Assembly (NCBI GenBank): GCA_964291265.2
Contig: OZ219747.1
Span: 1,312,001 to 1,376,000, forward strand
Direction: 5' to 3'
Source: Alphaproteobacteria bacterium
Lineage (GTDB): Bacteria > Pseudomonadota > Alphaproteobacteria > SP197
DNA length: 64,000 nucleotides
In this document: one piece after another, positions 1 through 64,000 of the stretch
Position numbering within the stretch: position 1 is the stretch's first letter
Layout: the number at the start of each line of letters is the position of its first letter
The notes under the pieces: generated by a model
What the model was told of the DNA's origin: nothing
What the model saw: only the letters and a program-made list of their open reading frames with translations
The model's database searches: none
Translations under genes and position numbers: made by a program

Positions 1-1179
1 GCCGGTGCCGCCGTTGTGGACCATTTCGAGGGCGAAGCGCGTCTGTCCGCTGGAATGGTAGATTCCGAAGCCGCCCCGCAGGGGAAGATCCCAAAGCACC
101 GACGTTCCTTCAGCCGGTACGCTTCCGGGCCGCGCCCTGTGGAGACAGCCCAGGGCCGCATCGGGAAGCAGCTGTCCGACGATGTGGCGCATGACCACGG
201 GGGCCGGTTTGCTGGCATTCATGATCGAGCCTTCCGGGGCCCGTACGCAAAACGGCTCCAGGGCTCCGGCGTTGTTGGGGATGTCGGGCGCCATGACGCA
301 CTTCAGACCGAACACGGTGTAGGCCTGGGAGTAGGTCATCGGGCAGTTGATGCCGTACCGGGAAGCCGGCGAGCTGCCGTCGAAGTCGATGGCGAGGGTG
401 CCATCGGCAATGGTGAGCCGGGCGGCGATCCTGATCTCGAACTCGTAGCCGTCAACCATCATCTCGTTCGACCAGGTTCCGGAAGGCCACGAGCGAAGGC
501 GCCCCCTTGTCGCCTCGCGCGACGTGTCGATGATGTGGTCCGCAAGGCCGGCGAGCGACGTCAGGGCAAATTCGCGCATCATGTCGCCAAGCCGTTCCTC
601 ACCCACTTCGCAGCAGGCGATGAGAGCGTAGAGATCACCCTCGTTCTGCATCGGGACCCGGCTGTTGGCCCTGATCAGCGTCATCAGCGTGTGGTTGATC
701 GTGCCGCCTTCGATGAGCTTGATGGGCGGGATGAACATGCCTTCCTCGTGGACATCGGCGGCGTCGGGGCCGAAGCTCCTTCCGCCGATGTCGGCGAGGT
801 GCGAGGTGCAGGCATTGAGGCCAACCACCGTGCCATCGAGGAAACACGGCTTGACCAGAACGAAATCGTTGAGATGGCCGGCCCCGATCCAGGGATCGTT
901 GGTCAACCAGAGGTCGCCGGGACGGGCTTCACCCGGGGGAAAGTGGCGGACCAGGTGACGGACCGATGCCGCCATGGTGTTGATGTGGCCTGGCGTGCCC
1001 GTCACCGCTTGGGCCATCATGCGCCCCTCAAGATCGAAGATGCCTGCCGAGATGTCACCCGATTCGCGCACGATGGGACTGAAAGCGGCGCGCATCAGTG
1101 TCTGGGCCTGTTCCTCGACAACCGAGATGAGACGGTCCCACATGATCTGGAGGTGAATTCTCTCGAGCGCGTCGGTCAT
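1..1179 (-). CDS. Hydantoinase B / 5-oxoprolinase subunit B family protein (runs off the window start)
   Basis: The minus strand from ATG 1179 reads MTDALERIHLQIMWDRLISVVEEQAQTLMRAAFSPIVRESGDISAG...GTPGHINTM, followed by NDPWIGAGHLND. It has an ATGA overlap with the stop of the upstream hydantoinase A gene. It is missing from the ORF track because it has no stop in the window. Confidence 0.9.
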   Translation of the reverse strand, partial: MTDALERIHLQIMWDRLISVVEEQAQTLMRAAFSPIVRESGDISAGIFDLEGRMMAQAVTGTPGHINTMAASVRHLVRHFPPGEARPGDLWLTNDPWIGAGHLNDFVLVKPCFLDGTVVGLNACTSHLADIGGRSFGPDAADVHEEGMFIPPIKLIEGGTINHTLMTLIRANSRVPMQNEGDLYALIACCEVGEERLGDMMREFALTSLAGLADHIIDTSREATRGRLRSWPSGTWSNEMMVDGYEFEIRIAARLTIADGTLAIDFDGSSPASRYGINCPMTYSQAYTVFGLKCVMAPDIPNNAGALEPFCVRAPEGSIMNASKPAPVVMRHIVGQLLPDAALGCLHRARPGSVPAEGTSVLWDLPLRGGFGIYHSSGQTRFALEMVHNGGTG

Positions 1180-3305
1180 GAGGGGACTGCCTCCCTGGTC
1201 TCGAGTACGATGTGTCCGTGACGGTCAATTCGCCCGTGGAACGATGCCGTGACCACGGTTGTGGTCTGCCCTTCGGTGATGACGCAGGGGCCCTCGAAGA
1301 CGGCGCCGGGGGTCAGCGACTGCCTGCTGAGGACCGGCACATCCACCATCTCTCCTGTGGCGGGGTCGACAACGTGGCGCCGTGGCGAGCCTGCCCCTTC
1401 GTCTCTTGCGGCAGTCATCACCGTTTCCGGATCGTCCGGCAGCGGTGCTGCCACCACGAGTTTCCAGCCGAGGATCTCGATGTCCATCCCTGGAACGTTG
1501 CGGGAGTACTGGCGAGCGTACTCATGGTCGTATGCCGCCCGCAGAACCGTCCTTTCGCCATCGTTGATTGTGCCGCCGCTAACAGGAACCTCGATCTCGT
1601 GCCCCTGTCCGAGATAGCGCATGAAACAGCTGCGGCGCTCCTCGAGGGGGGCATCTCCGGCTCCCTGGCGGACGATGGTCGATGCCTCTTCGGCCATGGA
1701 GGAGTAGATCCCTGCCACCACGGGAGCGTCGAACGTCGCCAGGGTCATGTAGCGGCTGCGCACGACCTCGAATGCGACCGGTGCGCGCAGCATGCCGACG
1801 GCAGAGCCGACGCCGGGATGGAGCGGAATGACAACGCGTCGGATACCGAGTTTTTCGGCCATGCGACATGCGTGCAGGGGACCTGCGCCTCCGAACGCAA
1901 TCATCGTGCATTGCCTCAGGATCTTGCCTCGCTCGACCGCATGGACCTGGGCGGCGCTGGCCATGTTCTCGTCGACAACTTCCGACAAGCCGAGTGCTCC
2001 GGCCACGACGTCCATGGACAGTGGATCGGCAATGTCCCGTCGGATGGCCTGCCGGGCCGCATCCATATCGAGGGTCATGCTGCCACCGGCAAATCCCGTT
2101 GCCTGAAGGCGGCCAAGAACGAGGTCCGAATCGGTGACGGTGGCATTGGTGCCGCCCCTGGCGTAGCAACTCGGTCCTGGTTCCGACCCGGCGCTGCGCG
2201 GACCGACCGAGATCCGCCCGAGGCCGTCGACGCCAGCTATCGATCCTCCGCCGGCGCCGATCTCGATCATCTCGATCACCGGCAGGCGAACGGTCATGCC
2301 GCTCCCCTTTGTGAAACGTGCCGCACGGGCAATCTCGAAAATGCGGGCAGTCTGCGGCCTGGCATCGTCAATCAGGCAGATCTTGGCCGTGGTGCCGCCC
2401 ATGTCGCAGGACAGAACGCGGGGATCACCGCGCCTGTCCGCCACCCGGGAGGCGAGCACGGCTCCGGCGCTCGGTCCCGACTCGACGAGTCGGATCGGAA
2501 GGCTGACCGCCGTCTCAAGGGAGCAGATACTGCCGCCCGAGGTCATCAGCAGCAACGGGCCGGAGATGCCGGCAGCGGTGAGTTCTGCCGCAAGCGCGCC
2601 GAGGTAACGGGCCATCAGAGGCCGCACGTAGGCATTGCACACGGTGGTGGTGAGCCGTTCGTACTCCCTGACCTCGGGACAGGCCTCCGAAGAAAGGGTG
2701 ATGGAGACATCGGGGCATTCACGCAGGAGAACATCCCGCACCCGCTCTTCGTGATGCGGATTGGCGTAGGCATGCAGGAGACCGACGGCGACGGATTCGA
2801 TTCCTTCGTCACGCACCCTTCCAGCGACCTCCATGACACTCGTCTCGTCGAGTTCGAGGAGGGGCGTTCCGGTGACGTCCATGCGCTCGGTTACTGGCCA
2901 GGTGAGGTGGCGGGGGACAAGGGGCTCGGGCTTGTTCAGCCAGATATCGTACTGATCGTATCGATTCTCGTAGGCGAGGCGCAGCGTATCGCGGAAGCCT
3001 CGGGTACACACCAGCGCCGTTCTCGCACCCCGTCTCTCGATGAGCGCATTGGTGGCAAGCGTGGTGCCGTGGATCACCGAGAGGACGGCATCCGCACCGA
3101 TGTCAGCCTTCTCCAACGCCAGTCGGACGCCTGTCATCACGCCCTGTTCGGGTGCCCGAGGTGTGGTGGGTACCTTGGATGTCTCGAGGCGTCTGTCGCT
3201 TGTTTGAAGAGCGACATCCGTAAAGGTGCCGCCAATGTCCACCCCTATACGGACCCCACCTTGGCGTCGAAGGTCCTTTGTCTTTCCATCAGCGCGTTGT
3301 GGCAT
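1176..3305 (-). CDS. Hydantoinase A / oxoprolinase family protein
   Basis: Motifs IGVDIGGTFTD, HGTTLATNALIER, DMGGTT, IGAGGGSIA and AFGGAGPLH. Confidence 0.93.
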   Translation of the reverse strand: MPQRADGKTKDLRRQGGVRIGVDIGGTFTDVALQTSDRRLETSKVPTTPRAPEQGVMTGVRLALEKADIGADAVLSVIHGTTLATNALIERRGARTALVCTRGFRDTLRLAYENRYDQYDIWLNKPEPLVPRHLTWPVTERMDVTGTPLLELDETSVMEVAGRVRDEGIESVAVGLLHAYANPHHEERVRDVLLRECPDVSITLSSEACPEVREYERLTTTVCNAYVRPLMARYLGALAAELTAAGISGPLLLMTSGGSICSLETAVSLPIRLVESGPSAGAVLASRVADRRGDPRVLSCDMGGTTAKICLIDDARPQTARIFEIARAARFTKGSGMTVRLPVIEMIEIGAGGGSIAGVDGLGRISVGPRSAGSEPGPSCYARGGTNATVTDSDLVLGRLQATGFAGGSMTLDMDAARQAIRRDIADPLSMDVVAGALGLSEVVDENMASAAQVHAVERGKILRQCTMIAFGGAGPLHACRMAEKLGIRRVVIPLHPGVGSAVGMLRAPVAFEVVRSRYMTLATFDAPVVAGIYSSMAEEASTIVRQGAGDAPLEERRSCFMRYLGQGHEIEVPVSGGTINDGERTVLRAAYDHEYARQYSRNVPGMDIEILGWKLVVAAPLPDDPETVMTAARDEGAGSPRRHVVDPATGEMVDVPVLSRQSLTPGAVFEGPCVITEGQTTTVVTASFHGRIDRHGHIVLETREAVPS

Positions 3306-3472
3306 GGTTTCTACCTGTACGCGAAAGTACGGTCGGAAGGGATGACAGGAGAAGCCGCCGTCTTTCCGGTACGGAAGTGGTCCGGCCTCATCGGCTGAGG
3401 GCCTCAGTCAGGACTGCTCAAGGGTTTCGGTCGCTGCCGTCGGACCGCCGAAGGCGCATGCTCCTGTACATG

Positions 3473-4576
3473 TCAGCATGTCACCGCCATCACCGGCGCA
3501 CCCAACTGCGCGAAGTCCGCAGTGACGCCGAGACCGGGTGAATCCGATGCCCACATGAAGCCGTCCTTGATGGCCGGGCCGCCGTCGGCGATGACCACAG
3601 GGGTGTAGTCGTGGAACGGGGACGACTGGAAATGATATCCCTCCGGCGTTGAGTGGGAGAGATGGGCAATCGCCGCGGTGGCGATCTCCCCTCCCCAGGA
3701 GTCCTCAATTGTCATGACTATGCCGAGCGAAACGCAAAGATCGCGAAAGAGCCGGGCCTTTGTGAGTCCTCCGACGCGGCTGATTTTCAGGTTGACCACA
3801 TCCATGGCCCGGTCCGCATAGCCGCGCAGCAGGATTTGCAGACTGTCCATGCATTCGTCGAGGATCATCGGGTGGTTGCAATGCTCGCGCACGACGCGGC
3901 ATTCCTCGTAGCTGAGGCAAGGCTGTTCGATATAGACTTCCACATCGCGTACGGCCGAGACCACGCGCATGGCATCATGCTGGAGCCAGCCGGTATTGGC
4001 ATCGGCCGCCAGAACATTGCCCGGCTGCAGGCCGGCCGAGACCCTGCGGATGCGGCAGATGTCGACATCTGGATCTTCGCCGACCTTCATCTGGAACTGC
4101 GTGAATCCCTCCTCCTGGTATTCGTTCAGCCTGTCGGCCATGACCCCTGGGTCGGTCCGGGAAATCACCTTGAACAGCTTGACCTTGCTCTGCAGACGGC
4201 CGCCCAGAAGATTGCAGACCGGCTGCCCGGTGGCCTTGCCGAGGATGTCCCAGCAGGCCATGTCGATGGCGGACTTGACGTAGGGATGCCCTTTCAGCAT
4301 GCGGTCCATCAGCTGGTTGATCGCGCCCAACTGGCAAGGGTCCTGGCCGATCAGGCCGGGGGCGAGAGTGGCGATGCCGGTGCGCGCGCCCTCCGCATAG
4401 GCCGACAGATAGGCTGGGCCGAGAGGGCAGACTTCTCCCACGCCTGAGAGGCCTTCATCGGTTTCGATCACGACAACGGTGCTGTCGAACGCCGAGAAGG
4501 ATTGCGTCGACCAGCTGTAGGATCCCTCCTTCATGGGAAGGTCGACCTGATAGGTTCTGATGCCGGTGATTTTCAA
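3473..4576 (-). CDS. Enolase superfamily (MR/MLE) enzyme, resembling hydroxyproline-betaine epimerase / cis-3-hydroxyproline dehydratase
   Basis: KITGIRTYQVDLP start (probable TTG 4576), GEVCPLG.AYL, KSAIDMACWD, QMKVG, DANTGW, EQPC, DE and NLKISRVGG. The specific substrate is an inference. Confidence 0.85.
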   Translation of the reverse strand: MKITGIRTYQVDLPMKEGSYSWSTQSFSAFDSTVVVIETDEGLSGVGEVCPLGPAYLSAYAEGARTGIATLAPGLIGQDPCQLGAINQLMDRMLKGHPYVKSAIDMACWDILGKATGQPVCNLLGGRLQSKVKLFKVISRTDPGVMADRLNEYQEEGFTQFQMKVGEDPDVDICRIRRVSAGLQPGNVLAADANTGWLQHDAMRVVSAVRDVEVYIEQPCLSYEECRVVREHCNHPMILDECMDSLQILLRGYADRAMDVVNLKISRVGGLTKARLFRDLCVSLGIVMTIEDSWGGEIATAAIAHLSHSTPEGYHFQSSPFHDYTPVVIADGGPAIKDGFMWASDSPGLGVTADFAQLGAPVMAVTC

Positions 4577-4775
4577 GGGCGCCCCTCTGGCAATCAATGC
4601 CCTGCACCTATCATGCATGGGTCACCCTGCCAATGCGCCGGGATCAAGTTGCCGGGGGGAATTCAGCATCGCGACCTGATCATGCAACAGCGAATTCGCG
4701 CGCTTCTGATCCGGCATCTGCACCAGATCGGCATGACGTACTTGGTGGACATGCGCGAGAACCTCGGCTCACTCG

Positions 4776-5310
4776 TTGGCAACCGCGCTTCCGGCCACCA
4801 CTGCCGCCGCCGCGAGCAAAGATGTTGGTCTTGTCATGGATCGCCTCTCCATCAAGGCACTGGACTTCAGACGGGTACCGCGCCTTGGTGCAGAGCATGG
4901 AGCCGCTCGGCCTTTGTGGTCTGGTGGATGGGTGGCAAGGGCTGTCGCAAGTCGGACGGTTCCCCGCGAGGTGCAACGCTTCCTTCGTGATGGGCCCGTC
5001 GGGCCTCTCCGGAGGATGTCGAGGCGTCCCTCGACGCCAGCCGGGAGTTGGTGCGGCGAAGGGAAGGGACGGTTCCGGCGCTTGCTGGAAATGCGCGTCG
5101 GGGCCCTCGCGGTTCTCAAGATCGAGGCGCCCCTCAGGCCTGCCCGCCGACAAGCCGACCAGGTGGACCACCGCCTGCTCAAGGGCGAGAAGGTGTTGTC
5201 GATCTTCGAGGAGCACACGCGCTGGTGCATGAAGGGCAAGGCTGGGGTGCCGGTGGCCATGCTGGAGGACCAGCATGGCTTCCTCCTGCGCCACCGGGTC
5301 CTGATCCTGT
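4776..5310 (+). pseudogene. Degenerate DDE transposase remnant (IS5/ISNCY-like)
   Basis: The segment RRLLKGEKVLSIFEEHTRWCMKGKAGVPV...EDQHGFLLRHRVL resembles transposase core sequence. The rest is decayed and the boundaries are approximate. Confidence 0.7.
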
Positions 5311-5709
5311 GGAGTGGACGGCTTTGCGCGGATGATGGCGCTGTCCATGGTGGCCTTCGATGTCCACCGCATCGGCCCGCTGCTGCACAGGCAGGCCCGG
5401 GACCAGTGACGACGAAGACGCACCGTCTGACGGCGGCTCCCATCCACTCCACCCTGAGAAGTCCGGGCGAAGCGGGAACCGAACCGCTCGCCCGGCGTTC
5501 GGAGTCCCGGCCGGAAGGGCCCTGATGCCGCCGCCAATCGCCAGGAATCCCCCTGGAACGAGCGCGGATCAGTTCCCGTTCAGGCGGCGCCGGCGCTGCG
5601 ACGGCGGGCGGACAACAGGTTCCTTGCCGGCTTTGCGCGGCCGAGATTTCGTTGAATCGGACGTGCGTCTCGTGACATGGTCGCAAAACCAGTGTCGGGA
5701 GACAATCAA

Positions 5710-6540
5710 ATGAGCACAATGAAGCATCTCAGGGGCGCCTTGGCTCTGGCAGGACTCGTCGTTCTGCCTCACTCGGCCAATGCGGACCTGCTGGACGACA
5801 TCGTGGCCGATGGCGAACTGAAGTGCGGCATCATGCTCGACGTGCCGCCTGTGGGCATGCGCGACGAGCAGAACAATCCGGTCGGGTTCGACGTCGAGTT
5901 CTGCCAGGACATGGCCTTGGCGCTGGGCGTGGAGGCCGTCATCGTGGAAACACCGGCCCCGGATCGAATTCCGGCCATCCTTTCGGGACGCGTCGACATC
6001 GGCGTCGCCTCCGCCACCAACAGCCTCGAACGAGCCAAGGCCGTCGCCTTTTCCATTCCCTACCAGATCTGGAATGTCGGCGTCGCGGTCGCGGCGGACA
6101 ACGAGGACATCAACTCGTACACGGATCTTGTCGGCAAGAGCGTCGGCACGGTTCGCGGCACCACCGGCGAAGTGGCTTTCCTCAATGATTTCGAAACATG
6201 GAAGGATATGGGCACGACGCACATTTCCTACGGCTCCAATGCCGAACAGTTCCTGGCGCTGCGACAGGGCAAGGTCGATGCAATCGTCGAATCAACCACG
6301 ATCTTCGGTGAATATATAAAGGGCGCCGGCGCTGGGCTCATCGACGTGTGCTGCGACTACACTTCCGCGCCGTCTGACTGGACCGGCCTCATGGTTCGCC
6401 GCAACGAGCAGGGTTTCCTCAACTGGGTGAATTTGTTCGTCTGGCACCAGTGGAAGAACGGCCGCACCAGCGAACTGTACAGGATGTGGTTCGGTTATGA
6501 CGCGCCGCAGATGGCCTATCCGGGCGTCCATGGATACTGA
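5710..6540 (+). CDS. Polar amino-acid ABC transporter substrate-binding protein
   Basis: Signal-peptide-like N-terminus; GFDVEF, RIPAILSGRVD, ERAKAVAFS and LRQGKVDA motifs. Confidence 0.93.
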   Translation: MSTMKHLRGALALAGLVVLPHSANADLLDDIVADGELKCGIMLDVPPVGMRDEQNNPVGFDVEFCQDMALALGVEAVIVETPAPDRIPAILSGRVDIGVASATNSLERAKAVAFSIPYQIWNVGVAVAADNEDINSYTDLVGKSVGTVRGTTGEVAFLNDFETWKDMGTTHISYGSNAEQFLALRQGKVDAIVESTTIFGEYIKGAGAGLIDVCCDYTSAPSDWTGLMVRRNEQGFLNWVNLFVWHQWKNGRTSELYRMWFGYDAPQMAYPGVHGY

Positions 6541-6556
6541 GGCCGCCTGACATTCG

Positions 6557-6589
6557 CCCCGGACGCCGGCGGAAAGCGGGCGTCCGGGG
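6557..6589 (+). terminator. GC-rich intercistronic hairpin after the SBP gene (mRNA stabiliser or partial terminator)
   Basis: Inverted repeat CCCCGGACGCC...GGCGTCCGGGG with no U-tract. Confidence 0.55.
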
Positions 6590-6603
6590 GATGATCACAG
6601 TGC

Positions 6604-7266
6604 ATGTTCGACTACCGCTTCCAGTGGCGCGTTGTCCACCAGCACTGGCCGGAACTGCTGGAAGCGGGCCTGCTGACTCTGCAGATCACGGTCCTATCCG
6701 TGCTCATGGGCCTTGGCATCGGCTTGGTGTTTTCGGTCTGGCGCCGATCCGGCAATCCGCTGCTCTACTGGTTCACCGCAACATGGGTAGCTCTGGCGCG
6801 CAATACGCCGGCCCTGTTGCAGATCTATCTGGCCTACTTCGGACTCGGTGCCTTCGGTCTGCATCTCAGCCCCTATGCGGCGGTGCTGGCGGCCATCACC
6901 TTCAACAATGCAGGCTACCTCGCGGAAATCCTGCGCGGCGGCATTGATTCGGTCAATCCGTCACAACGGGGCGCAGCCCTCGGCTTGGGGCTGAGCCGGT
7001 TGCAGACGTATGTGCACGTGATCTTTCCGCAGGTGTTGCGGACCGTGTTCCTGCCGATCACCAACCAGATCATCTGGGCGATGCTCGGCACGTCTCTCGG
7101 CATGATCATCGGGTTGCAGGAACTCACGGGCATGACGACATTTCTGCAGTCCCAGACTTTCAGACCGTTCGAGTTCTATCTCGCCGCGGCCGCCATTTAT
7201 TTTGTGGTCGCCGAGACGGTGCTGATCTCGGCGCGCATTGTCGCGCGGCTGGCTTTCAGATGGTGA
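6604..7266 (+). CDS. Amino-acid ABC transporter permease
   Basis: RNTPALLQ, an EAA-like loop AEILRGGI...ALGLGLS, and hydrophobic helices. Confidence 0.93.
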   Translation: MFDYRFQWRVVHQHWPELLEAGLLTLQITVLSVLMGLGIGLVFSVWRRSGNPLLYWFTATWVALARNTPALLQIYLAYFGLGAFGLHLSPYAAVLAAITFNNAGYLAEILRGGIDSVNPSQRGAALGLGLSRLQTYVHVIFPQVLRTVFLPITNQIIWAMLGTSLGMIIGLQELTGMTTFLQSQTFRPFEFYLAAAAIYFVVAETVLISARIVARLAFRW

Positions 7267-7276
7267 TGGGAAGACG

Positions 7277-7954
7277 ATGGGCACGATGCCGCTGAACTTC
7301 ACACTGAACGACCTCCACCTGATGGCGCAGGGTGCCGTCATCACGTTCTTTCTGACGATCATTTCAGGCCTTTTCGGCACGATGATGGGTTTTCTTGTTG
7401 GTTGGGGCCGGTGTGTCGGAAACCGCGCGCTCCTCTACGCACTGGGCGCCTACATCGAGGTCATCCGCACTGTTCCGCTCATCATCCAGTTCGTCCTCTT
7501 CAACAGTTTCATGGCCATTGCCGGCCTGCCGCTCAATCCTTTCGTTTCCGGCCTTGTCACACTCTCGGTCTATATTTCCGGCTATGTCGCGGAGGTGGTG
7601 AAAGCCGGCATCGAATCGGTGCCGCGACAAACAAGCATGGCAGCGCGCAGTCTCGGGATGACCTATCTTCAGGACTTCTTCCATGTTGTCCTGCCCATCG
7701 GCACCAGAGCCGTCCTGCCCGCGTGGACCGGACTGATGCTCGGACTGATGAAAGACACGTCGCTGATCGCGGTTCTCGGCGCCACGCCGCCAGAGCTGCT
7801 GCGAGCCTCGCAGATCATCATCACCCGCATTCAGGAACCGCTCATGATCCTCGTTGGCGCCGGTGCGTTCTACTTTGCGATGTGCCATCTTGTCGCCAGG
7901 GTCGCGGACGGCATGGAGCGGCGCTGGCGACGCGAGCAGGAAGCCCTGCAATGA
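7277..7954 (+). CDS. Amino-acid ABC transporter permease
   Basis: RTVPLIIQ, AEVVKAGIESV...AARSLGM and KDTSL motifs. The start is approximate. Confidence 0.9.
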   Translation: MGTMPLNFTLNDLHLMAQGAVITFFLTIISGLFGTMMGFLVGWGRCVGNRALLYALGAYIEVIRTVPLIIQFVLFNSFMAIAGLPLNPFVSGLVTLSVYISGYVAEVVKAGIESVPRQTSMAARSLGMTYLQDFFHVVLPIGTRAVLPAWTGLMLGLMKDTSLIAVLGATPPELLRASQIIITRIQEPLMILVGAGAFYFAMCHLVARVADGMERRWRREQEALQ

Positions 7955-8673
7955 TACGCATCGAAGAAGTCCGGAAATCCTATGGTTCCCTCGATGTCCT
8001 CAGGGGCGTAGACCTGACGGTCGAAACCGGAGACGTGCTGTGCCTCATCGGCGCCAGCGGCTCCGGCAAATCGACCCTGCTGCTGTGCATCAACGCGCTG
8101 GAGACCATTCAGGGCGGCCGCATCCTGGTCGACGACATCGATGTTCATGCGAAGGAAACGGATCGAAACGCGCTCCGCCGGAAGATCGGCATCGTCTTTC
8201 AACAGTACAACGCCTTTCCGCACCTCGACGCCGTCGGCAATGTCGCCTTGGCGCCCCGCCGGGTTCTCGGCAAGAGCAGGAAGGTCGCCAAGGAGCTTGC
8301 CGAACATCATCTTGCCCATGTCGGCCTGGGCGACAAGCTGCGCCACTACCCGTCGCAGCTGTCGGGAGGGCAGCAGCAGCGCCTGGCGATCGCCCGGGCG
8401 CTCGCCATGGAGCCGGACTACATGCTGCTGGACGAGGTCACCTCGGCTCTCGATCCGGAACTGGTTGGCGAAGTGCTTGATACTCTGCGCCTTCTCAGCG
8501 ACGAAGGCATGACGATGATCGCCGTCACCCATGAGATCCCGTTCGCGCGCGAAGTGGCGGATCGGGTCGCGTTCTTCCACAAGGGCGTGATTCACGAAAT
8601 CGGCCCCGCCGAAGAGGTGATCGACACGCCCCGGATGCCACGCACTCGGGAGTTTCTGGGAAAGATACTCTGA
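7951..8673 (+). CDS. Amino-acid ABC transporter ATP-binding protein
   Basis: Walker A GASGSGKST, signature LSGGQQQR, Walker B LLDEVTSALD; ATGA overlap at 7951. Confidence 0.95.
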   Translation: MIRIEEVRKSYGSLDVLRGVDLTVETGDVLCLIGASGSGKSTLLLCINALETIQGGRILVDDIDVHAKETDRNALRRKIGIVFQQYNAFPHLDAVGNVALAPRRVLGKSRKVAKELAEHHLAHVGLGDKLRHYPSQLSGGQQQRLAIARALAMEPDYMLLDEVTSALDPELVGEVLDTLRLLSDEGMTMIAVTHEIPFAREVADRVAFFHKGVIHEIGPAEEVIDTPRMPRTREFLGKIL

Positions 8674-8699
8674 ACAGAAGACCATGCGAGGAACGACGG

Positions 8700-9608
8700 A
8701 TGAAATTCGAAGGAATCTACACGCCCATCATCACGCCCCATAACCGGGCGGGAGACATCGATACCGGCGCCTTTGCGGCAATGGCGGAGCATTTAATCGC
8801 TTCAGGAGTGCACGGCATCGTGGTCGGCGGTTCGACAGGTGAGTACTATGCGCAGAGCGTCGAAGAGCGGATATCCCTGATCCGAACGGCCAAGGAAGCC
8901 GTGGCCGGCCGCCTGCCTCTCGTCGTCGGTACCGGCGCAATCAGACAGGATGATTCCATCACCATCGCCAAGGAGGCGCGCAAGGTCGGCGCGGAGGCCA
9001 TTCTGGTCAGTTCGCCGCCCTATGCCGTTCCGACGGAAAGGGAAAACGCCCGCAATGCGCTGGCGATCGACAGGGCGGCGGGCCTGCCCATCATGCTCTA
9101 CAACTATCCGGGCCGCACCGGAGTCCACATGGGATCCGAATTTCTGGACCTTGTGGGAAGGTCAGCCAACGTCTGCGCAATCAAGGAGAGTTCCGGCGAC
9201 ATCAACCGGGTCCACCTTCTTGCCTGCGACTATCCTCGGATCCAGATGAGTTGCGGCATGGACGACCAGGCACTGGAGTACTTCGCTTGGGGTGCCCGCT
9301 CCTGGGTGTGCGCCGGCTCCAATTTCCTGCCGGAGGAACATGTGGCGCTCTACCAGGCTTGCGTCGTCGATGGCGATTTCGACAGGGGTCGCCGGATCAT
9401 GTCGGCAATGATGCCCCTGATGCGTGTTCTCGAACAAGGCGGAAGGTTCGTTCAGTGCGTCAAGCACGGTGTCGAGATCGCGGGCCTGAAGGCCGGTCCT
9501 CCGCGCCCTCCGCTTGAAGCTCTCGACACGGAAGAGATGAGGAAGCTGGAAGAGGTCGTTCATGTGCTCAAGGAGAATGTGGCAGCGATAGTGCGGAAAG
9601 CCGAATGA
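8700..9608 (+). CDS. DHDPS/NanA-family class I aldolase or deaminase
   Basis: GSTGE, LYNYP and the Schiff-base Lys in IKESSGD. Confidence 0.9.
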   Translation: MKFEGIYTPIITPHNRAGDIDTGAFAAMAEHLIASGVHGIVVGGSTGEYYAQSVEERISLIRTAKEAVAGRLPLVVGTGAIRQDDSITIAKEARKVGAEAILVSSPPYAVPTERENARNALAIDRAAGLPIMLYNYPGRTGVHMGSEFLDLVGRSANVCAIKESSGDINRVHLLACDYPRIQMSCGMDDQALEYFAWGARSWVCAGSNFLPEEHVALYQACVVDGDFDRGRRIMSAMMPLMRVLEQGGRFVQCVKHGVEIAGLKAGPPRPPLEALDTEEMRKLEEVVHVLKENVAAIVRKAE

Positions 9609-9721
9609 ACCTTCCCCGGCCCCCGGCGTTGCTGGAGCGGACCACCCCCAGGACGGGTGACCGGAGGGCGGTGCCCGGACCGAACAGAATGCTCAAGATG
9701 GAGTCGCGGACCGTCGGGTTC

Positions 9722-9832
9722 GGCATCGTGGCGGGCGTGGACGACGTCAGTTGCGGCGCCCTTGCCGGGCCGGTGTTCGCGGCTTCTGTCGTGTTTGACG
9801 ACGACGATGTTCCGGATGGATTGCAGGATTCA
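9722..9832 (+). pseudogene. rnhB: RNase HII N-terminal fragment
   Basis: GIVAGVDDVSCGALAGPVFAASVVF...GLQDS matches the RNase HII consensus GVDEAGRGPLAGPV...GLxDSK. It is degenerate and truncated. Confidence 0.7.
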
Positions 9833-9984
9833 AGGACGCGGTTCGGCCTTCCGAGCGCTTCGTCATCCGAAGCCCGGCTGACTCTGCTGCACGCTGGGCC
9901 TGCGCTGGAACCGGGTTCCGTTCGTCTGCAGGCCGCTCCCGCCGGCGCCCCCGTAGCGGCTTGACCGCTGCGGCGCGACTCGGG

Positions 9985-10620
9985 TTAAGCGCTTGCGCCG
10001 TGCGCGCATCGTAGCGCCAGCCCTTCTCGCGGACACAGTCGAGGATCTGTCGTCGGCGGTTCGAGAACGCTTCCAGTGCCATGCGCCGCCAGCCCGATAT
10101 CCCGAACCCCGGAACCCGTCCGATCATGGAGGGCCGCAGAGCGAACCCGACCTTTCGCAGCCCATGCGCCAGCTCGTTGAGGCAATGTTCTCCGATCAGC
10201 TTCTCCAACCGGCGCAGCAGCCCGAACTCCACGCTCCACCACTGCCCGCCATCGCGTGTCATTGTTGGCGATCACGCAATGGGCATGAAGCCGAGGGTCG
10301 TTGTTGCGGCTCGTGACCTGCCGGAAGGTCGCCGCCACCAGGGCCGGCGCGTTCACCAGCACCGAGCGCCGCTCCTCCCCGGTTCCAGCGGTGCGTTCTC
10401 AGCAGCCGTGTCTCCATGTCGTCCAGCGTCGCGCGCACCGCCGAATCGCCCGCGCCGCACCCGGACCGCCGAGCAAGGCCTCCAGCGACACCGACTTCGG
10501 TGCCGACAGCGTGATGTCCACCAGCCGAAGCTCCGATCCCTCGACCCCGCCCACGCTGGCCGGAAGGCCTGCAGGCTCGGCAACCGCCACCTCCCTTCGG
10601 ACCGCGGTCCCCCGGCCGCG
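9985..10620 (-). pseudogene. MOBF/TrwC conjugative relaxase remnant (frameshifted)
   Basis: Three frames carry consecutive TrwC motifs: DITLSAPKSVSL, LVAATFRQVTSRNNDPRLHAHCVIAN and NELAHGLRKVGF...EAFSNRRRQI. Confidence 0.85.
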
Positions 10621-10844
10621 CCACGCCGGGGCGAGGGGAGATCCGGATCAACGGAGTGCTCCGCGCCACGACAGCCTCGACATGCGTCGTCGCCAGGCCG
10701 AAGAGCGCGATCAACACCATACTGGAGATGACGCCAACCCAGGTGCCCCGGCATTGGCTTACCCCCAGGCAGGGTCGTTGGGAGATCGACTTCAGGATCC
10801 AGAGAATATGACAGCCTGTGCTCCGGCCATGCTCCCCCGGGGTG

Positions 10845-11189
10845 TCAACAGGACTCGACAAGAGCTGACCGCGTGGTCTCGGAGAATCCCACCAGCACGT
10901 GATTTCCGGAGGCGAACAGAGGTCGTTTCATGACCGCGGGCCAGGCCCTGATAAGTGCGGCGGCCCGGGTTTCGTCGAGATTCCGTCTTTCCTCTTCCGG
11001 CAGTTTGCGCCACGTGGCGCCGCGCCGGTTGAGCAGCGTCTCATGACCGCATGCGGCAATCCATGACTCGACGTCACCGAATCCATCCTTGCGGACATCG
11101 TGGAACGTGTGTGGAATCTCCTGCTCCACGAGCCAGGCAAGGGCGCGCCGGCAGGTATCGCAGTTCTTCAGACCGTAGACGGCGGTCAC
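10845..11189 (-). CDS. ArsC/Spx (YffB-like) family protein
   Basis: GTG start overlapping the upstream stop; YGLKNCDTCRRA, HDVRKDG, LLNRRGATWRKL and MKRP motifs. Confidence 0.88.
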   Translation of the reverse strand: MTAVYGLKNCDTCRRALAWLVEQEIPHTFHDVRKDGFGDVESWIAACGHETLLNRRGATWRKLPEEERRNLDETRAAALIRAWPAVMKRPLFASGNHVLVGFSETTRSALVESC

Positions 11190-11896
11190 GGGTTGGGCCC
11201 GTCCGGAAAGGCCGGATCGGAATCGGGAACGTGCATGGTCAGGCACGGCAGCCAGCCGCCGGGTACGGGAATGCGTTGATCGTGTGTGGTTCCGTCGATG
11301 AGATCGACGAGAAGATGGGTATGCGGGCCCTCGGGGGTCACCGATTTCGCGATGGGGCCGGTGACGGTGATCTCGGCCAGCCGCGAGCGGAACAGTCGGG
11401 GCGGGCCTGCTTCGACGATTCGTGCCAGTGCCGGATGATGGGTGCCGACGAGTCGTTCGCCCTCGGCCCCGGCGAGGGTGAGGTGAAGCGAGGGATCCTC
11501 CACGATGATGAGAGCATCCATGGTGGCGGCTCCGGCGCCGATGTCGAAGAGAGCGGCATGACCCCGGAAACCGGCATGCCGAAGCACCCGATGACAGGCC
11601 ATCCGTGCCGACTTCTCTTCCAGGCAGAAGAGAAATCCGCGGACCCGGCCGGCGATGTCGTAGGGCAGGCACAGGGCGTGGTCCGTGGCCGTGATCTCGA
11701 TGCAGCCGCCCGGGCATATGCCGGTCATGGTGCCCGCCGTCGCCTGCCAGGCAACCGATCCATCGCCCGGAGCGTGAAACTCCGCGATCACGCCGCTCAC
11801 GCCGACACTGAACGACACACCGGGCCTTGATCGCCAGAAGCACAGGAACGACTCGAACTCGATCCGGTCGAGGAGGCCGTCATGAATGGATCTCAC
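11186..11896 (-). CDS. Conserved hypothetical protein (DUF6925-like)
   Basis: Translationally coupled between the GST and ArsC genes; SVGVSGVIAEF and PEGPHTHLL motifs. Confidence 0.65.
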   Translation of the reverse strand: MRSIHDGLLDRIEFESFLCFWRSRPGVSFSVGVSGVIAEFHAPGDGSVAWQATAGTMTGICPGGCIEITATDHALCLPYDIAGRVRGFLFCLEEKSARMACHRVLRHAGFRGHAALFDIGAGAATMDALIIVEDPSLHLTLAGAEGERLVGTHHPALARIVEAGPPRLFRSRLAEITVTGPIAKSVTPEGPHTHLLVDLIDGTTHDQRIPVPGGWLPCLTMHVPDSDPAFPDGPNP

Positions 11897-12603
11897 GGGC
11901 GCTTCCGGTACTGGTCGGCGCCGAAGGAAACCGACCAGCTCTCCGGTGTGAAACCGGTGACGATGTCAGCCGAGGCGGCGATGTCGCGCGTGACGGCCGG
12001 ACGCTCGCTGATGGCGCCGTACCAGCGTTTCACGTTGGGAAAATCGTCGAGATCCTGTTCCTGTCGCTCATGAAGCCGGCACCAGGGAAAGATGGCCATG
12101 TCGGCAATCGAATAGGCTTCACCGGCAACGTGGTTGTTCTCACCGAGCTGCCGGTCGAGTACGCCGTAGAGCCGGGAGGCCTCGTTGCGGTATCGGTTCT
12201 GGGCATAGGGCAGGACCTCGGCGCCCGAAGGGTTCATCGGGGCGTAGGCGAGAAAGTGGTGCGCCTGTCCGAGCATCGGCCCGAAGCCTCCCATCTGCCA
12301 GAACAGCCACTGCATCACGTCCCATCGCCGCTGAGGTTCCGCCGGCAGGAACCGGCCTGTCTTCTCGGCAAGGTAGAGCAGGATGGCGCCCGATTCGAAG
12401 AGAGAGAAAGGTCGACCTCCCGGGCCTTCGTGGTCAACGATGGCCGGAACCTTGTTGTTGGGGCTGATCTTGAGGAAGTCCGGATCGAACTGTTCACCCT
12501 TGCCGATGTCGATGATGATCAGATTGTAGGCGAGTTCGCACTCCTCGAGCATGATATGGACCTTCTGCCCGTTCGGGGTGTGGTCGAAGTAGAGATCGAT
12601 CAT
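11893..12603 (-). CDS. Glutathione S-transferase, YfcG/Ure2-like
   Basis: TPNGQKV, SPNNKVPAI, FESGAILLYLAEK and WQMGGFGPMLGQ motifs. Confidence 0.95.
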   Translation of the reverse strand: MIDLYFDHTPNGQKVHIMLEECELAYNLIIIDIGKGEQFDPDFLKISPNNKVPAIVDHEGPGGRPFSLFESGAILLYLAEKTGRFLPAEPQRRWDVMQWLFWQMGGFGPMLGQAHHFLAYAPMNPSGAEVLPYAQNRYRNEASRLYGVLDRQLGENNHVAGEAYSIADMAIFPWCRLHERQEQDLDDFPNVKRWYGAISERPAVTRDIAASADIVTGFTPESWSVSFGADQYRKRP

Positions 12604-12719
12604 GGCCGTGATTCCTCGGATCCTGCGCCGGAAAGCTGCCTTCCGGAGCCCCGCAGCGCAAGTCCTTCACGCTGCGGCCCCGGCTCTGGTAGGATCCGCC
12701 AGGACAAGAAGGACATGCC

Positions 12720-13787
12720 ATGGCTGATGTCTACCTTCAACCGATTCACCATCCTTCGGCGTGGACCTCGGCGGGTCTTGGTTCCCTCGACGCCATCAGG
12801 ATCGACTGGGATCAGCGCCACATCGATGCCCTCGACGAGGCGTGGCGCGAGGTTGACCGTCAGGGGCTGACGCTCGATGAAATCGGGCACCATCATTTCA
12901 GGCTGCCGGCCATCGCCGATGATCTGCGTGACATCTACGAGGAGATCATGTGGGGCCGCGGCATCGTTCTCGTTGACCGCCTGCCGGTCGAGGAGTGGCC
13001 ACTCGCCAAGGCGGAGATCATCTACTGGGGACTCGGAACACACTTTGGCACGGGCCAGTCCCAGTCGGTCATCGGCGACCGCCTCGGTCATGTCGTCAAC
13101 GTGGGCGGCAAGGATCACAAGGAACGCGCCTACCGCAACTCCCTGCCGCTGACCCTGCACACCGATGCCTGCGACATCCTGTGCATGCTCTCCATACGCA
13201 GGAGCATCGAGGGCGGGGAGTCCCAGTACGCCAGCGCACTCGCCGTTCACAACACGATTCTCGATGAAAGGCCGGACTATCTCGGTTCCCTCTATCGCGG
13301 TTTCCGCTACCACCGGTTTGGCGAGGAAGGACCCGGCGAAGCTCCGGTGACCGAACATCGCGTCCCGGTGCTGTCGGAACGCGAGGGATGTGTCAGTTGC
13401 CGCTACGTCGCCGGATACATCTACATGGCCTGCGAGGAACTTGGCGAGGACCTTCCGGCGTTCGACCGTGCCGCTCTTTCCTATTTTGATGACGTGGCCC
13501 TGCGTCCCGACCACATGTTCGAGTTCCAGATGGAGCCGGGGCAGCTGCTGGTCTGCAACAACCTGACGACACTTCACGCCCGCCGTGGGTTTGAAGATCC
13601 TCCGGGAGAAGACGAGGGGCGCCTTCTTCTGCGCCTGTGGCTGACCGCCCATGAGGGTGATCGCCGGCCCGTGGACAATTCCATCGAGATCTATCGCACT
13701 CATGGCATCCGGGCGCGGGAAGGTCGCCGCGATACCCGCTACCGTGGCGATGCCACGGAGATTCTCGACGAGGTCCTGAAGTACTGA
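12720..13787 (+). CDS. TauD/TfdA-family Fe(II)/2-oxoglutarate dioxygenase
   Basis: HTD, distal HAR and RLLLRLW motifs. Confidence 0.9.
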   Translation: MADVYLQPIHHPSAWTSAGLGSLDAIRIDWDQRHIDALDEAWREVDRQGLTLDEIGHHHFRLPAIADDLRDIYEEIMWGRGIVLVDRLPVEEWPLAKAEIIYWGLGTHFGTGQSQSVIGDRLGHVVNVGGKDHKERAYRNSLPLTLHTDACDILCMLSIRRSIEGGESQYASALAVHNTILDERPDYLGSLYRGFRYHRFGEEGPGEAPVTEHRVPVLSEREGCVSCRYVAGYIYMACEELGEDLPAFDRAALSYFDDVALRPDHMFEFQMEPGQLLVCNNLTTLHARRGFEDPPGEDEGRLLLRLWLTAHEGDRRPVDNSIEIYRTHGIRAREGRRDTRYRGDATEILDEVLKY

Positions 13788-14200
13788 CCGCGCCGCCGGA
13801 ACCCGGGGAAAGGACGCCCATGAGATGCGGTCGGAATCGTTGCTGATCCGGTGTCAGCCCGGGACATACGCAGAATTGTCTGTCTCCCACGCCTGCAACC
13901 TGCCGATCGATGATCGAGACAGTATCGTTCCCGGGCTGTTGAGGGGAACTGGCGGCGGCGCCCACCGGGTCATTGTCCCTTCGTGCGGCCAGACACCGAT
14001 CGCCGGAGTTTCCACCGGGATCGGCAACGCCTTTCCGGAGTTTCGCGAACCGATCATCACCGGTTTCGCTGTCGGCCCGGCAATGGGCGGCCACGTTCCA
14101 GCCGACCTCGCCCTTGCCCTGAACATGGCGTCTGGTGGTGACCGTCAACGGACGCCACGAGACTGCGCTTGTGGATGCCGCCGTGGTAGCTGAAAGCTAT

Positions 14201-14244
14201 GTGGGGTATGTGTCATCTGGGAGTGGGGTATGTGTCATCTGGGA
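14201..14244 (+). repeat. 22-bp perfect tandem duplication
   Basis: GTGGGGTATGTGTCATCTGGGA occurs twice in tandem. Confidence 0.9.
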
Positions 14245-14291
14245 AACGGAGAGACCCGTGACCTGTGCGCCACCCTTGGAGAGGAGGACGG

Positions 14292-14315
14292 GTAAGCGTT
14301 CGGTTCGCGCGGTGA
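14292..14315 (+). mobile_element. Orphan IS66-type terminal repeat
   Basis: GTAAGCGTTCGG..CGGTGA, the same motif as at 48422 and at 54509 (reconstructed). Confidence 0.6.
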
Positions 14316-14471
14316 CTGGGGCGATGACAGCACCGAGCGAATGCGAGTCCCGGGCAATGCGTCGTAGACACTGTCATCCTCATCATCGTCACCCTTTCAG
14401 TCAACGATACAATCACCATTCCTTTCACATCACCGCCCGGCGCTGCGACCGGAATTGGAGGAAACGGGGTC

Positions 14472-15107
14472 ATGACGAAACCGGTCAATGTCACACTGTA
14501 TCGATGGGCGGGTGCATGGGGTCCTTTCAGCGTGAAGATTCCCTGCGGTGAGTGCGCCCTTACGAAGGATGTGATTGCCGATGTCGTGGAGACCGAACTC
14601 GGCGGTGTGCCGGTCGAGGTTGATACTCGCGACTGGTTGACGCACTGGTGGAAACCCTTGCCGAAGGGCGGCTGGCACGCTCCCATCGTTCTGGTGGAGG
14701 GGCGCCTTGTCAGCCAGGGGGCGGCACTCAACCGGGGGGTGCTCACCCAGGCCATCATCGAGGCGCATGCCAAGCGTACGCCGCTTGTCGGGAACAGGCT
14801 GTTCGGCAAGGCAACCTGTCCGCACTGCGTACGCGCCAAGGACTGTCTCGACGAGGCAGGGATCACCTATACCTATCATGACGTGGTGCGCGAGCCGGCA
14901 GCGCTCTACGAGATGCTGGCACGGGTCAAGCCGATCGTCGGGCCGAAGACACCGGTCACGGTGCCGCAGATCTGGATCGATGGCAGCTATGTCGGTGGTG
15001 CCGATGACCTCGGCGACATCCTCGGGCGTGCAGTCGAGCCCAATCCGGACCGCGGTCGGTGTTCAATCTCGCCAGGTCGCCTGACAGCGGACCGGCAGTC
15101 CGCTTGA
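14472..15107 (+). CDS. Glutaredoxin-domain protein with two CxxC motifs
   Basis: CGEC, CPHC and TVPQIWIDGSYVGG motifs. Confidence 0.88.
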   Translation: MTKPVNVTLYRWAGAWGPFSVKIPCGECALTKDVIADVVETELGGVPVEVDTRDWLTHWWKPLPKGGWHAPIVLVEGRLVSQGAALNRGVLTQAIIEAHAKRTPLVGNRLFGKATCPHCVRAKDCLDEAGITYTYHDVVREPAALYEMLARVKPIVGPKTPVTVPQIWIDGSYVGGADDLGDILGRAVEPNPDRGRCSISPGRLTADRQSA

Positions 15108-15289
15108 GACATCCGCCCGCCGCATTCCAAGGCAATCCTCGTCCATGATCCGGCACCCGGGTCGCTTGAGTGACAGCCGCTACGCATGGATCCTGGTGGC
15201 GGTTTCCGGTGAACGCACTCTTCGAGAAGGAAGCGCAGGATCCCGGGGCAGCGGGCTGAAGCGCTGTGGTCTCGCCGAATCGACCGGTG

Positions 15290-16453
15290 TCAGTCGATGA
15301 TGTCGAGGTCCGTTGGACCGCTGCCGGCCAGCATCGTGACACCGTCCTCCAGCATCAGCCAGGTGCCGCCAACAACCACGCCACACCCGGATCCGGGTGG
15401 CGTGAGGCAGGCGTGCAGCACGAAGGTCATGCCCGGTTGCAGACGCTGGTCCGCGTGGCGGCCGATCTCCAGAGTCTCGAGCCACAACGGAGGGAAGGCG
15501 ATGCCGATGCCGTAGCCGAAACGCATCATGGCGGCATCTTCGAGACCGGCGTCCCGGACCGCCGCGAGAGACGCCTCCTCGACCTCGGCCACCGGCACGC
15601 CGGGCCTCGTCGAAGCGATCCCGTCCTCGAGCGAATGCCGCGCTACCGCGTAGAGATCACGTTTCCCGGCGGAGGGCCTGCCGGCCGCCATGGTGGCGAT
15701 GGCAACGGCGTGGTAGCGCTCGTGAACACCCGCCAGTTCGACGTGAACGAGATCACCCGATTCGATGATGCGGTTCCGCGGTGTGGCATGGCCGCCTTCA
15801 CTCCTCGGGCCGCTCGCCAGTTCGACGGGGATGGCCCAGTAGTCGCATCCCAGCCGACGCATCGCATGTTCGATCTCGGCCGCCAGTGCGATCTCGCTCA
15901 TGCCCGGCCTGAGTGATCGGCGCATGGCGGCAAGACCGGCCTCGGCATGGCCGGCGGCTTCGCGCATGAAGGCGATCTCTGCCGGCGACTTGATGCAGCG
16001 CAGGGCGCCGATGAGCGGTGTGACGTCGGTGAATCGTGATGCCGGAAGGGAGGCTGCAAGGGCCTGGCCCCATTCCCAGGAGAGACAGTGCGAGCGCATC
16101 TCGATGCCGACCCGGGCGCCGAAGCGGGACATCTCGTGCACCAGGCCGGCCATCAGGGCTGCCGCATCGTCGTGGTGCAGGCGGTAGGTACGGATATCCC
16201 GGACCCATGTGGTTTCCGTCGCCAGGGGCAGATCGACGTCTCGGACGACGAGGCAGGGGTCATCGTCGCCTGCATTGAAGACAAGGGCCTGAGGACTGTT
16301 GACGGCGACCCAGGAATCATAGCCGGCGAGCCAGTAGAGGTGTTCAGGCGCCACGCAGAGGCAGACATCGATCCCTTGCTGTCTCATCGCATCGCGGGTG
16401 CGCTCGAGCCGGCGGCGGTGTTCGGCTTCGCAGAAGGAGGCAAAGGCAGGCAT
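15290..16453 (-). CDS. M24 (Xaa-Pro peptidase / ectoine hydrolase-like) family protein
   Basis: Creatinase-type N-domain; RCIKSPAEI, RPGMSE, GYGIG and LQPGMTF motifs. The metal ligands look non-canonical. Confidence 0.85.
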   Translation of the reverse strand: MPAFASFCEAEHRRRLERTRDAMRQQGIDVCLCVAPEHLYWLAGYDSWVAVNSPQALVFNAGDDDPCLVVRDVDLPLATETTWVRDIRTYRLHHDDAAALMAGLVHEMSRFGARVGIEMRSHCLSWEWGQALAASLPASRFTDVTPLIGALRCIKSPAEIAFMREAAGHAEAGLAAMRRSLRPGMSEIALAAEIEHAMRRLGCDYWAIPVELASGPRSEGGHATPRNRIIESGDLVHVELAGVHERYHAVAIATMAAGRPSAGKRDLYAVARHSLEDGIASTRPGVPVAEVEEASLAAVRDAGLEDAAMMRFGYGIGIAFPPLWLETLEIGRHADQRLQPGMTFVLHACLTPPGSGCGVVVGGTWLMLEDGVTMLAGSGPTDLDIID

Positions 16454-16586
16454 GGTCTCTCCTTCACAGGGCTCCGGGCTTCCTCATGGTATGCCGGACC
16501 CCGGTTCCGTGGAACGGACTTGCTCTGCCACCGGCATTGGCGATGATCTTCGGTCCCGGGTGAAGATCAACAGGGAGGCTTCCGGC

Positions 16587-18308
16587 GTGTCGGAACAATC
16601 CATCTCGTATGATGCCGTCATCGTGGGCGCCGGCTTTTCGGGCCTGTACATGCTCTACAGCCTGCGGCGTCTGGGGCTGCGGGTGGTCGTGCTCGAGATG
16701 GCAGACGACGTTGGCGGCACCTGGTACTGGAATCGCTATCCCGGGGCCCGCTGCGATGTCGAGAGCATGGAGTATTCCTATTCCTTCGACGAGGACCTGC
16801 AGCAGGAGTGGGAGTGGACGGAACGCTACTCGGCTCAGCCGGAGATACTGGAATACGCCGGTCACGTGGCGGACCGCTTCGATCTCCGCCGCGACATCCG
16901 CTTCGGCACCCGGGTAGTGCGGGCTCGGTGGGACGAGGACTGCGGGGTCTGGAACCTTGAAACCGACGCAGGCGCGGTCTTTCGCGGCCACTACTGCATC
17001 ATGGCGCTCGGCTGTCTTTCCGTGCCGCGGCGCCCCGACCTCCCAGGTCTCGAGTCCTTCCTCGGCCCCTGGTACCACACCGGCCTGTGGCCTCACGAAC
17101 CGGTCGACTTCCGAGGCCTGGGTGTCGGAATCATCGGCACCGGTTCATCGGCGATCCAGTCGATTCCCCAGATCGCCGGCGAGGCGCGTCATCTCACCGT
17201 TTTCCAGCGTACGGCGAACTTTTCTGTGCCTGCCTGGAACCGCCCGCTTGATGCCGAGGAGGTGCGGGAGATCAAGAAGAACTACGCCGCCTTCCGGGAA
17301 GGCGCCCGCTGGTCGCACAGCGGTTACAACTGTGATGATGCCGTCGGTCCCGGACTGGAGATCTCCGACAACCTGCGCAAGTCGGAGATGGAACGGCGCT
17401 GGCAGATCGGCGGTTTCACCATTCTCTCGACCTTCGATGACGTCAACTCCAACATCGAGGTCAACAGGCTCTTCGTCGACTTTGCCCACGACAACATACG
17501 CAGCAGGGTCGACGATCCGGAGACGGCCAGATTGCTGTCACCGACCGACCACCCGTTCGGCACCAAGCGGCTGTGCGTCGACATCGACTACTTCGAGACC
17601 TACAACCGGAAGAACGTCACTCTCGTTGACATCAGCAACGATCCGATCGACCACATCACGCCGACCGGCCTCGTCACCGAAGAAGGCAGGGCCTTCGACG
17701 TCGATGCCCTCGTGTTCGCCACCGGGTTCGACGCCATGACAGGCCCTCTTCTCGGGATCGACATTCGTGGCGCGGAAGGTGTCAGCCTGCGCGACAAGTG
17801 GGAGGCCGGGCCGCGTACCTATCTCGGTCTCACGATGGCCGGGTTTCCCAACATGTTCACCATCACCGGTCCGCAGAGCCCCTCGGTCCTGACCAACATG
17901 ATGAGCGCCATCGAGCAGCACGTGGAGTGGATCACGGACTTTCTGGCCTGGCTGCGGCGCCATGATCTCGACCGGGTCGAAGCGGCTGAAGACGAGGAGG
18001 AGGCCTGGGTCGAACACACCATCGCGGTTGGCGATGCGACCCTCTATTCCCTGGCGAACTCCTGGTATGTCGGCGCCAACATTCCCGGCAAGCCCAGGGT
18101 GTTCACGCCCTATGTCGGGGGTTTCGACACCTACCGGCGGACCTGCGACAAGGTGGCCGGTGACGGCTACCACACATTCGATCTCGGACGGGTGGAATGC
18201 TACGCTAGAGGGAGGAATGGTGCCTCTGGAGGGACTCGAACCCCCACTTCCGGATGGAAAGCAGATTTTGAGTCTGCCGCGTCTACCAGTTCCGCCACAG
18301 AGGCCTGA
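16587..18308 (+). CDS. Baeyer-Villiger monooxygenase (CHMO/PAMO family)
   Basis: GAGFSG, GGTWYWNRYPGARCD, fingerprint FLGPWYHTGLWP, GTGSS and ATGFDA motifs; GGAGG upstream of GTG 16587. The C-terminus reads through the antisense strand of the tRNA. Confidence 0.93.
   Translation: MSEQSISYDAVIVGAGFSGLYMLYSLRRLGLRVVVLEMADDVGGTWYWNRYPGARCDVESMEYSYSFDEDLQQEWEWTERYSAQPEILEYAGHVADRFDLRRDIRFGTRVVRARWDEDCGVWNLETDAGAVFRGHYCIMALGCLSVPRRPDLPGLESFLGPWYHTGLWPHEPVDFRGLGVGIIGTGSSAIQSIPQIAGEARHLTVFQRTANFSVPAWNRPLDAEEVREIKKNYAAFREGARWSHSGYNCDDAVGPGLEISDNLRKSEMERRWQIGGFTILSTFDDVNSNIEVNRLFVDFAHDNIRSRVDDPETARLLSPTDHPFGTKRLCVDIDYFETYNRKNVTLVDISNDPIDHITPTGLVTEEGRAFDVDALVFATGFDAMTGPLLGIDIRGAEGVSLRDKWEAGPRTYLGLTMAGFPNMFTITGPQSPSVLTNMMSAIEQHVEWITDFLAWLRRHDLDRVEAAEDEEEAWVEHTIAVGDATLYSLANSWYVGANIPGKPRVFTPYVGGFDTYRRTCDKVAGDGYHTFDLGRVECYARGRNGASGGTRTPTSGWKADFESAASTSSATEA
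18218..18304 (-). tRNA. tRNA-Leu(CAA)
   Basis: GCCTCTG acceptor stem, D-loop TGGTAG, anticodon arm GCAGA-CTCAAAA-TCTGC, long variable arm, GTTCGAG T-loop and encoded CCA. Confidence 0.97.
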
Positions 18309-18356
18309 AGGAGCGTCATCAATGTCGGGGTTGGTGCGACCGGTCAAGAAGAACCG

Positions 18357-19271
18357 TCAATGACGGCTCGGTTCTCCCAGTACCGCGGTCTTGAAGACGC
18401 TTGAGTCTTCCACGTACTCGCCGCCTTCCGGTGAGGCCGGCATGACATCGGTGAACCTGTCCTCGAGCACGACATGGGGGTCCTGTCCCTCGACCCAACC
18501 GAGGAAGATGTCGTGCAGGTGATAGCCGATCAGGTGCTGGATATCCTCGCGCAGGCGGCGGGCGACAGCGGGTGGAACGGCGAGATACTGGTTTTCTTCC
18601 TGGCGCAGCCAGCCGAGGCTGTATCCGGTGATCGCTCCGGTGCGGTGCTGGTCGGCGGTGACATTCCGTCCGCCGCCATGAAACACAGAACCGAGATAGA
18701 CGAGACACGAGCCCTTGGGCATCACGGCGCAGGCGACCCTGGAGTTGTCGTCGGGGTAGGTGTCGTCGTCCCAGAGGTGGCTGCCGGGAATGACATTCGT
18801 GGCGCCGTTTTCGACCGTGAAGTCCGACAGCGCCCACATCGTATTGCACAGGCACTGGGGTCCGGGGTGGCGGAAAGGAATGAGACCATCGTCGCGATGC
18901 ATGATCTGGCGTCCCTCGCCCGGCGTGATTCTCACCGCCTGCGTCACATGCAGCTGATAGCGTTCGCAGCGGGGCAGCAACAGGCGATCCATGACCGCGA
19001 GAATCTGCGGCGCCGTGGCGAGTTCCTCTCCATAGGCCCTGGATCTGGCGATCAGCGAGCTCACGCGCCGCGTCCGGCGGCCCCAGAACTCGCCTTCCCC
19101 GAAGTAGGCTCGACCGAGATAGGGTTCGAGTTCCTCGTTGACCCGGTCGATGACGTCGTCATCGACAAGATTGCGGAAGATGACCGCACCGTCCTCCTCG
19201 AGAATGGCCATCGCCTCGTCGGTCGATGCCGTGCGATCAACGGACCTGACTTCCTCCATGCCTGCCTCCAT
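18357..19271 (-). CDS. Phytanoyl-CoA dioxygenase (PhyH) family protein
   Basis: HRDD, DFTVENGAT..PGSHLW, HGGG and WLRQEENQYL motifs. Confidence 0.92.
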   Translation of the reverse strand: MEAGMEEVRSVDRTASTDEAMAILEEDGAVIFRNLVDDDVIDRVNEELEPYLGRAYFGEGEFWGRRTRRVSSLIARSRAYGEELATAPQILAVMDRLLLPRCERYQLHVTQAVRITPGEGRQIMHRDDGLIPFRHPGPQCLCNTMWALSDFTVENGATNVIPGSHLWDDDTYPDDNSRVACAVMPKGSCLVYLGSVFHGGGRNVTADQHRTGAITGYSLGWLRQEENQYLAVPPAVARRLREDIQHLIGYHLHDIFLGWVEGQDPHVVLEDRFTDVMPASPEGGEYVEDSSVFKTAVLGEPSRH

Positions 19272-19353
19272 ATCCCTCGAATCATGCTACCCCCACGGCG
19301 AGGCCGGGTCACGACGTCGATGAAGCGTGACGCGGTATCGTGGACGCCCCGAC

Positions 19354-19935
19354 ATGTTTGAGCGTCTCTACGCCAGGACCATGGACCTTGCCGCCAGCCG
19401 CCACGCGGTCTGGTGGCTGCTGGCGCTCGCCGTCGCCGAAGCCTCCTTCTTCCCGGTGCCCGTGGAGGCCCTGCTCCTGCCGATGATGTTCGCGACGCCC
19501 TCCAGGGCGTGGTTACTTGCCCTCCTCGCCACGATCGGGACCGTCCTGGGCGGTGCTGCTGGTTACGCTGTCGGACTGTTTTTTCACGATGCCGTCGCCT
19601 GGCCCGTGCTCGAATTCTACGGCTACGCGAAGGTCTATGCGGAGTATGCCACCCTCTACAACGAATGGGGGGCCTGGATCGTCTTCGCCGGCGGATTCAC
19701 GCCGATTCCCTACAAGGTGGTGACCATTGCTTCCGGCGCCATGCATCTCGACATCTGGGTCTTTGTCGTTGCCTCCGCCGTCTCGCGCGGCCTGCGCTTC
19801 GCCATTGAGGCGGCGCTGCTGTCGTGGTTCAGCGTGCCCTTGCGCGGCCTCGTGGAACGCCATTTCACGTTGGCGGGCTCGGCCATGCTGGTTGCGCTGG
19901 TTGCCGGTTTCGCCGCCATCAAGTGGTTCTTGTAG
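19354..19935 (+). CDS. YqaA/DedA family membrane protein
   Basis: AEASFFPVP and GFTPIPYKV motifs. Confidence 0.9.
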   Translation: MFERLYARTMDLAASRHAVWWLLALAVAEASFFPVPVEALLLPMMFATPSRAWLLALLATIGTVLGGAAGYAVGLFFHDAVAWPVLEFYGYAKVYAEYATLYNEWGAWIVFAGGFTPIPYKVVTIASGAMHLDIWVFVVASAVSRGLRFAIEAALLSWFSVPLRGLVERHFTLAGSAMLVALVAGFAAIKWFL

Positions 19936-19968
19936 GATTCCCTGGAGCGGTTTCATACTCGGGGTCCG

Positions 19969-20469
19969 ATGACCGTCCTTTCTCCCATGGCGGCATGGCA
20001 ACGTTCCAGGCTGCTCGCTGGCCTGCTCGGCCTCGCCAGTGCCGCCTGCCTCGCCGCCGCCTTCTGGTTCCAGCATGTGGGGGGACTTGAGCCCTGCCCC
20101 CTGTGCATTGACCAGCGCTGGGCCCATGGCGCGTCCGTCGCCGTTGCGGCCGTGTCGGTTGTCTTCATGAGGCCGGGGCGTGCGGCGATCATGCTGGCAG
20201 CCCTTGCCCTTGCCTTCCTTGCCGGAACCGCTATCGCTGCTTGGCATGTCATGGTTGAATGGCGCTGGGTGTCGTCGCCGGGATGCAGCACACCGGAGTT
20301 CGGGGACATGTCGATCGATTCCTTTCTCTCCATCGAAGTCGTGCCGTGCGACGATGTCGCGTGGTCGATGGCGGGGGTCTCCATGGCCGGATGGAACGCC
20401 ATCGTTTCCCTGATGCTGGCAGCGGTCGCCATCAGCGGTTGTCTGGCGTCATTGCGGGGGCGCAGATGA
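19969..20469 (+). CDS. dsbB: Disulfide bond formation protein B
   Basis: PCPLCIDQR, a second Cys pair (GCS...PCD) and four hydrophobic segments. Confidence 0.88.
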   Translation: MTVLSPMAAWQRSRLLAGLLGLASAACLAAAFWFQHVGGLEPCPLCIDQRWAHGASVAVAAVSVVFMRPGRAAIMLAALALAFLAGTAIAAWHVMVEWRWVSSPGCSTPEFGDMSIDSFLSIEVVPCDDVAWSMAGVSMAGWNAIVSLMLAAVAISGCLASLRGRR

Positions 20470-21026
20470 CGGCAGAGCGCAACACCCGCGACGGACTTCT
20501 GCCCGGTGACGGCACGGTGCGCGATATCGTCCATGCCATGATCCGGGTCGATCATGCCGGAGAATTCGGTGCCAAACGGATCTATGACGGACAACTCGCC
20601 GTGCTCGGTGGCACCCGGGCCGGCGAGGTCATTCGCGGCATGGCGGAACAGGAACAGAAACACCTCGACCGTTTCGATGAACTGATCGTCACGCGGCGGG
20701 TCCGGCCAACCGTGCTTTCGCCGTTATGGAATGTGGCGGGCTTTGCGCTTGGCCTCGGCTCCGCCCTCCTGGGCCCACGCGCCGCCATGGCCTGCACCGA
20801 GGCCGTCGAAAGCGTCATCAGCGAACACTACGCCAGCCAGGCCCGGCGTCTGGGAGGCGATGAGGCGGATCTCAGGGCCACCATCGAGGAGTTTCGCCAG
20901 GATGAGACGGCCCACCACGACACCGCTCTGGAGCACGGTGCCCGGGAAACGCCTGCGCACGACATTTTCACCGGTGCCATCCGCCGTGGCACACGCCTCG
21001 CCATCCTTCTTTCGACCAGGCTGTAA
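20466..21026 (+). CDS. coq7: Demethoxyubiquinone hydroxylase Coq7
   Basis: IRVDHAGEFGA.RIY.GQ, EQKH, AMACTEAVE and DETAH di-iron motifs. Confidence 0.93.
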   Translation: MTAERNTRDGLLPGDGTVRDIVHAMIRVDHAGEFGAKRIYDGQLAVLGGTRAGEVIRGMAEQEQKHLDRFDELIVTRRVRPTVLSPLWNVAGFALGLGSALLGPRAAMACTEAVESVISEHYASQARRLGGDEADLRATIEEFRQDETAHHDTALEHGARETPAHDIFTGAIRRGTRLAILLSTRL

Positions 21027-21301
21027 CAGGTCTTTGTGCGCCACCGGACCTTCGGCCCTGGCCCGGGCATGATGCCGTTCACGGCTTCGCGATGACGTCC
21101 GAATACCTCGACTCCCACAGCTGCGCCGACGCCGACAATGACTTCGCCGCGAACTACGGCCGGCCACGTGGTCGCCTTCCACCGCCCTCAGGAGATCGAG
21201 CTGCGCCAGGGCAAGCGCTTATCTGCCTGACCCGCAACGACACAGGCCTCGGCCCCGTCAACAGTGGCACGGCAGGGTCACGTTCCACCTCGAAGGCTTA
21301 A

Positions 21302-23084
21302 CCCGGTTCTGTCACCAAGGGGAATGATAGTGGAATGATGGCGTAATCTTCAGCCTCGGGCGCAGACAAGGTTCACTTTGATTGCGCTGTTGGCGGAATC
21401 GTGTCGCATTTGGGATAGTTTTTCGGCTCATATTGGCAGGCCAAGGGAGCCGAAAGCCGTTTTTAGCGTTCGTGCCTATGCCGGGACATGCGCCAGGCAC
21501 ACCCCTGGCGACGCCTTCGGGAGACGCTGTGATCAGACTGTGATGGGATGCAGCACACGCTATCCCGGCGGCGGCGCCTGGGCCGCGGCACGCAGGTTGA
21601 CGAGGGTGCGGGCGAACACCTCCTGCAAGGGGAAGATCGAGGCAAAGGAGAGGCGAAGCCGGCGCACCGTCTTCGTCACCCTGCCGGCAAGCTTGAACAA
21701 CCGGGAGCGTATGGTGTCGACGCGCCAGCGGGCACACTCGGTGCCGTGCAGGCCGACACGGCGCAGGATGTCGACGATGGCGCCGGCAAAGGCCGAGAAG
21801 TACATGCGCAGCTGGTTGGCCCGCATGACATGGCACGACGTGCGATCGGAGAACAGCCACAACTGCTGATCCTTGATCCGGTTCTCCATGTCTCCCCGAG
21901 CACAGTACCTCTGCTCATAGAGTTCCCGAGCGCCGACCTCCTTCCTGGAGATGCTCGTCACAATGTAACGAGCGTTCTTGCCGCGCGGTCCCGGTAGCCA
22001 TTCCGCCTTGGCCACCACTCGCCGCTCGCGGGACCATGACTTCTGCGTGCGATACCGCAGATCCCGATACCGTCTGGATGGCTTGCCGGACACCAGACAA
22101 CGCCGCCTCGACTTGTTGAGTGCCTTCGTGACCATGCTGTTCAAGCGAGGATTCTGACCATATCCAAAGACATAGTCGACACCATGGTCCTCGCACCAGA
22201 CCATGATGTCGTCCGTGCCGAAGTCACAATCCCCCCGCACCACGATCCGTGTCCGGGGCCACACGCCGCGGATCTGCTCAACGATCTGTGACAGCTCATC
22301 CACCGAGCCATCCGCCGCGCCATGGTCGGCCGTCCGCAACCGGCAGCGCAGGATGTGCTCGCCGCAGACGACGAACAGCGGCAGGAAGCAATGGTGGTCG
22401 TCATAGCCGTGGAAGTACTTGCCCTCCTGGTCGCCATGCACCGGATCGTCGGTGGCATCAAGATCCAGAACAATCTCCTCGGGCGGTTCCGCATGGCTCT
22501 CCAGAAACAGGTCCACAAGAAGACGGTCCAGTGCTTCGTGATCGGCCACGATCTTCTTATAGCGGTCCAGGCTCGCCTCATTCGGATCGCCGAGTTCCAG
22601 GCGGTTCAGCGTGCTCGAGGCCGCCAGCACATGTCCACGGTCCCGCTCGCGAACCCGTCTCGCTCCCTCCACATCGTCGATCCCGCAAGCCAGGGCCAGA
22701 GCAGGGTCGTCACGCAGACGGTCATGATCATTGAGATCCTCGTAACCCAGAGCCAAAGCGATGATGCGCTGCGCCACCAGTGTCGTCACATCGTGTTCAA
22801 TGCGACTGGGATCACGATAATCAACAAAAGCGTCAGCAACACGCTCCGTCACGTTGAAAAGCCTGTCTGCTTCCCGCAACAGAAGCGCACCACCGTCGGA
22901 GGTCATGCGGCCACCATCGAAATTGGCCACAATCTGCCGCCGTCCGAGACCTTCAAACTCCAGTTGTTGTGCTGGACACTGTGTCGCCATGTGGATGGGC
23001 TCCTTGGTGCATGTAACTCATTGGTCTTATTCATATATCACAAACCCCATCCCCATCAAAAGGAAACTTGGTGACAAATCTGGG
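21302..23084 (-). mobile_element. IS1380-family element, copy 1 (1783 bp)
   Basis: IRs CCCGGTTCTGTCACCAAG and CTTGGTGACAAATCTGGG; TTAA on both flanks (21298-21301 and 23085-23088). Confidence 0.93.
21560..22990 (-). CDS. IS1380 transposase
   Basis: FDGGRMTSDGG, GYEDLNDH, DLDATDD, RGD and RGDMENRIK motifs. Confidence 0.95.
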   Translation of the reverse strand: MATQCPAQQLEFEGLGRRQIVANFDGGRMTSDGGALLLREADRLFNVTERVADAFVDYRDPSRIEHDVTTLVAQRIIALALGYEDLNDHDRLRDDPALALACGIDDVEGARRVRERDRGHVLAASSTLNRLELGDPNEASLDRYKKIVADHEALDRLLVDLFLESHAEPPEEIVLDLDATDDPVHGDQEGKYFHGYDDHHCFLPLFVVCGEHILRCRLRTADHGAADGSVDELSQIVEQIRGVWPRTRIVVRGDCDFGTDDIMVWCEDHGVDYVFGYGQNPRLNSMVTKALNKSRRRCLVSGKPSRRYRDLRYRTQKSWSRERRVVAKAEWLPGPRGKNARYIVTSISRKEVGARELYEQRYCARGDMENRIKDQQLWLFSDRTSCHVMRANQLRMYFSAFAGAIVDILRRVGLHGTECARWRVDTIRSRLFKLAGRVTKTVRRLRLSFASIFPLQEVFARTLVNLRAAAQAPPPG

Positions 23085-23341
23085 TTAAGCGCATGCTCAA
23101 CCTTTCGGCCTGAAGCCCGCCACGTCGATCTCGCACGGGCCTTGACCGTGCATGCGTTCCGCCCGCACGGTCGATACCGTGATAGCCGCACTGAAGGCGA
23201 ATCATCCCATCTCGTCATGCAGAAGGGTTTGGAATTGAGTTCTCCCGTGCAGGCGACCGCGTCGAACTCGTCACGACAAGGAGACGCTCAAGGAGCGTCG
23301 CTTGAGGGCGCAATGGGCCTCGAGGCGGAAGCGGATGTTAG

Positions 23342-23729
23342 TCCGAAGTTCCAGCACCGATCAGACGTATCGTTATGAATGTATTGACGTTTGGGAGAAT
23401 CTGGTGTGTCGCTACTGGGAATGCTAGAGGCGCACGCCGAGGTGGTTCAGGGCCTCTTTCTGGAGCGTCGTGGGCCGCATGGTGACCTGGAAGGGCCGCG
23501 GGGTTTCGACTTTCTTCATGGGCCAGGAGGAGAGATTGTTGGCGGGGGGCTCATGCGGTTGGGGACGATGTCTGTGTACATGGCAACGTATATGAGGGCG
23601 ACAGCCGCCTGTGTCAACAGAGTGTTTCACCGTTACATGGGAACTTCTGCATGTCGCTTCTGTGCGATTTTATCAGTAAGATCAACTACTTGATGTGGTT
23701 GTAGCGCTGAAATCGTCCGGAACTTCGGG
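23342..23729 (-). mobile_element. Internally deleted IS1634-family derivative (MITE-like, 388 bp)
   Basis: IRs TCCGAAGTTCC and GGAACTTCGGG flanked by TTAG on both sides. It retains the transposase N-terminus MYTDIVPNR and C-terminus RPTTLQKEALNHLGVRL. Confidence 0.8.
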
Positions 23730-24121
23730 TTAGGCCGCGACAAGGTTCGATCGAGCGACCGAGCCATGTCGCGGGAATGAACGGGCGCCGAAGGACGAGG
23801 ATCGTGGCTCGAGTTGGTAGGCGCGGGTGCCCACGTGTCGGCCAGTCAGTCGAAGCCGTGTCGTCGGCGTGATGTGGGCGCAAGCGAGTCATGCGCACCT
23901 GACGGGATCAGCAAGAGGCCCTTGTAGGTCGATGTGAGGCGAAACCGGAGGTTGGGTCAGTCTCGCAACGGAGTTCCTGTCGAGCGGAAGGATGCGTGCT
24001 GTCGCAGTTTCGCAGACAGTTCTTTCTTCCTACCATGGGCATTCACGTCCGCTGCGCCGGGGGGCCTGATCGGACTGGCGCTCGACGTTCGAGGAGTACG
24101 GGGTCAGCCGGGAGTGTCCAG

Positions 24122-25222
24122 ATGAAAATCGTCGACGTGACGCCGTTTCTGGTCGGTCCGAGGCCGAGTTCGGACGGCTGGTCCGAGGGCCAGACCATGG
24201 TGTTCGTGAAACTGGAGACGGACCAGGGCCTTGTCGGCTGGGGCGAAGCCTATGCTCTCACCTACCGGGAACCCGCGACGTGCGAGATCATCATCGTCCT
24301 TGGCGAGGCCCTGAAACAGATGCCGCACACCAGTCCGCGCGCCTTCCTGCATCACGTCGTGGAACCCATGTCGTACAAGCATCCCGGGATCGACTATGCG
24401 TCGGCGGCGAGCGCGGTCGAGGTCGCGCTCTGGGATCTCGCCGGACAAGCGGCGCAGATGCCCGTGCACGCGATGCTCGGCGGCGCCATCATCGACCGGG
24501 TGCCGGTCTACGCCAACGCCTGGGACGGGCCGGTCCAGACGCCTCGGGCCATTGCGGAGCGATGTGCGATGATGCGTTCCGAAGGCTATGGCGCCGTCAA
24601 GATCTACCCCCTGCGCCAGGCCACCCTGGAGGATGCCGAGGCCTGCGTCCGCCTGACCCGGGAAGCGGTCGGCTGGGATGTCGACATCATGCTCGATTTC
24701 GCCGTCCAGAAGGACCGTCGCCACGCGCTTCGGGCCGCCCGACTGTTCGAGCCCTACGCTCCCTTCTGGATCGAGGAACCGCTCGCCGGGGACGACCTTG
24801 ATGGTCTGGCCGAATTCCGCGCCAGCACGACATCGCGCATCACCACCGGCGAGCGCCAGTCGGGTGTGCGCCATTACCGCAACCTCCTCGACAGGAGGGC
24901 AGCCGATGTCCTCAATCCCGACATCGTCGGGGCCGGCGGCATCGTGACGATGCTCGAAATCGGCGCCATGGCGGACGCCCACTCGGTGCTCATCTCACCC
25001 CATTGCTGGAACAGCACGACCGTGGCCTTCGTCGCCATGCTGCATACCTGCGCCGTGATGCCGAATGCCATTCATGGTGAGCTCTACTACGACTACCTGG
25101 AACTCGGCGCCGAGTTCGCCACCTGCGACTATGTCATCAAGGACGGCATGGCCAGCCTGCCCCGGGCGCCGGGACTTGGCGTGACGGTCGACGAGACCGT
25201 CCTGCGCTCCCTCGCTCCCTGA
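24122..25222 (+). CDS. Mandelate racemase / galactonate dehydratase-like enolase superfamily enzyme
   Basis: GLVGWGE, VALWDLAG, YANAW, KIYP, WIEEP, TGE and SPH motifs. Confidence 0.9.
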   Translation: MKIVDVTPFLVGPRPSSDGWSEGQTMVFVKLETDQGLVGWGEAYALTYREPATCEIIIVLGEALKQMPHTSPRAFLHHVVEPMSYKHPGIDYASAASAVEVALWDLAGQAAQMPVHAMLGGAIIDRVPVYANAWDGPVQTPRAIAERCAMMRSEGYGAVKIYPLRQATLEDAEACVRLTREAVGWDVDIMLDFAVQKDRRHALRAARLFEPYAPFWIEEPLAGDDLDGLAEFRASTTSRITTGERQSGVRHYRNLLDRRAADVLNPDIVGAGGIVTMLEIGAMADAHSVLISPHCWNSTTVAFVAMLHTCAVMPNAIHGELYYDYLELGAEFATCDYVIKDGMASLPRAPGLGVTVDETVLRSLAP

Positions 25223-25321
25223 GCACATCGCGTTCAAGACCTTGGCGGACATGCGAAGCGCGACCGATCGACACAACCGTCGCAGCGGTTGTACCGGATT
25301 GCAACCCCGGCCGCCGACGCG

Positions 25322-26647
25322 CTAGGCGACGAAAACGAAGTCGAAGTCGTCGATGGTCAGGGTGTTCATACGGGTGTCGACCAGCGTGATGGTGTCTCCC
25401 GCATCGCCGTAGCCGATGACGGTATCGCGGCCGTCCCGGCGGATCTTCAGCGACTCGAAAGCGGCTTCGTCCGATGTGTCGCCCGGAACGTTGAGGTGAA
25501 GCTGGATGATGTCCGTCTCCCCATTGGCCAAGGCCCTCTTCCGGGCCGCATTCTCAGCTTTGAGAGTGGGATGGTACACGTTGCTGCCACTGAACCCGAA
25601 GCCGAAATCCTCGATCGTGTCCTGCCCGTCACCCTCGTGGAACACGAAGGTATCGGCTCCCCAGCCGCTTTCCATGGTGTCATTGCCCTTGCCGCCAACC
25701 ATGGTGTTGTCGTCCCAGCTGGCCTCCAGGGTGTCGTCGCCGGCCCCGCCGTGGAGCTCGTTGTTGCCGTGGGAGACGGTAAGGGTGTCGTTGCCGTCGC
25801 CGCCGTGGAGTTCGTCGTCTCCATGGCCACCTGTCAGGGTATCGTCGCCGTCGCCGCCGTGGAGCTCGTTGTTGCCGCGGGAGACGGTAAGGGTGTCGTT
25901 GCCGTCGCCGCCGTGGAGTTCGTCGTCTCCATGGCCACCTGTCAGGGTATCGTTGCCGGCATAGCCGTAGAGGCATGTGTCGCTCCATATGGCCTCTAAA
26001 GTGTCGTCGCCACTGGTGCCGTAGAGGATAATGACGCAGTCGTGGGGATTGTCGGCTTCGAGGGTGCCGTCGCCCTCGCGACCAAGGATCTTGTCCTCGC
26101 CATCCCCATTATTACTGACGTCGAGCGGCTTATCACCCGAAGTGTCCGGGATCGTGTCCCCGCCGCCGTCGTTGTTGGCATTCGGGTCGCCACCGTCGTT
26201 GTCGTTGTCGAGGGGGTTGCCGCCATCGCCAGCAGGCAGGATGAAGTCGTTCGCATCCAAGCTGTCTGCCGACACGCCCGACAGCGTGATGGTATCGCCG
26301 GCGTTGCCGTAGCGAATGACAGTATCGGCGCCGCTCTTCTCGATGATCAGCGCCGCAAACCCGCCGGATACGCCATCCAGACGAATCCTGTCGCCGTCCC
26401 CGAAGTCGGTGATCGTGTCGGCGCCGTCTCCCGCCTCGAACACGAAGGTGTCGGCGCCGCGGCCACCCGTCAGCGTATCGTCGCCGTCGCCGCCGATCAG
26501 CGTGTCGCCGCCCTTGCCGCCCCCCAGCGTGTCGGAGCCAGCGCCGCCGGTCAGCGTGTCAGCGCCCTTGCGGCCCCGTAGAACGTCGTCGCCGTCGCCG
26601 CCAGTCAGCGTGTCAGCGCCCCGGCCGCCAGTCCGCTCGATAGCCAT
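25322..26647 (-). CDS. RTX / haemolysin-type calcium-binding repeat protein (probable type I secretion substrate)
   Basis: Many GGxGxDxLx nonapeptides, two GADTFVF...DTITDF modules and an AGGAGG RBS. Confidence 0.92.
   Translation of the reverse strand: MAIERTGGRGADTLTGGDGDDVLRGRKGADTLTGGAGSDTLGGGKGGDTLIGGDGDDTLTGGRGADTFVFEAGDGADTITDFGDGDRIRLDGVSGGFAALIIEKSGADTVIRYGNAGDTITLSGVSADSLDANDFILPAGDGGNPLDNDNDGGDPNANNDGGGDTIPDTSGDKPLDVSNNGDGEDKILGREGDGTLEADNPHDCVIILYGTSGDDTLEAIWSDTCLYGYAGNDTLTGGHGDDELHGGDGNDTLTVSRGNNELHGGDGDDTLTGGHGDDELHGGDGNDTLTVSHGNNELHGGAGDDTLEASWDDNTMVGGKGNDTMESGWGADTFVFHEGDGQDTIEDFGFGFSGSNVYHPTLKAENAARKRALANGETDIIQLHLNVPGDTSDEAAFESLKIRRDGRDTVIGYGDAGDTITLVDTRMNTLTIDDFDFVFVA
25744..25955 (-). 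repeat. Internal tandem duplication of about 108 bp (36 aa) in the RTX gene
   Basis: DTLTGGHGDDELHGGDGNDTLTVS(R/H)GNNELHGG occurs twice with near-identical DNA. Confidence 0.8.
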
Positions 26648-26676
26648 GGTAGAACCTCCTGATTGCTATGACGCAT

Positions 26677-26709
26677 ACTTTACCCCCCCCCCCCCCCCCC
26701 CGCCGTCAA
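26677..26709 (-). promoter_or_regulatory. Sigma70-like promoter of the RTX gene with a G19 tract in the spacer
   Basis: Minus strand: TTGACG (26709-26704), GC plus G19, TAAAGT (26682-26677). It lies 30 nt upstream of the ATG. Confidence 0.75.
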
Positions 26710-26807
26710 ACAAGTCCGAGCAGATTTTTTTTGTCGTCCCGACGCTCGGCGCACGCAGGCTGATTTTGGGGGTGGACATCCCGTTTTCGCTGTGGCAGTG
26801 TGCCGGC

Positions 26808-27212
26808 ATGACGACGCTTGTGACCCCGGATTCCCCTATCGACCTTCGCGAGGTGACGGTGCGGCCGACCCGTGGCGCACGTGAGCACCGGCTCTGGGAT
26901 CGTCTGGTCAAGGAGCATCACTACCTGCGGTTTCACGGCATCATCGGCAAGGGCCTGCGCCATGTCGCCCTGCACGGCGAGACCTGGGTGGCGCTGGTCG
27001 GCTGGCAGCCGGGCTCGTTCAAGCTTGCTGCACGCGACCGCTGGATCGGCTGGACTGCGGAGCAGCAGTTCCGCCGCCTGCATCTGATCGCGAACAATTC
27101 CCGGTTCGTCATTCTTGGCCCGAGAGGGGTGCCGAACCTGGCGTCCCGCGTGCTCGGCCTGAGCCTTCGGCGGCTGTCCGCCGACATCGAGGCGGCGCAC
27201 GGATATCCGGTG
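26808..27212 (+). pseudogene. DUF4338 (DruA-like, transposase-associated) domain, truncated
   Basis: EHHYL, AARDRWIGW, IANNSRF and NLASRVL motifs. The homology breaks after HGYPV, where intron-derived sequence begins. Confidence 0.8.
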
Positions 27213-27361
27213 TCGGAGAACCCCATGCACGTCCGCACGCCTTCTGTTGGGACCCTGGGAGGTCTTCGAACTATCCCGCCTGTCGTGGCGGGACCGTGTA
27301 GGGAAAGGAGAAAGCCGAAGCCTATGATGGATGGTTTGAAGAAGTCGGATGGGGCCGTAGG
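27208..27361 (+). ncRNA. Internal fragment of the outer group II intron RNA (5'-truncated copy of the intron starting at 63030)
   Basis: Near-identical to 63268-63421 (offset 36060). Confidence 0.8.
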
Positions 27362-28560
27362 GTGTGCTGGGCAGCGCCCAGATCAGGTGGGTTCAAGTCC
27401 CACTGGCGCTCGGGTAAGGGGCGCCATATCCAAAAGCGGGGGTCATTCCTCGCTGGCCGGGGTGAGCGAATAAGCGACGCCCTAAACGGGCACGAAGTTG
27501 GAAACGACGGACACTGCCAAGGGAAGAGCTAAGTTGGTTCACTGTCGAGAGACAACCGGAGGGCAGGGTGTCCACCGTGAGGTGGAATCTGAAGGGCTTG
27601 CGGAGAAGTACCGGGCCGTAATCGAGGGGGCGACCCCATGATGAATCGGTCGGCCAAAGACGGGGCAAGGTCGAGCCGGCACTATGGCGGCGAAGGCGTT
27701 CTTACTCACCCGTCGCACCAAGGTGTTTGCGAACGGCACGGTACGGAAGATCTGGACGTGACCCCAGGAGGGCTCGTCGTGTTCCCGGGTGGCACCGGGA
27801 TAACGGCCCCTATAAGCCGAGAGGCGAAGTGAGAAAGGATGCACGGCGAGCAATCGGACAACCGAATAGTACCACAAGCCCGGTGAAAGCCGGGTGACCG
27901 CGCGAGCGGCGACCGGGTGGGTCGGGGAAGGCGGTTGGCAGAGGTGGTTGGTGAGAGACGGTGAAGGAGCGAGTAAGGATCATGACGCGGACAAGTTCCA
28001 TGAGCGAAAGACCCGGACGTCATGGGCCGAGGAGACTGGTTCACTGGCTCAACCTGACGGGAGAAAGGAAGGTCCACTCACTGGTGGACAAGGTGTACAA
28101 GCGGAAGAATCTTGAGGTGGCCTGGGAGAAGGTCAAGCGCAACCGCGGTGCCGGTGGCGTGGATGGAGAGAACCTGGCGGCGTTCGAGGCATCGCTTGAT
28201 GCGAATCTCGATCGCTTGCACCGAGAGTTGCGGGACGGTGATTACGGTCCGCAGCCGGTTCTCCAACGCCTGATTCCCAAGGCGGGCCAGCCGGGGAAGC
28301 TACGTCCTCTTGGCATCCCGACGATTTACGATCGGGTGTGTCAGCAGGCGCTGCTGAACCGGCTGGAGTCGATCTTCGAGCCGATTTTCGATGATGCCAA
28401 CTTCGGGTATCGGCAAGGGAGGTCCGCCCATGGAGCACTACGCAAGATATGGAAGGAACTGGACGAGGGCCGGGAGTGGGTTGTTGACGCGGATTTGCAG
28501 GATTTCTTCGGATCCGTGGACCACGCGAAGCTTCTTGAGCTTGTGAACCAGCGCGTCAAC
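27362..28560 (+). mobile_element. Inner group II intron (RT-encoding), 3'-truncated
   Basis: GTGTG start (+/-1 nt), about 600 nt of structured RNA, then the RT ORF. No DV or DVI is present. Confidence 0.8.
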
Positions 28561-28575
28561 AATCCACAGGGCTGA
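27961..28575 (+). pseudogene. ltrA: Group II intron reverse transcriptase/maturase, truncated after RT domain 3
   Basis: AWEKVKRNRGAGGVDG, RPLGIPTIYDRVCQ, GYRQGRS and VVDADLQDFF motifs; no PQG or YADD. Confidence 0.9.
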
Positions 28576-28976
28576 AAAAAGAATGGTCCTGCAAGTCCGA
28601 GACATCTGCGCTCATGGTGCCTGTTCGGCCACAGTGGGTGGTGTTCCAGGTCCGGGCGGCCCTGTGTTCCGGCGTGTTGGGTTGTCCGTCTGCCGGGGTC
28701 CGGCGTGCCTGCCACCGATCGGCGTCATCGTCACGCTGTCGATGAAGGGCGCATGCCCGTCAGCGACATGATCGCGCAAGCCATCCTCCATGCCCCGAAG
28801 GGGCCCGGGCATCATACTGTCTTGGTATGGCGCCGCCGATCAACTGCACAAACCGGCGTGCGGTCCAGGCCTGTTCCGGGTAGGGAAGCATCGGGTTCAA
28901 GCCGTCAACATCAGATGATTGACGCGCAGAACATGTCGTGTATCGACGACATCGACCTTATGTCGGGTCGGCCGCG

Positions 28977-29603
28977 TCAGTCCGAGACGAGTTCGCTGTC
29001 CCAGTAGAGGTAGTCGCGCCAGTGTTCGTGGAGGAAGTTGGGCGGGAAGGACTGTCCGTTGCGGCGAAGCTGGAAGGTCGTCGGAGGAGCCGGCCTGGCG
29101 AGAGGGAACATCCGCGCCTCGCCAGGCATCCGGTTGCCCTTCGTCATGTTGCAGGACCGGCAGGCCGTGACGACATTGCTCCAGGTAGCCCGACCTCCGC
29201 GCGAGCGGGGGATCACATGGTCGAATGTGAGGTCCCGGGTCTCGAAGCGCAACCCGCAGTACTGGCAGGAGAACCGGTCGCGCAGGAACACGTTGAACCG
29301 GGTGAATGCCGGACGCTTGTTGATCGGAATGTAGTGTCGCAGGGCAATGACGCTGGGAAGCCGCATTTCGAACGACGGCGAGCGGATCGTGAGGTCATAG
29401 GCACTCACGGCCTCCACGCGATCGAGAAACACCGCCTTGACCGCTTCCTGCCACGGCCAGACCGAAAGCGGGAAGTAGCTCAGCGGCTTGTAGTCCGCAT
29501 TGAGGACCAGAGCCGGACATGTCTGGAGCGATACCACTGGCTGTGTTTCCGAGGGTGAGAAATCCAAAACATCGGCGTCATTCGGCGGCATCATAGCGGC
29601 CAA
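28977..29603 (-). CDS. HNH endonuclease family protein
   Basis: LVLNADYKPL, RDRFSCQYCG, DHVIPRSRGG and NVVTACRSCN..KG motifs. Confidence 0.92.
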   Translation of the reverse strand: MAAMMPPNDADVLDFSPSETQPVVSLQTCPALVLNADYKPLSYFPLSVWPWQEAVKAVFLDRVEAVSAYDLTIRSPSFEMRLPSVIALRHYIPINKRPAFTRFNVFLRDRFSCQYCGLRFETRDLTFDHVIPRSRGGRATWSNVVTACRSCNMTKGNRMPGEARMFPLARPAPPTTFQLRRNGQSFPPNFLHEHWRDYLYWDSELVSD

Positions 29604-29754
29604 CGGCCAGATGTTAAGTCTCGGGATCGTGTTCCCTTGCGGCCGTGCGACAGTGGAGTTGTCCCGCCACGGGCCATGGACTCGTTCCGTCCATCCATCA
29701 TATCAGTTTCGTGACCCCAATTGCGGGTCATGCAACGACAAGGGGGGGTGGCTG

Positions 29755-30987
29755 ATGGCCCTGGCACTCGACGGCATCGTGGTTCTCGATCTTTCGCGCA
29801 TTCTCGCCGGTCCCTGGTGCACCCAGATCCTCGCCGATCTGGGGGCGACGGTGATCAAGGTCGAAAGGCCGGGAACCGGAGATGACACACGGACATGGGG
29901 ACCCCCCTACCTGAAGGACGGCGACGGCAAGGACACCTCGGAGGCGGCTTATTATCTCGCGGCCAACCGTGGCAAGCAGTCGCTGACGCTCAACATCGCG
30001 ACCCCCCGGGGAGGGGCGATCGCCCGCGAACTCGCCGCCAGGGCGGATGTCCTGGTCGAGAACTACAAGGTCGGCGGCCTCGAAAAATACGGTCTCGACT
30101 ACGCCGGTCTTCGCTCCCTCAACTCCGGACTCATCTACTGTTCGATCACCGGCTTCGGACAGACCGGTCCCTATGCGGCACGGGCCGGCTACGATTTCGT
30201 CATCCAGGGCCTGTGCGGATTCATGTCGGTCACCGGGGAACGCGACGACCTGCCGGGCGGAGGACCGCAAAAGGCCGGTATCGCCGTTGCCGACCTGACC
30301 ACCGGCCTGTACAGCGCCATCGCCATTCTTGCCGCCCTCAATCACCGCCATGCGACCGGTGAGGGGCAGTACATCGACATGGCGCTGTCCGATTGCGCCG
30401 TGGCGCTCATGGCCAACATGAACATGAACTATCTCACCACAGGCGTCGCGCCGAAGCGCTACGGCAATGCCCATCCGAACCTGTTACCCTACCAGGTGTT
30501 CGACACGGCTGACGATCCCATCATCATCGCCATCGGCAACGATACGCAGTTCCGCCGCTGGTGCGATCTCGCCGAGGCGCCGGAACTGGCCGATGACGAA
30601 CGCTTTGCCACCAATCCGGCTCGCGTCCGTCATCGCGAACTCCTGGTGGCAAAGGTCGTCGAACGGATGAAGCGCCGTCCCCGTTCCTGGTGGGTCGAGC
30701 ACCTGGAGAGAGAGGGCATTCCCTGTGGCGTGGTGAACAACTTCCGGCAGGTCTACGAGGATCCGCACATCCAGGCGCGCGGCATGAAGTTCGAGATGGA
30801 CCATCCGCTCGCCGACACGATTCCCCTGGTCCGCAGTCCGGTCAACCTCGAAGACTCTCCTCCCGCCTATCAGCGTCCGCCGCCGCTTCTGGGTGAACAC
30901 ACCCGGGCGATTCTCGCCCATATGCTCGACAAGTCCGACGAGGAAATCGCTGAACTGGAGGCCGACGGGGTCGTCAGCTGCTCCTGA
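29755..30987 (+). CDS. CaiB/BaiF family III CoA-transferase
   Basis: DLSRILAGP, ANRGKQS, SITGFGQTGP and GYD motifs. Confidence 0.95.
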   Translation: MALALDGIVVLDLSRILAGPWCTQILADLGATVIKVERPGTGDDTRTWGPPYLKDGDGKDTSEAAYYLAANRGKQSLTLNIATPRGGAIARELAARADVLVENYKVGGLEKYGLDYAGLRSLNSGLIYCSITGFGQTGPYAARAGYDFVIQGLCGFMSVTGERDDLPGGGPQKAGIAVADLTTGLYSAIAILAALNHRHATGEGQYIDMALSDCAVALMANMNMNYLTTGVAPKRYGNAHPNLLPYQVFDTADDPIIIAIGNDTQFRRWCDLAEAPELADDERFATNPARVRHRELLVAKVVERMKRRPRSWWVEHLEREGIPCGVVNNFRQVYEDPHIQARGMKFEMDHPLADTIPLVRSPVNLEDSPPAYQRPPPLLGEHTRAILAHMLDKSDEEIAELEADGVVSCS

Positions 30988-31624
30988 AGGCGTTCTTCAG
31001 GAAGAGGGCCGCAAAGCCCAGGGATTCGGGATCGATACCGTGTCCCATACCCCGGCAGACATGCCACTGGACGGGTACGTCGTGCTGGCCGAGTGCGTCG
31101 ACCGCGCTGTGCAGCATGGCGAAGGGAACCACTTGGTCGGCATCGCCGTGACACAGGAAGACCGGCGGCCGGCAGGCGATCTCCCGGCCAAGACTCTCTT
31201 CCTCGATCAGCATACCGGAAAACCCCGCCACGGCAGCGACCGGTCGCCGTCGACGCAGCGCCACATGGAGCGCCATCATGCAACCCTGGCTGAATCCCAG
31301 GAGGGCAAGGGCACGGTCATCCAGGCCGAGGCGTTCAAGCTCCGAATCGACCCAGGCATTGATCATGTCGCTGGCCCGGTCGATGCCCTGTCGCACGCGT
31401 TCGGGGCACCGCTCCATCAGGGAATACCACTGGCGTCCGGCAGGATCCTGATCACACGGGTCGGGAGCATCGGGGCTGCTGATCCGCGCCTGGGGGAGGG
31501 CTGACTGCAGGGGGCCGGCAAGACCGATCAGGTCGTTGCCGTTGGCCCCCCAGCCATGCAGCAACACGACAAGCTGGCATGCATTTCCCTTTCGGGGCGG
31601 CACGGCTGGTCCTGACAAGGGCAT
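30974..31624 (-). CDS. Phospholipase/carboxylesterase (alpha/beta hydrolase)
   Basis: LHGWG, GFSQG, HGDAD and GHGI motifs. Confidence 0.92.
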   Translation of the reverse strand: MPLSGPAVPPRKGNACQLVVLLHGWGANGNDLIGLAGPLQSALPQARISSPDAPDPCDQDPAGRQWYSLMERCPERVRQGIDRASDMINAWVDSELERLGLDDRALALLGFSQGCMMALHVALRRRRPVAAVAGFSGMLIEEESLGREIACRPPVFLCHGDADQVVPFAMLHSAVDALGQHDVPVQWHVCRGMGHGIDPESLGFAALFLKNAFRSS

Positions 31625-31743
31625 GGCGGTCTACTCCCCGGACGATGAGACCATCTCGCGCAGGATCTGTCCTGTCCCTCGTCGTTGTCCAGACCTTCCA
31701 TGCCGGCGCGGAGACTGTATCGTCGATGAGAGGGGTTCCGCCC

Positions 31744-32583
31744 ATGTCCGTCATCGTCACGCGTTTCGCGCCATCTCCAACCGGGTTGCTGCACATCGGC
31801 CACGTTTTCTCGGCTCTCGAGGGCCGGCGTCTGGCCCGCGACAACCGGGGAAGGTTTCTCCTGCGCATCGAGGATATCGACCGGGCACGTTGCCGCGACA
31901 CCTTCGAGCAGGCCATCCTGGAGGATCTCGCCTGGCTCGGCATCGACTGGGACGGCGAGGTCCGGCGCCAGTCGGACCATCTCGCCGTCTACGCCTCGGT
32001 TCTCGCCGAACTGCGGGTACGCCGGCTCGTCTACCCGTGTTTCTGCACGCGCCGCCAGATCGCCCGGGAGGTCGAACTGGCGCAGGCAGCGCCCCATGGC
32101 CCGCTGGGCCTCATCTATCCTGGAACCTGTCGCACGCTCGCCGCTGCAGAGGTCGAGGCAAGACTGGAGGCCGGCGACCATCACGCCTGGCGGCTCGATG
32201 TCACGCGGGCAATGGACGAGACGGGCCCGTTGGCATGGCGCACGCTCGAAGGCAGCACGATCCCGGTCGATACGGGGATAGCCGGTGACGTGGTTCTGGC
32301 ACGCAAGGACATTCCCACCAGCTATCACCTTGCCGTTACCCATGACGACCATGTCCAGGGCGTGACGGTGGTCACGCGGGGCTGCGATCTCGCCCCCGCC
32401 ACCCATGTCCACTGCTTGATCCGCCGGCTCATGGGCTGGAAGGAACCGCTCCATCGCCACCACCGCCTGCTTCTCGGAGAGGACGGCCGGCGTCATGCCA
32501 AGCGCGATGGCTCGGTAACGGTCCGGTCGTTGCGCGAATCGGGTCTGACGCCCGAAGAGGTGCTCGCCATGGCACGGCCATGA
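31744..32583 (+). CDS. gluQ: Glutamyl-Q tRNA(Asp) synthetase
   Basis: RFAPSPTGLLHIGH, LRIEDID, YPCFCTR and YPGTCR motifs; short, with no anticodon-binding domain. Confidence 0.92.
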   Translation: MSVIVTRFAPSPTGLLHIGHVFSALEGRRLARDNRGRFLLRIEDIDRARCRDTFEQAILEDLAWLGIDWDGEVRRQSDHLAVYASVLAELRVRRLVYPCFCTRRQIAREVELAQAAPHGPLGLIYPGTCRTLAAAEVEARLEAGDHHAWRLDVTRAMDETGPLAWRTLEGSTIPVDTGIAGDVVLARKDIPTSYHLAVTHDDHVQGVTVVTRGCDLAPATHVHCLIRRLMGWKEPLHRHHRLLLGEDGRRHAKRDGSVTVRSLRESGLTPEEVLAMARP

Positions 32584-32848
32584 TGACCCCGTCGTCGGTC
32601 GAACAGGCGACGGGGCCCTCTCGAAAGGACGGCGCCAGGCTCGTCCGGTCCGATCGCGTCCATTCTCGCTCTGAGGCCGGCCGACACGAACGGCCTCCCG
32701 TGGTGGCCGTGAATGCGGGAAAACCTGCCTTGGAAATCTCTCTGTCACTCGCAGGAACCGTCGAGCGGAATCACACAGCGGCGATGGCGCCGCCAGGACT
32801 GATCGGGGAGTATCTGCCGCATGTGCTCCAACATGGAGGAAGGGACCC

Positions 32849-33799
32849 GTGATGATGACGTCGATCTTCGATTCCAGGGTCTACCGTCCCACCGCCGGCT
32901 TCATGGATGCGCCCGTCACCTGGACTCTCGACGGCTGCCGTCTGGCGATCGTCGGCATGCCCTTTGACTGTGGCATTCATCCGACACGCATCGGGTCACG
33001 CCTGGGACCGGCGTCCATTCGCCAGCAGTCCGGACTTGTGCGTCCCTATCATCCGCCTCTCGATGACACCAACCCGCTGAGCGCACTCGGTGTCATCGAC
33101 TGCGGCGATGCCCTGATAACGCCAGGCCGTCCCGAACCTTCCTTCGAGGTCATGGAGGAAGCGGTGTGGCGGATTGCCCGCGAGGGTGTGGCGACACTGA
33201 CGATGGGAGGCGACGGTCTCGTCACGTTGCCACAGTTGCGCGCCTGGCGCCGGGTCCATGACGACCTCTGCGTCATCCATGTCGATGCCCACACCGACGC
33301 CTATCCAGCCACCGGCCAGGATCGCATCTCGCCCGCCACCACGTTCACCATTGCCGCCGAGGAAAACCTGATCGATGCCGCCTCCACGTTCCACGTCGGT
33401 GCTCGCGGCCCGGTTTTCATGGGCGGCGTGTTCGAGCACACGAAGGCCATCGGCTATCACCTCATTCCCGATGTCGAGATGCGGCGACAGGGCCTCGAGG
33501 CCACCGCCGCCCTGCTGCAGGAGCGCCTTGCCGGCCGCAAGGTCTACCTGTGCTGGGACATGGACGTCTTCGATCCGTCCTGCGCTCCCGGTGTCGCCAC
33601 GCCGACCTGGGAAGGTCTCAGCGCCGCCGAGGGACTGGGTTTCCTGCGCTCACTGGCCGGTCTCGACATCGTCTCGGTCGATGTCAACACGGTTTCACCG
33701 CCCCACGACGTGGGTGGCATGACCGCCTACCTCGCCGGTTGCGTCATGCTGGAGGGCATGCGTCTCGTTGCAGCTTCCCCGTCCCTTGGTCGACAATGA
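32849..33799 (+). CDS. Agmatinase/ureohydrolase family protein
   Basis: GGDG, DAHTD and DMDVFDPSCAPGVATP motifs. Confidence 0.9.
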   Translation: MMMTSIFDSRVYRPTAGFMDAPVTWTLDGCRLAIVGMPFDCGIHPTRIGSRLGPASIRQQSGLVRPYHPPLDDTNPLSALGVIDCGDALITPGRPEPSFEVMEEAVWRIAREGVATLTMGGDGLVTLPQLRAWRRVHDDLCVIHVDAHTDAYPATGQDRISPATTFTIAAEENLIDAASTFHVGARGPVFMGGVFEHTKAIGYHLIPDVEMRRQGLEATAALLQERLAGRKVYLCWDMDVFDPSCAPGVATPTWEGLSAAEGLGFLRSLAGLDIVSVDVNTVSPPHDVGGMTAYLAGCVMLEGMRLVAASPSLGRQ

Positions 33800-33998
33800 T
33801 CCCGGCTGCCGGCCGAGTCGTCCTGTCGGGTCTGCTGTCCAGGTGCCCATGAACGGAGCACGCCGGTCGGCATTCCGGCTTCCCTGAGACAGCTTCCGAC
33901 TCTCCCCGAAGGGCAAGCCCGGTCACAGTGCGCATCGAAGGCCGCTCGTGCGGCGGTCCCGCGCTGTCGGCGCGGCAACGTGGAATTCCTCGCGTCAC

Positions 33999-34029
33999 TT
34001 GACATGCCGGGAAAGAACAAATAAAGAAC
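33999..34029 (+). promoter_or_regulatory. imuA promoter with an alphaproteobacterial LexA (SOS) box
   Basis: TTGACA at 33999; GAAC-AAATAAA-GAAC at 34015-34029, just before the ATG. Confidence 0.88.
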
Positions 34030-34033
34030 AAAC

Positions 34034-34879
34034 ATGACTTCCTCCTGTTCCCCCGAAAGAGTGGACGCCGGCTCCGGTGCGCCTGCCGCCTCGAAGGGCG
34101 GCGGCCTTGCAGTGCTGCGCCGGCGCGTCGCGGCACTGGAGCGGCGCTCGCCGGGACCGGCGAATCCCGTTGACCTGCGGCAGTCCTGGCGAACCGGGAT
34201 CGAGGCGCTGGACGGAGCGCTGCCGACGGCATCCGGACTGATCCTGGACGGGGTGCACGAAGCGGCCGGCGCATCCCCGGCCGACCGACCGGCGGCCCTG
34301 GCCTTTCTTGCCGCCCTGCTGATCCGACTCGACCGGCACGGTCCGGTGACGGTCTGCCAGGGTCCCGGCAGTGTCGCCCGGCTGGGCCGACTCTACGGAC
34401 CGGGCTGGCGGGATCTCGGCGCGGATCCGGCGGACCTGGTGATCGTCGAGGTCCGGCACGAACGGGATGTCCTGTGGGTGATGGAGGAGAGTTTGCGCAG
34501 TGGCGCGGCTGCGGCGGTTCTCGGCGAGACGGAACAGCTTGCCTTCGTCGCCAGTCGTCGCCTGGCGCTGGCTGCGCGCGAGGGTGGGACACCCTTGCTG
34601 CTGCTGCGCGGCGACGGGCTCGCTTCGGCGAGCGCCGCCTTCTCGCGCTGGCGTGTTGCGGCGTGGCCGGGTTCTGCCTCGCCGTTCGACGACGCCGCTC
34701 CCGGCCTGCCTCGCTGGCGCCTGGAGTTGACGCGCTGCCGGGGCGGGCGGCCCGTGGCCTCTATCGTGGAGTGGAACCGTGAGACGGGTGATTTCGATAT
34801 GGTTGCCACGCTGGCCGATCGACCGGCTGCGCTGCACGCGGCGGCTCGCCGCCCCGCCCTCGGGCGGGCTGCCGGCTGA
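34034..34879 (+). CDS. imuA: ImuA
   Basis: RecA-like fragments (TGIEALDGAL, LW.MEESLR, SRRLALAA) and first position in the cassette. Confidence 0.88.
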   Translation: MTSSCSPERVDAGSGAPAASKGGGLAVLRRRVAALERRSPGPANPVDLRQSWRTGIEALDGALPTASGLILDGVHEAAGASPADRPAALAFLAALLIRLDRHGPVTVCQGPGSVARLGRLYGPGWRDLGADPADLVIVEVRHERDVLWVMEESLRSGAAAAVLGETEQLAFVASRRLALAAREGGTPLLLLRGDGLASASAAFSRWRVAAWPGSASPFDDAAPGLPRWRLELTRCRGGRPVASIVEWNRETGDFDMVATLADRPAALHAAARRPALGRAAG

Positions 34880-36332
34880 ACCGCTTCCGTTCGCGCTTAC
34901 CGCGCCGGGCCGGCACGGCGTGGTGCTGGCGGCGGTCGACCGGCAGGCCGAAGCGGGAGGGCTTGTCACCGGCATGCGGCTGGCGGACGCCCGCGCCCTC
35001 CTGCCCCGCCTCGCCACCGCCGGATCCCGGCCTGAAGAAGACCGGCGTGGTCTTGAACGCCTCGCACTGTGGTGCCGCCGCTTCACGCCCTCGAGCGCGG
35101 TCGACGGTGTGGATGGCCTGCTGCTCGACATCACGGGCTGCGCCCATCTCTTCGGCGGCGAGGCGGCGATGACGGTGGAGGTGGAGTCGCGCCTTGCGGG
35201 GCTTGGTTTCGAGACGCAGGTTGGCCTTGCCGACACTCCCGCTGCCGCCTGGGCGCTCGCCCGCTTCGGCGACGGGGCCCGGCGCATCGCCGAACCCTGC
35301 CGGACCCTGGCCGTTCTGGCGCCATTGCCGGTCGAGGCGCTCGGGCTTGCATCTGAAGACACCCGCCTGTTGCGCCGCCTCGGCCTTGCGACCGTCGGTG
35401 TGGTGGAAGCCTTGCCGCGCGCGGCGCTTGCCCGCCGCTTCGGCCGGCCCAGTGGTGCCGTGCTGCACCGTCTCGACTGCGCCCTCGGGCGCCGCGCCGA
35501 CCCTGTTGCGTCCCTGCCGCCGCCTGCCTGCCTTGCACGCCTTGCCTTTGCGGAGCCGCTGATCGATCTCGCGGCGCTGGAGGCGGCTCTGGCACGTCTG
35601 CTGGACAGTCTCTCTGCCTCGCTGGAGCGGAAAGGACTGGGCGTGCGGGGACTCGTGCTCCTGCTCTTCCGGGTGGATGGCGGCACGGCGCGATGCCGTG
35701 TTTCCACCGCACGCGCCACCCGAGATAGCGCACATCTTGGAGGCCTCTTCGCTGGAAAGATCGAGACCGTGGACCCCGGTTTCGGGATCGACGCCATGGT
35801 GCTCCACGCGGTTTGCACCGAGCCGCTGGCGCCGGAGCAATACCGGCTGGCGGTTGGCGGACCGCAGGGCAGGGACGGCGAATTCGCCCGCCTGATCGAT
35901 CGCCTGCAGGCCCGCCTCGGGAAGGGGTCCGTCTTTCGCCTCGAACCGGTCGCAAGCCACCTGCCGGAGCGCGCCGAGCGGCGGACGTCCCCCGATGGCA
36001 AGGACGCGATGCGGCCCGCGCCGCCAGGGATGCCGCAACGGCCCCTGCGCCTGTTCGACCGGCCCGAGCCGGTGGACGCCGCAGCGCAAGGACCGGACGG
36101 ACCGCCGGTGATGTTCACCTGGCGCCGGCTCCGCTGCCGCATCGTCCGCGCCGAGGGTCCCGAGCGCATCGAGCCGGAATGGTGGGCCGGCGCTCTGGAG
36201 GAGAGGCCACGCGACTATTACCGTGTCGAGGATCAGGACGGCCGCCGCTACTGGCTCTTCCGCGCCGGACTCTGCCGGGACGCCGGTGGCAAGGGGCCGC
36301 CCCGCTGGTACATCCACGGGCTTTACGGATGA
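34779..36332 (+). CDS. imuB: ImuB (inactive Y-family polymerase)
   Basis: SIWLPRWPIDR, LLDITGCAHLFGGE, GPERIEPEWW, RDYYRVED and WYIHG motifs. Confidence 0.92.
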   Translation: MRRVISIWLPRWPIDRLRCTRRLAAPPSGGLPAEPLPFALTAPGRHGVVLAAVDRQAEAGGLVTGMRLADARALLPRLATAGSRPEEDRRGLERLALWCRRFTPSSAVDGVDGLLLDITGCAHLFGGEAAMTVEVESRLAGLGFETQVGLADTPAAAWALARFGDGARRIAEPCRTLAVLAPLPVEALGLASEDTRLLRRLGLATVGVVEALPRAALARRFGRPSGAVLHRLDCALGRRADPVASLPPPACLARLAFAEPLIDLAALEAALARLLDSLSASLERKGLGVRGLVLLLFRVDGGTARCRVSTARATRDSAHLGGLFAGKIETVDPGFGIDAMVLHAVCTEPLAPEQYRLAVGGPQGRDGEFARLIDRLQARLGKGSVFRLEPVASHLPERAERRTSPDGKDAMRPAPPGMPQRPLRLFDRPEPVDAAAQGPDGPPVMFTWRRLRCRIVRAEGPERIEPEWWAGALEERPRDYYRVEDQDGRRYWLFRAGLCRDAGGKGPPRWYIHGLYG

Positions 36333-39300
36333 GCAGCGTCGCTTATGCGGAATTGCAGGCGAGCAGCAATTTCAGCTTCCTGCGCGGCGCTTCCCATGTG
36401 GAAGAGCTGGTGGAGGAGGCCGCGCGACTCGGACTCGCGGCCATCGGCATTGCCGACCGCAACACCCTTGCCGGCGCAGTGCGTGCCCACGTGGCGGCGA
36501 AGCGTGCCGGCATCCGACTCCTGACCGGGGCGCGGCTCGACCTTGCCGACCGCACCTCGCTGCTCTGCTACCCCCGCGACCGCGCTGCCTGGGGCCGCCT
36601 CTGCCGCTTGCTCACTCTCGGTCAGCAGCGTGTGGGCAAGGGCGAATGCCTGCTCTACCGGGAGGACCTGCTTGCCCATGCCGAGGGGCAGCTGCTGATC
36701 GCGCTGCCCCCGGAAGACGGCAGCGGCAAGGGTTTCGAGACGAGGCTCGCCAGGCTCCGCCGCGCGCATGGCGGGCCGTTCTATCTCGCCGCGCACATGC
36801 TCCGCCGAGGCGGCGACCGCGCCCGTCTCCACCGCCTGGCGACGCTTGCGGAATGCACCGGTACGCCGCTTCTGGCCACCAACGACGTCCATTACCACCA
36901 TCCGGGGCGACGACCGCTTCATGATGTGCTGACGGCCGTTCGCGAGCATGTGACCGTGGCGCAGGCGGGCTGGCGCCTCGCCGCCAATGCCGAGCGCCAC
37001 CTCAAGGAGGGAGGCGAGATCGCACGTCTCTTCCGAGGTCATGAGGAAGCGGTGGCGCGGAGTCTCGAAGCCGTTTCCCTTTGCCGCTTCAGTCTCGACG
37101 AGATCGCCTATGAATATCCCGATGAGCCGGTGCCGCCCGGTTCCACGCCGCAGCGCCATCTGGAGGCGCTCGTCCGGAAGGGTGCGGCCTGGCGTTATCC
37201 GGACGGCATCCCGGAGAAGGTCTCCGCCGCGCTCCGCCACGAGCTCGGGCTGATCGATGAACTGGACTATGCGCCCTATTTCCTCACCGTTCACGACATC
37301 GTGTGTTTTGCCAGGAAGAAAGGCATTCTCTGCCAGGGGCGGGGATCGGCGGCGAACTCGGCCGTCTGCTACTGTCTCGGCATCACCGCCATCGATCCGG
37401 TGCGGATCGACCTGCTGTTCGAGCGCTTCGTCTCCCGTGAGCGCCGCGAGCCACCCGATATCGACGTCGATTTCGAGCATGAGAAGCGTGAGCAGGTGAT
37501 CCGGTACATCTACGAGCGCTACGGCCGCGAACGTGCCGGGATCGCCGCCACCGTCATCTCCTACCGCGCCCGCAGCGCCGTGCGTGATGTGGGGAAGGCA
37601 ATGGGACTCTCCGAGGATACCGCCGCGGCGCTGGCTGCCGCCGTCCGCGACATGCACCATGAGGGCGCGTCCGAACGGCGTCTCCGCGAGGCCGGGCTTG
37701 ACCCTGCCGATCCGCTGCTCCGCCGGACCGTCGCGCTCGCGGCGGAACTGCAGGGCTTCCCCCGCCATCTCTCGCAGCATGTCGGCGGCTTCGTTCTGAC
37801 GCGCGACCGACTCGACGAGATCGTGCCCATCGGCAATGCGGGGATGAAGGATCGCACCTTCATCGAATGGGACAAGGACGACCTCAAGGCGCTCGGCCTC
37901 ATGAAGATCGACGTACTCGGTCTCGGCATGCTGACCTGCATCCGCAAGGCCTTCGAACTTCTGGGCGCGTTCAAGGGCCTGGACCTCGCGCTCGCCACCG
38001 TGCCGATGGAGGACGGGCAGGTCTACGACATGCTCTGCCGGGCCGACACGATAGGCGTCTTCCAGGTCGAGAGCCGGGCGCAGATGAACATGCTGCCGCG
38101 GTTGAAGCCACGGTGCTTCTACGATCTGGTGATCGAGGTGGCGATCGTGCGGCCGGGCCCGATCCAGGGCGACATGGTGCATCCCTATCTGCGCCGGCGG
38201 GACGGGCTGGAAAAAGTGATCTATCCGGCGCCCGCGCCCGAGCACGGGCCGCCGGACGAGTTGCGCGAGATCCTGGAGAAGACACTCGGCGTGCCGCTCT
38301 TCCAGGAACAGGCGATGCACATCGCCATGAGGGCTGCCCGGTTCACGCCGGATGAGGCCAATGTGCTGCGCCATGCCATGGCGACCTTCCGCAAGCGTGG
38401 CACGCTCGGCCGCTTGCGGGACCGAATGGTGGACCGGATGACCGCGCGCGGCTACGACCCGGAACTTGCGGCGCGATGCTTTCGCCAGATCGAGGGCTTC
38501 GGGGATTACGGCTTCCCCGAAGCCCATGCCGCGAGCTTTGCACTGCTGGCCTGGGTCTCCTCCTGGCTCAAATGCCACCACCCGGAGGTCTTTGCCTGTG
38601 CGCTGCTCAATTCCCAGCCGATGGGCTTCTATGCTGCCGCCCAGATCGTGCGCGACGCACGCGAACACGGGGTCAAGGTGCTTCCGGTCGATGTTCATGC
38701 GAGCGGCTGGGACAACAACCTGGAGCGCATGGAGGACGGACACCAGGCGCTCAGGCTTGGCTTTCGCCAGATCACCGGTTTCAGCAAGGGGGATGCGAAG
38801 CGCATCGTGGGCGCCCGCGACGGCAGCTCCTGGCCCGATATCGCTGCCATGCAGCGCCACACAGGCCTCGGTGCCGCTGCCATCGAGACGCTGGCCGCCG
38901 CAGACGCCTTCGGCTCCATGGGACTCGACCGGCGCCAGGCCCTCTGGCAGGCCCGTGCCTTGCCGAAGGGAGAGCCGCTGCCATTGTTCGAGGCGGCGAC
39001 GGGACCGGTCGAGGGCGCAGAAACGCCGGCCGCGCTGCCTGTCATGGCGCCGGGCGAGGAGGTTGTCGAGGACTACCGTTCACTCAGGCTTTCGCTTCGG
39101 GCGCATCCGGTCGCCTTCCTGCGCGAGCGCCTGGCGAAGGAGAGCGTGCTTGCGGCCGAGGCGGTGGCCCGTGCCCGGGGCGGCGAGCGCGCATCCACGG
39201 CCGGCCTCGTCCTGGTCCGCCAGCGCCCGGGCAGCGCCAGCGGCGTTGTCTTCATGACGCTGGAAGACGAAACCGGCGTTGTGAACATCGTGGTCTGGCC

Positions 39301-39541
39301 CCGGGTGCTGGAGGATTTCCGCAGGGCGGTGCTGGGCGCGCGTCTCGTCCTGGTCCGGGGGCGCATTCAGCGCGCCGGTGACATCGTCCATCTCGTCGCC
39401 GACCGGCTGGAGGACCGGACCGGCTGGCTCGACCTGTTGACGCCGGAAGACGGGGCCGCGCCGCTGCCAGGCCCCGTCGCCTTCCCCTCGCGCCATCCGC
39501 GGAACGTACGCACGATCCCGGGATCACGCGATTTCCGGTGA
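36329..39541 (+). CDS. dnaE2: Error-prone DNA polymerase DnaE2 (ImuC)
   Basis: PHP domain SNFSFLRGAS, GRGSAANS, PPDIDVDF, OB fold and C-terminal SRDFR. Confidence 0.96.
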   Translation: MSSVAYAELQASSNFSFLRGASHVEELVEEAARLGLAAIGIADRNTLAGAVRAHVAAKRAGIRLLTGARLDLADRTSLLCYPRDRAAWGRLCRLLTLGQQRVGKGECLLYREDLLAHAEGQLLIALPPEDGSGKGFETRLARLRRAHGGPFYLAAHMLRRGGDRARLHRLATLAECTGTPLLATNDVHYHHPGRRPLHDVLTAVREHVTVAQAGWRLAANAERHLKEGGEIARLFRGHEEAVARSLEAVSLCRFSLDEIAYEYPDEPVPPGSTPQRHLEALVRKGAAWRYPDGIPEKVSAALRHELGLIDELDYAPYFLTVHDIVCFARKKGILCQGRGSAANSAVCYCLGITAIDPVRIDLLFERFVSRERREPPDIDVDFEHEKREQVIRYIYERYGRERAGIAATVISYRARSAVRDVGKAMGLSEDTAAALAAAVRDMHHEGASERRLREAGLDPADPLLRRTVALAAELQGFPRHLSQHVGGFVLTRDRLDEIVPIGNAGMKDRTFIEWDKDDLKALGLMKIDVLGLGMLTCIRKAFELLGAFKGLDLALATVPMEDGQVYDMLCRADTIGVFQVESRAQMNMLPRLKPRCFYDLVIEVAIVRPGPIQGDMVHPYLRRRDGLEKVIYPAPAPEHGPPDELREILEKTLGVPLFQEQAMHIAMRAARFTPDEANVLRHAMATFRKRGTLGRLRDRMVDRMTARGYDPELAARCFRQIEGFGDYGFPEAHAASFALLAWVSSWLKCHHPEVFACALLNSQPMGFYAAAQIVRDAREHGVKVLPVDVHASGWDNNLERMEDGHQALRLGFRQITGFSKGDAKRIVGARDGSSWPDIAAMQRHTGLGAAAIETLAAADAFGSMGLDRRQALWQARALPKGEPLPLFEAATGPVEGAETPAALPVMAPGEEVVEDYRSLRLSLRAHPVAFLRERLAKESVLAAEAVARARGGERASTAGLVLVRQRPGSASGVVFMTLEDETGVVNIVVWPRVLEDFRRAVLGARLVLVRGRIQRAGDIVHLVADRLEDRTGWLDLLTPEDGAAPLPGPVAFPSRHPRNVRTIPGSRDFR

Positions 39542-39557
39542 GATGGTGAGCCGGCGC

Positions 39558-41570
39558 TTATGGTGTTCCGGCGGCGATGTCGGCGATGTCGCGGATGATG
39601 GCCGTGATGTCGTAGTCCCGCGGCGAGTAGGTTCTTGCCACACCGGCCTCCTCGAGGAGCGGGATGTCGGCATCGGGAATGATGCCGCCGACGACGATGG
39701 GAACGGCATCGCAGCCCTCCTCGTCCATGAGGCGCCGGATCTCCGTCACGAGGCGGATATGGGCGCCCGAGAGAATGGAGAGTCCGACCACGTGCACGCT
39801 CTCTTCGAGAGCGGACGAGGCAATCTGTTCGGGCGACAGCCTGATCCCCTGGTAGACGACCTCGACACCGCAGTCGCGGGCGCGCAGGGCAATCTGTTCG
39901 GCGCCATTCGAGTGGCCATCGAGCCCGGGCTTGCCGACAAGGAGTTTCAGCCTGCGACCCAGGGCCTGCGACGCCCGTTCCACGTGGCGCCGGGCAGTGG
40001 CGAGGTCACCGCTGGACACCGCCGGCGCCGCCGACAGTCCGGTGGGTGCCCGGTAGCCACCGAAGATTTCGCGCAGGGCTCCGCCCCACTCTCCGGTGGT
40101 CACCCTTGCCCCGGCACAGGCAATGGAGGGCTCCATGATGTTGCGGCCCTCGCGGGCAGCCGCCTTCAGATCATCGAGGGCCGCGCCTGCCGCACTGTCA
40201 TCACGACTGGCGCGCCATGCCGCCAGGCTGGCGATCTGTGACTCCTCGGCATCATGCGACACGGTCATGAAACCGTGGTCGGCAAGCGGCGAAGGCGCCG
40301 ATTCGGTGAACACGTTGACGCCGACGACCGGCGTTTCGCCCGATTCGATCGCGGCAAGTCTCCGTGCGTTCGATTCGACCAGGCGCTGTTTCATGTAGCC
40401 TGATTCAACTGCGGCGAGGGCGCCGCCCGCCCTGTCGATGACATCGAGTTCCTGCAGGGCCGCCTGCTTGAGGTCCTCGACCTTCGATTCGATGGCGGCG
40501 TTGCCGTCGAAGATGTCGTCGAACTCCAGGATGTCGGTTTCCATGGCGACGATCTGCTGCAGGCGCAGGCTCCACTGCTGGTCCCATGGCCGTGGCAGGC
40601 CAAGCGCCTCGTTCCACGCCGGCAACTGGACGGCGCGGGCCCGTGCCTTCCTCGAGAGGGTCACCGCGAGCATCTCGAGGAGAATGCGGTAGACATTGTT
40701 TTCCGGCTGCTGTTCCGTCAGTCCCAGCGAGTTGACCTGCACGCCGTAGCGGAAGCGGCGGAGCCGCGCATCCTGGATGCCGTAGCGCTTGAGCGTGATG
40801 TCGTCCCACAGTTCGGTGAAGGCCCGCATCTTGCACATTTCCGTGATGAACCGGATACCGGCGTTGACGAAGAAGCTGATGCGCCCCACGACCCGGGCGA
40901 AGCCCTCGTCCGTGACCTCGCCCGAGTCCCTGATCGCATCGAGGATGGAGACGGCGTTGGCCAGCGAGAAGGCGATCTCCTGGACCGGCGTCGCCCCTGC
41001 TTCCTGCAGGTGATAGGGGCAGACATTGACCGGGTTCCAGGCGGGTGTTTCACGGACCGAGAAGAGAATCGTGTCCGTCGTCAGCCTGAGAGAGGGTCCG
41101 GGCGGAAAAATATAGGTGCCGCGGGACAGGTACTCCTTGACGATGTCGTTCTGGATGGTCCCCTGGAGCGCCTTGCGGGTCACACCGCGCCTGTCGGCAA
41201 GCGCGATGTAGAGGGCGAAGAGCCATGGCGCGGTGGCGTTGATCGTCATCGACGTGTTCATGCGCTCGAGAGGGATGCCCTCGAACAGGGTTTCCATGTC
41301 GCCGAGATGGGAGACGGGAACTCCGACGCGCCCGACCTCGCCGCGGGCGATCGCCTCGTCGGCGTCGTGACCTGTCTGGGTCGGCAGGTCGAAGGCCACC
41401 GACAATCCCGTCTGCCCACGCTCCAGGTTCGTGCGGTAGAGCCTGTTGGAGTCCCTTGCCGTACTGTGGCCGGAATAGGTCCGCATGAGCCACGGACGAT
41501 CCCTGTTCCGGCCGGGACTGGAGGGGGAGGAACTTGTCATGACATCCATCCACGCACGGTCACCGTTCAA
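39558..41570 (-). CDS. ecm: Ethylmalonyl-CoA mutase (MeaA)
   Basis: PWLMRTYSGHS, GLSVAFDLPTQTG and B12-binding KPGLDGHSNG motifs; divergent from ccr. The start may be at 41549 or 41540. Confidence 0.93.
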   Translation of the reverse strand: MNGDRAWMDVMTSSSPSSPGRNRDRPWLMRTYSGHSTARDSNRLYRTNLERGQTGLSVAFDLPTQTGHDADEAIARGEVGRVGVPVSHLGDMETLFEGIPLERMNTSMTINATAPWLFALYIALADRRGVTRKALQGTIQNDIVKEYLSRGTYIFPPGPSLRLTTDTILFSVRETPAWNPVNVCPYHLQEAGATPVQEIAFSLANAVSILDAIRDSGEVTDEGFARVVGRISFFVNAGIRFITEMCKMRAFTELWDDITLKRYGIQDARLRRFRYGVQVNSLGLTEQQPENNVYRILLEMLAVTLSRKARARAVQLPAWNEALGLPRPWDQQWSLRLQQIVAMETDILEFDDIFDGNAAIESKVEDLKQAALQELDVIDRAGGALAAVESGYMKQRLVESNARRLAAIESGETPVVGVNVFTESAPSPLADHGFMTVSHDAEESQIASLAAWRASRDDSAAGAALDDLKAAAREGRNIMEPSIACAGARVTTGEWGGALREIFGGYRAPTGLSAAPAVSSGDLATARRHVERASQALGRRLKLLVGKPGLDGHSNGAEQIALRARDCGVEVVYQGIRLSPEQIASSALEESVHVVGLSILSGAHIRLVTEIRRLMDEEGCDAVPIVVGGIIPDADIPLLEEAGVARTYSPRDYDITAIIRDIADIAAGTP

Positions 41571-41576
41571 TCATGC

Positions 41577-41666
41577 TGCGATGCAATAAGCGTTGCAAAC
41601 ACCTGACTGACCAAAAACAATGGGGATTGCAGCTGGTTCTCCGTTGACATGTTGCAGCGCAACATG
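41577..41666. promoter_or_regulatory. Two TGC-N3-GCA boxes (PhaR-like) in the ecm/ccr divergent promoter
   Basis: TGCGATGCA at 41577-41585; palindrome CATGTTGC-AGC-GCAACATG at 41648-41666 overlapping TTGACA at 41644. Confidence 0.6.
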
Positions 41667-41697
41667 AAAGTGGCCGGGTTGAAGACGACGGGAGCAC

Positions 41698-42990
41698 GTG
41701 ATGGTCATGGCAGCCGATGCACCCTCCGGAGAGTACGAGGCGCCGATCAAGGATCTCTATGAAGTCGGCGAGATTCCGCCGCTGGGCCATGTGCCGGCCA
41801 ACATGTATGCGTGGGCCATCCGCCGTGAACGTCACGGCGAACCCTCGACGGCGATGCAGGTGGAGGTGCTGCCGACGCACGAGATCGACAGCAACGAGGT
41901 CCTGGTTCTCGTCATGGCGGCGGGTGTCAACTACAACGGTGTGTGGGCCTCTCTCGGCATTCCCATCAGTCCCTTCGACGTTCACGGGAGTGACGTCCAT
42001 ATTGCCGGATCCGATGCTTCGGGAATCGTCTGGGCCGTCGGGTCCAGGGTGAAACGCTGGAAGGTCGGTGACGAGGTCGTCATCCACTGCAACCAGGACG
42101 ATGGCGACGACGAGGAATGCAACGGTGGTGATCCGATGTATTCCACCAGCCAGCGCATCTGGGGCTACGAGACAGGTGATGGCAGCTTCGCCCAGTTCAC
42201 CCGTGTCCAGGCCCAGCAGCTCATGGCCCGCCCGCGCCACCTCACCTGGGAGGAGTCGGCCTGCTATACCCTGACCCTGGCGACAGCCTACCGCATGCTG
42301 TTCGGCCATCGGCCGCACATCCTCAGACCCGGTCACAACGTGCTGGTGTGGGGCGCCTCGGGAGGTCTTGGATCCATGGCCGTCCAGCTGATCGCCACCG
42401 CCGGCGCCCATGCCATCGGCGTCATCAGCGAGGAGGAAAAGGCCGATTTCGTGCTGTCGCTTGGTGCGCGCGGAGTCATCAACCGGAAGGACCATGACTG
42501 CTGGGGGCGGCTGCCGGAGGTGTCGGATACGGCGGCCTATGGCGCCTACATGAAGAAGTGCCGTGAGTTCGGGAAGGCCATCTGGTCCTTCACCGGCAAG
42601 GGCCATGATGTCGATTTCGTCTTCGAGCATCCGGGCGAGTCGACGTTTCCGGTCTCGTGTTTTGTCGTCAAGCGCGGCGGCATGGTGGTGTTCTGCGCCG
42701 GGACCACCGGTTACAACATCACCTTCGACGCCCGTTTCGTATGGATGCGCCAGAAGCGCATCCAGGGCAGTCACTTTGCCAACCTCATGCAGGCGGCACA
42801 AGCCAACCGGCTGATGCTGGAACGTCGTCTCGATCCCTGCATGTCGGAAGTCTTCTCGTGGGACGACATTCCCCGCGCCCACATGAAGATGCGGGCCAAC
42901 CAGCACAAGCCGGGCAACATGGCGGTTCTCGTGCAGTCTCCGCGACCGGGTCTGCGCACTCTCGAGGACGTCCTCGAAGGGGCCGGATGA
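41698..42990 (+). CDS. ccr: Crotonyl-CoA carboxylase/reductase
   Basis: KDLYEVGEIPPLGHVP, AAGVNYNGVWA, IWGYET and WMRQKRIQGSHFA motifs. Confidence 0.96.
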   Translation: MMVMAADAPSGEYEAPIKDLYEVGEIPPLGHVPANMYAWAIRRERHGEPSTAMQVEVLPTHEIDSNEVLVLVMAAGVNYNGVWASLGIPISPFDVHGSDVHIAGSDASGIVWAVGSRVKRWKVGDEVVIHCNQDDGDDEECNGGDPMYSTSQRIWGYETGDGSFAQFTRVQAQQLMARPRHLTWEESACYTLTLATAYRMLFGHRPHILRPGHNVLVWGASGGLGSMAVQLIATAGAHAIGVISEEEKADFVLSLGARGVINRKDHDCWGRLPEVSDTAAYGAYMKKCREFGKAIWSFTGKGHDVDFVFEHPGESTFPVSCFVVKRGGMVVFCAGTTGYNITFDARFVWMRQKRIQGSHFANLMQAAQANRLMLERRLDPCMSEVFSWDDIPRAHMKMRANQHKPGNMAVLVQSPRPGLRTLEDVLEGAG

Positions 42991-44633
42991 ACGCCGACAC
43001 CCTTCTCGCACGCTGCCGCGGCGCCCTTGACGCCGCTGACCGGCTTCTCGGGGCCGCCCGCGAGGGGACGAGGGGCATGGTGGTCGATGCCGATGGGGCC
43101 ATCGATCCCCGGCGCATCGATTCATGCCAGCATGCGGTCCACGGCCTTGCCTGGGTGGCAACCTCGGTCGAGAGCCTCCGCCAGATGCTCCGTTGGGCCG
43201 AATTCCTCGAGCCGGAGGGACGGTTCGGCGAAACGGAACAGCTTGTCCTCGACTGCGCCTTCCAGGAGTCCCTGGCCCAGCTGACCGGCGGAATTGCCAT
43301 GAGCCAGGGGGAAGTCGTGCGTCTGCGTGACCTTTCGGTCAGCGGCGACGATCTCCATGCCCTGTGGACCGATGACGTGGCGGACCTGATCAACCGCGGA
43401 TCGACGAAGGAGAGTCTGTCACGGCTCGCCCTCCTCCTCGGCGAAGGGCGTGTCGCCGACTCCGGACTCGAAGGCGACCTTGTCATGGTCCGCGACCAGT
43501 TCCGCCGCTATGCCGACGAGCGCATCAGGCCCGGAGCGCACGCCTGGCATCTCGGTGACGAGCTGATTCCCCTCGAGATTCTCCGGGAACTCGCCGACCT
43601 TGGCGTCTTCGGGCTGTCCGTGCCTGCGGAACACGGAGGTCTGGGTCTCTCGAAGGTTGCGATGTGCGTGGTGACCGAAGAGCTCTCGCGCGGTTACATT
43701 GGCGTCGGCTCACTTGGTACGCGCACGGAAATTGCCGCCGAGCTCATCATCGCCAGCGGTACGCCCGAGCAGCAGCAGCGGTGGCTTCCGGGGATCGTTT
43801 CCGGGGATATCATCCCGACAGCGGTCTTCACGGAACCCGGCACTGGCTCGGATCTCGGCAGTCTCGCGACCCGCGCGGTACGCCACGGCGATCGCTATCT
43901 TGTCACCGGCAACAAGACCTGGATCACTCATGCCGCCCGGGCCGATCTCATGACTCTCCTGGCGCGTACCGATGGGGATGAACCGGGCTACCGGGGCTTG
44001 AGCATGTTTCTGGCCGGGAAGCCGCGTGGCACGCAGGAGGACCCGTTTCCCGCTCCCGGCATGTCGGGTGGCGAGATCGGCGTTCTCGGTTATCGTGGCA
44101 TGAAGGAATACGAGATCGGCTTCGACCGCTTCGAGGTTCCGGCCGGGGACCTGCTTGGCGGCGAGGAAGGCAAGGGGTTCAAGCAGCTCATGGCGACGTT
44201 CGAGTCGGCACGCATCCAGACCGCGGCCAGGGCCACCGGAGTGGCCCAGGCCGCTCTTGAAGCGGGCCTGGCCTATGCCCTGGAACGTCATCAGTTCGGT
44301 CGCGCCATCGCCGGGTTCCCGCGCGTTGCCAACAAGCTGGCATGGATGGCCGTCGAGACGATGATGTCCCGCCAGCTGTGCTGGTATGCGGCGCGCCGCA
44401 AGGACTCCGGCCGGCGCTGCGATCTCGAGGCTGGCATGGCAAAGCTTCTCAGCGCCCGGGTGGCCTGGTCGGCGGCCGACAACACCCTGCAGATCCATGG
44501 CGGCAACGGCTACGCCCTCGAGTACGAGGCGAGTCGGCTACTGTGCGATGCCCGTATCCTCAACATCTTCGAGGGGGCAGCGGAAATCCAGGCACAGGTG
44601 ATCGCCAGGCGTCTGCTCTCCGCGGCGAACTGA
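42987..44633 (+). CDS. mcd: (2S)-methylsuccinyl-CoA dehydrogenase
   Basis: N-terminally extended ACAD (QHAVHGLAW), FTEPGTGSD, ESARIQTAARA and FEGAAEIQ motifs; follows ccr. Confidence 0.9.
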   Translation: MNADTLLARCRGALDAADRLLGAAREGTRGMVVDADGAIDPRRIDSCQHAVHGLAWVATSVESLRQMLRWAEFLEPEGRFGETEQLVLDCAFQESLAQLTGGIAMSQGEVVRLRDLSVSGDDLHALWTDDVADLINRGSTKESLSRLALLLGEGRVADSGLEGDLVMVRDQFRRYADERIRPGAHAWHLGDELIPLEILRELADLGVFGLSVPAEHGGLGLSKVAMCVVTEELSRGYIGVGSLGTRTEIAAELIIASGTPEQQQRWLPGIVSGDIIPTAVFTEPGTGSDLGSLATRAVRHGDRYLVTGNKTWITHAARADLMTLLARTDGDEPGYRGLSMFLAGKPRGTQEDPFPAPGMSGGEIGVLGYRGMKEYEIGFDRFEVPAGDLLGGEEGKGFKQLMATFESARIQTAARATGVAQAALEAGLAYALERHQFGRAIAGFPRVANKLAWMAVETMMSRQLCWYAARRKDSGRRCDLEAGMAKLLSARVAWSAADNTLQIHGGNGYALEYEASRLLCDARILNIFEGAAEIQAQVIARRLLSAAN

Positions 44634-44661
44634 CCATGGCGGCACGGCGCAGGGTGACGTC

Positions 44662-44859
44662 ATGAACTGGATCGGCTATGTGATTCTGGGCCTTGCCGCC
44701 CTCACCCTTGTGGCCCTCTTCGTCGGCATCGGCGGGTTTGCCCGCGGAGGCGAGTTCAATCGGCGTCACGGCAACCGCATGATGCGCTTTCGCGTGGCAT
44801 TTCAGCTGGCCGCGCTGGTTCTTCTCGCCGTCATGTTTCTCGTCATGCAGGGAGGGTAG
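44662..44859 (+). CDS. Twin transmembrane helix small protein (HIG1-like)
   Basis: GGEFNRRHGNRMMRFRVAFQ between two hydrophobic helices. Confidence 0.85.
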   Translation: MNWIGYVILGLAALTLVALFVGIGGFARGGEFNRRHGNRMMRFRVAFQLAALVLLAVMFLVMQGG

Positions 44860-44863
44860 AACC

Positions 44864-45433
44864 ATCGTCAGGCTGGACAGGATCTATACCCGCGGCGGAG
44901 ACCGGGGCGAGACGTCCCTGGGCGACGGCAGCCGGGTGGCCAAGCACGCTCTCAGGATCGAGGCCTTCGGCACCGTGGATGAGGCGAACTCCGTGATCGG
45001 CCTCGCCAGGGTGCATGCCGACGGCGACTGTGACGCGATGCTGGCGCGCATCCAGAACGATCTCTTCGATCTCGGGGCCGATCTTGCCGTGCCCGAGGAA
45101 GGGCGCCGCGGCGCCGGTGCGCTGCGGATCACTCCTGACCAGGTGGCACGTCTCGAGAGTGAGATCGATGCCATGAACGCCAGCCTCGAGGCGCTGACTT
45201 CCTTCATCCTGCCAGGAGGGTCCAGTGTTTCGGCGTGGCTGCACCTGGCGCGTACGGTGGTCCGCCGGGCCGAACGCCTGATCGCCGCGCTCTCCCTCGA
45301 CGAGACCGTCAATCCGGCAGTCCTCGAATACGCCAACCGGCTCTCCGATCACCTCTTCGTGATGGCGCGCCGTCGCAACGACAACGGCCGCGCCGATCAT
45401 CTGTGGACTCCCGGCGCTACCCGGGAAGGGTGA
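44864..45433 (+). CDS. pduO: PduO-type cob(I)alamin adenosyltransferase
   Basis: (I)VRLDRIYTRGGDRGETSL, GTVDEANS, FILPGG, RRAER and NRLSD motifs. The apparent start codon is ATC. Confidence 0.9.
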   Translation: MVRLDRIYTRGGDRGETSLGDGSRVAKHALRIEAFGTVDEANSVIGLARVHADGDCDAMLARIQNDLFDLGADLAVPEEGRRGAGALRITPDQVARLESEIDAMNASLEALTSFILPGGSSVSAWLHLARTVVRRAERLIAALSLDETVNPAVLEYANRLSDHLFVMARRRNDNGRADHLWTPGATREG

Positions 45434-45551
45434 GCCGGCATGCGCTGACGTTTCGTTGACTTCGGCAATCGAGCGGTCTTAGTGTGCCTCGCGAATTCCT
45501 GCCGCGGATTCCGGTCATCCCTTTCACAACAAGCGCCTGGAGAGGCACGCC

Positions 45552-46301
45552 ATGAAAGTGCTCGTCCCGGTCAAGCGGGTCATTGATTACAACGTCAAGG
45601 TGCGCGTCAAGGCGGACCGCACGGGCGTTGATCTGGCCAACGTCAAGATGTCGATGAACCCCTTCGACGAAATCGCCGTCGAGGAGGCGATTCGCATGAA
45701 GGAGGCGGGAACCGCCACCGAGGTGATCGCCCTCTCCCTGGGACCGACCCAGAGCCAGGAAACCCTGCGCACGGCCTTGGCCATGGGCGCCGACCGCGCC
45801 ATCCATGTCGTTCACGACGGTGATCTCGAGCCGCTTGCCGTGGCCAAGATGATCGCCCGTATCGTCGCCGAGGAGTCGCCCGATGTCGTCATCCTCGGCA
45901 AGCAGGCGATCGATGACGACGCCAACCAGACCGGCCAGATGCTCGCCGGGCTGCTGGGTTGGGCCCAGGGCACGTTCGTCTCGAAGGTCGAGGCAACCAA
46001 CGGTTCGCTGAATGTCGTGCGCGAGGTTGATGGCGGACTCGAGTCGGTGGTGCTGACAATGCCGGCGATCATCACCGTGGATCTCCGGCTCAATGATCCA
46101 CGCTACGCGTCACTCCCCAACATCATGAAGGCGCGGAAGAAGGAAATCGCGAGGCGTACGCCTGACGAGCTCGGGGTCGACGTGACACCACGCCTGAAGG
46201 TGATCGGTGTCGAGGAACCGCCACGCCGCCAGAGCGGCATCAAGGTCGGTTCCGTCGGGGAGCTGGTGGACAGGCTGCAGAACGACGCGGGAGCGATCTG
46301 A
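45552..46301 (+). CDS. etfB: Electron transfer flavoprotein beta subunit
   Basis: [24 protein letters not shown] and GKQAIDDD motifs. Confidence 0.96.
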
Positions 46302-46302
46302 C

Positions 46303-47256
46303 ATGGCGATACTGGTCTATGCGGAACACGACAATCGGGAGCTTGCGGCGGCCACCGCAAGCACCGTGACGGCCGCCCTGGAGATGGGCGGCGACATCAC
46401 CGTCCTGGTGGCGGGCAGCGGTTGCGGAACGGTGGCGCAGGCCGCTGCCCGGACAGCCGGCGTCGCCCGTGTCCTGCTTGCCGACGAGGCGCCGCTCGAA
46501 GCCCAGCTTGCCGAGAACGTCGCTCCGCTCATCGCCAGCCTGGCGCCGGACTACAGCCATGTCGTGGCGCCGGCGACCACCACCGGCAAGAACATCATGC
46601 CGCGGGCTGCGGCGCTGCTTGACCGGCAGCAGGTCTCGGACATCACCGCCGTGGTGGCTGCCGATACCTTCGTGCGCCCGATCTACGCCGGCAACGCCAT
46701 GGCCACGGTGCAGTCAACCGACGACATCGTGTTTGTCACGGTTCGCACGACGGCCTTCGACGCGGCGCAGGAGAGCGACACGGCGGTTGCCGTCGAGACG
46801 GTGTCGGGCGCGGCCGATGCCGGTCTCTCCAGATTCGAGGGCGCCGCGCTTTCCGGTGGCGAGCGCCCCGAACTGACCACGGCCCGCGTGGTCATTTCAG
46901 GCGGCCGCGGCATGAAGTCCGGAGACAACTTCGCCATGCTCGAGGAGGTGGCGGACATTCTCGGGGCGGCTGTCGGCGCCAGTCGGGCCGCCGTCGATGC
47001 CGGTTACGTGCCCAATGACTACCAGGTGGGACAGACCGGCAAGGTGGTGGCGCCGGAACTCTACCTTGCCGTCGGCATCTCGGGCGCGATCCAGCACCTC
47101 GCCGGCATGAAGGACAGCAAGGTCATCGCCTGCATCAACAAGGACGAGGAGGCGCCGATCTTCCAGGTTGCCGACTTCGGTCTGGTTGCGGACCTCTTCG
47201 ATGCCGTTCCTGAACTGAAGGCCGAGCTGGAGCGAAGAGGCGTCCAGCCGCGGTGA
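46303..47256 (+). CDS. etfA: Electron transfer flavoprotein alpha subunit
   Basis: [25 protein letters not shown] and [12 protein letters not shown] motifs. Confidence 0.96.
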
Positions 47257-47277
47257 CCGGGGGATAGGTTGTTGGGC

Positions 47278-48153
47278 ATGGAGATCAGGAGCATCGGTGT
47301 CATCGGTGCCGGCCAGATGGGGTCGGGAATCGCCCATGTCTGTGCCCTGGCGGGATACGGCATCCTGATGGTCGACATGTCGCGGGCCATCGCGGAGGCC
47401 GGAGTCGAAGTGGTGCGTTCCAACATGGAGCGCCAGCGGCGGCGTGGTGTCATCGACCAGGAACAGATGGATGCCGCGCTTGGCCGCATTGCCGTGGTCG
47501 ATTCCTATGCAGGACTGGCTGACTGCGACTGTGTCATCGAGGCCGCTACCGAGAACGAGAAGGTCAAGAAGGAGATTCTCGCCGAGCTGACATCGTTCCT
47601 CAAGGCGGATGCCATCATCTGCACCAACACCTCGTCGATTCCCATCACACGCCTTGCGGCGGCCACCGACCGGCCGGAGAGGTTCATGGGCATGCACTTC
47701 ATGAACCCGGTGCCGATGATGAATCTGGTCGAACTGATCCGCGGACTGGCCACCGACAGCGAGACCTTCGACACCATCCGCGCCCTGACGCTGGAGCTCG
47801 GCAAGGTTCCGGCCAACGCCGAGGATTTCCCGGCCTTCATCGTCAACCGCATCCTGCTGCCGATGATCAACGAGGCAGTCTATGCCCTCTACGAGGGCGT
47901 CGGTACGGTCGACTCCATCGATACCGCGATGCGGCTCGGCGCCAACCATCCCATGGGACCGCTCGAACTCGCCGACTTCATCGGCCTCGATGTCTGCTAT
48001 TCCGTCATGCAGGTGCTCTACGACGGCCTTGCGGACACCAAGTACCGTCCGTGCCCGCTGCTCGCCAAGTATGTCGAGGCGGGCTGGCTCGGTCGCAAGT
48101 CCGGCCGCGGCTTCTACGATTACTCGGGCGAAACTCCGGTACCGACGCGCTGA
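47278..48153 (+). CDS. hbd: 3-hydroxybutyryl-CoA dehydrogenase
   Basis: GAGQMG, NTSSI, HFMNP, FIVNR and HPMGPL motifs. Confidence 0.93.
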
Positions 48154-49100
48154 TCACCCTTATGGCCATGAAAGGGCAAGGATGGCCTCCGTTTTCACCC
48201 GGGGCGCCTTGCCAAGCGGCCTGGCCGTTCTCGTCGCCATGCTCCCGGAGGGACGAGTTCCGTGCAGCACCTCGTCGACTTCGCGCGCCGTTCGGTCAAG
48301 GCCGTCAGGGGTAGGCAATCCGATTCCCGAGGAACGGGAGAGGCGCACTGAGTGCGCGCGCCGGACTGCTGCCATGGCTTGCGACGAGGCCAACCGTTCA
48401 GGATGCACCTTTTCTGCCCGCGTAAGCGTTCGGCCGTGCGGTGATGGCTGATTTTGGTTGGTTTGGGGCTTGCTGACTATTGTCTGAGAAAGTTCTGGTA
48501 AACCCGTTTGGTCTCGATTATGGTCGGGGCCATGGAGACTTTCGACGAGGCGTGCGGAGCGGCACAGCAGCTGACGGGAGGTGGCGACGGCCTATGTCTG
48601 GCGCCATCGGCCTTGTCATGCGAGGTGTCTGACTGGCGTGCGCTCTATGAGGCGGAGCGGGTCCGTGCTGACACATTGCAGTTTGATCTCGACCGCACTC
48701 GTGATCAGCTCAAGGAGGCTCGCGCGGAGGTGCGGGCGGCTCGCCGGGATGTGAAGCGGGGGCAGACCCTGGCGGAGGCGCTGAAGCGGGAAAGGGACGC
48801 TCTGAAGCGTAAGAACGCTGAACAGGCGAGCGAGCTGAGGAAGCTGCGCGGGACGCGTGAAAAGCACGCGAAGGCGCGCTTCGGGTCGAAGAGCGAGAAG
48901 CGGAAGAAGAAGGCAGGCACAGGGAACAAGCGGGGTCAGCAACCTGGCAAGAGCGGCCACGGGCGCACCCCGCGTCCGAAGCTTGAGGAGAAACACGAGC
49001 GCCATGATCCACCGGCATCGCAGCGCACGTGCCCGTGTTGCGGCGAGCCCTATGTGGCCAACGGCAGCCACGAGACCTCGATCATGGAGGTCCATGTCAA

Positions 49101-50762
49101 GGGTGCAGTTCTCGTATGGAGAAGCCAAGTCATTGATTTATCACGGTTGTGCGGTCGCGATGGAGCGGCGAATACGGGGTTTCGTGACAATTGCCCGTTT
49201 CAGGACCGGATTTTGTCACGATGGCAGGGCTTGGCGGTGGATGCGGGAACGCTCCGCACCGCAAGATGCGATATGATGCTGGCTTGAAACCACAACATCA
49301 GGAGCGCTCCCATGTCAGTGTCACAGCTTCGGCCTTCCGCGTCCATCGATCTTCTCGGCTTGCCGCCTCGGGTTGTCGAAGCGGTCACGCAAGTGACCGC
49401 GGTGTGTCATCGACAGCTTGGTTCAGAGCGCTCTGCCGAGGCCTTCGAGGAAGCGGAGCGGCGGGTGCTTGAGAGCGTGCACGCGCTTGGTTGCGAGATC
49501 CTGGGTGCCTGTGCCGAGGCCCGGGACGACGGTGCGCCCCGGATCGAACGGGACGGGCAGAACTGGTTCCGTGTGGCGCCGACGCCGAAGACGATCATGA
49601 CCTCGCTCGGCCCGGTGACCTTTCGGCGTGCGCGCTATCGCACCGGCGGGCACTGCCGGTCGCTGATGCCGGTGGACGAAAGCCTGGGCCTCGTCGACGA
49701 CGACCTGACACGGCCGGCGGCTCAGCTTGGGCTGATGATGATGGTCCACTGCACGGCGCGGGAAGCGGAGGCGTTCTTCGGCAAGCTCGGCGCCATGACG
49801 CCGTCTGTGAGCACCTTGCAGCGCTTGAGCCTGACCATGCAGGAGCGTTGGGAACGTCTCGGTCCGCAGGCCCTGGATGGCATCCGGGAAGCCGAGGACA
49901 TCCCGCAGGACGCGGTCACCGCCTCGGTCTCGCTCGACGGCGTCATGGTGGCGCTGCGGGCCGGCGAGGACGGCCGTAGCGAGGCCTGCTGGCGCGAGGC
50001 GGCCTGTGGCACAGTCTCCTTCCACGATGCCGACGGTGAGCGCCTGAAGACCGTCTATCTCGGCCGCATGCCCGAGCGCGGCAAGTGCACGCTGAAGGTG
50101 CAGCTGGCAAGCGAGGTCGCGCATATCAGGCGCGAGCGTCCCGAGATCAGGATCAGCGCCATCGCCGACGCCGCCGCCGACAACTGGACCTTCCTCTCTG
50201 GTCTTGAACCCGAAACCGAGGTGATCGACTTCTGGCATGCCTGCGAGCATCTGCGCGTGGTGGCCGACCATGCAGCGGCGCCCCACTGGTTCGAGAAGTA
50301 CCGCGAGATCCTGCGTCACGACCCCCGCGGCATCGACAGGGTGATCCGGGCGCTGCGCCACCTTCGCGACACCGCCAAGCCGGCGGGCCGAGCCGACATC
50401 GACAGGGAACTGGCCTTCTTCCGCAAGCATCGCCACCGCATGCGCTACCACGCGCTGAAGCAACAGGGGATCGCCATCGGCTCGGGACTTGTCGAGGCAG
50501 CCAACAAGACCCTCGTCACACAGCGCATGAAGCGCTCCGGCATGCGCTGGCGCATCGTCGGCGGACAAGCCGTTCTCACCTTCCGCGCCCTCATCAAATC
50601 CGGCCGCTTCGAGAGCGCGTGGACAGCCATGATCGGGGCAGACGACGCACCAGCCAACGACAACATCAACCCACATCACACCCCGGCGCTGGCCGCATGA
50701 GATGAAACAATTGAACTAAGCCCATAACTTAAGCGCATAACTGCCATACTAGACTCACACCC
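49101..50762 (+). mobile_element. ISKra4/ISLre2-like (IS256-related) element with an 8-bp TSD
   Basis: CATGTCAA at 49093-49100 and 50763-50770; imperfect IRs GGGTG....TCT.GTATGG. Confidence 0.9.
49312..50700 (+). CDS. ISKra4-family (UPF0236-like) transposase
   Basis: SLDGVMV, IADAA, DFWHACEHL, IGSGLVEAANK and RMKRSGMRW motifs. Confidence 0.9.
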   Translation: MSVSQLRPSASIDLLGLPPRVVEAVTQVTAVCHRQLGSERSAEAFEEAERRVLESVHALGCEILGACAEARDDGAPRIERDGQNWFRVAPTPKTIMTSLGPVTFRRARYRTGGHCRSLMPVDESLGLVDDDLTRPAAQLGLMMMVHCTAREAEAFFGKLGAMTPSVSTLQRLSLTMQERWERLGPQALDGIREAEDIPQDAVTASVSLDGVMVALRAGEDGRSEACWREAACGTVSFHDADGERLKTVYLGRMPERGKCTLKVQLASEVAHIRRERPEIRISAIADAAADNWTFLSGLEPETEVIDFWHACEHLRVVADHAAAPHWFEKYREILRHDPRGIDRVIRALRHLRDTAKPAGRADIDRELAFFRKHRHRMRYHALKQQGIAIGSGLVEAANKTLVTQRMKRSGMRWRIVGGQAVLTFRALIKSGRFESAWTAMIGADDAPANDNINPHHTPALAA

Positions 50763-51627
50763 CATGTCAAGGCTCATGTCCGGCGGATTGACCGTGGGCG
50801 TTGGCGCCGTGGTTGTCAGTGTTCGTCGGCGCCTGGGGAGATCATCGCGCCGCCACCTTTGCGCTTGTTTGCGAATACCCCCTTTGGCAACAGTGTCTGG
50901 GCATGCGTGCTCTATGAGCGCTTCGCCTGCTTGCGTCCCCTGCGCCGGGTCTCGCGATGGCTCAAGGACCAGGGACTGCCGATGGCGCCGGGAACGATCG
51001 CTGGCGGCATGAAGAAGATGACGCCGATGTTCGCGCCTCTCGCGCAGGCCATCCTCGATCATCAGAACCGGCTGACGGTGCGCCACGGCGACGAGACCAG
51101 CTGGCGCATCCAGTCCCTCAAGGCCTCGGGGCGCTCGCAGAAGGCCTGGCTGTGGACCGCGGTCAGCGCCGACTCCGTCTTCTTCCTCATCGATCCGTCA
51201 CGCAGCGCCCGGGTGGCCATGGTGCTGTTCGCCTCCACCAAAGGTGTCGTCTTCCTTGTCGTCGATCGTCACGCGGCCTACAAGAAACTGGAGCGCGTGC
51301 TCGATGGCAAGGTGATCCTCTGCTTTTGCTGGGTGCACTCCAGGCGCGATGTGATCGAGGCTGCGGCAGGCCAGGAGGGGCTGGAAGAGTGGTGCGACAG
51401 GTGGCTCGACAGGGTCGCGCTGATCTTCACACTGAATGGGCAACGGCTGAAGCACTACGATCCCGCACGGAAGCGTCAGTCAGCGAGGTTCAATGCCCTG
51501 CAGAAGGACCTTCGTGCGGCTGTCGAGGCGCTGTTCAGGCAGGCTCAGGAGGAACTCGACGCCTTGCCCGAGGGTGCACGCGAAGCGAAGCCCTTGCGCT
51601 CCCTGATCCGTCACCGCGAGGGACTAT

Positions 51628-53410
51628 CCCGGTTCCGTCACCAAGGGGAATGATGGCGGCATGATGGCGTAATCTTCAGCCTCGGGCGCAGACAAGGTTC
51701 ACTTTGATTGCGCTGTTGGCGGAATCGTGTCGCATTTGGGATAGTTTTTCGGCTCATATTGGCAGGCCAAGGGAGCCGAAGGCCGTTTTTGGCGTTCGTG
51801 TCTATGCCGGGACATGCGCCAGGCACACCCCTGGCGACGCCTTCGGGAGACGCTGTGATCAGACTGTGATGGGATGCAGCACAAGCTATCCCGGCGGCGG
51901 CGCCTGGGCCGCGGCACGCAGGTTGACGAGAGTGCGGGCGAACACCTCCTGCAAGGGGAAGATCGAGGCAAAGGAGAGGCGAAGCCGGCGCACCGTCTTC
52001 GTCACCCTGCCGGCAAGCTTGAACAACCGGGAGCGTATGGTGTCGACGCGCCAGCGGGCACACTCGGTGCCGTGCAGGCCGACACGGCGCACGATGTCGA
52101 CGATGGCGCCGGCAAAGGCCGAGAAGTCCATGCGCAGCTGGTTGGCCCGCATGACATGGCACGACGTGCGATCGGAGAACAGCCACAACTGCTGATCCTT
52201 GATCCGGTTCTCCATGTCTCCCCGAGCACAGTACCTCTGCTCATAGAGTTCCCGAGCGCCGACCTCCTTCCTGGAGATGCTCGTCACAATGTAACGAGCG
52301 TTCTTGCCGCGCGGTCCCGGTAGCCATTCCGCCTTGGCCACCACTCGCCGCTCGCGGGACCATGACTTCTGCGTGCGATACCGCAGATCCCGATACCGTC
52401 TGGATGGCTTGCCGAACACCAGACAACGCCGCCTCGACTTGTTGAGTGCCTTCGTGACCATGCTGTTCAAGCGAGGATTCTGACCATATCCAAAGACATA
52501 GTCGACACCATGGTCCTCGCACCAGACCATGATGTCGTCCGTGCCGAAGTCGGCATCCCCCCGCACCACGATCCGTGTCCGGGGCCACGTGCCGCGGATC
52601 TGCTCAACGATCCGTGACAGCTCATCCACCGAGCCATCCGCCGCGCCATGGTCGGCCGTCCGCAACCGGCAGCGCAGGATGTGCTCGCCGCAGACGACGA
52701 ACAGCGGCAGGAAGCCATGGTGGTCGTCATAGCCGTGGAAGTACTTGCCCTCCTGGTCGCCATGCACCGGATCGTCGGTGGCATCAAGATCCAGAACAAT
52801 CTCCTTGGGCGGTTCCGCATGGCTCTCCAGAAACAGGTCCACAAGAAGACAGTCCAGTGCTTCGTGATCGGCCACGATCTTCTTGTAGCGGTCCAGGCTC
52901 GCCTCATGCGGATCGCCGAGTTCCAGGCGGTTCAGCGTGCTCGAGGCCGCCAGCACATGTCCACGGTCCCGCTCGCGAACCCGTCTCGCTCCCTCCACAT
53001 CGTCGATCCCGCAAGCCAGGGCCAGAGCAGGGTCGTCACGCAGACGGTCATGATCGTTGAGATCCTCGTAACCCAGAGCCAAAGCGATGATGCGCTGCGC
53101 CACCAGTGTCGTCACATCGTGTTCAATGCGACTGGGATCACGATAATCAACAAAAGCGCCAGCAACACGCTCCGTCACGTTGAAAAGCCTGTCTGCTTCC
53201 CGCAACAGAAGCGCACCACCGTCGGAGGTCATGCGGCCACCATCGAAATTGGCCACAATCTGCCGCCGTCCGAGACCTTCAAACTCAAGTTGTTGTGCTG
53301 GACACTGTGTCGCCATGTGGATGGGCTCCTTGGTGCATGTAACTCATTGGTCTTGTTCATATATCACAAACCCCATCCCCATCAATAGGAAACTTGGTGA
53401 CAAATCCGGG
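51628..53410 (-). mobile_element. IS1380-family element, copy 2 (1783 bp)
   Basis: Same IRs as copy 1, but the flanks CTAT and TTAG do not match. Confidence 0.92.
51886..53316 (-). CDS. IS1380 transposase
   Basis: Near-identical to 21560-22990. Confidence 0.95.
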   Translation of the reverse strand: MATQCPAQQLEFEGLGRRQIVANFDGGRMTSDGGALLLREADRLFNVTERVAGAFVDYRDPSRIEHDVTTLVAQRIIALALGYEDLNDHDRLRDDPALALACGIDDVEGARRVRERDRGHVLAASSTLNRLELGDPHEASLDRYKKIVADHEALDCLLVDLFLESHAEPPKEIVLDLDATDDPVHGDQEGKYFHGYDDHHGFLPLFVVCGEHILRCRLRTADHGAADGSVDELSRIVEQIRGTWPRTRIVVRGDADFGTDDIMVWCEDHGVDYVFGYGQNPRLNSMVTKALNKSRRRCLVFGKPSRRYRDLRYRTQKSWSRERRVVAKAEWLPGPRGKNARYIVTSISRKEVGARELYEQRYCARGDMENRIKDQQLWLFSDRTSCHVMRANQLRMDFSAFAGAIVDIVRRVGLHGTECARWRVDTIRSRLFKLAGRVTKTVRRLRLSFASIFPLQEVFARTLVNLRAAAQAPPPG

Positions 53411-53755
53411 TTAGGGTGTCGGCGCCGAAGGCATGAGGCCTTGGTGCAGGAAGGTCGATGTCGAGCGACGCAGCAAGATCAGGCAGCCCCGCGCGTGCCG
53501 AGGCAAGGCACAGCTCTCCCTTCGCGTTGCGCCACTCCTCGCGCTCAGCACAATCCCCGCGCCAGGGACGAGCGTGTGCTGCCCTCGGCAGCCGACGCCG
53601 CCTTCAGCCAGTCAACCGTCGTCGCAGATGTCGAAAGCCGATCCTCATGGACCACTATGTAAGGCCTCATGAACGGCGAGTTAAACACGGCGTTTGACAG
53701 GCCAAGGGGAGTGTGGTTATGGCCGAATCGGATATCCTGTCAGCGGGCGTGGACA

Positions 53756-54121
53756 ATGCAGGAGCGTGAAGGTTTGCCGTCCGGTATGACGCGGGTTGAC
53801 GATGCGCTGCTGCGGCGGATGACGGTGGCTATCGTCGAGGCGGCCGATCCCGAACAGGTGATCCTTTTCGGCTCCCGCGCCCGCGGTGACGCCGGGGCGG
53901 ACTCGGACGTCGATCTGGTGGTCGTCGAGGCGGAGCCGTTCGGGCCGGGCAGGGACCGTGGGGCCGAAGAGACGCGCCTCTGGCGCGCACTCGCGAAATT
54001 CCATGTTCCGAAGGATATCCTAGTCTACAGCTTGGACGAGGCCGACCGCTGGCGCGGCTCCCTCAATCATGTGCTCGCGCGCGCGTTGCGCGAAGGCAAG
54101 GTGCTCTATGAGCGACCTTGA
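53756..54121 (+). CDS. Minimal nucleotidyltransferase (MNT) antitoxin
   Basis: LFGSRARGD...DSDVDL and REGKVLYE motifs. The start is uncertain (53756 or 53786). Confidence 0.88.
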   Translation: MQEREGLPSGMTRVDDALLRRMTVAIVEAADPEQVILFGSRARGDAGADSDVDLVVVEAEPFGPGRDRGAEETRLWRALAKFHVPKDILVYSLDEADRWRGSLNHVLARALREGKVLYERP

Positions 54122-54506
54122 GCAGGCGCAGGAGCTGTTCCGCGCGGCTGAGAGAGACATTTCGGCGCTTCGCGGCATGGGCGATGCAGCCGTCTTCGCC
54201 GACGAGATTTTCGGCTTCCATGTCCAACAGGCGGCGGAGAAGCTGTTCAAGGCATGGCTCGCCTCGAAGGGCGAAACCTACCCGCTGTCGCACGATCTGG
54301 CGGCTTTGCTGGACATGCTGAGCGCCGACGGAGCGGAGGTCGCCCGTTTCGACGGGTTGGTGGACTACACCCGCTACGCCGTTCGCCTGCGTTACGCGGA
54401 CGCCGACCCGGGCACGTGCCCGCTTGACCGGCTTGGAGCAGTCGAACGGGTGGAAGCGTTAATGGTGGCCGTCCGGCACCGATTGGCGGAAACGGAAGCA
54501 GGCTGA
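54108..54506 (+). CDS. HEPN domain protein paired with MNT
   Basis: FHVQQAAEKLFKA, SHDL and YAVRLRY motifs; overlaps the MNT gene. Confidence 0.88.
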   Translation: MSDLEQAQELFRAAERDISALRGMGDAAVFADEIFGFHVQQAAEKLFKAWLASKGETYPLSHDLAALLDMLSADGAEVARFDGLVDYTRYAVRLRYADADPGTCPLDRLGAVERVEALMVAVRHRLAETEAG

Positions 54507-54508
54507 CG

Positions 54509-54525
54509 GTAAGCGTTCGGTCACG
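54509..54525 (+). mobile_element. IS66-type terminal repeat split by the outer intron (continues at 56301)
   Basis: Rejoining the exons gives GTAAGCGTTCGGTCACG|CGGTGAT, compared with GTAAGCGTTCGGCCGTGCGGTGAT at 48422. Confidence 0.75.
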
Positions 54526-56300
54526 GTGCAGCGAGTCTAGCTGCTGTACTTGCGGGTGTGAGCCCCGCCGGCGCAATTCTCAGTTTGGCGCCGTAGCATA
54601 TCCCACTGGTTCAGGGGTGACCCTGGACCAGCGAGCTGGGATGTAGAAGCCGTTGTGGGCTGGTTGGAACGCAGTGTCCAGCCGGTTCGGTCAGCCAGGA
54701 CGGCGAGCAAACCGGAGGGCCGCAGCGAAAGCGAACGATTGTATGAAGCCACGAAATGACGCTCCCACATGAAGCTGATTTGTGGGGTAAACGGGAATGC
54801 CAAAGGCTTCGTGACTGCCCGATGGCCAGAGTCGATGCGGAAGAACTGAGGTGCACGCATTGGGTTCCCCGGGGTAGAGACGACGGCAATCCGGGACAGT
54901 ACAGCAGTGAAAGATCGGAAGGTCAGGAGGACAGACAGGATGAAGTGACCCTTGAATGTCAAGGACCGCGTCTATAACCAGGATTGGGAAAGGACGCGGA
55001 GTCCTCCTGACTGGCGGATGAGGTCGAGTAAGCGTTGACGGGCGGGACAACACAACCCGTCCCGAGCGAGGACCTCAGGGCTCAGGTGGCCTATGCGGCA
55101 GGTCAAGTCGGTACTCAGAGACCGGCACCGACCGACAGACTGCAAGGTCGAAGGACGGAGCAAACGCTCGGAGATGCCGTGGGTATGGATGGGTCAGCCT
55201 TGACCATGGCGTGTCCGGCGGAAGGCTCCGCACCGAACTCCAAGTGGGTGCCTGATGCTTGAAGCCGTACCCGGGAAAACCGGACGTACGGAATTTTAGG
55301 GGGGCGTGCAGCGAGTCTAGCTGCTGTACTTGCGGGTGAAAGTCCCGCCGGCGCAATTCCCAGTTTGGCGCCGTAGCATATCCCACTGGTACAGGGGTGA
55401 CCCTGGGCCAGCGAGCTGGGATGTAGAAGCCGCTGTGGGCTGGCTGGAACGCAGTGTCCAGTTGGTCTGGTCAGCCAGGGCGGCGAGCGAACCGGAGGGC
55501 CGTAGCGAAAGCGAACGATTGTACGAAGCCTCGAAAATGAAATTTCCCACATGAAGCTGACTTGTGGGGTGTTGGGAACGCCAAGGGCCTGCCCCCAGCT
55601 TGGTGGCCAGAGTCGATGCGGAAGAACTGGGGAGCACGCATCGGGTTCCCCGTGGTAGAGACGACGGCAATCCGGGACAGTACAGCAGTGAAAGGCCGGA
55701 AGGTGAGGAGGACAGACAGGATGAAGTGACCCTTGAATGTCAAGGACCGCGTCTATAACCAGGACTGGGAAAGGACGCGGAGTCCTCCTGACTGGCGGAT
55801 GAGGTCGAGTAAGCGTTGACGGGCGGGACAACACAACCCGTCCTGAGCGAGGACCTCAGGGCTCAGGTGGCTTATGCGGCAGGTCAAGTCGGTACTCAGA
55901 GACCGGCACCGACCGACAGACTGCAAGGTCGAAGGACGGAGCAAACGCTCGGAGATGCCGTGGGTATGGTCGGGTCAGCCTTGACCATGGCGTGTTCGGC
56001 GGAAGGCTCCGCACCGAACTCCAAGTGGGTGCCTGATGCTTGAAGCCGTACCCGGGAAAACCGGACGTACGGAATTTTAGGGAGGCTGCTGGAAACGTGG
56101 TCTATGGTAGTTCTGCGACCCCGCCCGCAATCGAAAGAGCGGTGCCGGACAAAGCCTCTGCCTACGGATGCGCGCGCCAGCGGCCTACCCGACTGCTGGA
56201 AACGTGGTCTATGGGAGAACTGCGACCCCGCCCGCAATCGAAAGAGCGGTGACGGACAAAGCCTCTGCCTACGGATGCGCGCGCCAGTGGCCTACCCGAC
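54526..56300 (+). ncRNA. ORF-less group II intron, outer (54526-55305 plus 56194-56300; 887 nt)
   Basis: GTGCA 5' end; DV GAAGCCGTACCCGGGAAAACCGGACGTACGGAATT; DVI ending CCTACCCGAC; EBS1 and EBS2 complementary to the 5' exon. Confidence 0.88.
55306..56193 (+). ncRNA. ORF-less group II intron, inner (888 nt, complete)
   Basis: Close paralog of the outer intron with intact DV (about 56042-56078) and DVI ending CCTACCCGAC; no RT ORF. Confidence 0.9.
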
Positions 56301-57058
56301 CGGTGATTGTTGGTGATATTCACCGGTTGAGGATGCGTTTCCAGTCCTTGCGCAGAGGCCTCAGCTAGATGTCTTTTTCGGCTTGTCGTGTTTCTTGTGC
56401 GCATCGTAGCGGCCTCGTCCTTGGGTGGTTCCGACACGGATCCATCCTGACGCCTTGTAGACGGCTCCTGTGTAGCGCGGTATTCGGACGAAGGTTTCGA
56501 TAGGGGTGCGCGTATGGCATGACGGTTTCATTGGCACTACCCTTTGGGCGGGTCCCTCTCGTGGCGATCAGACGGCGAAGGGCAGTTGAGCAAGACCATC
56601 CCACGCTAGAATCCTTGAATGAAGCCAATAGTGCACAGATGAGCCAAGTTTTCATCATGGACATATTCAGGCGGCAAGGGTCTGTCCCTCCCGGAGTTTG
56701 CTGACCTCGTCATCGAGCGAGTGGAGGATGCGTCCGAGCTTGGATGGCACCTTGTCATCGAAGGCCGCCGCCAGGGCAGGGCTGAGTGTCCGCCGGTGGA
56801 TGCGGCACCAGGCAAGAGCGATCCTCTGCCCGGTTTGCGTCAGACGATAGCGATGGGATGACGGTATCCTCTCGATGAGGCCCCGCAGGCGCAGGCGCCG
56901 CAGGTCATAGGTGGCTTGACGTGAGCCATGGGTGTCGGTCGACAGGAGATCGGCAACGGCCTCTCTCATCTGGCGATTGTTGAAGCCCATGAGGAGGAAG
57001 ACATGCAGCAGGATGGCTGCGAGGACTGCCTGGATGCGTGGAGCACCGAAGCGCTTAG

Positions 57059-58841
57059 CCCGGTTCCGTCACCAAGGGGAATGATAGTGGCATGATGGCG
57101 TAATCTTCAGCCTCGGGCGCAGACAAGGTTCACTTTGATTGCGCTGTTGGCGGATTCATGTCGTATTTGGGATAGTTTTTCGGCTCATTTTGGCAAACCA
57201 AGGGGATCGAAGGCCGTTTTTGGCGTTCGTGTCTATGCCGGGACATGCGCCAGGCACACCCCTGGCGACGCCTTCGGGAGACGCTGTGATCAGACTGTGA
57301 TGGGATGCAGCACAAGCTATCCCGGCGGCGGCGCCTGGGCCGCGGCACGCAGGTTGACGAGAGTGCGGGCGAACACCTCCTGCAAGGGGAAGATCGAGGC
57401 AAAGGAGAGGCGAAGCCGGCGCACCGTCTTCGTCACCCTGCCGGCAAGCTTGAACAACCGGGAGCGTATGGTGTCGACGCGCCAGCGGGCACACTCGGTG
57501 CCGTGCAGGCCGACACGGCGCACGATGTCGACGAGGGCGCCGGCAAAGGCCGAGAAGTCCATGCGCAGCTGGTTGGCCCGCATGACATGGCACGACGTGC
57601 GATCGGAGAACAGCCACAACTGCTGATCCTTGATCCGGTTCTCCATGTCTCCCCGAGCACAGTACAACTGCTCATAGAGTTCCCGAGCGCCGACCTCCTT
57701 CCTGGAGATGCTCGTCACAATGTAACGAGCGTTCTTGCCGCGCGGTCCCGGTAGCCATTCCGCCTTGGCCACCACTCGCCGCTTGCGGGACCATGACTTC
57801 TGCGTGCGATACCGCAGATCCCGATACCGTCTGGATGGCTTGCCGGACACCAGACAACGCCGCCTCGACTTGTTGAGTGCCTTCGTGACCATGCTGTTCA
57901 AGCGAGGATTCTGACCATATCCAAAGACATAGTCGACACCATGGTCCTCGCACCAGACCATGATGTCGTCCGTGCCGAAGTCGGCATCCCCCCGCACCAC
58001 GATCCGTGTCCGGGGCCACGTGCCGCGGATCTGCTCAACGATCCGTGACAGCTCATCCACCGAGCCATCCGCCGCGCCATGGTCGGCCGTCCGCAACCGG
58101 CAGCGCAGGATGTGCTCGCCGCAGACGACGAAGAGCGGCAGGAAGCAATGGTGGTCGTAATAGCCGTGGAAGGACTTGCCCTCCTGGTCGCCATGCACCG
58201 GATCGTCGGTGGCATCAAGATCCAGAACAATCTCCTCGGGCGGTTCCGCATGGCTCTCCAGAAACAGGTCCACAAGAAGACAGTCCAGTGCTTCGTGATC
58301 GGCCACGATCTTCTTATAGCGGTCCAGGCTCGCCTCATTCGGATCGCCGAGTTCCAGGCGGTTCAGCGTGCTCGAGGCCGCCAGCACATGTCCACGGTCC
58401 CGCTCGCGAACCCGTCTCGCTCCCTCCACATCGTCGATCCCGCAAGCCAGAGCCAGAGCAGGGTCGTCACGCAGACGGTCATGATCGTTGAGATCCTCGT
58501 AACCCAGAGCCAAAGCGATGATGCGCTGCGCCACCAGTGTCGTCACATCGTGTTCAATGCGACTGGGATCACGATAATCGACAAAAGCGCCAGCGACACG
58601 CTCCGTCACGTTGAAAAGCCTGTCTGCTTCCCGCAACAGAAGCGCACCACCGTCGGAGGTCATGCGGCCACCATCGAAATTGGCCACAATCTGCCGCCGT
58701 CCGAGACCTTCAAACTCCAGTTGTTGTGCTGGACACTGTGTCGCCATGTGGATGGGCTCCTTGGTGCATGTAACTCATTGGTCTTATTCATATATCACAA
58801 ACCCCATCCTCATCAATAGAAAACTTGGTGACAAATCCGGG
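57059..58841 (-). mobile_element. IS1380-family element, copy 3 (1783 bp)
   Basis: Same IRs; TTAG on both flanks (57055-57058 and 58842-58845). Confidence 0.93.
57317..58747 (-). CDS. IS1380 transposase
   Basis: Near-identical to the other two copies. Confidence 0.95.
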   Translation of the reverse strand: MATQCPAQQLEFEGLGRRQIVANFDGGRMTSDGGALLLREADRLFNVTERVAGAFVDYRDPSRIEHDVTTLVAQRIIALALGYEDLNDHDRLRDDPALALACGIDDVEGARRVRERDRGHVLAASSTLNRLELGDPNEASLDRYKKIVADHEALDCLLVDLFLESHAEPPEEIVLDLDATDDPVHGDQEGKSFHGYYDHHCFLPLFVVCGEHILRCRLRTADHGAADGSVDELSRIVEQIRGTWPRTRIVVRGDADFGTDDIMVWCEDHGVDYVFGYGQNPRLNSMVTKALNKSRRRCLVSGKPSRRYRDLRYRTQKSWSRKRRVVAKAEWLPGPRGKNARYIVTSISRKEVGARELYEQLYCARGDMENRIKDQQLWLFSDRTSCHVMRANQLRMDFSAFAGALVDIVRRVGLHGTECARWRVDTIRSRLFKLAGRVTKTVRRLRLSFASIFPLQEVFARTLVNLRAAAQAPPPG

Positions 58842-60517
58842 TTAGGCGGATACCCGACGTTCGTCGACGACGACAGGTTGATGCAGGGCATCGAAGGTGG
58901 CTGCTCCGATCGGACAGTCGTGACTGATGCGTTGGACGTCGAGAAGACGTCGGGTGGCGTGGAAGCCGACCTCCTTGAGGTCATCGAGGTTGATCAGTCT
59001 GCGCTTGATGCCGAAGTCGTACGTGTTGTTGATCACCTTCTGCGTTCGCACACGGCCTTCCTTGAAGGACTGCTTGATACGCGAATGCTTGTAGTCCACA
59101 TGCAGCGACGGCTGCACGCCGTCGGTGATGACGCGGGTTCTGAACCGCGAGGTGGTCCGCCGTGTGATACGGCGGTTGAAGATCAACTGCACATGGTCGG
59201 GACGGCCGATGTCAAGGTTCTCGCGCATGATCTCCTCGAACAGGATCCGGCCGTGAAGAGGACGGTCAAACACCTGTGTGAGCGCACACTCCGCCTGGAG
59301 GATCGACAGGTCGTAGCGGATGCCCCTCATCGCGTCCTCGTCGGTGAAGGGATGGGGAAGCCGTGTCGTCCACTTGCGGAACAGCGCGTCGATCCGTGAG
59401 GCATCGATCTCCCCGGCCACGGCCTGCATGATCCGAGGATCGGCACAACTCAGGATGCCGTTGTCGAGAGCCTCGAAGGCCACCCCGCGCTCGCTCAGCT
59501 GACGCTTCAGGTATTCGTGACCATTGAGGCACAGCCTGGCGTTGTACGGGAAGTAGGAACAGAACTTGATGAAGCAGGGACCGAAGTCGTCGTCCACGAT
59601 GTAGATGTACCAGGCATTGACCATCGCCGTGCTGTGAACCAATTCGCAGGACGCCCTGCCCGTCGCCGGATCAACGCGCTTCTGCGTACGCAGGACACGG
59701 GCCTTCTCCTGGGCCTTGCCGACGTAAAGGACACCTTCACCGCCAGACCACAGGCGAAGATACTTCTGTGTCACATCGTCCTTGCGCTCCCCCTTCCTGA
59801 AGCTGACAAGGTCGACACCCTGGTCCCGGGCAAACCGCTCCAGGCGCGTCACAAACCGCCGCGTCATCGGCGCCATCAGAGCCGATGACGGAACAGGATT
59901 GTCCCGGACCTCCCGAAAGAACCAGGCCGCGCCACCACCCGTCTGCAGCATTGGCACATAGGCGTTGAGATACAGCCGGTCCAGACACTCAAGCTCCAGC
60001 GTCACGTGATTCTCAAGGACCTCGCCAACAGACCGTGCTATCGTCATCTTCTGGCCTCCGAACGATGGGTTCCCCACATGGTTATCATAACCAACCCAGC
60101 CCTCGGGCTGTATCAGGCGGATCACACCGCAGAGCGGAACAGCGGGCTCAAGTCCTCTTTCTCACGCGATGCCTCTCTTCGGTCCGAGGCATAGCCTCAT
60201 TAGGTCCGTGGACGCGGGGATGTGAACATCCGCGTCGGTCTGGCCCTTGCGGTCAGGATGGCCATGACACCTGCCCGGCGCGCACGGGCCGTGTCAGGCG
60301 TCATCGACGCTGAGCCTCACCGTGAGCCAGGCTTGACCCTTTTTTGTCACCGAACTCGCCAATCAATTGGTCCGGCTGCCTGCACAGTCGAGACCACGAT
60401 CGCCTTCACGAATGGTTCCTCACCCGTCTGGTTGCGCCGGGGAAGTCAAGGCCACGTCTTGCCTTCAAGGCCTGCATAAATTGCGCACCGCAGCGCTTAC
60501 GGTGGAGCCATGCCTTC

Positions 60518-60979
60518 TTACAGAGCAATCGCATCCCACAGACACCACGCAAGCAAGCCGAGGAACAGGACGCTGAACGAAACAGGCAAGAAAGTTTCCA
60601 CTGTGGTGAGTTTTGAGTAGAGCTTTAGATCCCTGCCCTCTCCCAACAACTGCCACTCACGCACGAAAGGTCGATAGGGAAGTTGCTCCTCAAGCTCGTG
60701 CAACATCTTGAACTTGCCGCTATTGAGCTGGCGGTAAGATCGGATAACCACACCCCAAGAAATCGCCACGATGCAACCTACAAGGATCAAAAGCAGCAAA
60801 ACTACAGTGCCGGCATCACCACCTACTCCGAACCGCGTTACCAAACCGGCGAGGACAAGAAGAGCGGAAAGGAGGCTGACATAAAGTTGGTTTGCTCTTT
60901 CTCGCCTCTGACTTACCCTGTCGGCAAGCTCAGCGTGAAGCTTGTATAATTCAATGATTATGAGTTTTTCACCAGCCAT
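60518..60979 (-). CDS. RipA-like small membrane protein (probable defence effector)
   Basis: YKL..E.ADRVSQRR..AN, two TM segments, SYRQLNSGKFK...ELE..LP, EW and a C-terminal TM; lower GC; GGAGG RBS. Confidence 0.75.
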   Translation of the reverse strand: MAGEKLIIIELYKLHAELADRVSQRRERANQLYVSLLSALLVLAGLVTRFGVGGDAGTVVLLLLILVGCIVAISWGVVIRSYRQLNSGKFKMLHELEEQLPYRPFVREWQLLGEGRDLKLYSKLTTVETFLPVSFSVLFLGLLAWCLWDAIAL

Positions 60980-61259
60980 CACCGGCCTCCCTTGTTGCCA
61001 ACCGAATTGCCTCATTTATCCGTTTGTCATAGGTCGTATAGACTCCCGCGACAATCAATACAACACTACATGGCGTTATCCGTCACTGGATGGCGTTTCG
61101 CAATGCAGAAGGGGAAGTCGCGTTATGGACTGGATCATTCCAAGGGGATGAACAGCGCCTCAAGCCAAAATACGTTCTCGAATTCAACAATTTTAGGAGC
61201 CGATCATACAGGTCACTATAGTTCCACAAATGGCTGATGAAGAGGCACGGTGTTCTCAC
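60969..61259 (-). pseudogene. TIR domain (ThsB/DUF1863-like) pseudogene
   Basis: LFISHLWNYSDLYDRL...DPVHNA...*RITPCSVVLIVAGVYTTYDKRINEAI, with an in-frame TGA at 61083-61085; truncated. Confidence 0.72.
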
Positions 61260-61519
61260 GGTGTCATCTCTACATGGGAGGCCACAAATTGAAGTATCAA
61301 CTTGGGACTGTCAAGATTCAAGATTCTGGTTAGTGACAGCCGGAGCGCCGTCACTAAGCGGGTCTGGACGAAGGCCGCTTCGCGGCCATGGGTGCTTGTG
61401 ATCGGGCACTGTGCTGAGCGTTCGATGTGAGTGGTTGTGTTGAGAGATCGACGTTCCTGATGTTTCGATGATCTGATCGAGGCTCCACACTTCCTGGTCT
61501 CCCGGGTGTTCGGGAGGAC

Positions 61520-62200
61520 AAACAACCTCCAGGCGGCGCTGCCGGGCAAAGTCCGGGATCACCGCCAGCTCGGCTTCGGAGAACAGCACCCCGGGCTCGA
61601 GCCACGGCGTCTCGCGCCCGTGCGGGGCCAGGACCGACAGTCTCCAGGCAATGACGGCGCGCGGGCGATAAGCCCGTTCGACGCGTTCCCGCGTGCGATG
61701 GTCTTCCGTCTCCACGTCGAAGCCGGACTTGAGGATGCGGAAGAACTCCTCGATGCGCCAGCGCGTCCGGTATCAGCCCAGAGCGGTTGCCACGTGCATG
61801 TCCTCAGTCCCCCTTCAGCCGGACGCTCGGCGGTCAGCAGCAAGCTGGTGCAGCGCCTCGTCGTCGTCGCCGGTTCCGGCCTCGCAGGCCAAGACCGCGA
61901 ACAGAGACACAGGCACCGGCTTATGCTCCTGTTGCGGCAGTATCACCGCGATCACCGCCGTGCGGATCTCGAGACGGACAACACGCTCCTTGCAGGCGCG
62001 CAAGACGCCAGCGGCCGGGATCGTCAGCTCCGTCCCCGCCATGGGCCGCCGCGCGGACGCGTCCTTCCCAGCGCGTGGTGCATCGACATCATCGCCTTCC
62101 CGAGCCGGCGATCGTCGGCCCCGCCTACCGGTTCGTGCGAAACCGGGCCGGGGTCCTCCAGCAGGCAGGCCAGCCTGGTGTGGCCGGGAATGGTGTCTGT
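61520..62200 (-). pseudogene. IS4-family (Tn5-like) transposase remnant
   Basis: WRIEEFFRILKSG (YREK-like), LLLT and RETP..EPGVLFS..EL spread over several frames; boundaries approximate. Confidence 0.7.
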
Positions 62201-62204
62201 CGGG

Positions 62205-63029
62205 GTAACTGCCCAGGTCTGATTTTGCCGAGTCCTGACGGGAGGTGGATTGATGGCTGCGGTCTGATGGCGCCGAGGAGGGATGTCAGAAGCGCAGTTT
62301 CGGGATCAGCTGTATGGGATCGGGGTGGGCCAGTGTTTCGAGGACATTCCAGCCCTGTTTTCGGGCGATGGAGATGACGGATCGCAGCTTGGCGAAGTCC
62401 CATGCGCCCTGCATGGATCGGAAGCCGCCCGAGATTTTCTGGCGCAGCTTGCTCATGCGGAAGTCTTGCTCGGCCTGGTTGTTGGAGAACGGGACTTGCG
62501 GGTTGGTGAGGAAGCGCAGGCAGCCGTCCTTGTGCTTCTGAAGGCGAAGCGCGAGGTTGTGGCCGATGCGGCGTTTTCGTCGTCCGCGCTTTCCGGGCTG
62601 GAGCGGCGGCCTCTGTTCGTGGGAAGCGATGGCCTGCTCGAGGATCCTGTCCCAGGTTTGCGAGATGCGGGCGAGGAGTGAAGCGGGGATGTCGCGGTCG
62701 TTCTTGCGGGCGAAGCGGGCGGCTCTGTTGGCACGGATGAGGAGCCTGTGCATGGCGGTGGCCCAGTCTTCCTTCTCGGTCTCGATCAGAGCCTGGAGTT
62801 CGCGCAGGTGATGGGCGTTGCAGGCACCGTGGCGCACGCCCTCGAGAGTGAAGTAAGTGGCCAAGTCGTCATGGATGACGATGCCGTTGAGCGTCTCGTC
62901 GATGTGTTTGCGCCCGGTGGCGATGCGCAGGATGGTGAGCAAGGGGGTGCACAGCACATGGAGCCAGTGGGTCTGGCCGTTGATGCGGATGCCGGTCTCG
63001 TCGAGGTGTTTGACCGGTGCTTGGGTGCG
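62205..63029 (-). mobile_element. tnpC: IS66-family element, 3' part (tnpC C-terminus 63029-62286), interrupted by a group II intron
   Basis: KHLDETG, IHDD, CNAHHLREL and NNQAEQDFRMSKLRQKISGGFRS motifs; terminal GTAACTGCCCAG at 62205. Confidence 0.88.
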
Positions 63030-63421
63030 GTGTGCCAGGTGAACTGGCGGAAGGTAGGGGGTGAAAGTCCCCTGGAACGAAGGAGTAACCAAACCACGTT
63101 TCTCCGCGAGCCGTGCGTCGGTTCCCGCGAGGGGGCAGGCGAAGCGTCGGTAGCGGTGCGGATGGGCGGGGCTAATGAGCACCGAAAAAGCAGTCATCCG
63201 GGGTGCCGAGGCTTTCGTACCGGTCGAAGGCAACATCGCAGGCATCGATTTGGTGAGATGTCGACGAGCGGTGTCCGAGAACCCATGCACGTCCGTACGC
63301 CTTCTGTTGGGACCCTGGGAGGTCTTCGAACTATCCCGCCTGTCGTGGCGGGATCGTGTAGGGAAAGGAGAAAGCCGAAGCCTATGATGGATGGTTTGAA
63401 GAAGTCGGATGGGGCCGTAGG
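63030..63421 (+). ncRNA. Outer group II intron 5' part (DI-DII), inserted antisense in IS66 tnpC
   Basis: GTGTG start; GGGTGAAAGTCCC; EBS1 CGTACC (63216-63221) and EBS2 AGCACCG (63178-63184) pair with the 5' flank. Confidence 0.85.
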
Positions 63422-64000
63422 GTGTGCTGGGCAGCGCCCAGATCAGGTGGGTTCAAGTCCCACTGGCGCTCGGGTAAGGGGCGCCATATCCAAAAGCGGG
63501 GGTCATTCCTCGCTGGCCGGGGTGAGCGAATAAGCGACGCCCTAAACGGGCACGAAGTTGGAAACGACGGACACTGCCAAGGGAAGAGCTAAGTTGGTTG
63601 ACTGTCGAGAGACAACCGGAGGGCAGGGTGTCCACCGTGAGGTGGAATCTGAAGGGCTTGCGGAGAAGTACCGGGCCGTAATCGAGGGGGCGACCCCATG
63701 ATGAATCGGTCGGCCAAAGACGGGGCAAGGTCGAGCCGGCACTATGGCGGCGAAGGCGTTCTTACTCACCCGTCGCACCAAGGTGTTTGCGAACGGCACG
63801 GTACGGAAGATCTGGACGTGACTCCAGGAGGGCTCGTCGTGTTCCCGGGTGGCACCGGGATAACGGCCCCTATAAGCCGAGAGGCGAAGTGGGAAAGGAT
63901 GCACGGCGAGCAATCGGACAACCGAATAGTACCACAAGCCCGGTGAAAGCCGGGTGACCGCGCGAGCGGCGACCGGGTGGGTCGGGGAAGGCGGTTGGCA
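63422..64000 (+). ncRNA. Inner group II intron 5' RNA (runs off the window end)
   Basis: Near-identical to 27362-27940, which leads into an RT ORF. Confidence 0.85.

Follow-up and report, generated by a model that had tools for sequence, protein, structure and literature searches.

We analyzed a 64,000-nt stretch of an Alphaproteobacteria bacterium (SP197; assembly GCA_964291265.2, contig OZ219747.1, positions 1,312,001-1,376,000 of the forward strand), hereafter "the window", in which two nested group II introns, both on the + strand, lie inside the end of an insertion sequence (IS), immediately downstream of a gene pair resembling an MNT-HEPN toxin-antitoxin system (Table 1). The gene pair, in which the MntA match for the nucleotidyltransferase falls below cut-off, ends 2 nt before the IS end and 20 nt upstream of the outer intron (A). 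The insertion lies 20 nt past the HEPN stop codon, and the site is non-coding, in agreement with the original prediction for this locus.

Both introns begin with GTGCAG, a variant of the GUGYG-like form, and end with CCCGAC, i.e., with the terminal AC. Without the inner intron (B), A is 887 nt long; B measures 888 nt and is 93.6% identical to A. No stop-free frame exceeds 183 codons in A or B, and the longest in the joined A is 144 codons. A has no RT/maturase ORF in domain 4 and is not an autonomous RT-encoding retroelement; blastx against RTs from 34 loci gave no RT remnant in A (best E 0.85). Both introns score above the gathering score of RF02003, with group II (IIB-like) domain 1 and ends, and folding and alignment give the domain 5 triad and bulge and the bulged A of domain 6; the AGC triad and AC bulge of domain 5 belong to the established anatomy of group II introns. 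Among the matches listed for a second profile, RF00029 (one search scored 150 of 255 candidates), there are no copies of A or B, the probable cause being their long domain 6 (~105 nt). In the predicted fold, B follows directly after domain 5 and interrupts the long domain 6 of A in its basal stem. The nesting is precise, and the same site is used in five copies of a sister variant, C. Excision of 54526-56300 joins GTAAGCGTTCGGTCACG to CGGTGAT, as had been claimed, and A interrupts the terminal repeat between its bases 17 and 18.

Other mobile elements crowd the window. An IS66 at 48422-51634 is interrupted by an ISKra4-like element (49312-50700), and two IS1380 copies (51886-53316 and 57317-58747) lie on either side of the twintron. 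A repeated transposase-like ORF without a Pfam or NCBIfam match (58842-60125 and 56667-56990) is apparently split by IS1380. Toward the end of the window (63035-64000 and beyond), an RT-encoding group II intron, L004, interrupts another IS66 transposase in antisense orientation and itself appears to hold a nested, second intron-like element from ~63422; a similar piece with a truncated, different RT is present near 27300-28570.

Table 1. Coordinates in the window of the twintron, its exons and pairing elements, and the related ends discussed in the text
Feature	Position	Strand	Basis
Decayed IS66-type MITE, unoccupied, IBS1 altered	14292..14410	+	Aligns with duplication-flanked ~120-bp MITEs
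Unoccupied left-end terminal repeat of another IS66, itself disrupted; reads GCCGTG at IBS1	48422..48445	+	Transposase piece 50859-51653 matches DDE_Tnp_IS66
Nucleotidyltransferase + HEPN gene pair (MNT-HEPN toxin-antitoxin-like)	53669..54506	+	Pfam Polbeta/NTP_transf_2 and HEPN
Outer 17 bp of IS66-type right-end terminal inverted repeat (5' exon)	54509..54525	+	IBS2 54512-54517, IBS1 54520-54525
Intron A, domains 1-5 and 5' strand of domain 6 base	54526..55305	+	RF02003 at 54550-54730, 61.4 bits vs cut-off 49
EBS2 of A (GACGCT)	54758..54763	+	5 Watson-Crick pairs and 1 wobble with IBS2; covaries with target in sister variants
EBS1 of A (CGTGAC)	54810..54815	+	Pairs with IBS1 at all six positions; covariation in six variants
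Predicted EBS3 of A (G)	54877	+	Pairs with +1 C of 3' exon
Domain 5 of A (AGC triad, AC bulge)	55261..55296	+	Fold
Inner ORF-less intron B, in base of A's domain 6	55306..56193	+	RF02003 at 55330-55510
Exon-binding sites of B	EBS2 55539-55544, EBS1 55591-55596, EBS3 55658	+	Pairing table
Rest of A's long domain 6 and 3' splice site	56194..56300	+	
Rest of IS66 right end (3' exon): repeat remainder and ~200 bp, orphan relic	56301..56501	+	

The interrupted repeat and its pairing with intron A

IS66 repeats are 20-30 bp long, begin with GTAAGCG and are accompanied by 8-bp target duplications, according to a published account (PMC11946415). The motif at the intron insertion fits this description and is an IS66 terminus, as had been proposed. 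Its exact 12-mer occurs 100 times in the host genome, as against none in 1 Mb simulated with an order-4 Markov model, and 35 pairs of ends flanked by 8-bp duplications (≤1 mismatch) bound elements of 1.9-8 kb and MITEs of ~120 bp. The transposase of one 2.9-kb copy matches the IS66 family model NF033517 (269 bits against a cut-off of 180). The end family counts 133 exact copies of the 14-mer in this genome, compared with 0-2 in each of 22 congeners. IS66-type MITEs of ~115-127 bp with 8-bp duplications form a large family genome-wide (e.g., C1:279000-279123), and the 1.9-kb IS66-ended elements carry a passenger gene with C-terminal tandem repeats in place of a transposase.

Within the window, the exact 12-mer is found at 14292, 48422 and 54509; allowing up to 2 mismatches gave 5 hits where chance alone would give 4.2. 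The copy at 54509 marks a right end: over 219 nt it shares 92% identity with the right-hand terminus of an IS66 at C2:3298766 that is flanked by target duplications. At 54509 itself no complete IS66 was found: the end has no flank-matched partner, duplication or transposase, and similarity to IS66 stops after ~220 bp. Because all three are missing, the occupied end is, on its sequence, to be taken as a ~220-bp orphan relic. The left end at 48422 is ruled out as its partner, since both read on the + strand. The two unoccupied ends share the motif, as originally described, and differ from each other at IBS1, also as described; the label of orphan end given to the one at 14292 does not hold, as it is one end of a decayed ~119-bp MITE.

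All three exon-binding sites of A match this end: EBS2 pairs with IBS2 (AGCGTT), EBS1 with all six bases of IBS1 (GTCACG), and the predicted EBS3 with the first base of the 3' exon. In a cross table of six variants and ten sites, the EBS1 of each variant pairs with its own site at 6/6 positions when wobbles are allowed (5/6 at C3117), and A's EBS1 makes at most 3 pairs at each of eight non-A sites. The EBS3 base is G in A and B, where +1 is C or T, and C in variant C, where +1 is G. The three pairings hold across the set with two exceptions, a mismatched EBS3 in G002 (A against C) and an EBS2 at C486 that stays unpaired in the registers tried. Overall, six variant/target pairs show covariation between EBS and target. 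The differences among A, B and C, all in the host genome, cluster in EBS1, EBS2, one base assigned to EBS3 and one long-range pairing, the alpha-alpha' interaction of group II anatomy, which covaries among the three. The three outside relatives that complete the set of six (G002, L075 and L089) are 81-83% identical. The EBS1 region alone folds no better than shuffled sequence (z -0.10), and the minimum-energy structure leaves EBS1 outside a loop.

Occupied and vacant ends

We took a census of ends in the host genome (4.8 Mb, rated 100% complete), which returned 285 raw hits at ≤2 mismatches, chance hits included (20 per Mb in simulated sequence); 96 were filtered out and 189 kept, and the end classes are to be read as rough motif labels. 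The full 12 bases of IBS2 and IBS1 occur at 45 sites in 9.65 million strand-positions and at none in 2 Mb of simulated sequence, and 43 of the 45 sites are IS66-type or MITE ends. These 43 perfect ends comprise one with full-length A, one with an intron fragment, three with possible scars and 38 that are plainly empty. With 38 of 43 perfect ends vacant, IBS1 mismatch does not account for vacancy. Right ends that differ by wobble only (14 of 40) are also empty, and no left end (0/36) matches IBS1.

The fragment (C2:3544651-3544718) corresponds to the final 68 nt of the intron, with 100% identity, and interrupts a MITE end at the very bond that A occupies. It resembles an intron copy that was truncated from the 5' side or suffered a deletion, and is assigned to A by its target only, since these 68 nt are identical in A and C. 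Repeated occupation thus amounts to one full copy and one fragment, both at right or MITE ends. The three possible scars, left out of the occupied count, are MITE ends with GTG or ATG before CAGCGA (C2:1433618, 1827384 and 1873317); they could be intron deletion scars via a 6-bp microhomology or simple 3-nt insertions, possibly from a single event. Two of these MITEs keep their target duplications (8/8 and 7/8).

Two parts of the original prediction, that the ends form a renewable supply of sites and that the intron probably immobilizes the IS, find no support here. Among 23 duplication-flanked full-length IS66 copies with a standard left end, none has a perfect site and none has an intron in its repeat. 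At the IBS1 position their right ends read GCCACG (13), GTCGCG (6) or CTCATN (4), and their left ends GCCGTK. The expanding full-length copies supply no perfect sites, and given the low occupancy as well, the pool of ends is large but barely used and is not being renewed by active IS. As for immobilization, partner, duplication and transposase are all missing at the occupied end, and the same end is intron-free in other samples; because it is a relic, immobilization cannot be read from this locus.

Introns in the coding region of the same IS66 fill far more of their sites, 12/29 and 14/28. The single-ORF IS66 coding region is hit by these two further group II introns at L001 (C2:374818-377700) and L002. 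The sense-strand intron is ORF-less and ~660 nt long (14/28 sites), and its host copies have distinct 8-bp duplications; the antisense one (12/29 sites) is an RT-encoding relative of the ~660-nt intron.

Sister variants, other samples and a possible helper

A is present as one full copy in the genome. B has six copies, all six identical, and every one of them lies in domain 6 of A or C, hosts that differ from each other by 4.4%. Identity across such differing hosts implies recent movement, and some RT would have acted recently. B's own copy of its target carries a substitution, which would protect it from self-insertion. C, 96% identical to A, has 6-7 copies at five loci, including a head-to-tail pair; it occupies a transposase gene that we take, from its translation, to be ISAs1-like (2 loci), a repeated surface-protein-like gene and two other sites. 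Copies of A in unrelated sites had been named as evidence against homing to IS66 ends; such copies do exist in a loose sense, as those of C, but their EBS differ. At one locus (L009, C2:3769211-3772762), two C+B twintrons stand head to tail. The predicted EBS3 of C (C) pairs with the first G of the resident intron, so that an occupied site would remain a target.

Smaller traces of these introns are scattered through the genome. A ~170-nt miniature of the ORF-less intron with both ends is found at C2:3580494-3580665, and other 5' or 3' intron fragments at C2:417017, 710192, 1767668 and 3261256. Relatives of the ORF-less intron also lie inside RT-encoding introns, at L070 and L065 (G010) and at L084/L089; those of G010 are at the ORF start of the RT intron, and that of L089 is in a ribozyme resembling that of L111. 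In a tally of insertions, 9 of 12 face the lagging-strand template (origin at ~722 kb, terminus at ~3,292 kb; one-sided p ~0.07), a weak bias.

Beyond the host genome, the comparison set included the 22 congeners, metagenome contigs and five public sequencing runs (X1-X5), of which X1-X3 come from one study and X4 and X5 cover the locus minimally. Runs with a small share were left aside, and none of the listed runs was an RNA run. The HEPN/IS-end locus is intron-free in all three runs covering it (X1, X2 and X3; ≥33 letters on each side of the junction). These contigs represent other alleles rather than spliced products, because the junction bases vary. X1 also holds possible traces of the intron at IS ends: a 41-nt contig spans the repeat-intron junction with 0 differences, though it falls below the 31-letter bridging rule; two contigs join other flanks to the first base of the repeat; and contigs over A's EBS2 and EBS1 have 0 and 1 differences. 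These contigs hint at further occupied ends in this sample, in which contig depth gives no copy number. One more X1 contig joins a non-IS flank, retaining IBS1 only, to the intron start, and A's targeting may accordingly be relaxed.

The lineage itself extends further than the association with IS66. A domain 6 scan of the metagenomes gave 18 loci, of which 4 were dropped as chance and 14 are real, with 9 distinct 3' exons, none of them an IS66 end. Taken together, 0 of 8 congener junctions and 0 of 9 distinct metagenome 3' junctions lie at an IS66 end, and several lie inside other introns. The junction pattern itself was found in none of the 22 congeners and gave 0 hits in metagenome contigs. 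A looser scan of genome contigs gave 39 hits, which we attribute to chance since none (0/39) carries intron sequence. The domain 6 pattern had 0 hits in viral contigs, and two blastn queries had no match in plasmids. A D5-D6 search across the phylum, in which only 2 candidates were scored in each genome, was positive in 0 of 400 genomes, and a degenerate domain 5 regular expression, which missed known copies too, returned nothing.

No copy of the lineage with an ORF was found in any genome or metagenome examined. RT matches in the host genome number 18: a single RT accounts for 16 near-identical copies and one fragment, the remaining match is an unrelated fragment, and none lies in an intron of the A/B/C lineage. 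The genome's RT introns were considered as the cognate source and rejected, as they gave no nucleotide-profile match. Against the long-domain-6 RT introns of G012/G013, the D5-D6 profile reached only E 0.02-0.3. The lineage, which offers no RT to place, may belong to bacterial class F, a class marked by its RT phylogeny and a long domain 6; the E-like, F-like and C-like class labels are presumptive as well.

Transcription of A may depend on its surroundings. No promoter-like site was found in 53300-56700, and no terminator-like site on its + strand. A is antisense to the direction of the IS66 transposase and in sense with the MNT-HEPN pair just upstream, which makes read-through a plausible source of intron RNA.

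How A may have reached its site, and known parallels

We consider it likely that A, which is protein-less and matches the bond between bases 17 and 18 of the IS66-type repeat with all three EBS, entered by base-pair-guided reverse splicing with an RT that was presumably borrowed. Following the established biology of group II introns, A RNA would arise by transcription, likely as read-through from the neighboring genes; B, which splits domain 6 of A, would splice out first, and A would splice afterwards; A would then reverse-splice into the repeat, guided by its EBS, and an RT from another element would synthesize the cDNA. Targets would be divided within the lineage, with A reading IS66 and MITE ends, B reading domain 6 of A and C, and C reading other sites. 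Since at least three variants differ mainly in their EBS and each has its own targets, IS66-end targeting appears to be a local retargeting rather than a property of the lineage, and it may have arisen in a genome where IS66-type ends multiplied. Splicing and retrohoming of the lineage are presumed, and the identical B copies and the empty alleles bear on them only indirectly. We infer that A moves poorly now, because it lies antisense to the transposase and would depend on read-through, B interrupts its domain 6, and the search for a related RT came up empty.

Three other readings of the locus have to be weighed against this one. A could be a specialist that uses renewable IS66 ends and immobilizes the elements it enters. 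The perfect fit of EBS1-3 to a repeat present in 43 copies, the splitting of a ~24-bp repeat by the insertion and the X1 hints of more occupied ends all fit such a strategy, which RmInt2 shows to be workable (PMC4615759). We nevertheless regard it as unlikely, given that neither a perfect site nor the intron occurs in any of the 23 duplication-flanked full-length IS66 copies, the end that A occupies is an orphan relic and is intron-free in other samples, two scar-candidate MITEs retain their duplications at 8/8 and 7/8, and no IS66 end is found among the 8 congener and 9 distinct metagenome 3' junctions. Another reading is an arms race, in which expanding IS66 lineages would have escaped A by single IBS1 changes (GCCACG, GTCGCG). 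While older MITEs and relic ends mostly read GTCACG and active right ends are one base off in two different ways, the same positions vary in congener right ends (GCGACG, ATCACG, GTGACG) where no A-type junction was found, GTCGCG requires a wobble only, and perfect ends are empty too; we find this reading quite improbable.

One ectopic insertion by chance, with later recombination or adaptation of the EBS and no true homing target, would explain why there is only one full copy and why most matching ends are empty, and a non-coding site would tolerate any insertion. That same tolerance means little selection for later EBS adaptation, and still EBS1, EBS2 and EBS3 all fit the site; in an element of a second type a fragment occupies the same bond, and the same covariation is seen in all six variants, all of which leaves a chance origin very improbable in our estimate. 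Returning to base-pair-guided entry with a borrowed RT, we offer one extension tentatively, as a possible but doubtful generalization: a long-lived non-autonomous lineage may be copied by the RT of an unrelated intron, in the manner of SINEs and LINEs, with its EBS re-programmed onto whichever repeat bloomed in the host. Here, the repeats so targeted would be IS66 and MITE ends, the lineage's own domain 6 and other repeats.

The idea of homing to IS terminal repeats is already known from RmInt2 of Sinorhizobium meliloti GR4, which homes into the inverted repeats of ISRm17 (PMC4615759 and PMC5894124). Martinez-Rodriguez et al. (2014) argue for the benefit of a multi-copy, non-coding target and suggest control of IS mobility (PMC4615759). 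RmInt2 and A are alike in that the EBS/IBS target is an IS terminal inverted repeat. They differ in that RmInt2 carries a class D RT of its own, is present at seven sites and is able to enter both ends, whereas A has no ORF, is interrupted by B, exists as one full copy and fits right and MITE ends, with no match to the left ends of active IS66. In titles and the beginnings of abstracts, we found no report of an intron in IS66 repeats or MITE ends.

A second parallel is provided by TeI3/TeI4 of Thermosynechococcus elongatus, described by Mohr, Ghanem and Lambowitz (2010, PMC2882425) as ORF-less introns with EBS-diverged families and mobilization in trans. That system likewise has identical inner introns in diverged outer introns (twintrons), and one of its families lies in an IS. 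Its helper RTs are encoded by close relatives in the same genome, whereas no related RT was found in the host genome here, and its inner intron sits in the RT ORF, whereas B splits domain 6 of A. Bacterial ORF-less introns nearly always accompany a related RT-encoding intron, according to Zimmerly and Semper (PMC4424553).

Set beside these systems, the locus represents an independent arrival at IS terminal-repeat homing, in which an intron without an ORF uses a bond inside the IS66 repeat and MITE ends as well. It also offers a clean natural case of retargeting through EBS change alone, seen in six variant/target pairs. Most worth following is the missing helper, as an ORF-less lineage that has recently moved has no detectable related RT in a genome rated 100% complete, which makes cross-class mobilization directly testable.

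Follow-up and report, generated by a model that had tools for sequence, protein, structure and literature searches.

We suggest that an ORF-less group II intron (B), nested in its near-identical sibling (A), was guided by its exon-binding (EBS) loops to the junction of domains V and VI (DV, DVI) of A, and likely retrohomed one by one into six of the seven A copies in this genome, with a reverse transcriptase (RT) probably borrowed from an unrelated intron class of the same genome. We put the probability of this reading, which is built on sequence comparison and folding, at roughly 70%.

The element lies on the forward strand of the window, by which we mean the whole stretch of 64,000 nt that was analysed (Table 1). 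What looks like a tandem repeat had been read in the first-pass annotation as intron B (55306-56193) inserted in sibling intron A (54526-56300), and these boundaries were borne out. Intron A begins with GTGCAG and ends with CCCGAC, measures 887 nt without B and restarts with TGCTGG at 56194; B measures 888 nt. The two are ~93% identical overall (729/782 positions in the 5' parts and 102/107 in the 3' parts). The longest sense-strand stop-free stretch in either is 77 codons, and the minus-strand ORFs over the introns, which reach 239 aa, gave no RT match. An empty A copy at C2:3658598 has the uninterrupted site GGGGGC/TGCTGG, which fixes the ends of B and shows that it inserted without target duplication. 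The original placement of B between DV and DVI has to be corrected, since the folds show that the first 7 nt of A's domain VI precede it, so that B interrupts the 5' strand of this domain immediately distal to the branch-point helix. The complementarity of each intron's EBS1 and EBS2 to its own 5' flank was confirmed for A and for B, with five Watson-Crick pairs and one G-U in the EBS2-IBS2 helix of each.

Table 1. Features of the twintron and its upstream genes; positions count from the first letter of the window.
Feature	Position	Strand	Remarks
Nucleotidyltransferase gene	53669-54121	+	PF18765/PF01909
HEPN gene	54108-54506	+	PF05168; ends 20 nt before A
5' exon of A	54509-54525	+	First 17 nt of IS66-type terminal inverted repeat
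IBS2 of A	54512-54517	+	Within 5' exon
IBS1 of A	54520-54525	+	Within 5' exon
Outer intron A, domains I-V and first 7 nt of domain VI	54526-55305	+	RF02003, folds
EBS2 of A (GACGCT)	54758-54763	+	Complement of 54512-54517, one G-U; family covariation
EBS1 of A (CGTGAC)	54810-54815	+	Exact complement of GTCACG
EBS3 of A (G)	54877	+	Pairs with +1 C at 56301; column from unbiased covariation scan
Domain-IV-start hairpin of A, loop ACTCAGAG	55107-55126	+	Candidate RT-binding site
Domain V of A	55260-55298	+	AGC triad 55263-55265, GAAAA loop, AC bulge, extra AA bulge; single and consensus folds
IBS2 of B	55292-55297	+	Is the 3' strand of A's domain V
5' strand of A's branch-point helix	55299-55305	+	Pairs with 56290-56297 around bulged A 56294
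IBS1 of B	55300-55305	+	Inside 5' strand of A's branch-point helix
Inner intron B, complete, ORF-less	55306-56193	+	Branch A 56187; RF02003 68 bits
EBS2 of B (GAAATT)	55539-55544	+	Flank pairing, family covariation
EBS1 of B (GCCCCC)	55591-55596	+	Exact complement of GGGGGC
EBS3 of B (G)	55658	+	G-T wobble with +1 T at 56194
Domain IV hairpin of B	55888-55907	+	Same as A's
Base A in B's own domain VI (GGAGGC; intron A has GGGGGC)	56083	+	Mismatch to B's EBS1, helix kept
Remainder of A's domain VI	56194-56300	+	Branch A 56294; ends AC
3' exon of A	56301-56501	+	IS66-type end continues; 88-92% matches at 10 other loci over 180-200 nt

There is next to no chance that the twintron is merely a mis-assembled tandem repeat. 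The genome is very repeat-rich and no contig examined spans the whole element, but six loci carry it between different flanks, an empty allele exists, the EBS segments match their sites, a separate twintron is found in another genome, and a contig from run X4 (maybe the assembly's own source) crosses the A-B junction without differences.

The six copies of B in the genome show 0 differences, and each of them occupies the identical position within an A. The 4.8 Mb contain 7 occurrences of the exact B target, all of them within A, with six sites filled and one empty; in the empty-site A (C2:3658598) an IS has inserted 20 nt downstream of the site. The earlier proposal that B is specialised on its sibling is thus upheld, with 6/6 copies in A and a target confined to A. 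The other six A copies (A2-type) carry EBS1 GGATCC and EBS2 GATGCT with matching flanks, have C at EBS3 and G at +1, and have left 8 empty sites of their own target in the genome. The five A2-type hosts of B differ at 13 sites, and the A of the window is ~4% away from them; against such diverged hosts, zero differences among the B copies have a binomial p of 1.2e-4 if sites are independent. Since the A hosts differ while the B copies are identical, B likely homed repeatedly and recently into existing A copies, and the same argument, from an identical inner and a diverged outer intron, is made for T. elongatus in the sections of PMC2882425 consulted.

It is quite improbable that B inserted only once or twice and that the twintron was mobile as a unit from then on, with B forming a side arm of A's domain VI while A branches. 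Structure would permit this, as B is distal to the branch helix, which in a constrained fold forms across B at a cost of 2.5 kcal/mol, and two head-to-tail twintrons do occur at one locus. It is the copy pattern alone that disfavours such movement: all B copies are identical, yet no two A hosts are, and 5 differences separate the two A copies of the tandem. Tandems can also be explained by re-homing at the 5' junction, as in the account of RmInt2 available in part from PMC4615759. A spread of B by DNA-level gene conversion between repeats, with no RNA homing, is very improbable. The 93% A-B identity and the long repeats that make up the loci would suit it, but conversion tracts should homogenise the adjoining A, which varies within 90 nt of the junction, and the site-matching guides would be left unexplained.

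Under the preferred reading, repeated RNA-guided homing of B into A, the twintron would be transcribed, perhaps via read-through from the HEPN gene, and B would splice out first. This order would be favoured because transcription reaches B's EBS1 ~290 nt past the junction, whereas the competing partner strand in A's branch helix follows only at ~990 nt. As long as B is paired with its splice site A should be inactive, since that pairing takes up one strand each of A's DV (the 3' one) and branch helix (the 5' one); A would then fold after B has left, and exit the IS66 repeat. The low cost of forming A's branch helix across B weakens the case for a strict splicing order.

The GGAGGC sites in B's own domain VI are occupied in 0/6 cases, compared to 6/7 for the GGGGGC sites of A (one-sided p = 0.004, for sites that are non-independent and, in B, younger). 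The duplex of B's EBS1 comes to -12.5 kcal/mol with A's site and to -6.2 kcal/mol with B's own, and the GGAGGC variant may reduce insertion into B itself.

Both 5' ends match Rfam RF02003, the D1-D4 model of domain I, with 61.4 bits for A and 68 bits for B at a cut-off of 49. In the folds, domain V has an AGC triad, a GAAAA loop and a 2-nt AC bulge, plus an extra AA bulge, and domain VI is long, with a bulged A seven bases before the intron end. Neither A nor B matched RF00029 (DV/DVI) at E up to 1, and both are absent from the 16 RF00029 matches in the genome (150/255 candidates scored), which is a limit of that model and not a defining feature of the group II class. The consensus ends of group II introns are 5' GUGYG and 3' AY; here the 3' end is AC and the 5' end GUGCAG, with A as the fifth base throughout the family.

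The segment UCAGUUU (54580-54586) pairs with AAGCUGA (54772-54778), with alpha-prime in a hairpin loop. According to the parts of PMC3753933 consulted, an alpha-prime in a hairpin loop, a 5-nt DV loop and a long D6 are group IIF traits. A and B are like the IIE/IIF introns described there in the first two of these and in having EBS1-3, and like IIF in their long, structured domain VI. Unlike IIE/IIF in the same sections, the family is 827-904 nt long, compared to 450-700 nt without the ORF, and has the extra AA bulge in DV; unlike IIF, it has no intron-encoded protein (IEP) by which a class could be assigned. Given this length and the missing class F IEP, we do not file the family as IIF. When the Id region was folded from single sequences, A and B did not agree on one structure, and the EBS positions therefore rest on covariation.

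The complementarity of every well-filled alignment column with 23 flank positions was scanned without bias in 60 family members, three tandem second copies and one recombinant having been removed. The nine best column-flank pairs join EBS1 with -1 to -5, EBS2 with -11 to -13 and the EBS3 column (55658 in B) with +1; no EBS2a signal came out of the scan. With one member taken per EBS1 type (n=19), Watson-Crick pairs amount to 100/114 for EBS1, 69/95 for EBS2 and 16/19 for EBS3, compared to shuffled means of 49, 29 and 6, respectively, and the observed counts were reached by 0/10,000 shuffles. The fixed-column score for EBS2 is conservative, as the A of the window scores 0 there through a one-column shift. 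The covariation between EBS and flank that was to be looked for in other copies is thus found for all of EBS1, EBS2 and EBS3. As to the idea of a family of exchangeable guides on one scaffold, the common scaffold and the varied guides stand, with 19 EBS1 types from several phyla, while nothing points to a swapping mechanism; the guides look to have been altered by ordinary loop mutation, as in T. elongatus.

A DV pattern returned 94 family loci in the genome collection, from ~31 assemblies as counted by accession prefix. The start-end pairs measure 827-904 nt in 64/66 cases, the other two being longer because of other insertions and dropped, and the labels on the family tree span five phyla. 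No full-length member from the genome collection contains an RT gene, in line with the earlier notion that the family is probably non-autonomous. A less strict DV pattern is estimated to match 2,400 stretches in metagenomes, of which 120 were retrieved. At least 650 nt of upstream sequence was present at 62 loci, of which 56 have domain I within 950 nt of DV and the remaining 6 gave no RT match; the sole RT near any of the 62 (at L205) is part of a host intron, so that family RT carriage is 0/62 among these informative metagenome loci. RT-bearing cousins with a different DV would escape such searches, as the patterns were built from ORF-less members. B gave no match in plasmid or phage collections, the DV patterns gave none in viral contigs, and a sample of 400 genomes from the phylum contained no instance of the DV pattern. 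The twintron junction was found neither in 22 genomes of the genus nor in metagenome contigs, and DVI twintrons of this exact form therefore rest on two genomes.

The first-pass annotation had also proposed looking for an RT-bearing relative with the same DV/DVI. None was found, and the helper is therefore probably of another class. The genome consists of 2 contigs and has a completeness rating of 100%. Its 16 full RT genes are all of one type, of which there are also two fragments, and a further fragment, of 153 aa, is of a different type; the only intact RT belongs to another intron class than A and B. The family profile hits 26 segments in the genome, none of them at an RT locus. Intact RTs are carried by 5/5 other host genomes checked, and 2/5 of these were confirmed to have an RT of the same clade as this genome's (25 of ~160 RT matches examined). 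A hairpin at the start of domain IV occurs in 20/22 distinct family sequences, a count that leaves out 4 rows without the anchor motif. Among RT-intron loci it is present in 3/15, and these three make up precisely the clade to which this genome's RT belongs (shuffle rate no higher than 2%). As the family and L003 were already in view when the motif was defined, L271 and L276 are the only fresh tests; in broader metagenome loci it is present in 31/107. Protein binding by domain IVa is stated for IIA introns in the available portion of PMC2882425. We consider the helper likely to be the genome's intact RT of an unrelated class, which shares the domain-IV hairpin with the family and would bind it there.

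Alternatively, B may have homed as proposed with the help of a lost or unassembled long-domain-VI (class-F-like) RT, which would be a better fit to the ribozyme; we regard this as unlikely. The family DV/DVI weakly match the RT introns L286 and L290 (22 bits), the ribozyme has IIF-like traits, and a truncated RT of that kind at C2:1340105, which is 48% like the RT clade with long DVI, may be a relic of the true helper. However, only the N-terminal 153 aa of the latter are left, yet the identical B copies point to very recent activity; the completeness rating of the genome further argues against such an RT, and introns of the L286/L290 type are without the domain-IV hairpin.

L045, found in another genome, is a twintron whose insertion point in DVI is homologous to that of B. 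The L045 inner and outer introns resemble each other at 93%, but A and B at only 72%; in the tree, each inner intron groups with its own host, both for A/B and for L045. The six differences from their hosts that B and the L045 inner intron share comprise five EBS positions and one DVI base (G-to-A). As nothing but these is shared, separate origins are the simpler reading and a common origin was set aside, although complete gene conversion with the hosts may mask one. The EBS3 of the L045 inner intron is a mismatch, and that of B only a wobble. The inner EBS1 of L045 (CCCTCC) pairs perfectly with its own site, and self-immunity as a family-wide rule was accordingly rejected.

L205 is a relative that interrupts an RT intron, and its loops match the DV end of that intron. 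Further to that, 7/10 hand-picked loci with intron-like flanks lie beside or within RF02005-type introns (the Rfam type of this genome's RT intron), and one guide type of the family lands in an RT reading frame. We tentatively propose, at somewhat short of even odds, that the family is an old, cross-phylum one with no RT-bearing member, that it recruits the RT of an unrelated class through a domain-IV hairpin mimic, in a SINE-like manner, and that it was repeatedly aimed at the DV-DVI tails of introns, those of siblings included.

From its copy number and EBS matches we infer that B was mobilised by an RT in trans, as in a T. elongatus-type twintron. According to the parts of PMC2882425 consulted, TeI3 (F3) in TeI4 (F1) is likewise a case of sibling introns split into EBS families, in which an ORF-less family homes into a conserved sibling site and the inner introns are identical and the outer ones diverged. 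The T. elongatus site, however, is described there as lying in domain IV near the ORF start, whereas here it is the branch-point stem in domain VI, and that genome has RT-bearing siblings and visible ORF remnants, whereas A and B are both ORF-less, have no cognate RT gene in the genome and belong to a lineage that spans phyla. The pattern of a retargeted sibling parasite is thus supported, with a published precedent in T. elongatus, from which the DVI site and the missing cognate RT differ.

Other known systems share some features, as far as the consulted excerpts go. RmInt2 of Sinorhizobium meliloti (PMC4615759) likewise has an IS inverted-repeat target, head-to-tail copies and a two-base IBS1-IBS2 linker, but encodes its own class D RT and is not a twintron. 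Tr.e.I7/I8 of Trichodesmium (PMC4649490) are an intron within an intron, for which sequential splicing was demonstrated; unlike here, the partners are distantly related, both carry ORFs and the site is in domain I. Archaeal introns within introns, in nested arrays, occur in Methanosarcina (as summarised in PMC4424553). The self-inserted lycophyte cox1i1149g2 (PMC7049729) resembles A and B in its near-identical inner and outer group II introns, but it is organellar, its site is in domain IV, the inner copy is degenerate and its splicing was not observed. PMC12350094 speculates that ORF-less introns of a phage, 40-50% identical, are moved by one RT. Published cases exist of retargeted ORF-less siblings, of twintrons, of IS-repeat targeting and of tandem copies; in the literature covered, part of it in excerpt, no report was found of the A/B family or of a bacterial intron that targets domain VI of a sibling.

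The family, with its unusual domain V, escapes RF00029 and accounts for an estimated ~2,400 stored metagenome stretches. If an unrelated RT does move it via the shared hairpin, this would break the usual rule of intron RNA-protein co-evolution and offer a direct test of what an RT must recognise. At the same time, 19 natural guide sets on one scaffold provide a ready table of targeting rules, and insertion into the branch-point stem is a clean test case for ordered splicing.

IS66 elements have terminal inverted repeats, an 8-bp target duplication and an IS66 transposase. The A of the window sits 17 nt inside an IS66-type inverted repeat, whose uninterrupted motif has 87 matches in the genome, including 24 perfect empty sites; 22 elements bounded by this repeat have direct repeats agreeing at 7-8 of 8 positions. 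IS66 transposases (PF03050) are present in the window, and no partner end for the IS end that holds A was found within it. The nucleotidyltransferase-HEPN pair is a possible read-through source for twintron transcription; 0 sigma-70 promoter-like sites were found, compared to 0.8 in shuffles. This pair (53669-54506), directly upstream of the IS end, is likely a toxin-antitoxin module. A dense transposase cluster extends over 48422-63290 of the window, with IS66, two DDE_Tnp_1_4 copies, a UPF0236 protein and, at 60518-61015, a gene for an 8xMP membrane protein.

Remnants truncated at the 5' end, which keep only the last 68-76 nt of the intron, lie at C2:3544651-3544718 and 417017-417092; the former (68 nt) lies in a second IS66-type repeat, with its junction precisely at the 5' splice site of A. 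Two family copies (C2:3659398-3661347 and 1767668) have one and the same IS end inside domain VI, after a TATG motif; at the first of these the whole element is present, with an insert of transposase size, and a short duplication is seen. Tandem head-to-tail copies with exact junctions are present at C2:3769211-3772762, L050 and L079.

A second ORF-less family of ~660 nt occupies 16 places in C2 (e.g. 857509-858171); it is 94% like an ORF-deleted version of the RT-bearing intron and has kept the same domain-IV hairpin. A third intron type, starting with GTGTGC, is inserted in the RT-bearing class at 63422-64000 and 27362-28566 of the window, one copy being ORF-deleted and one having a truncated RT of another class. 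Elsewhere, a single Binatia assembly (L048, L066 and other loci) carries ~40 family copies of three guide types, one of which hits an RT reading frame, and at L064 and L111 a family member has entered domain I of a sibling around position 195, after which the 5' ends of the two recombined.
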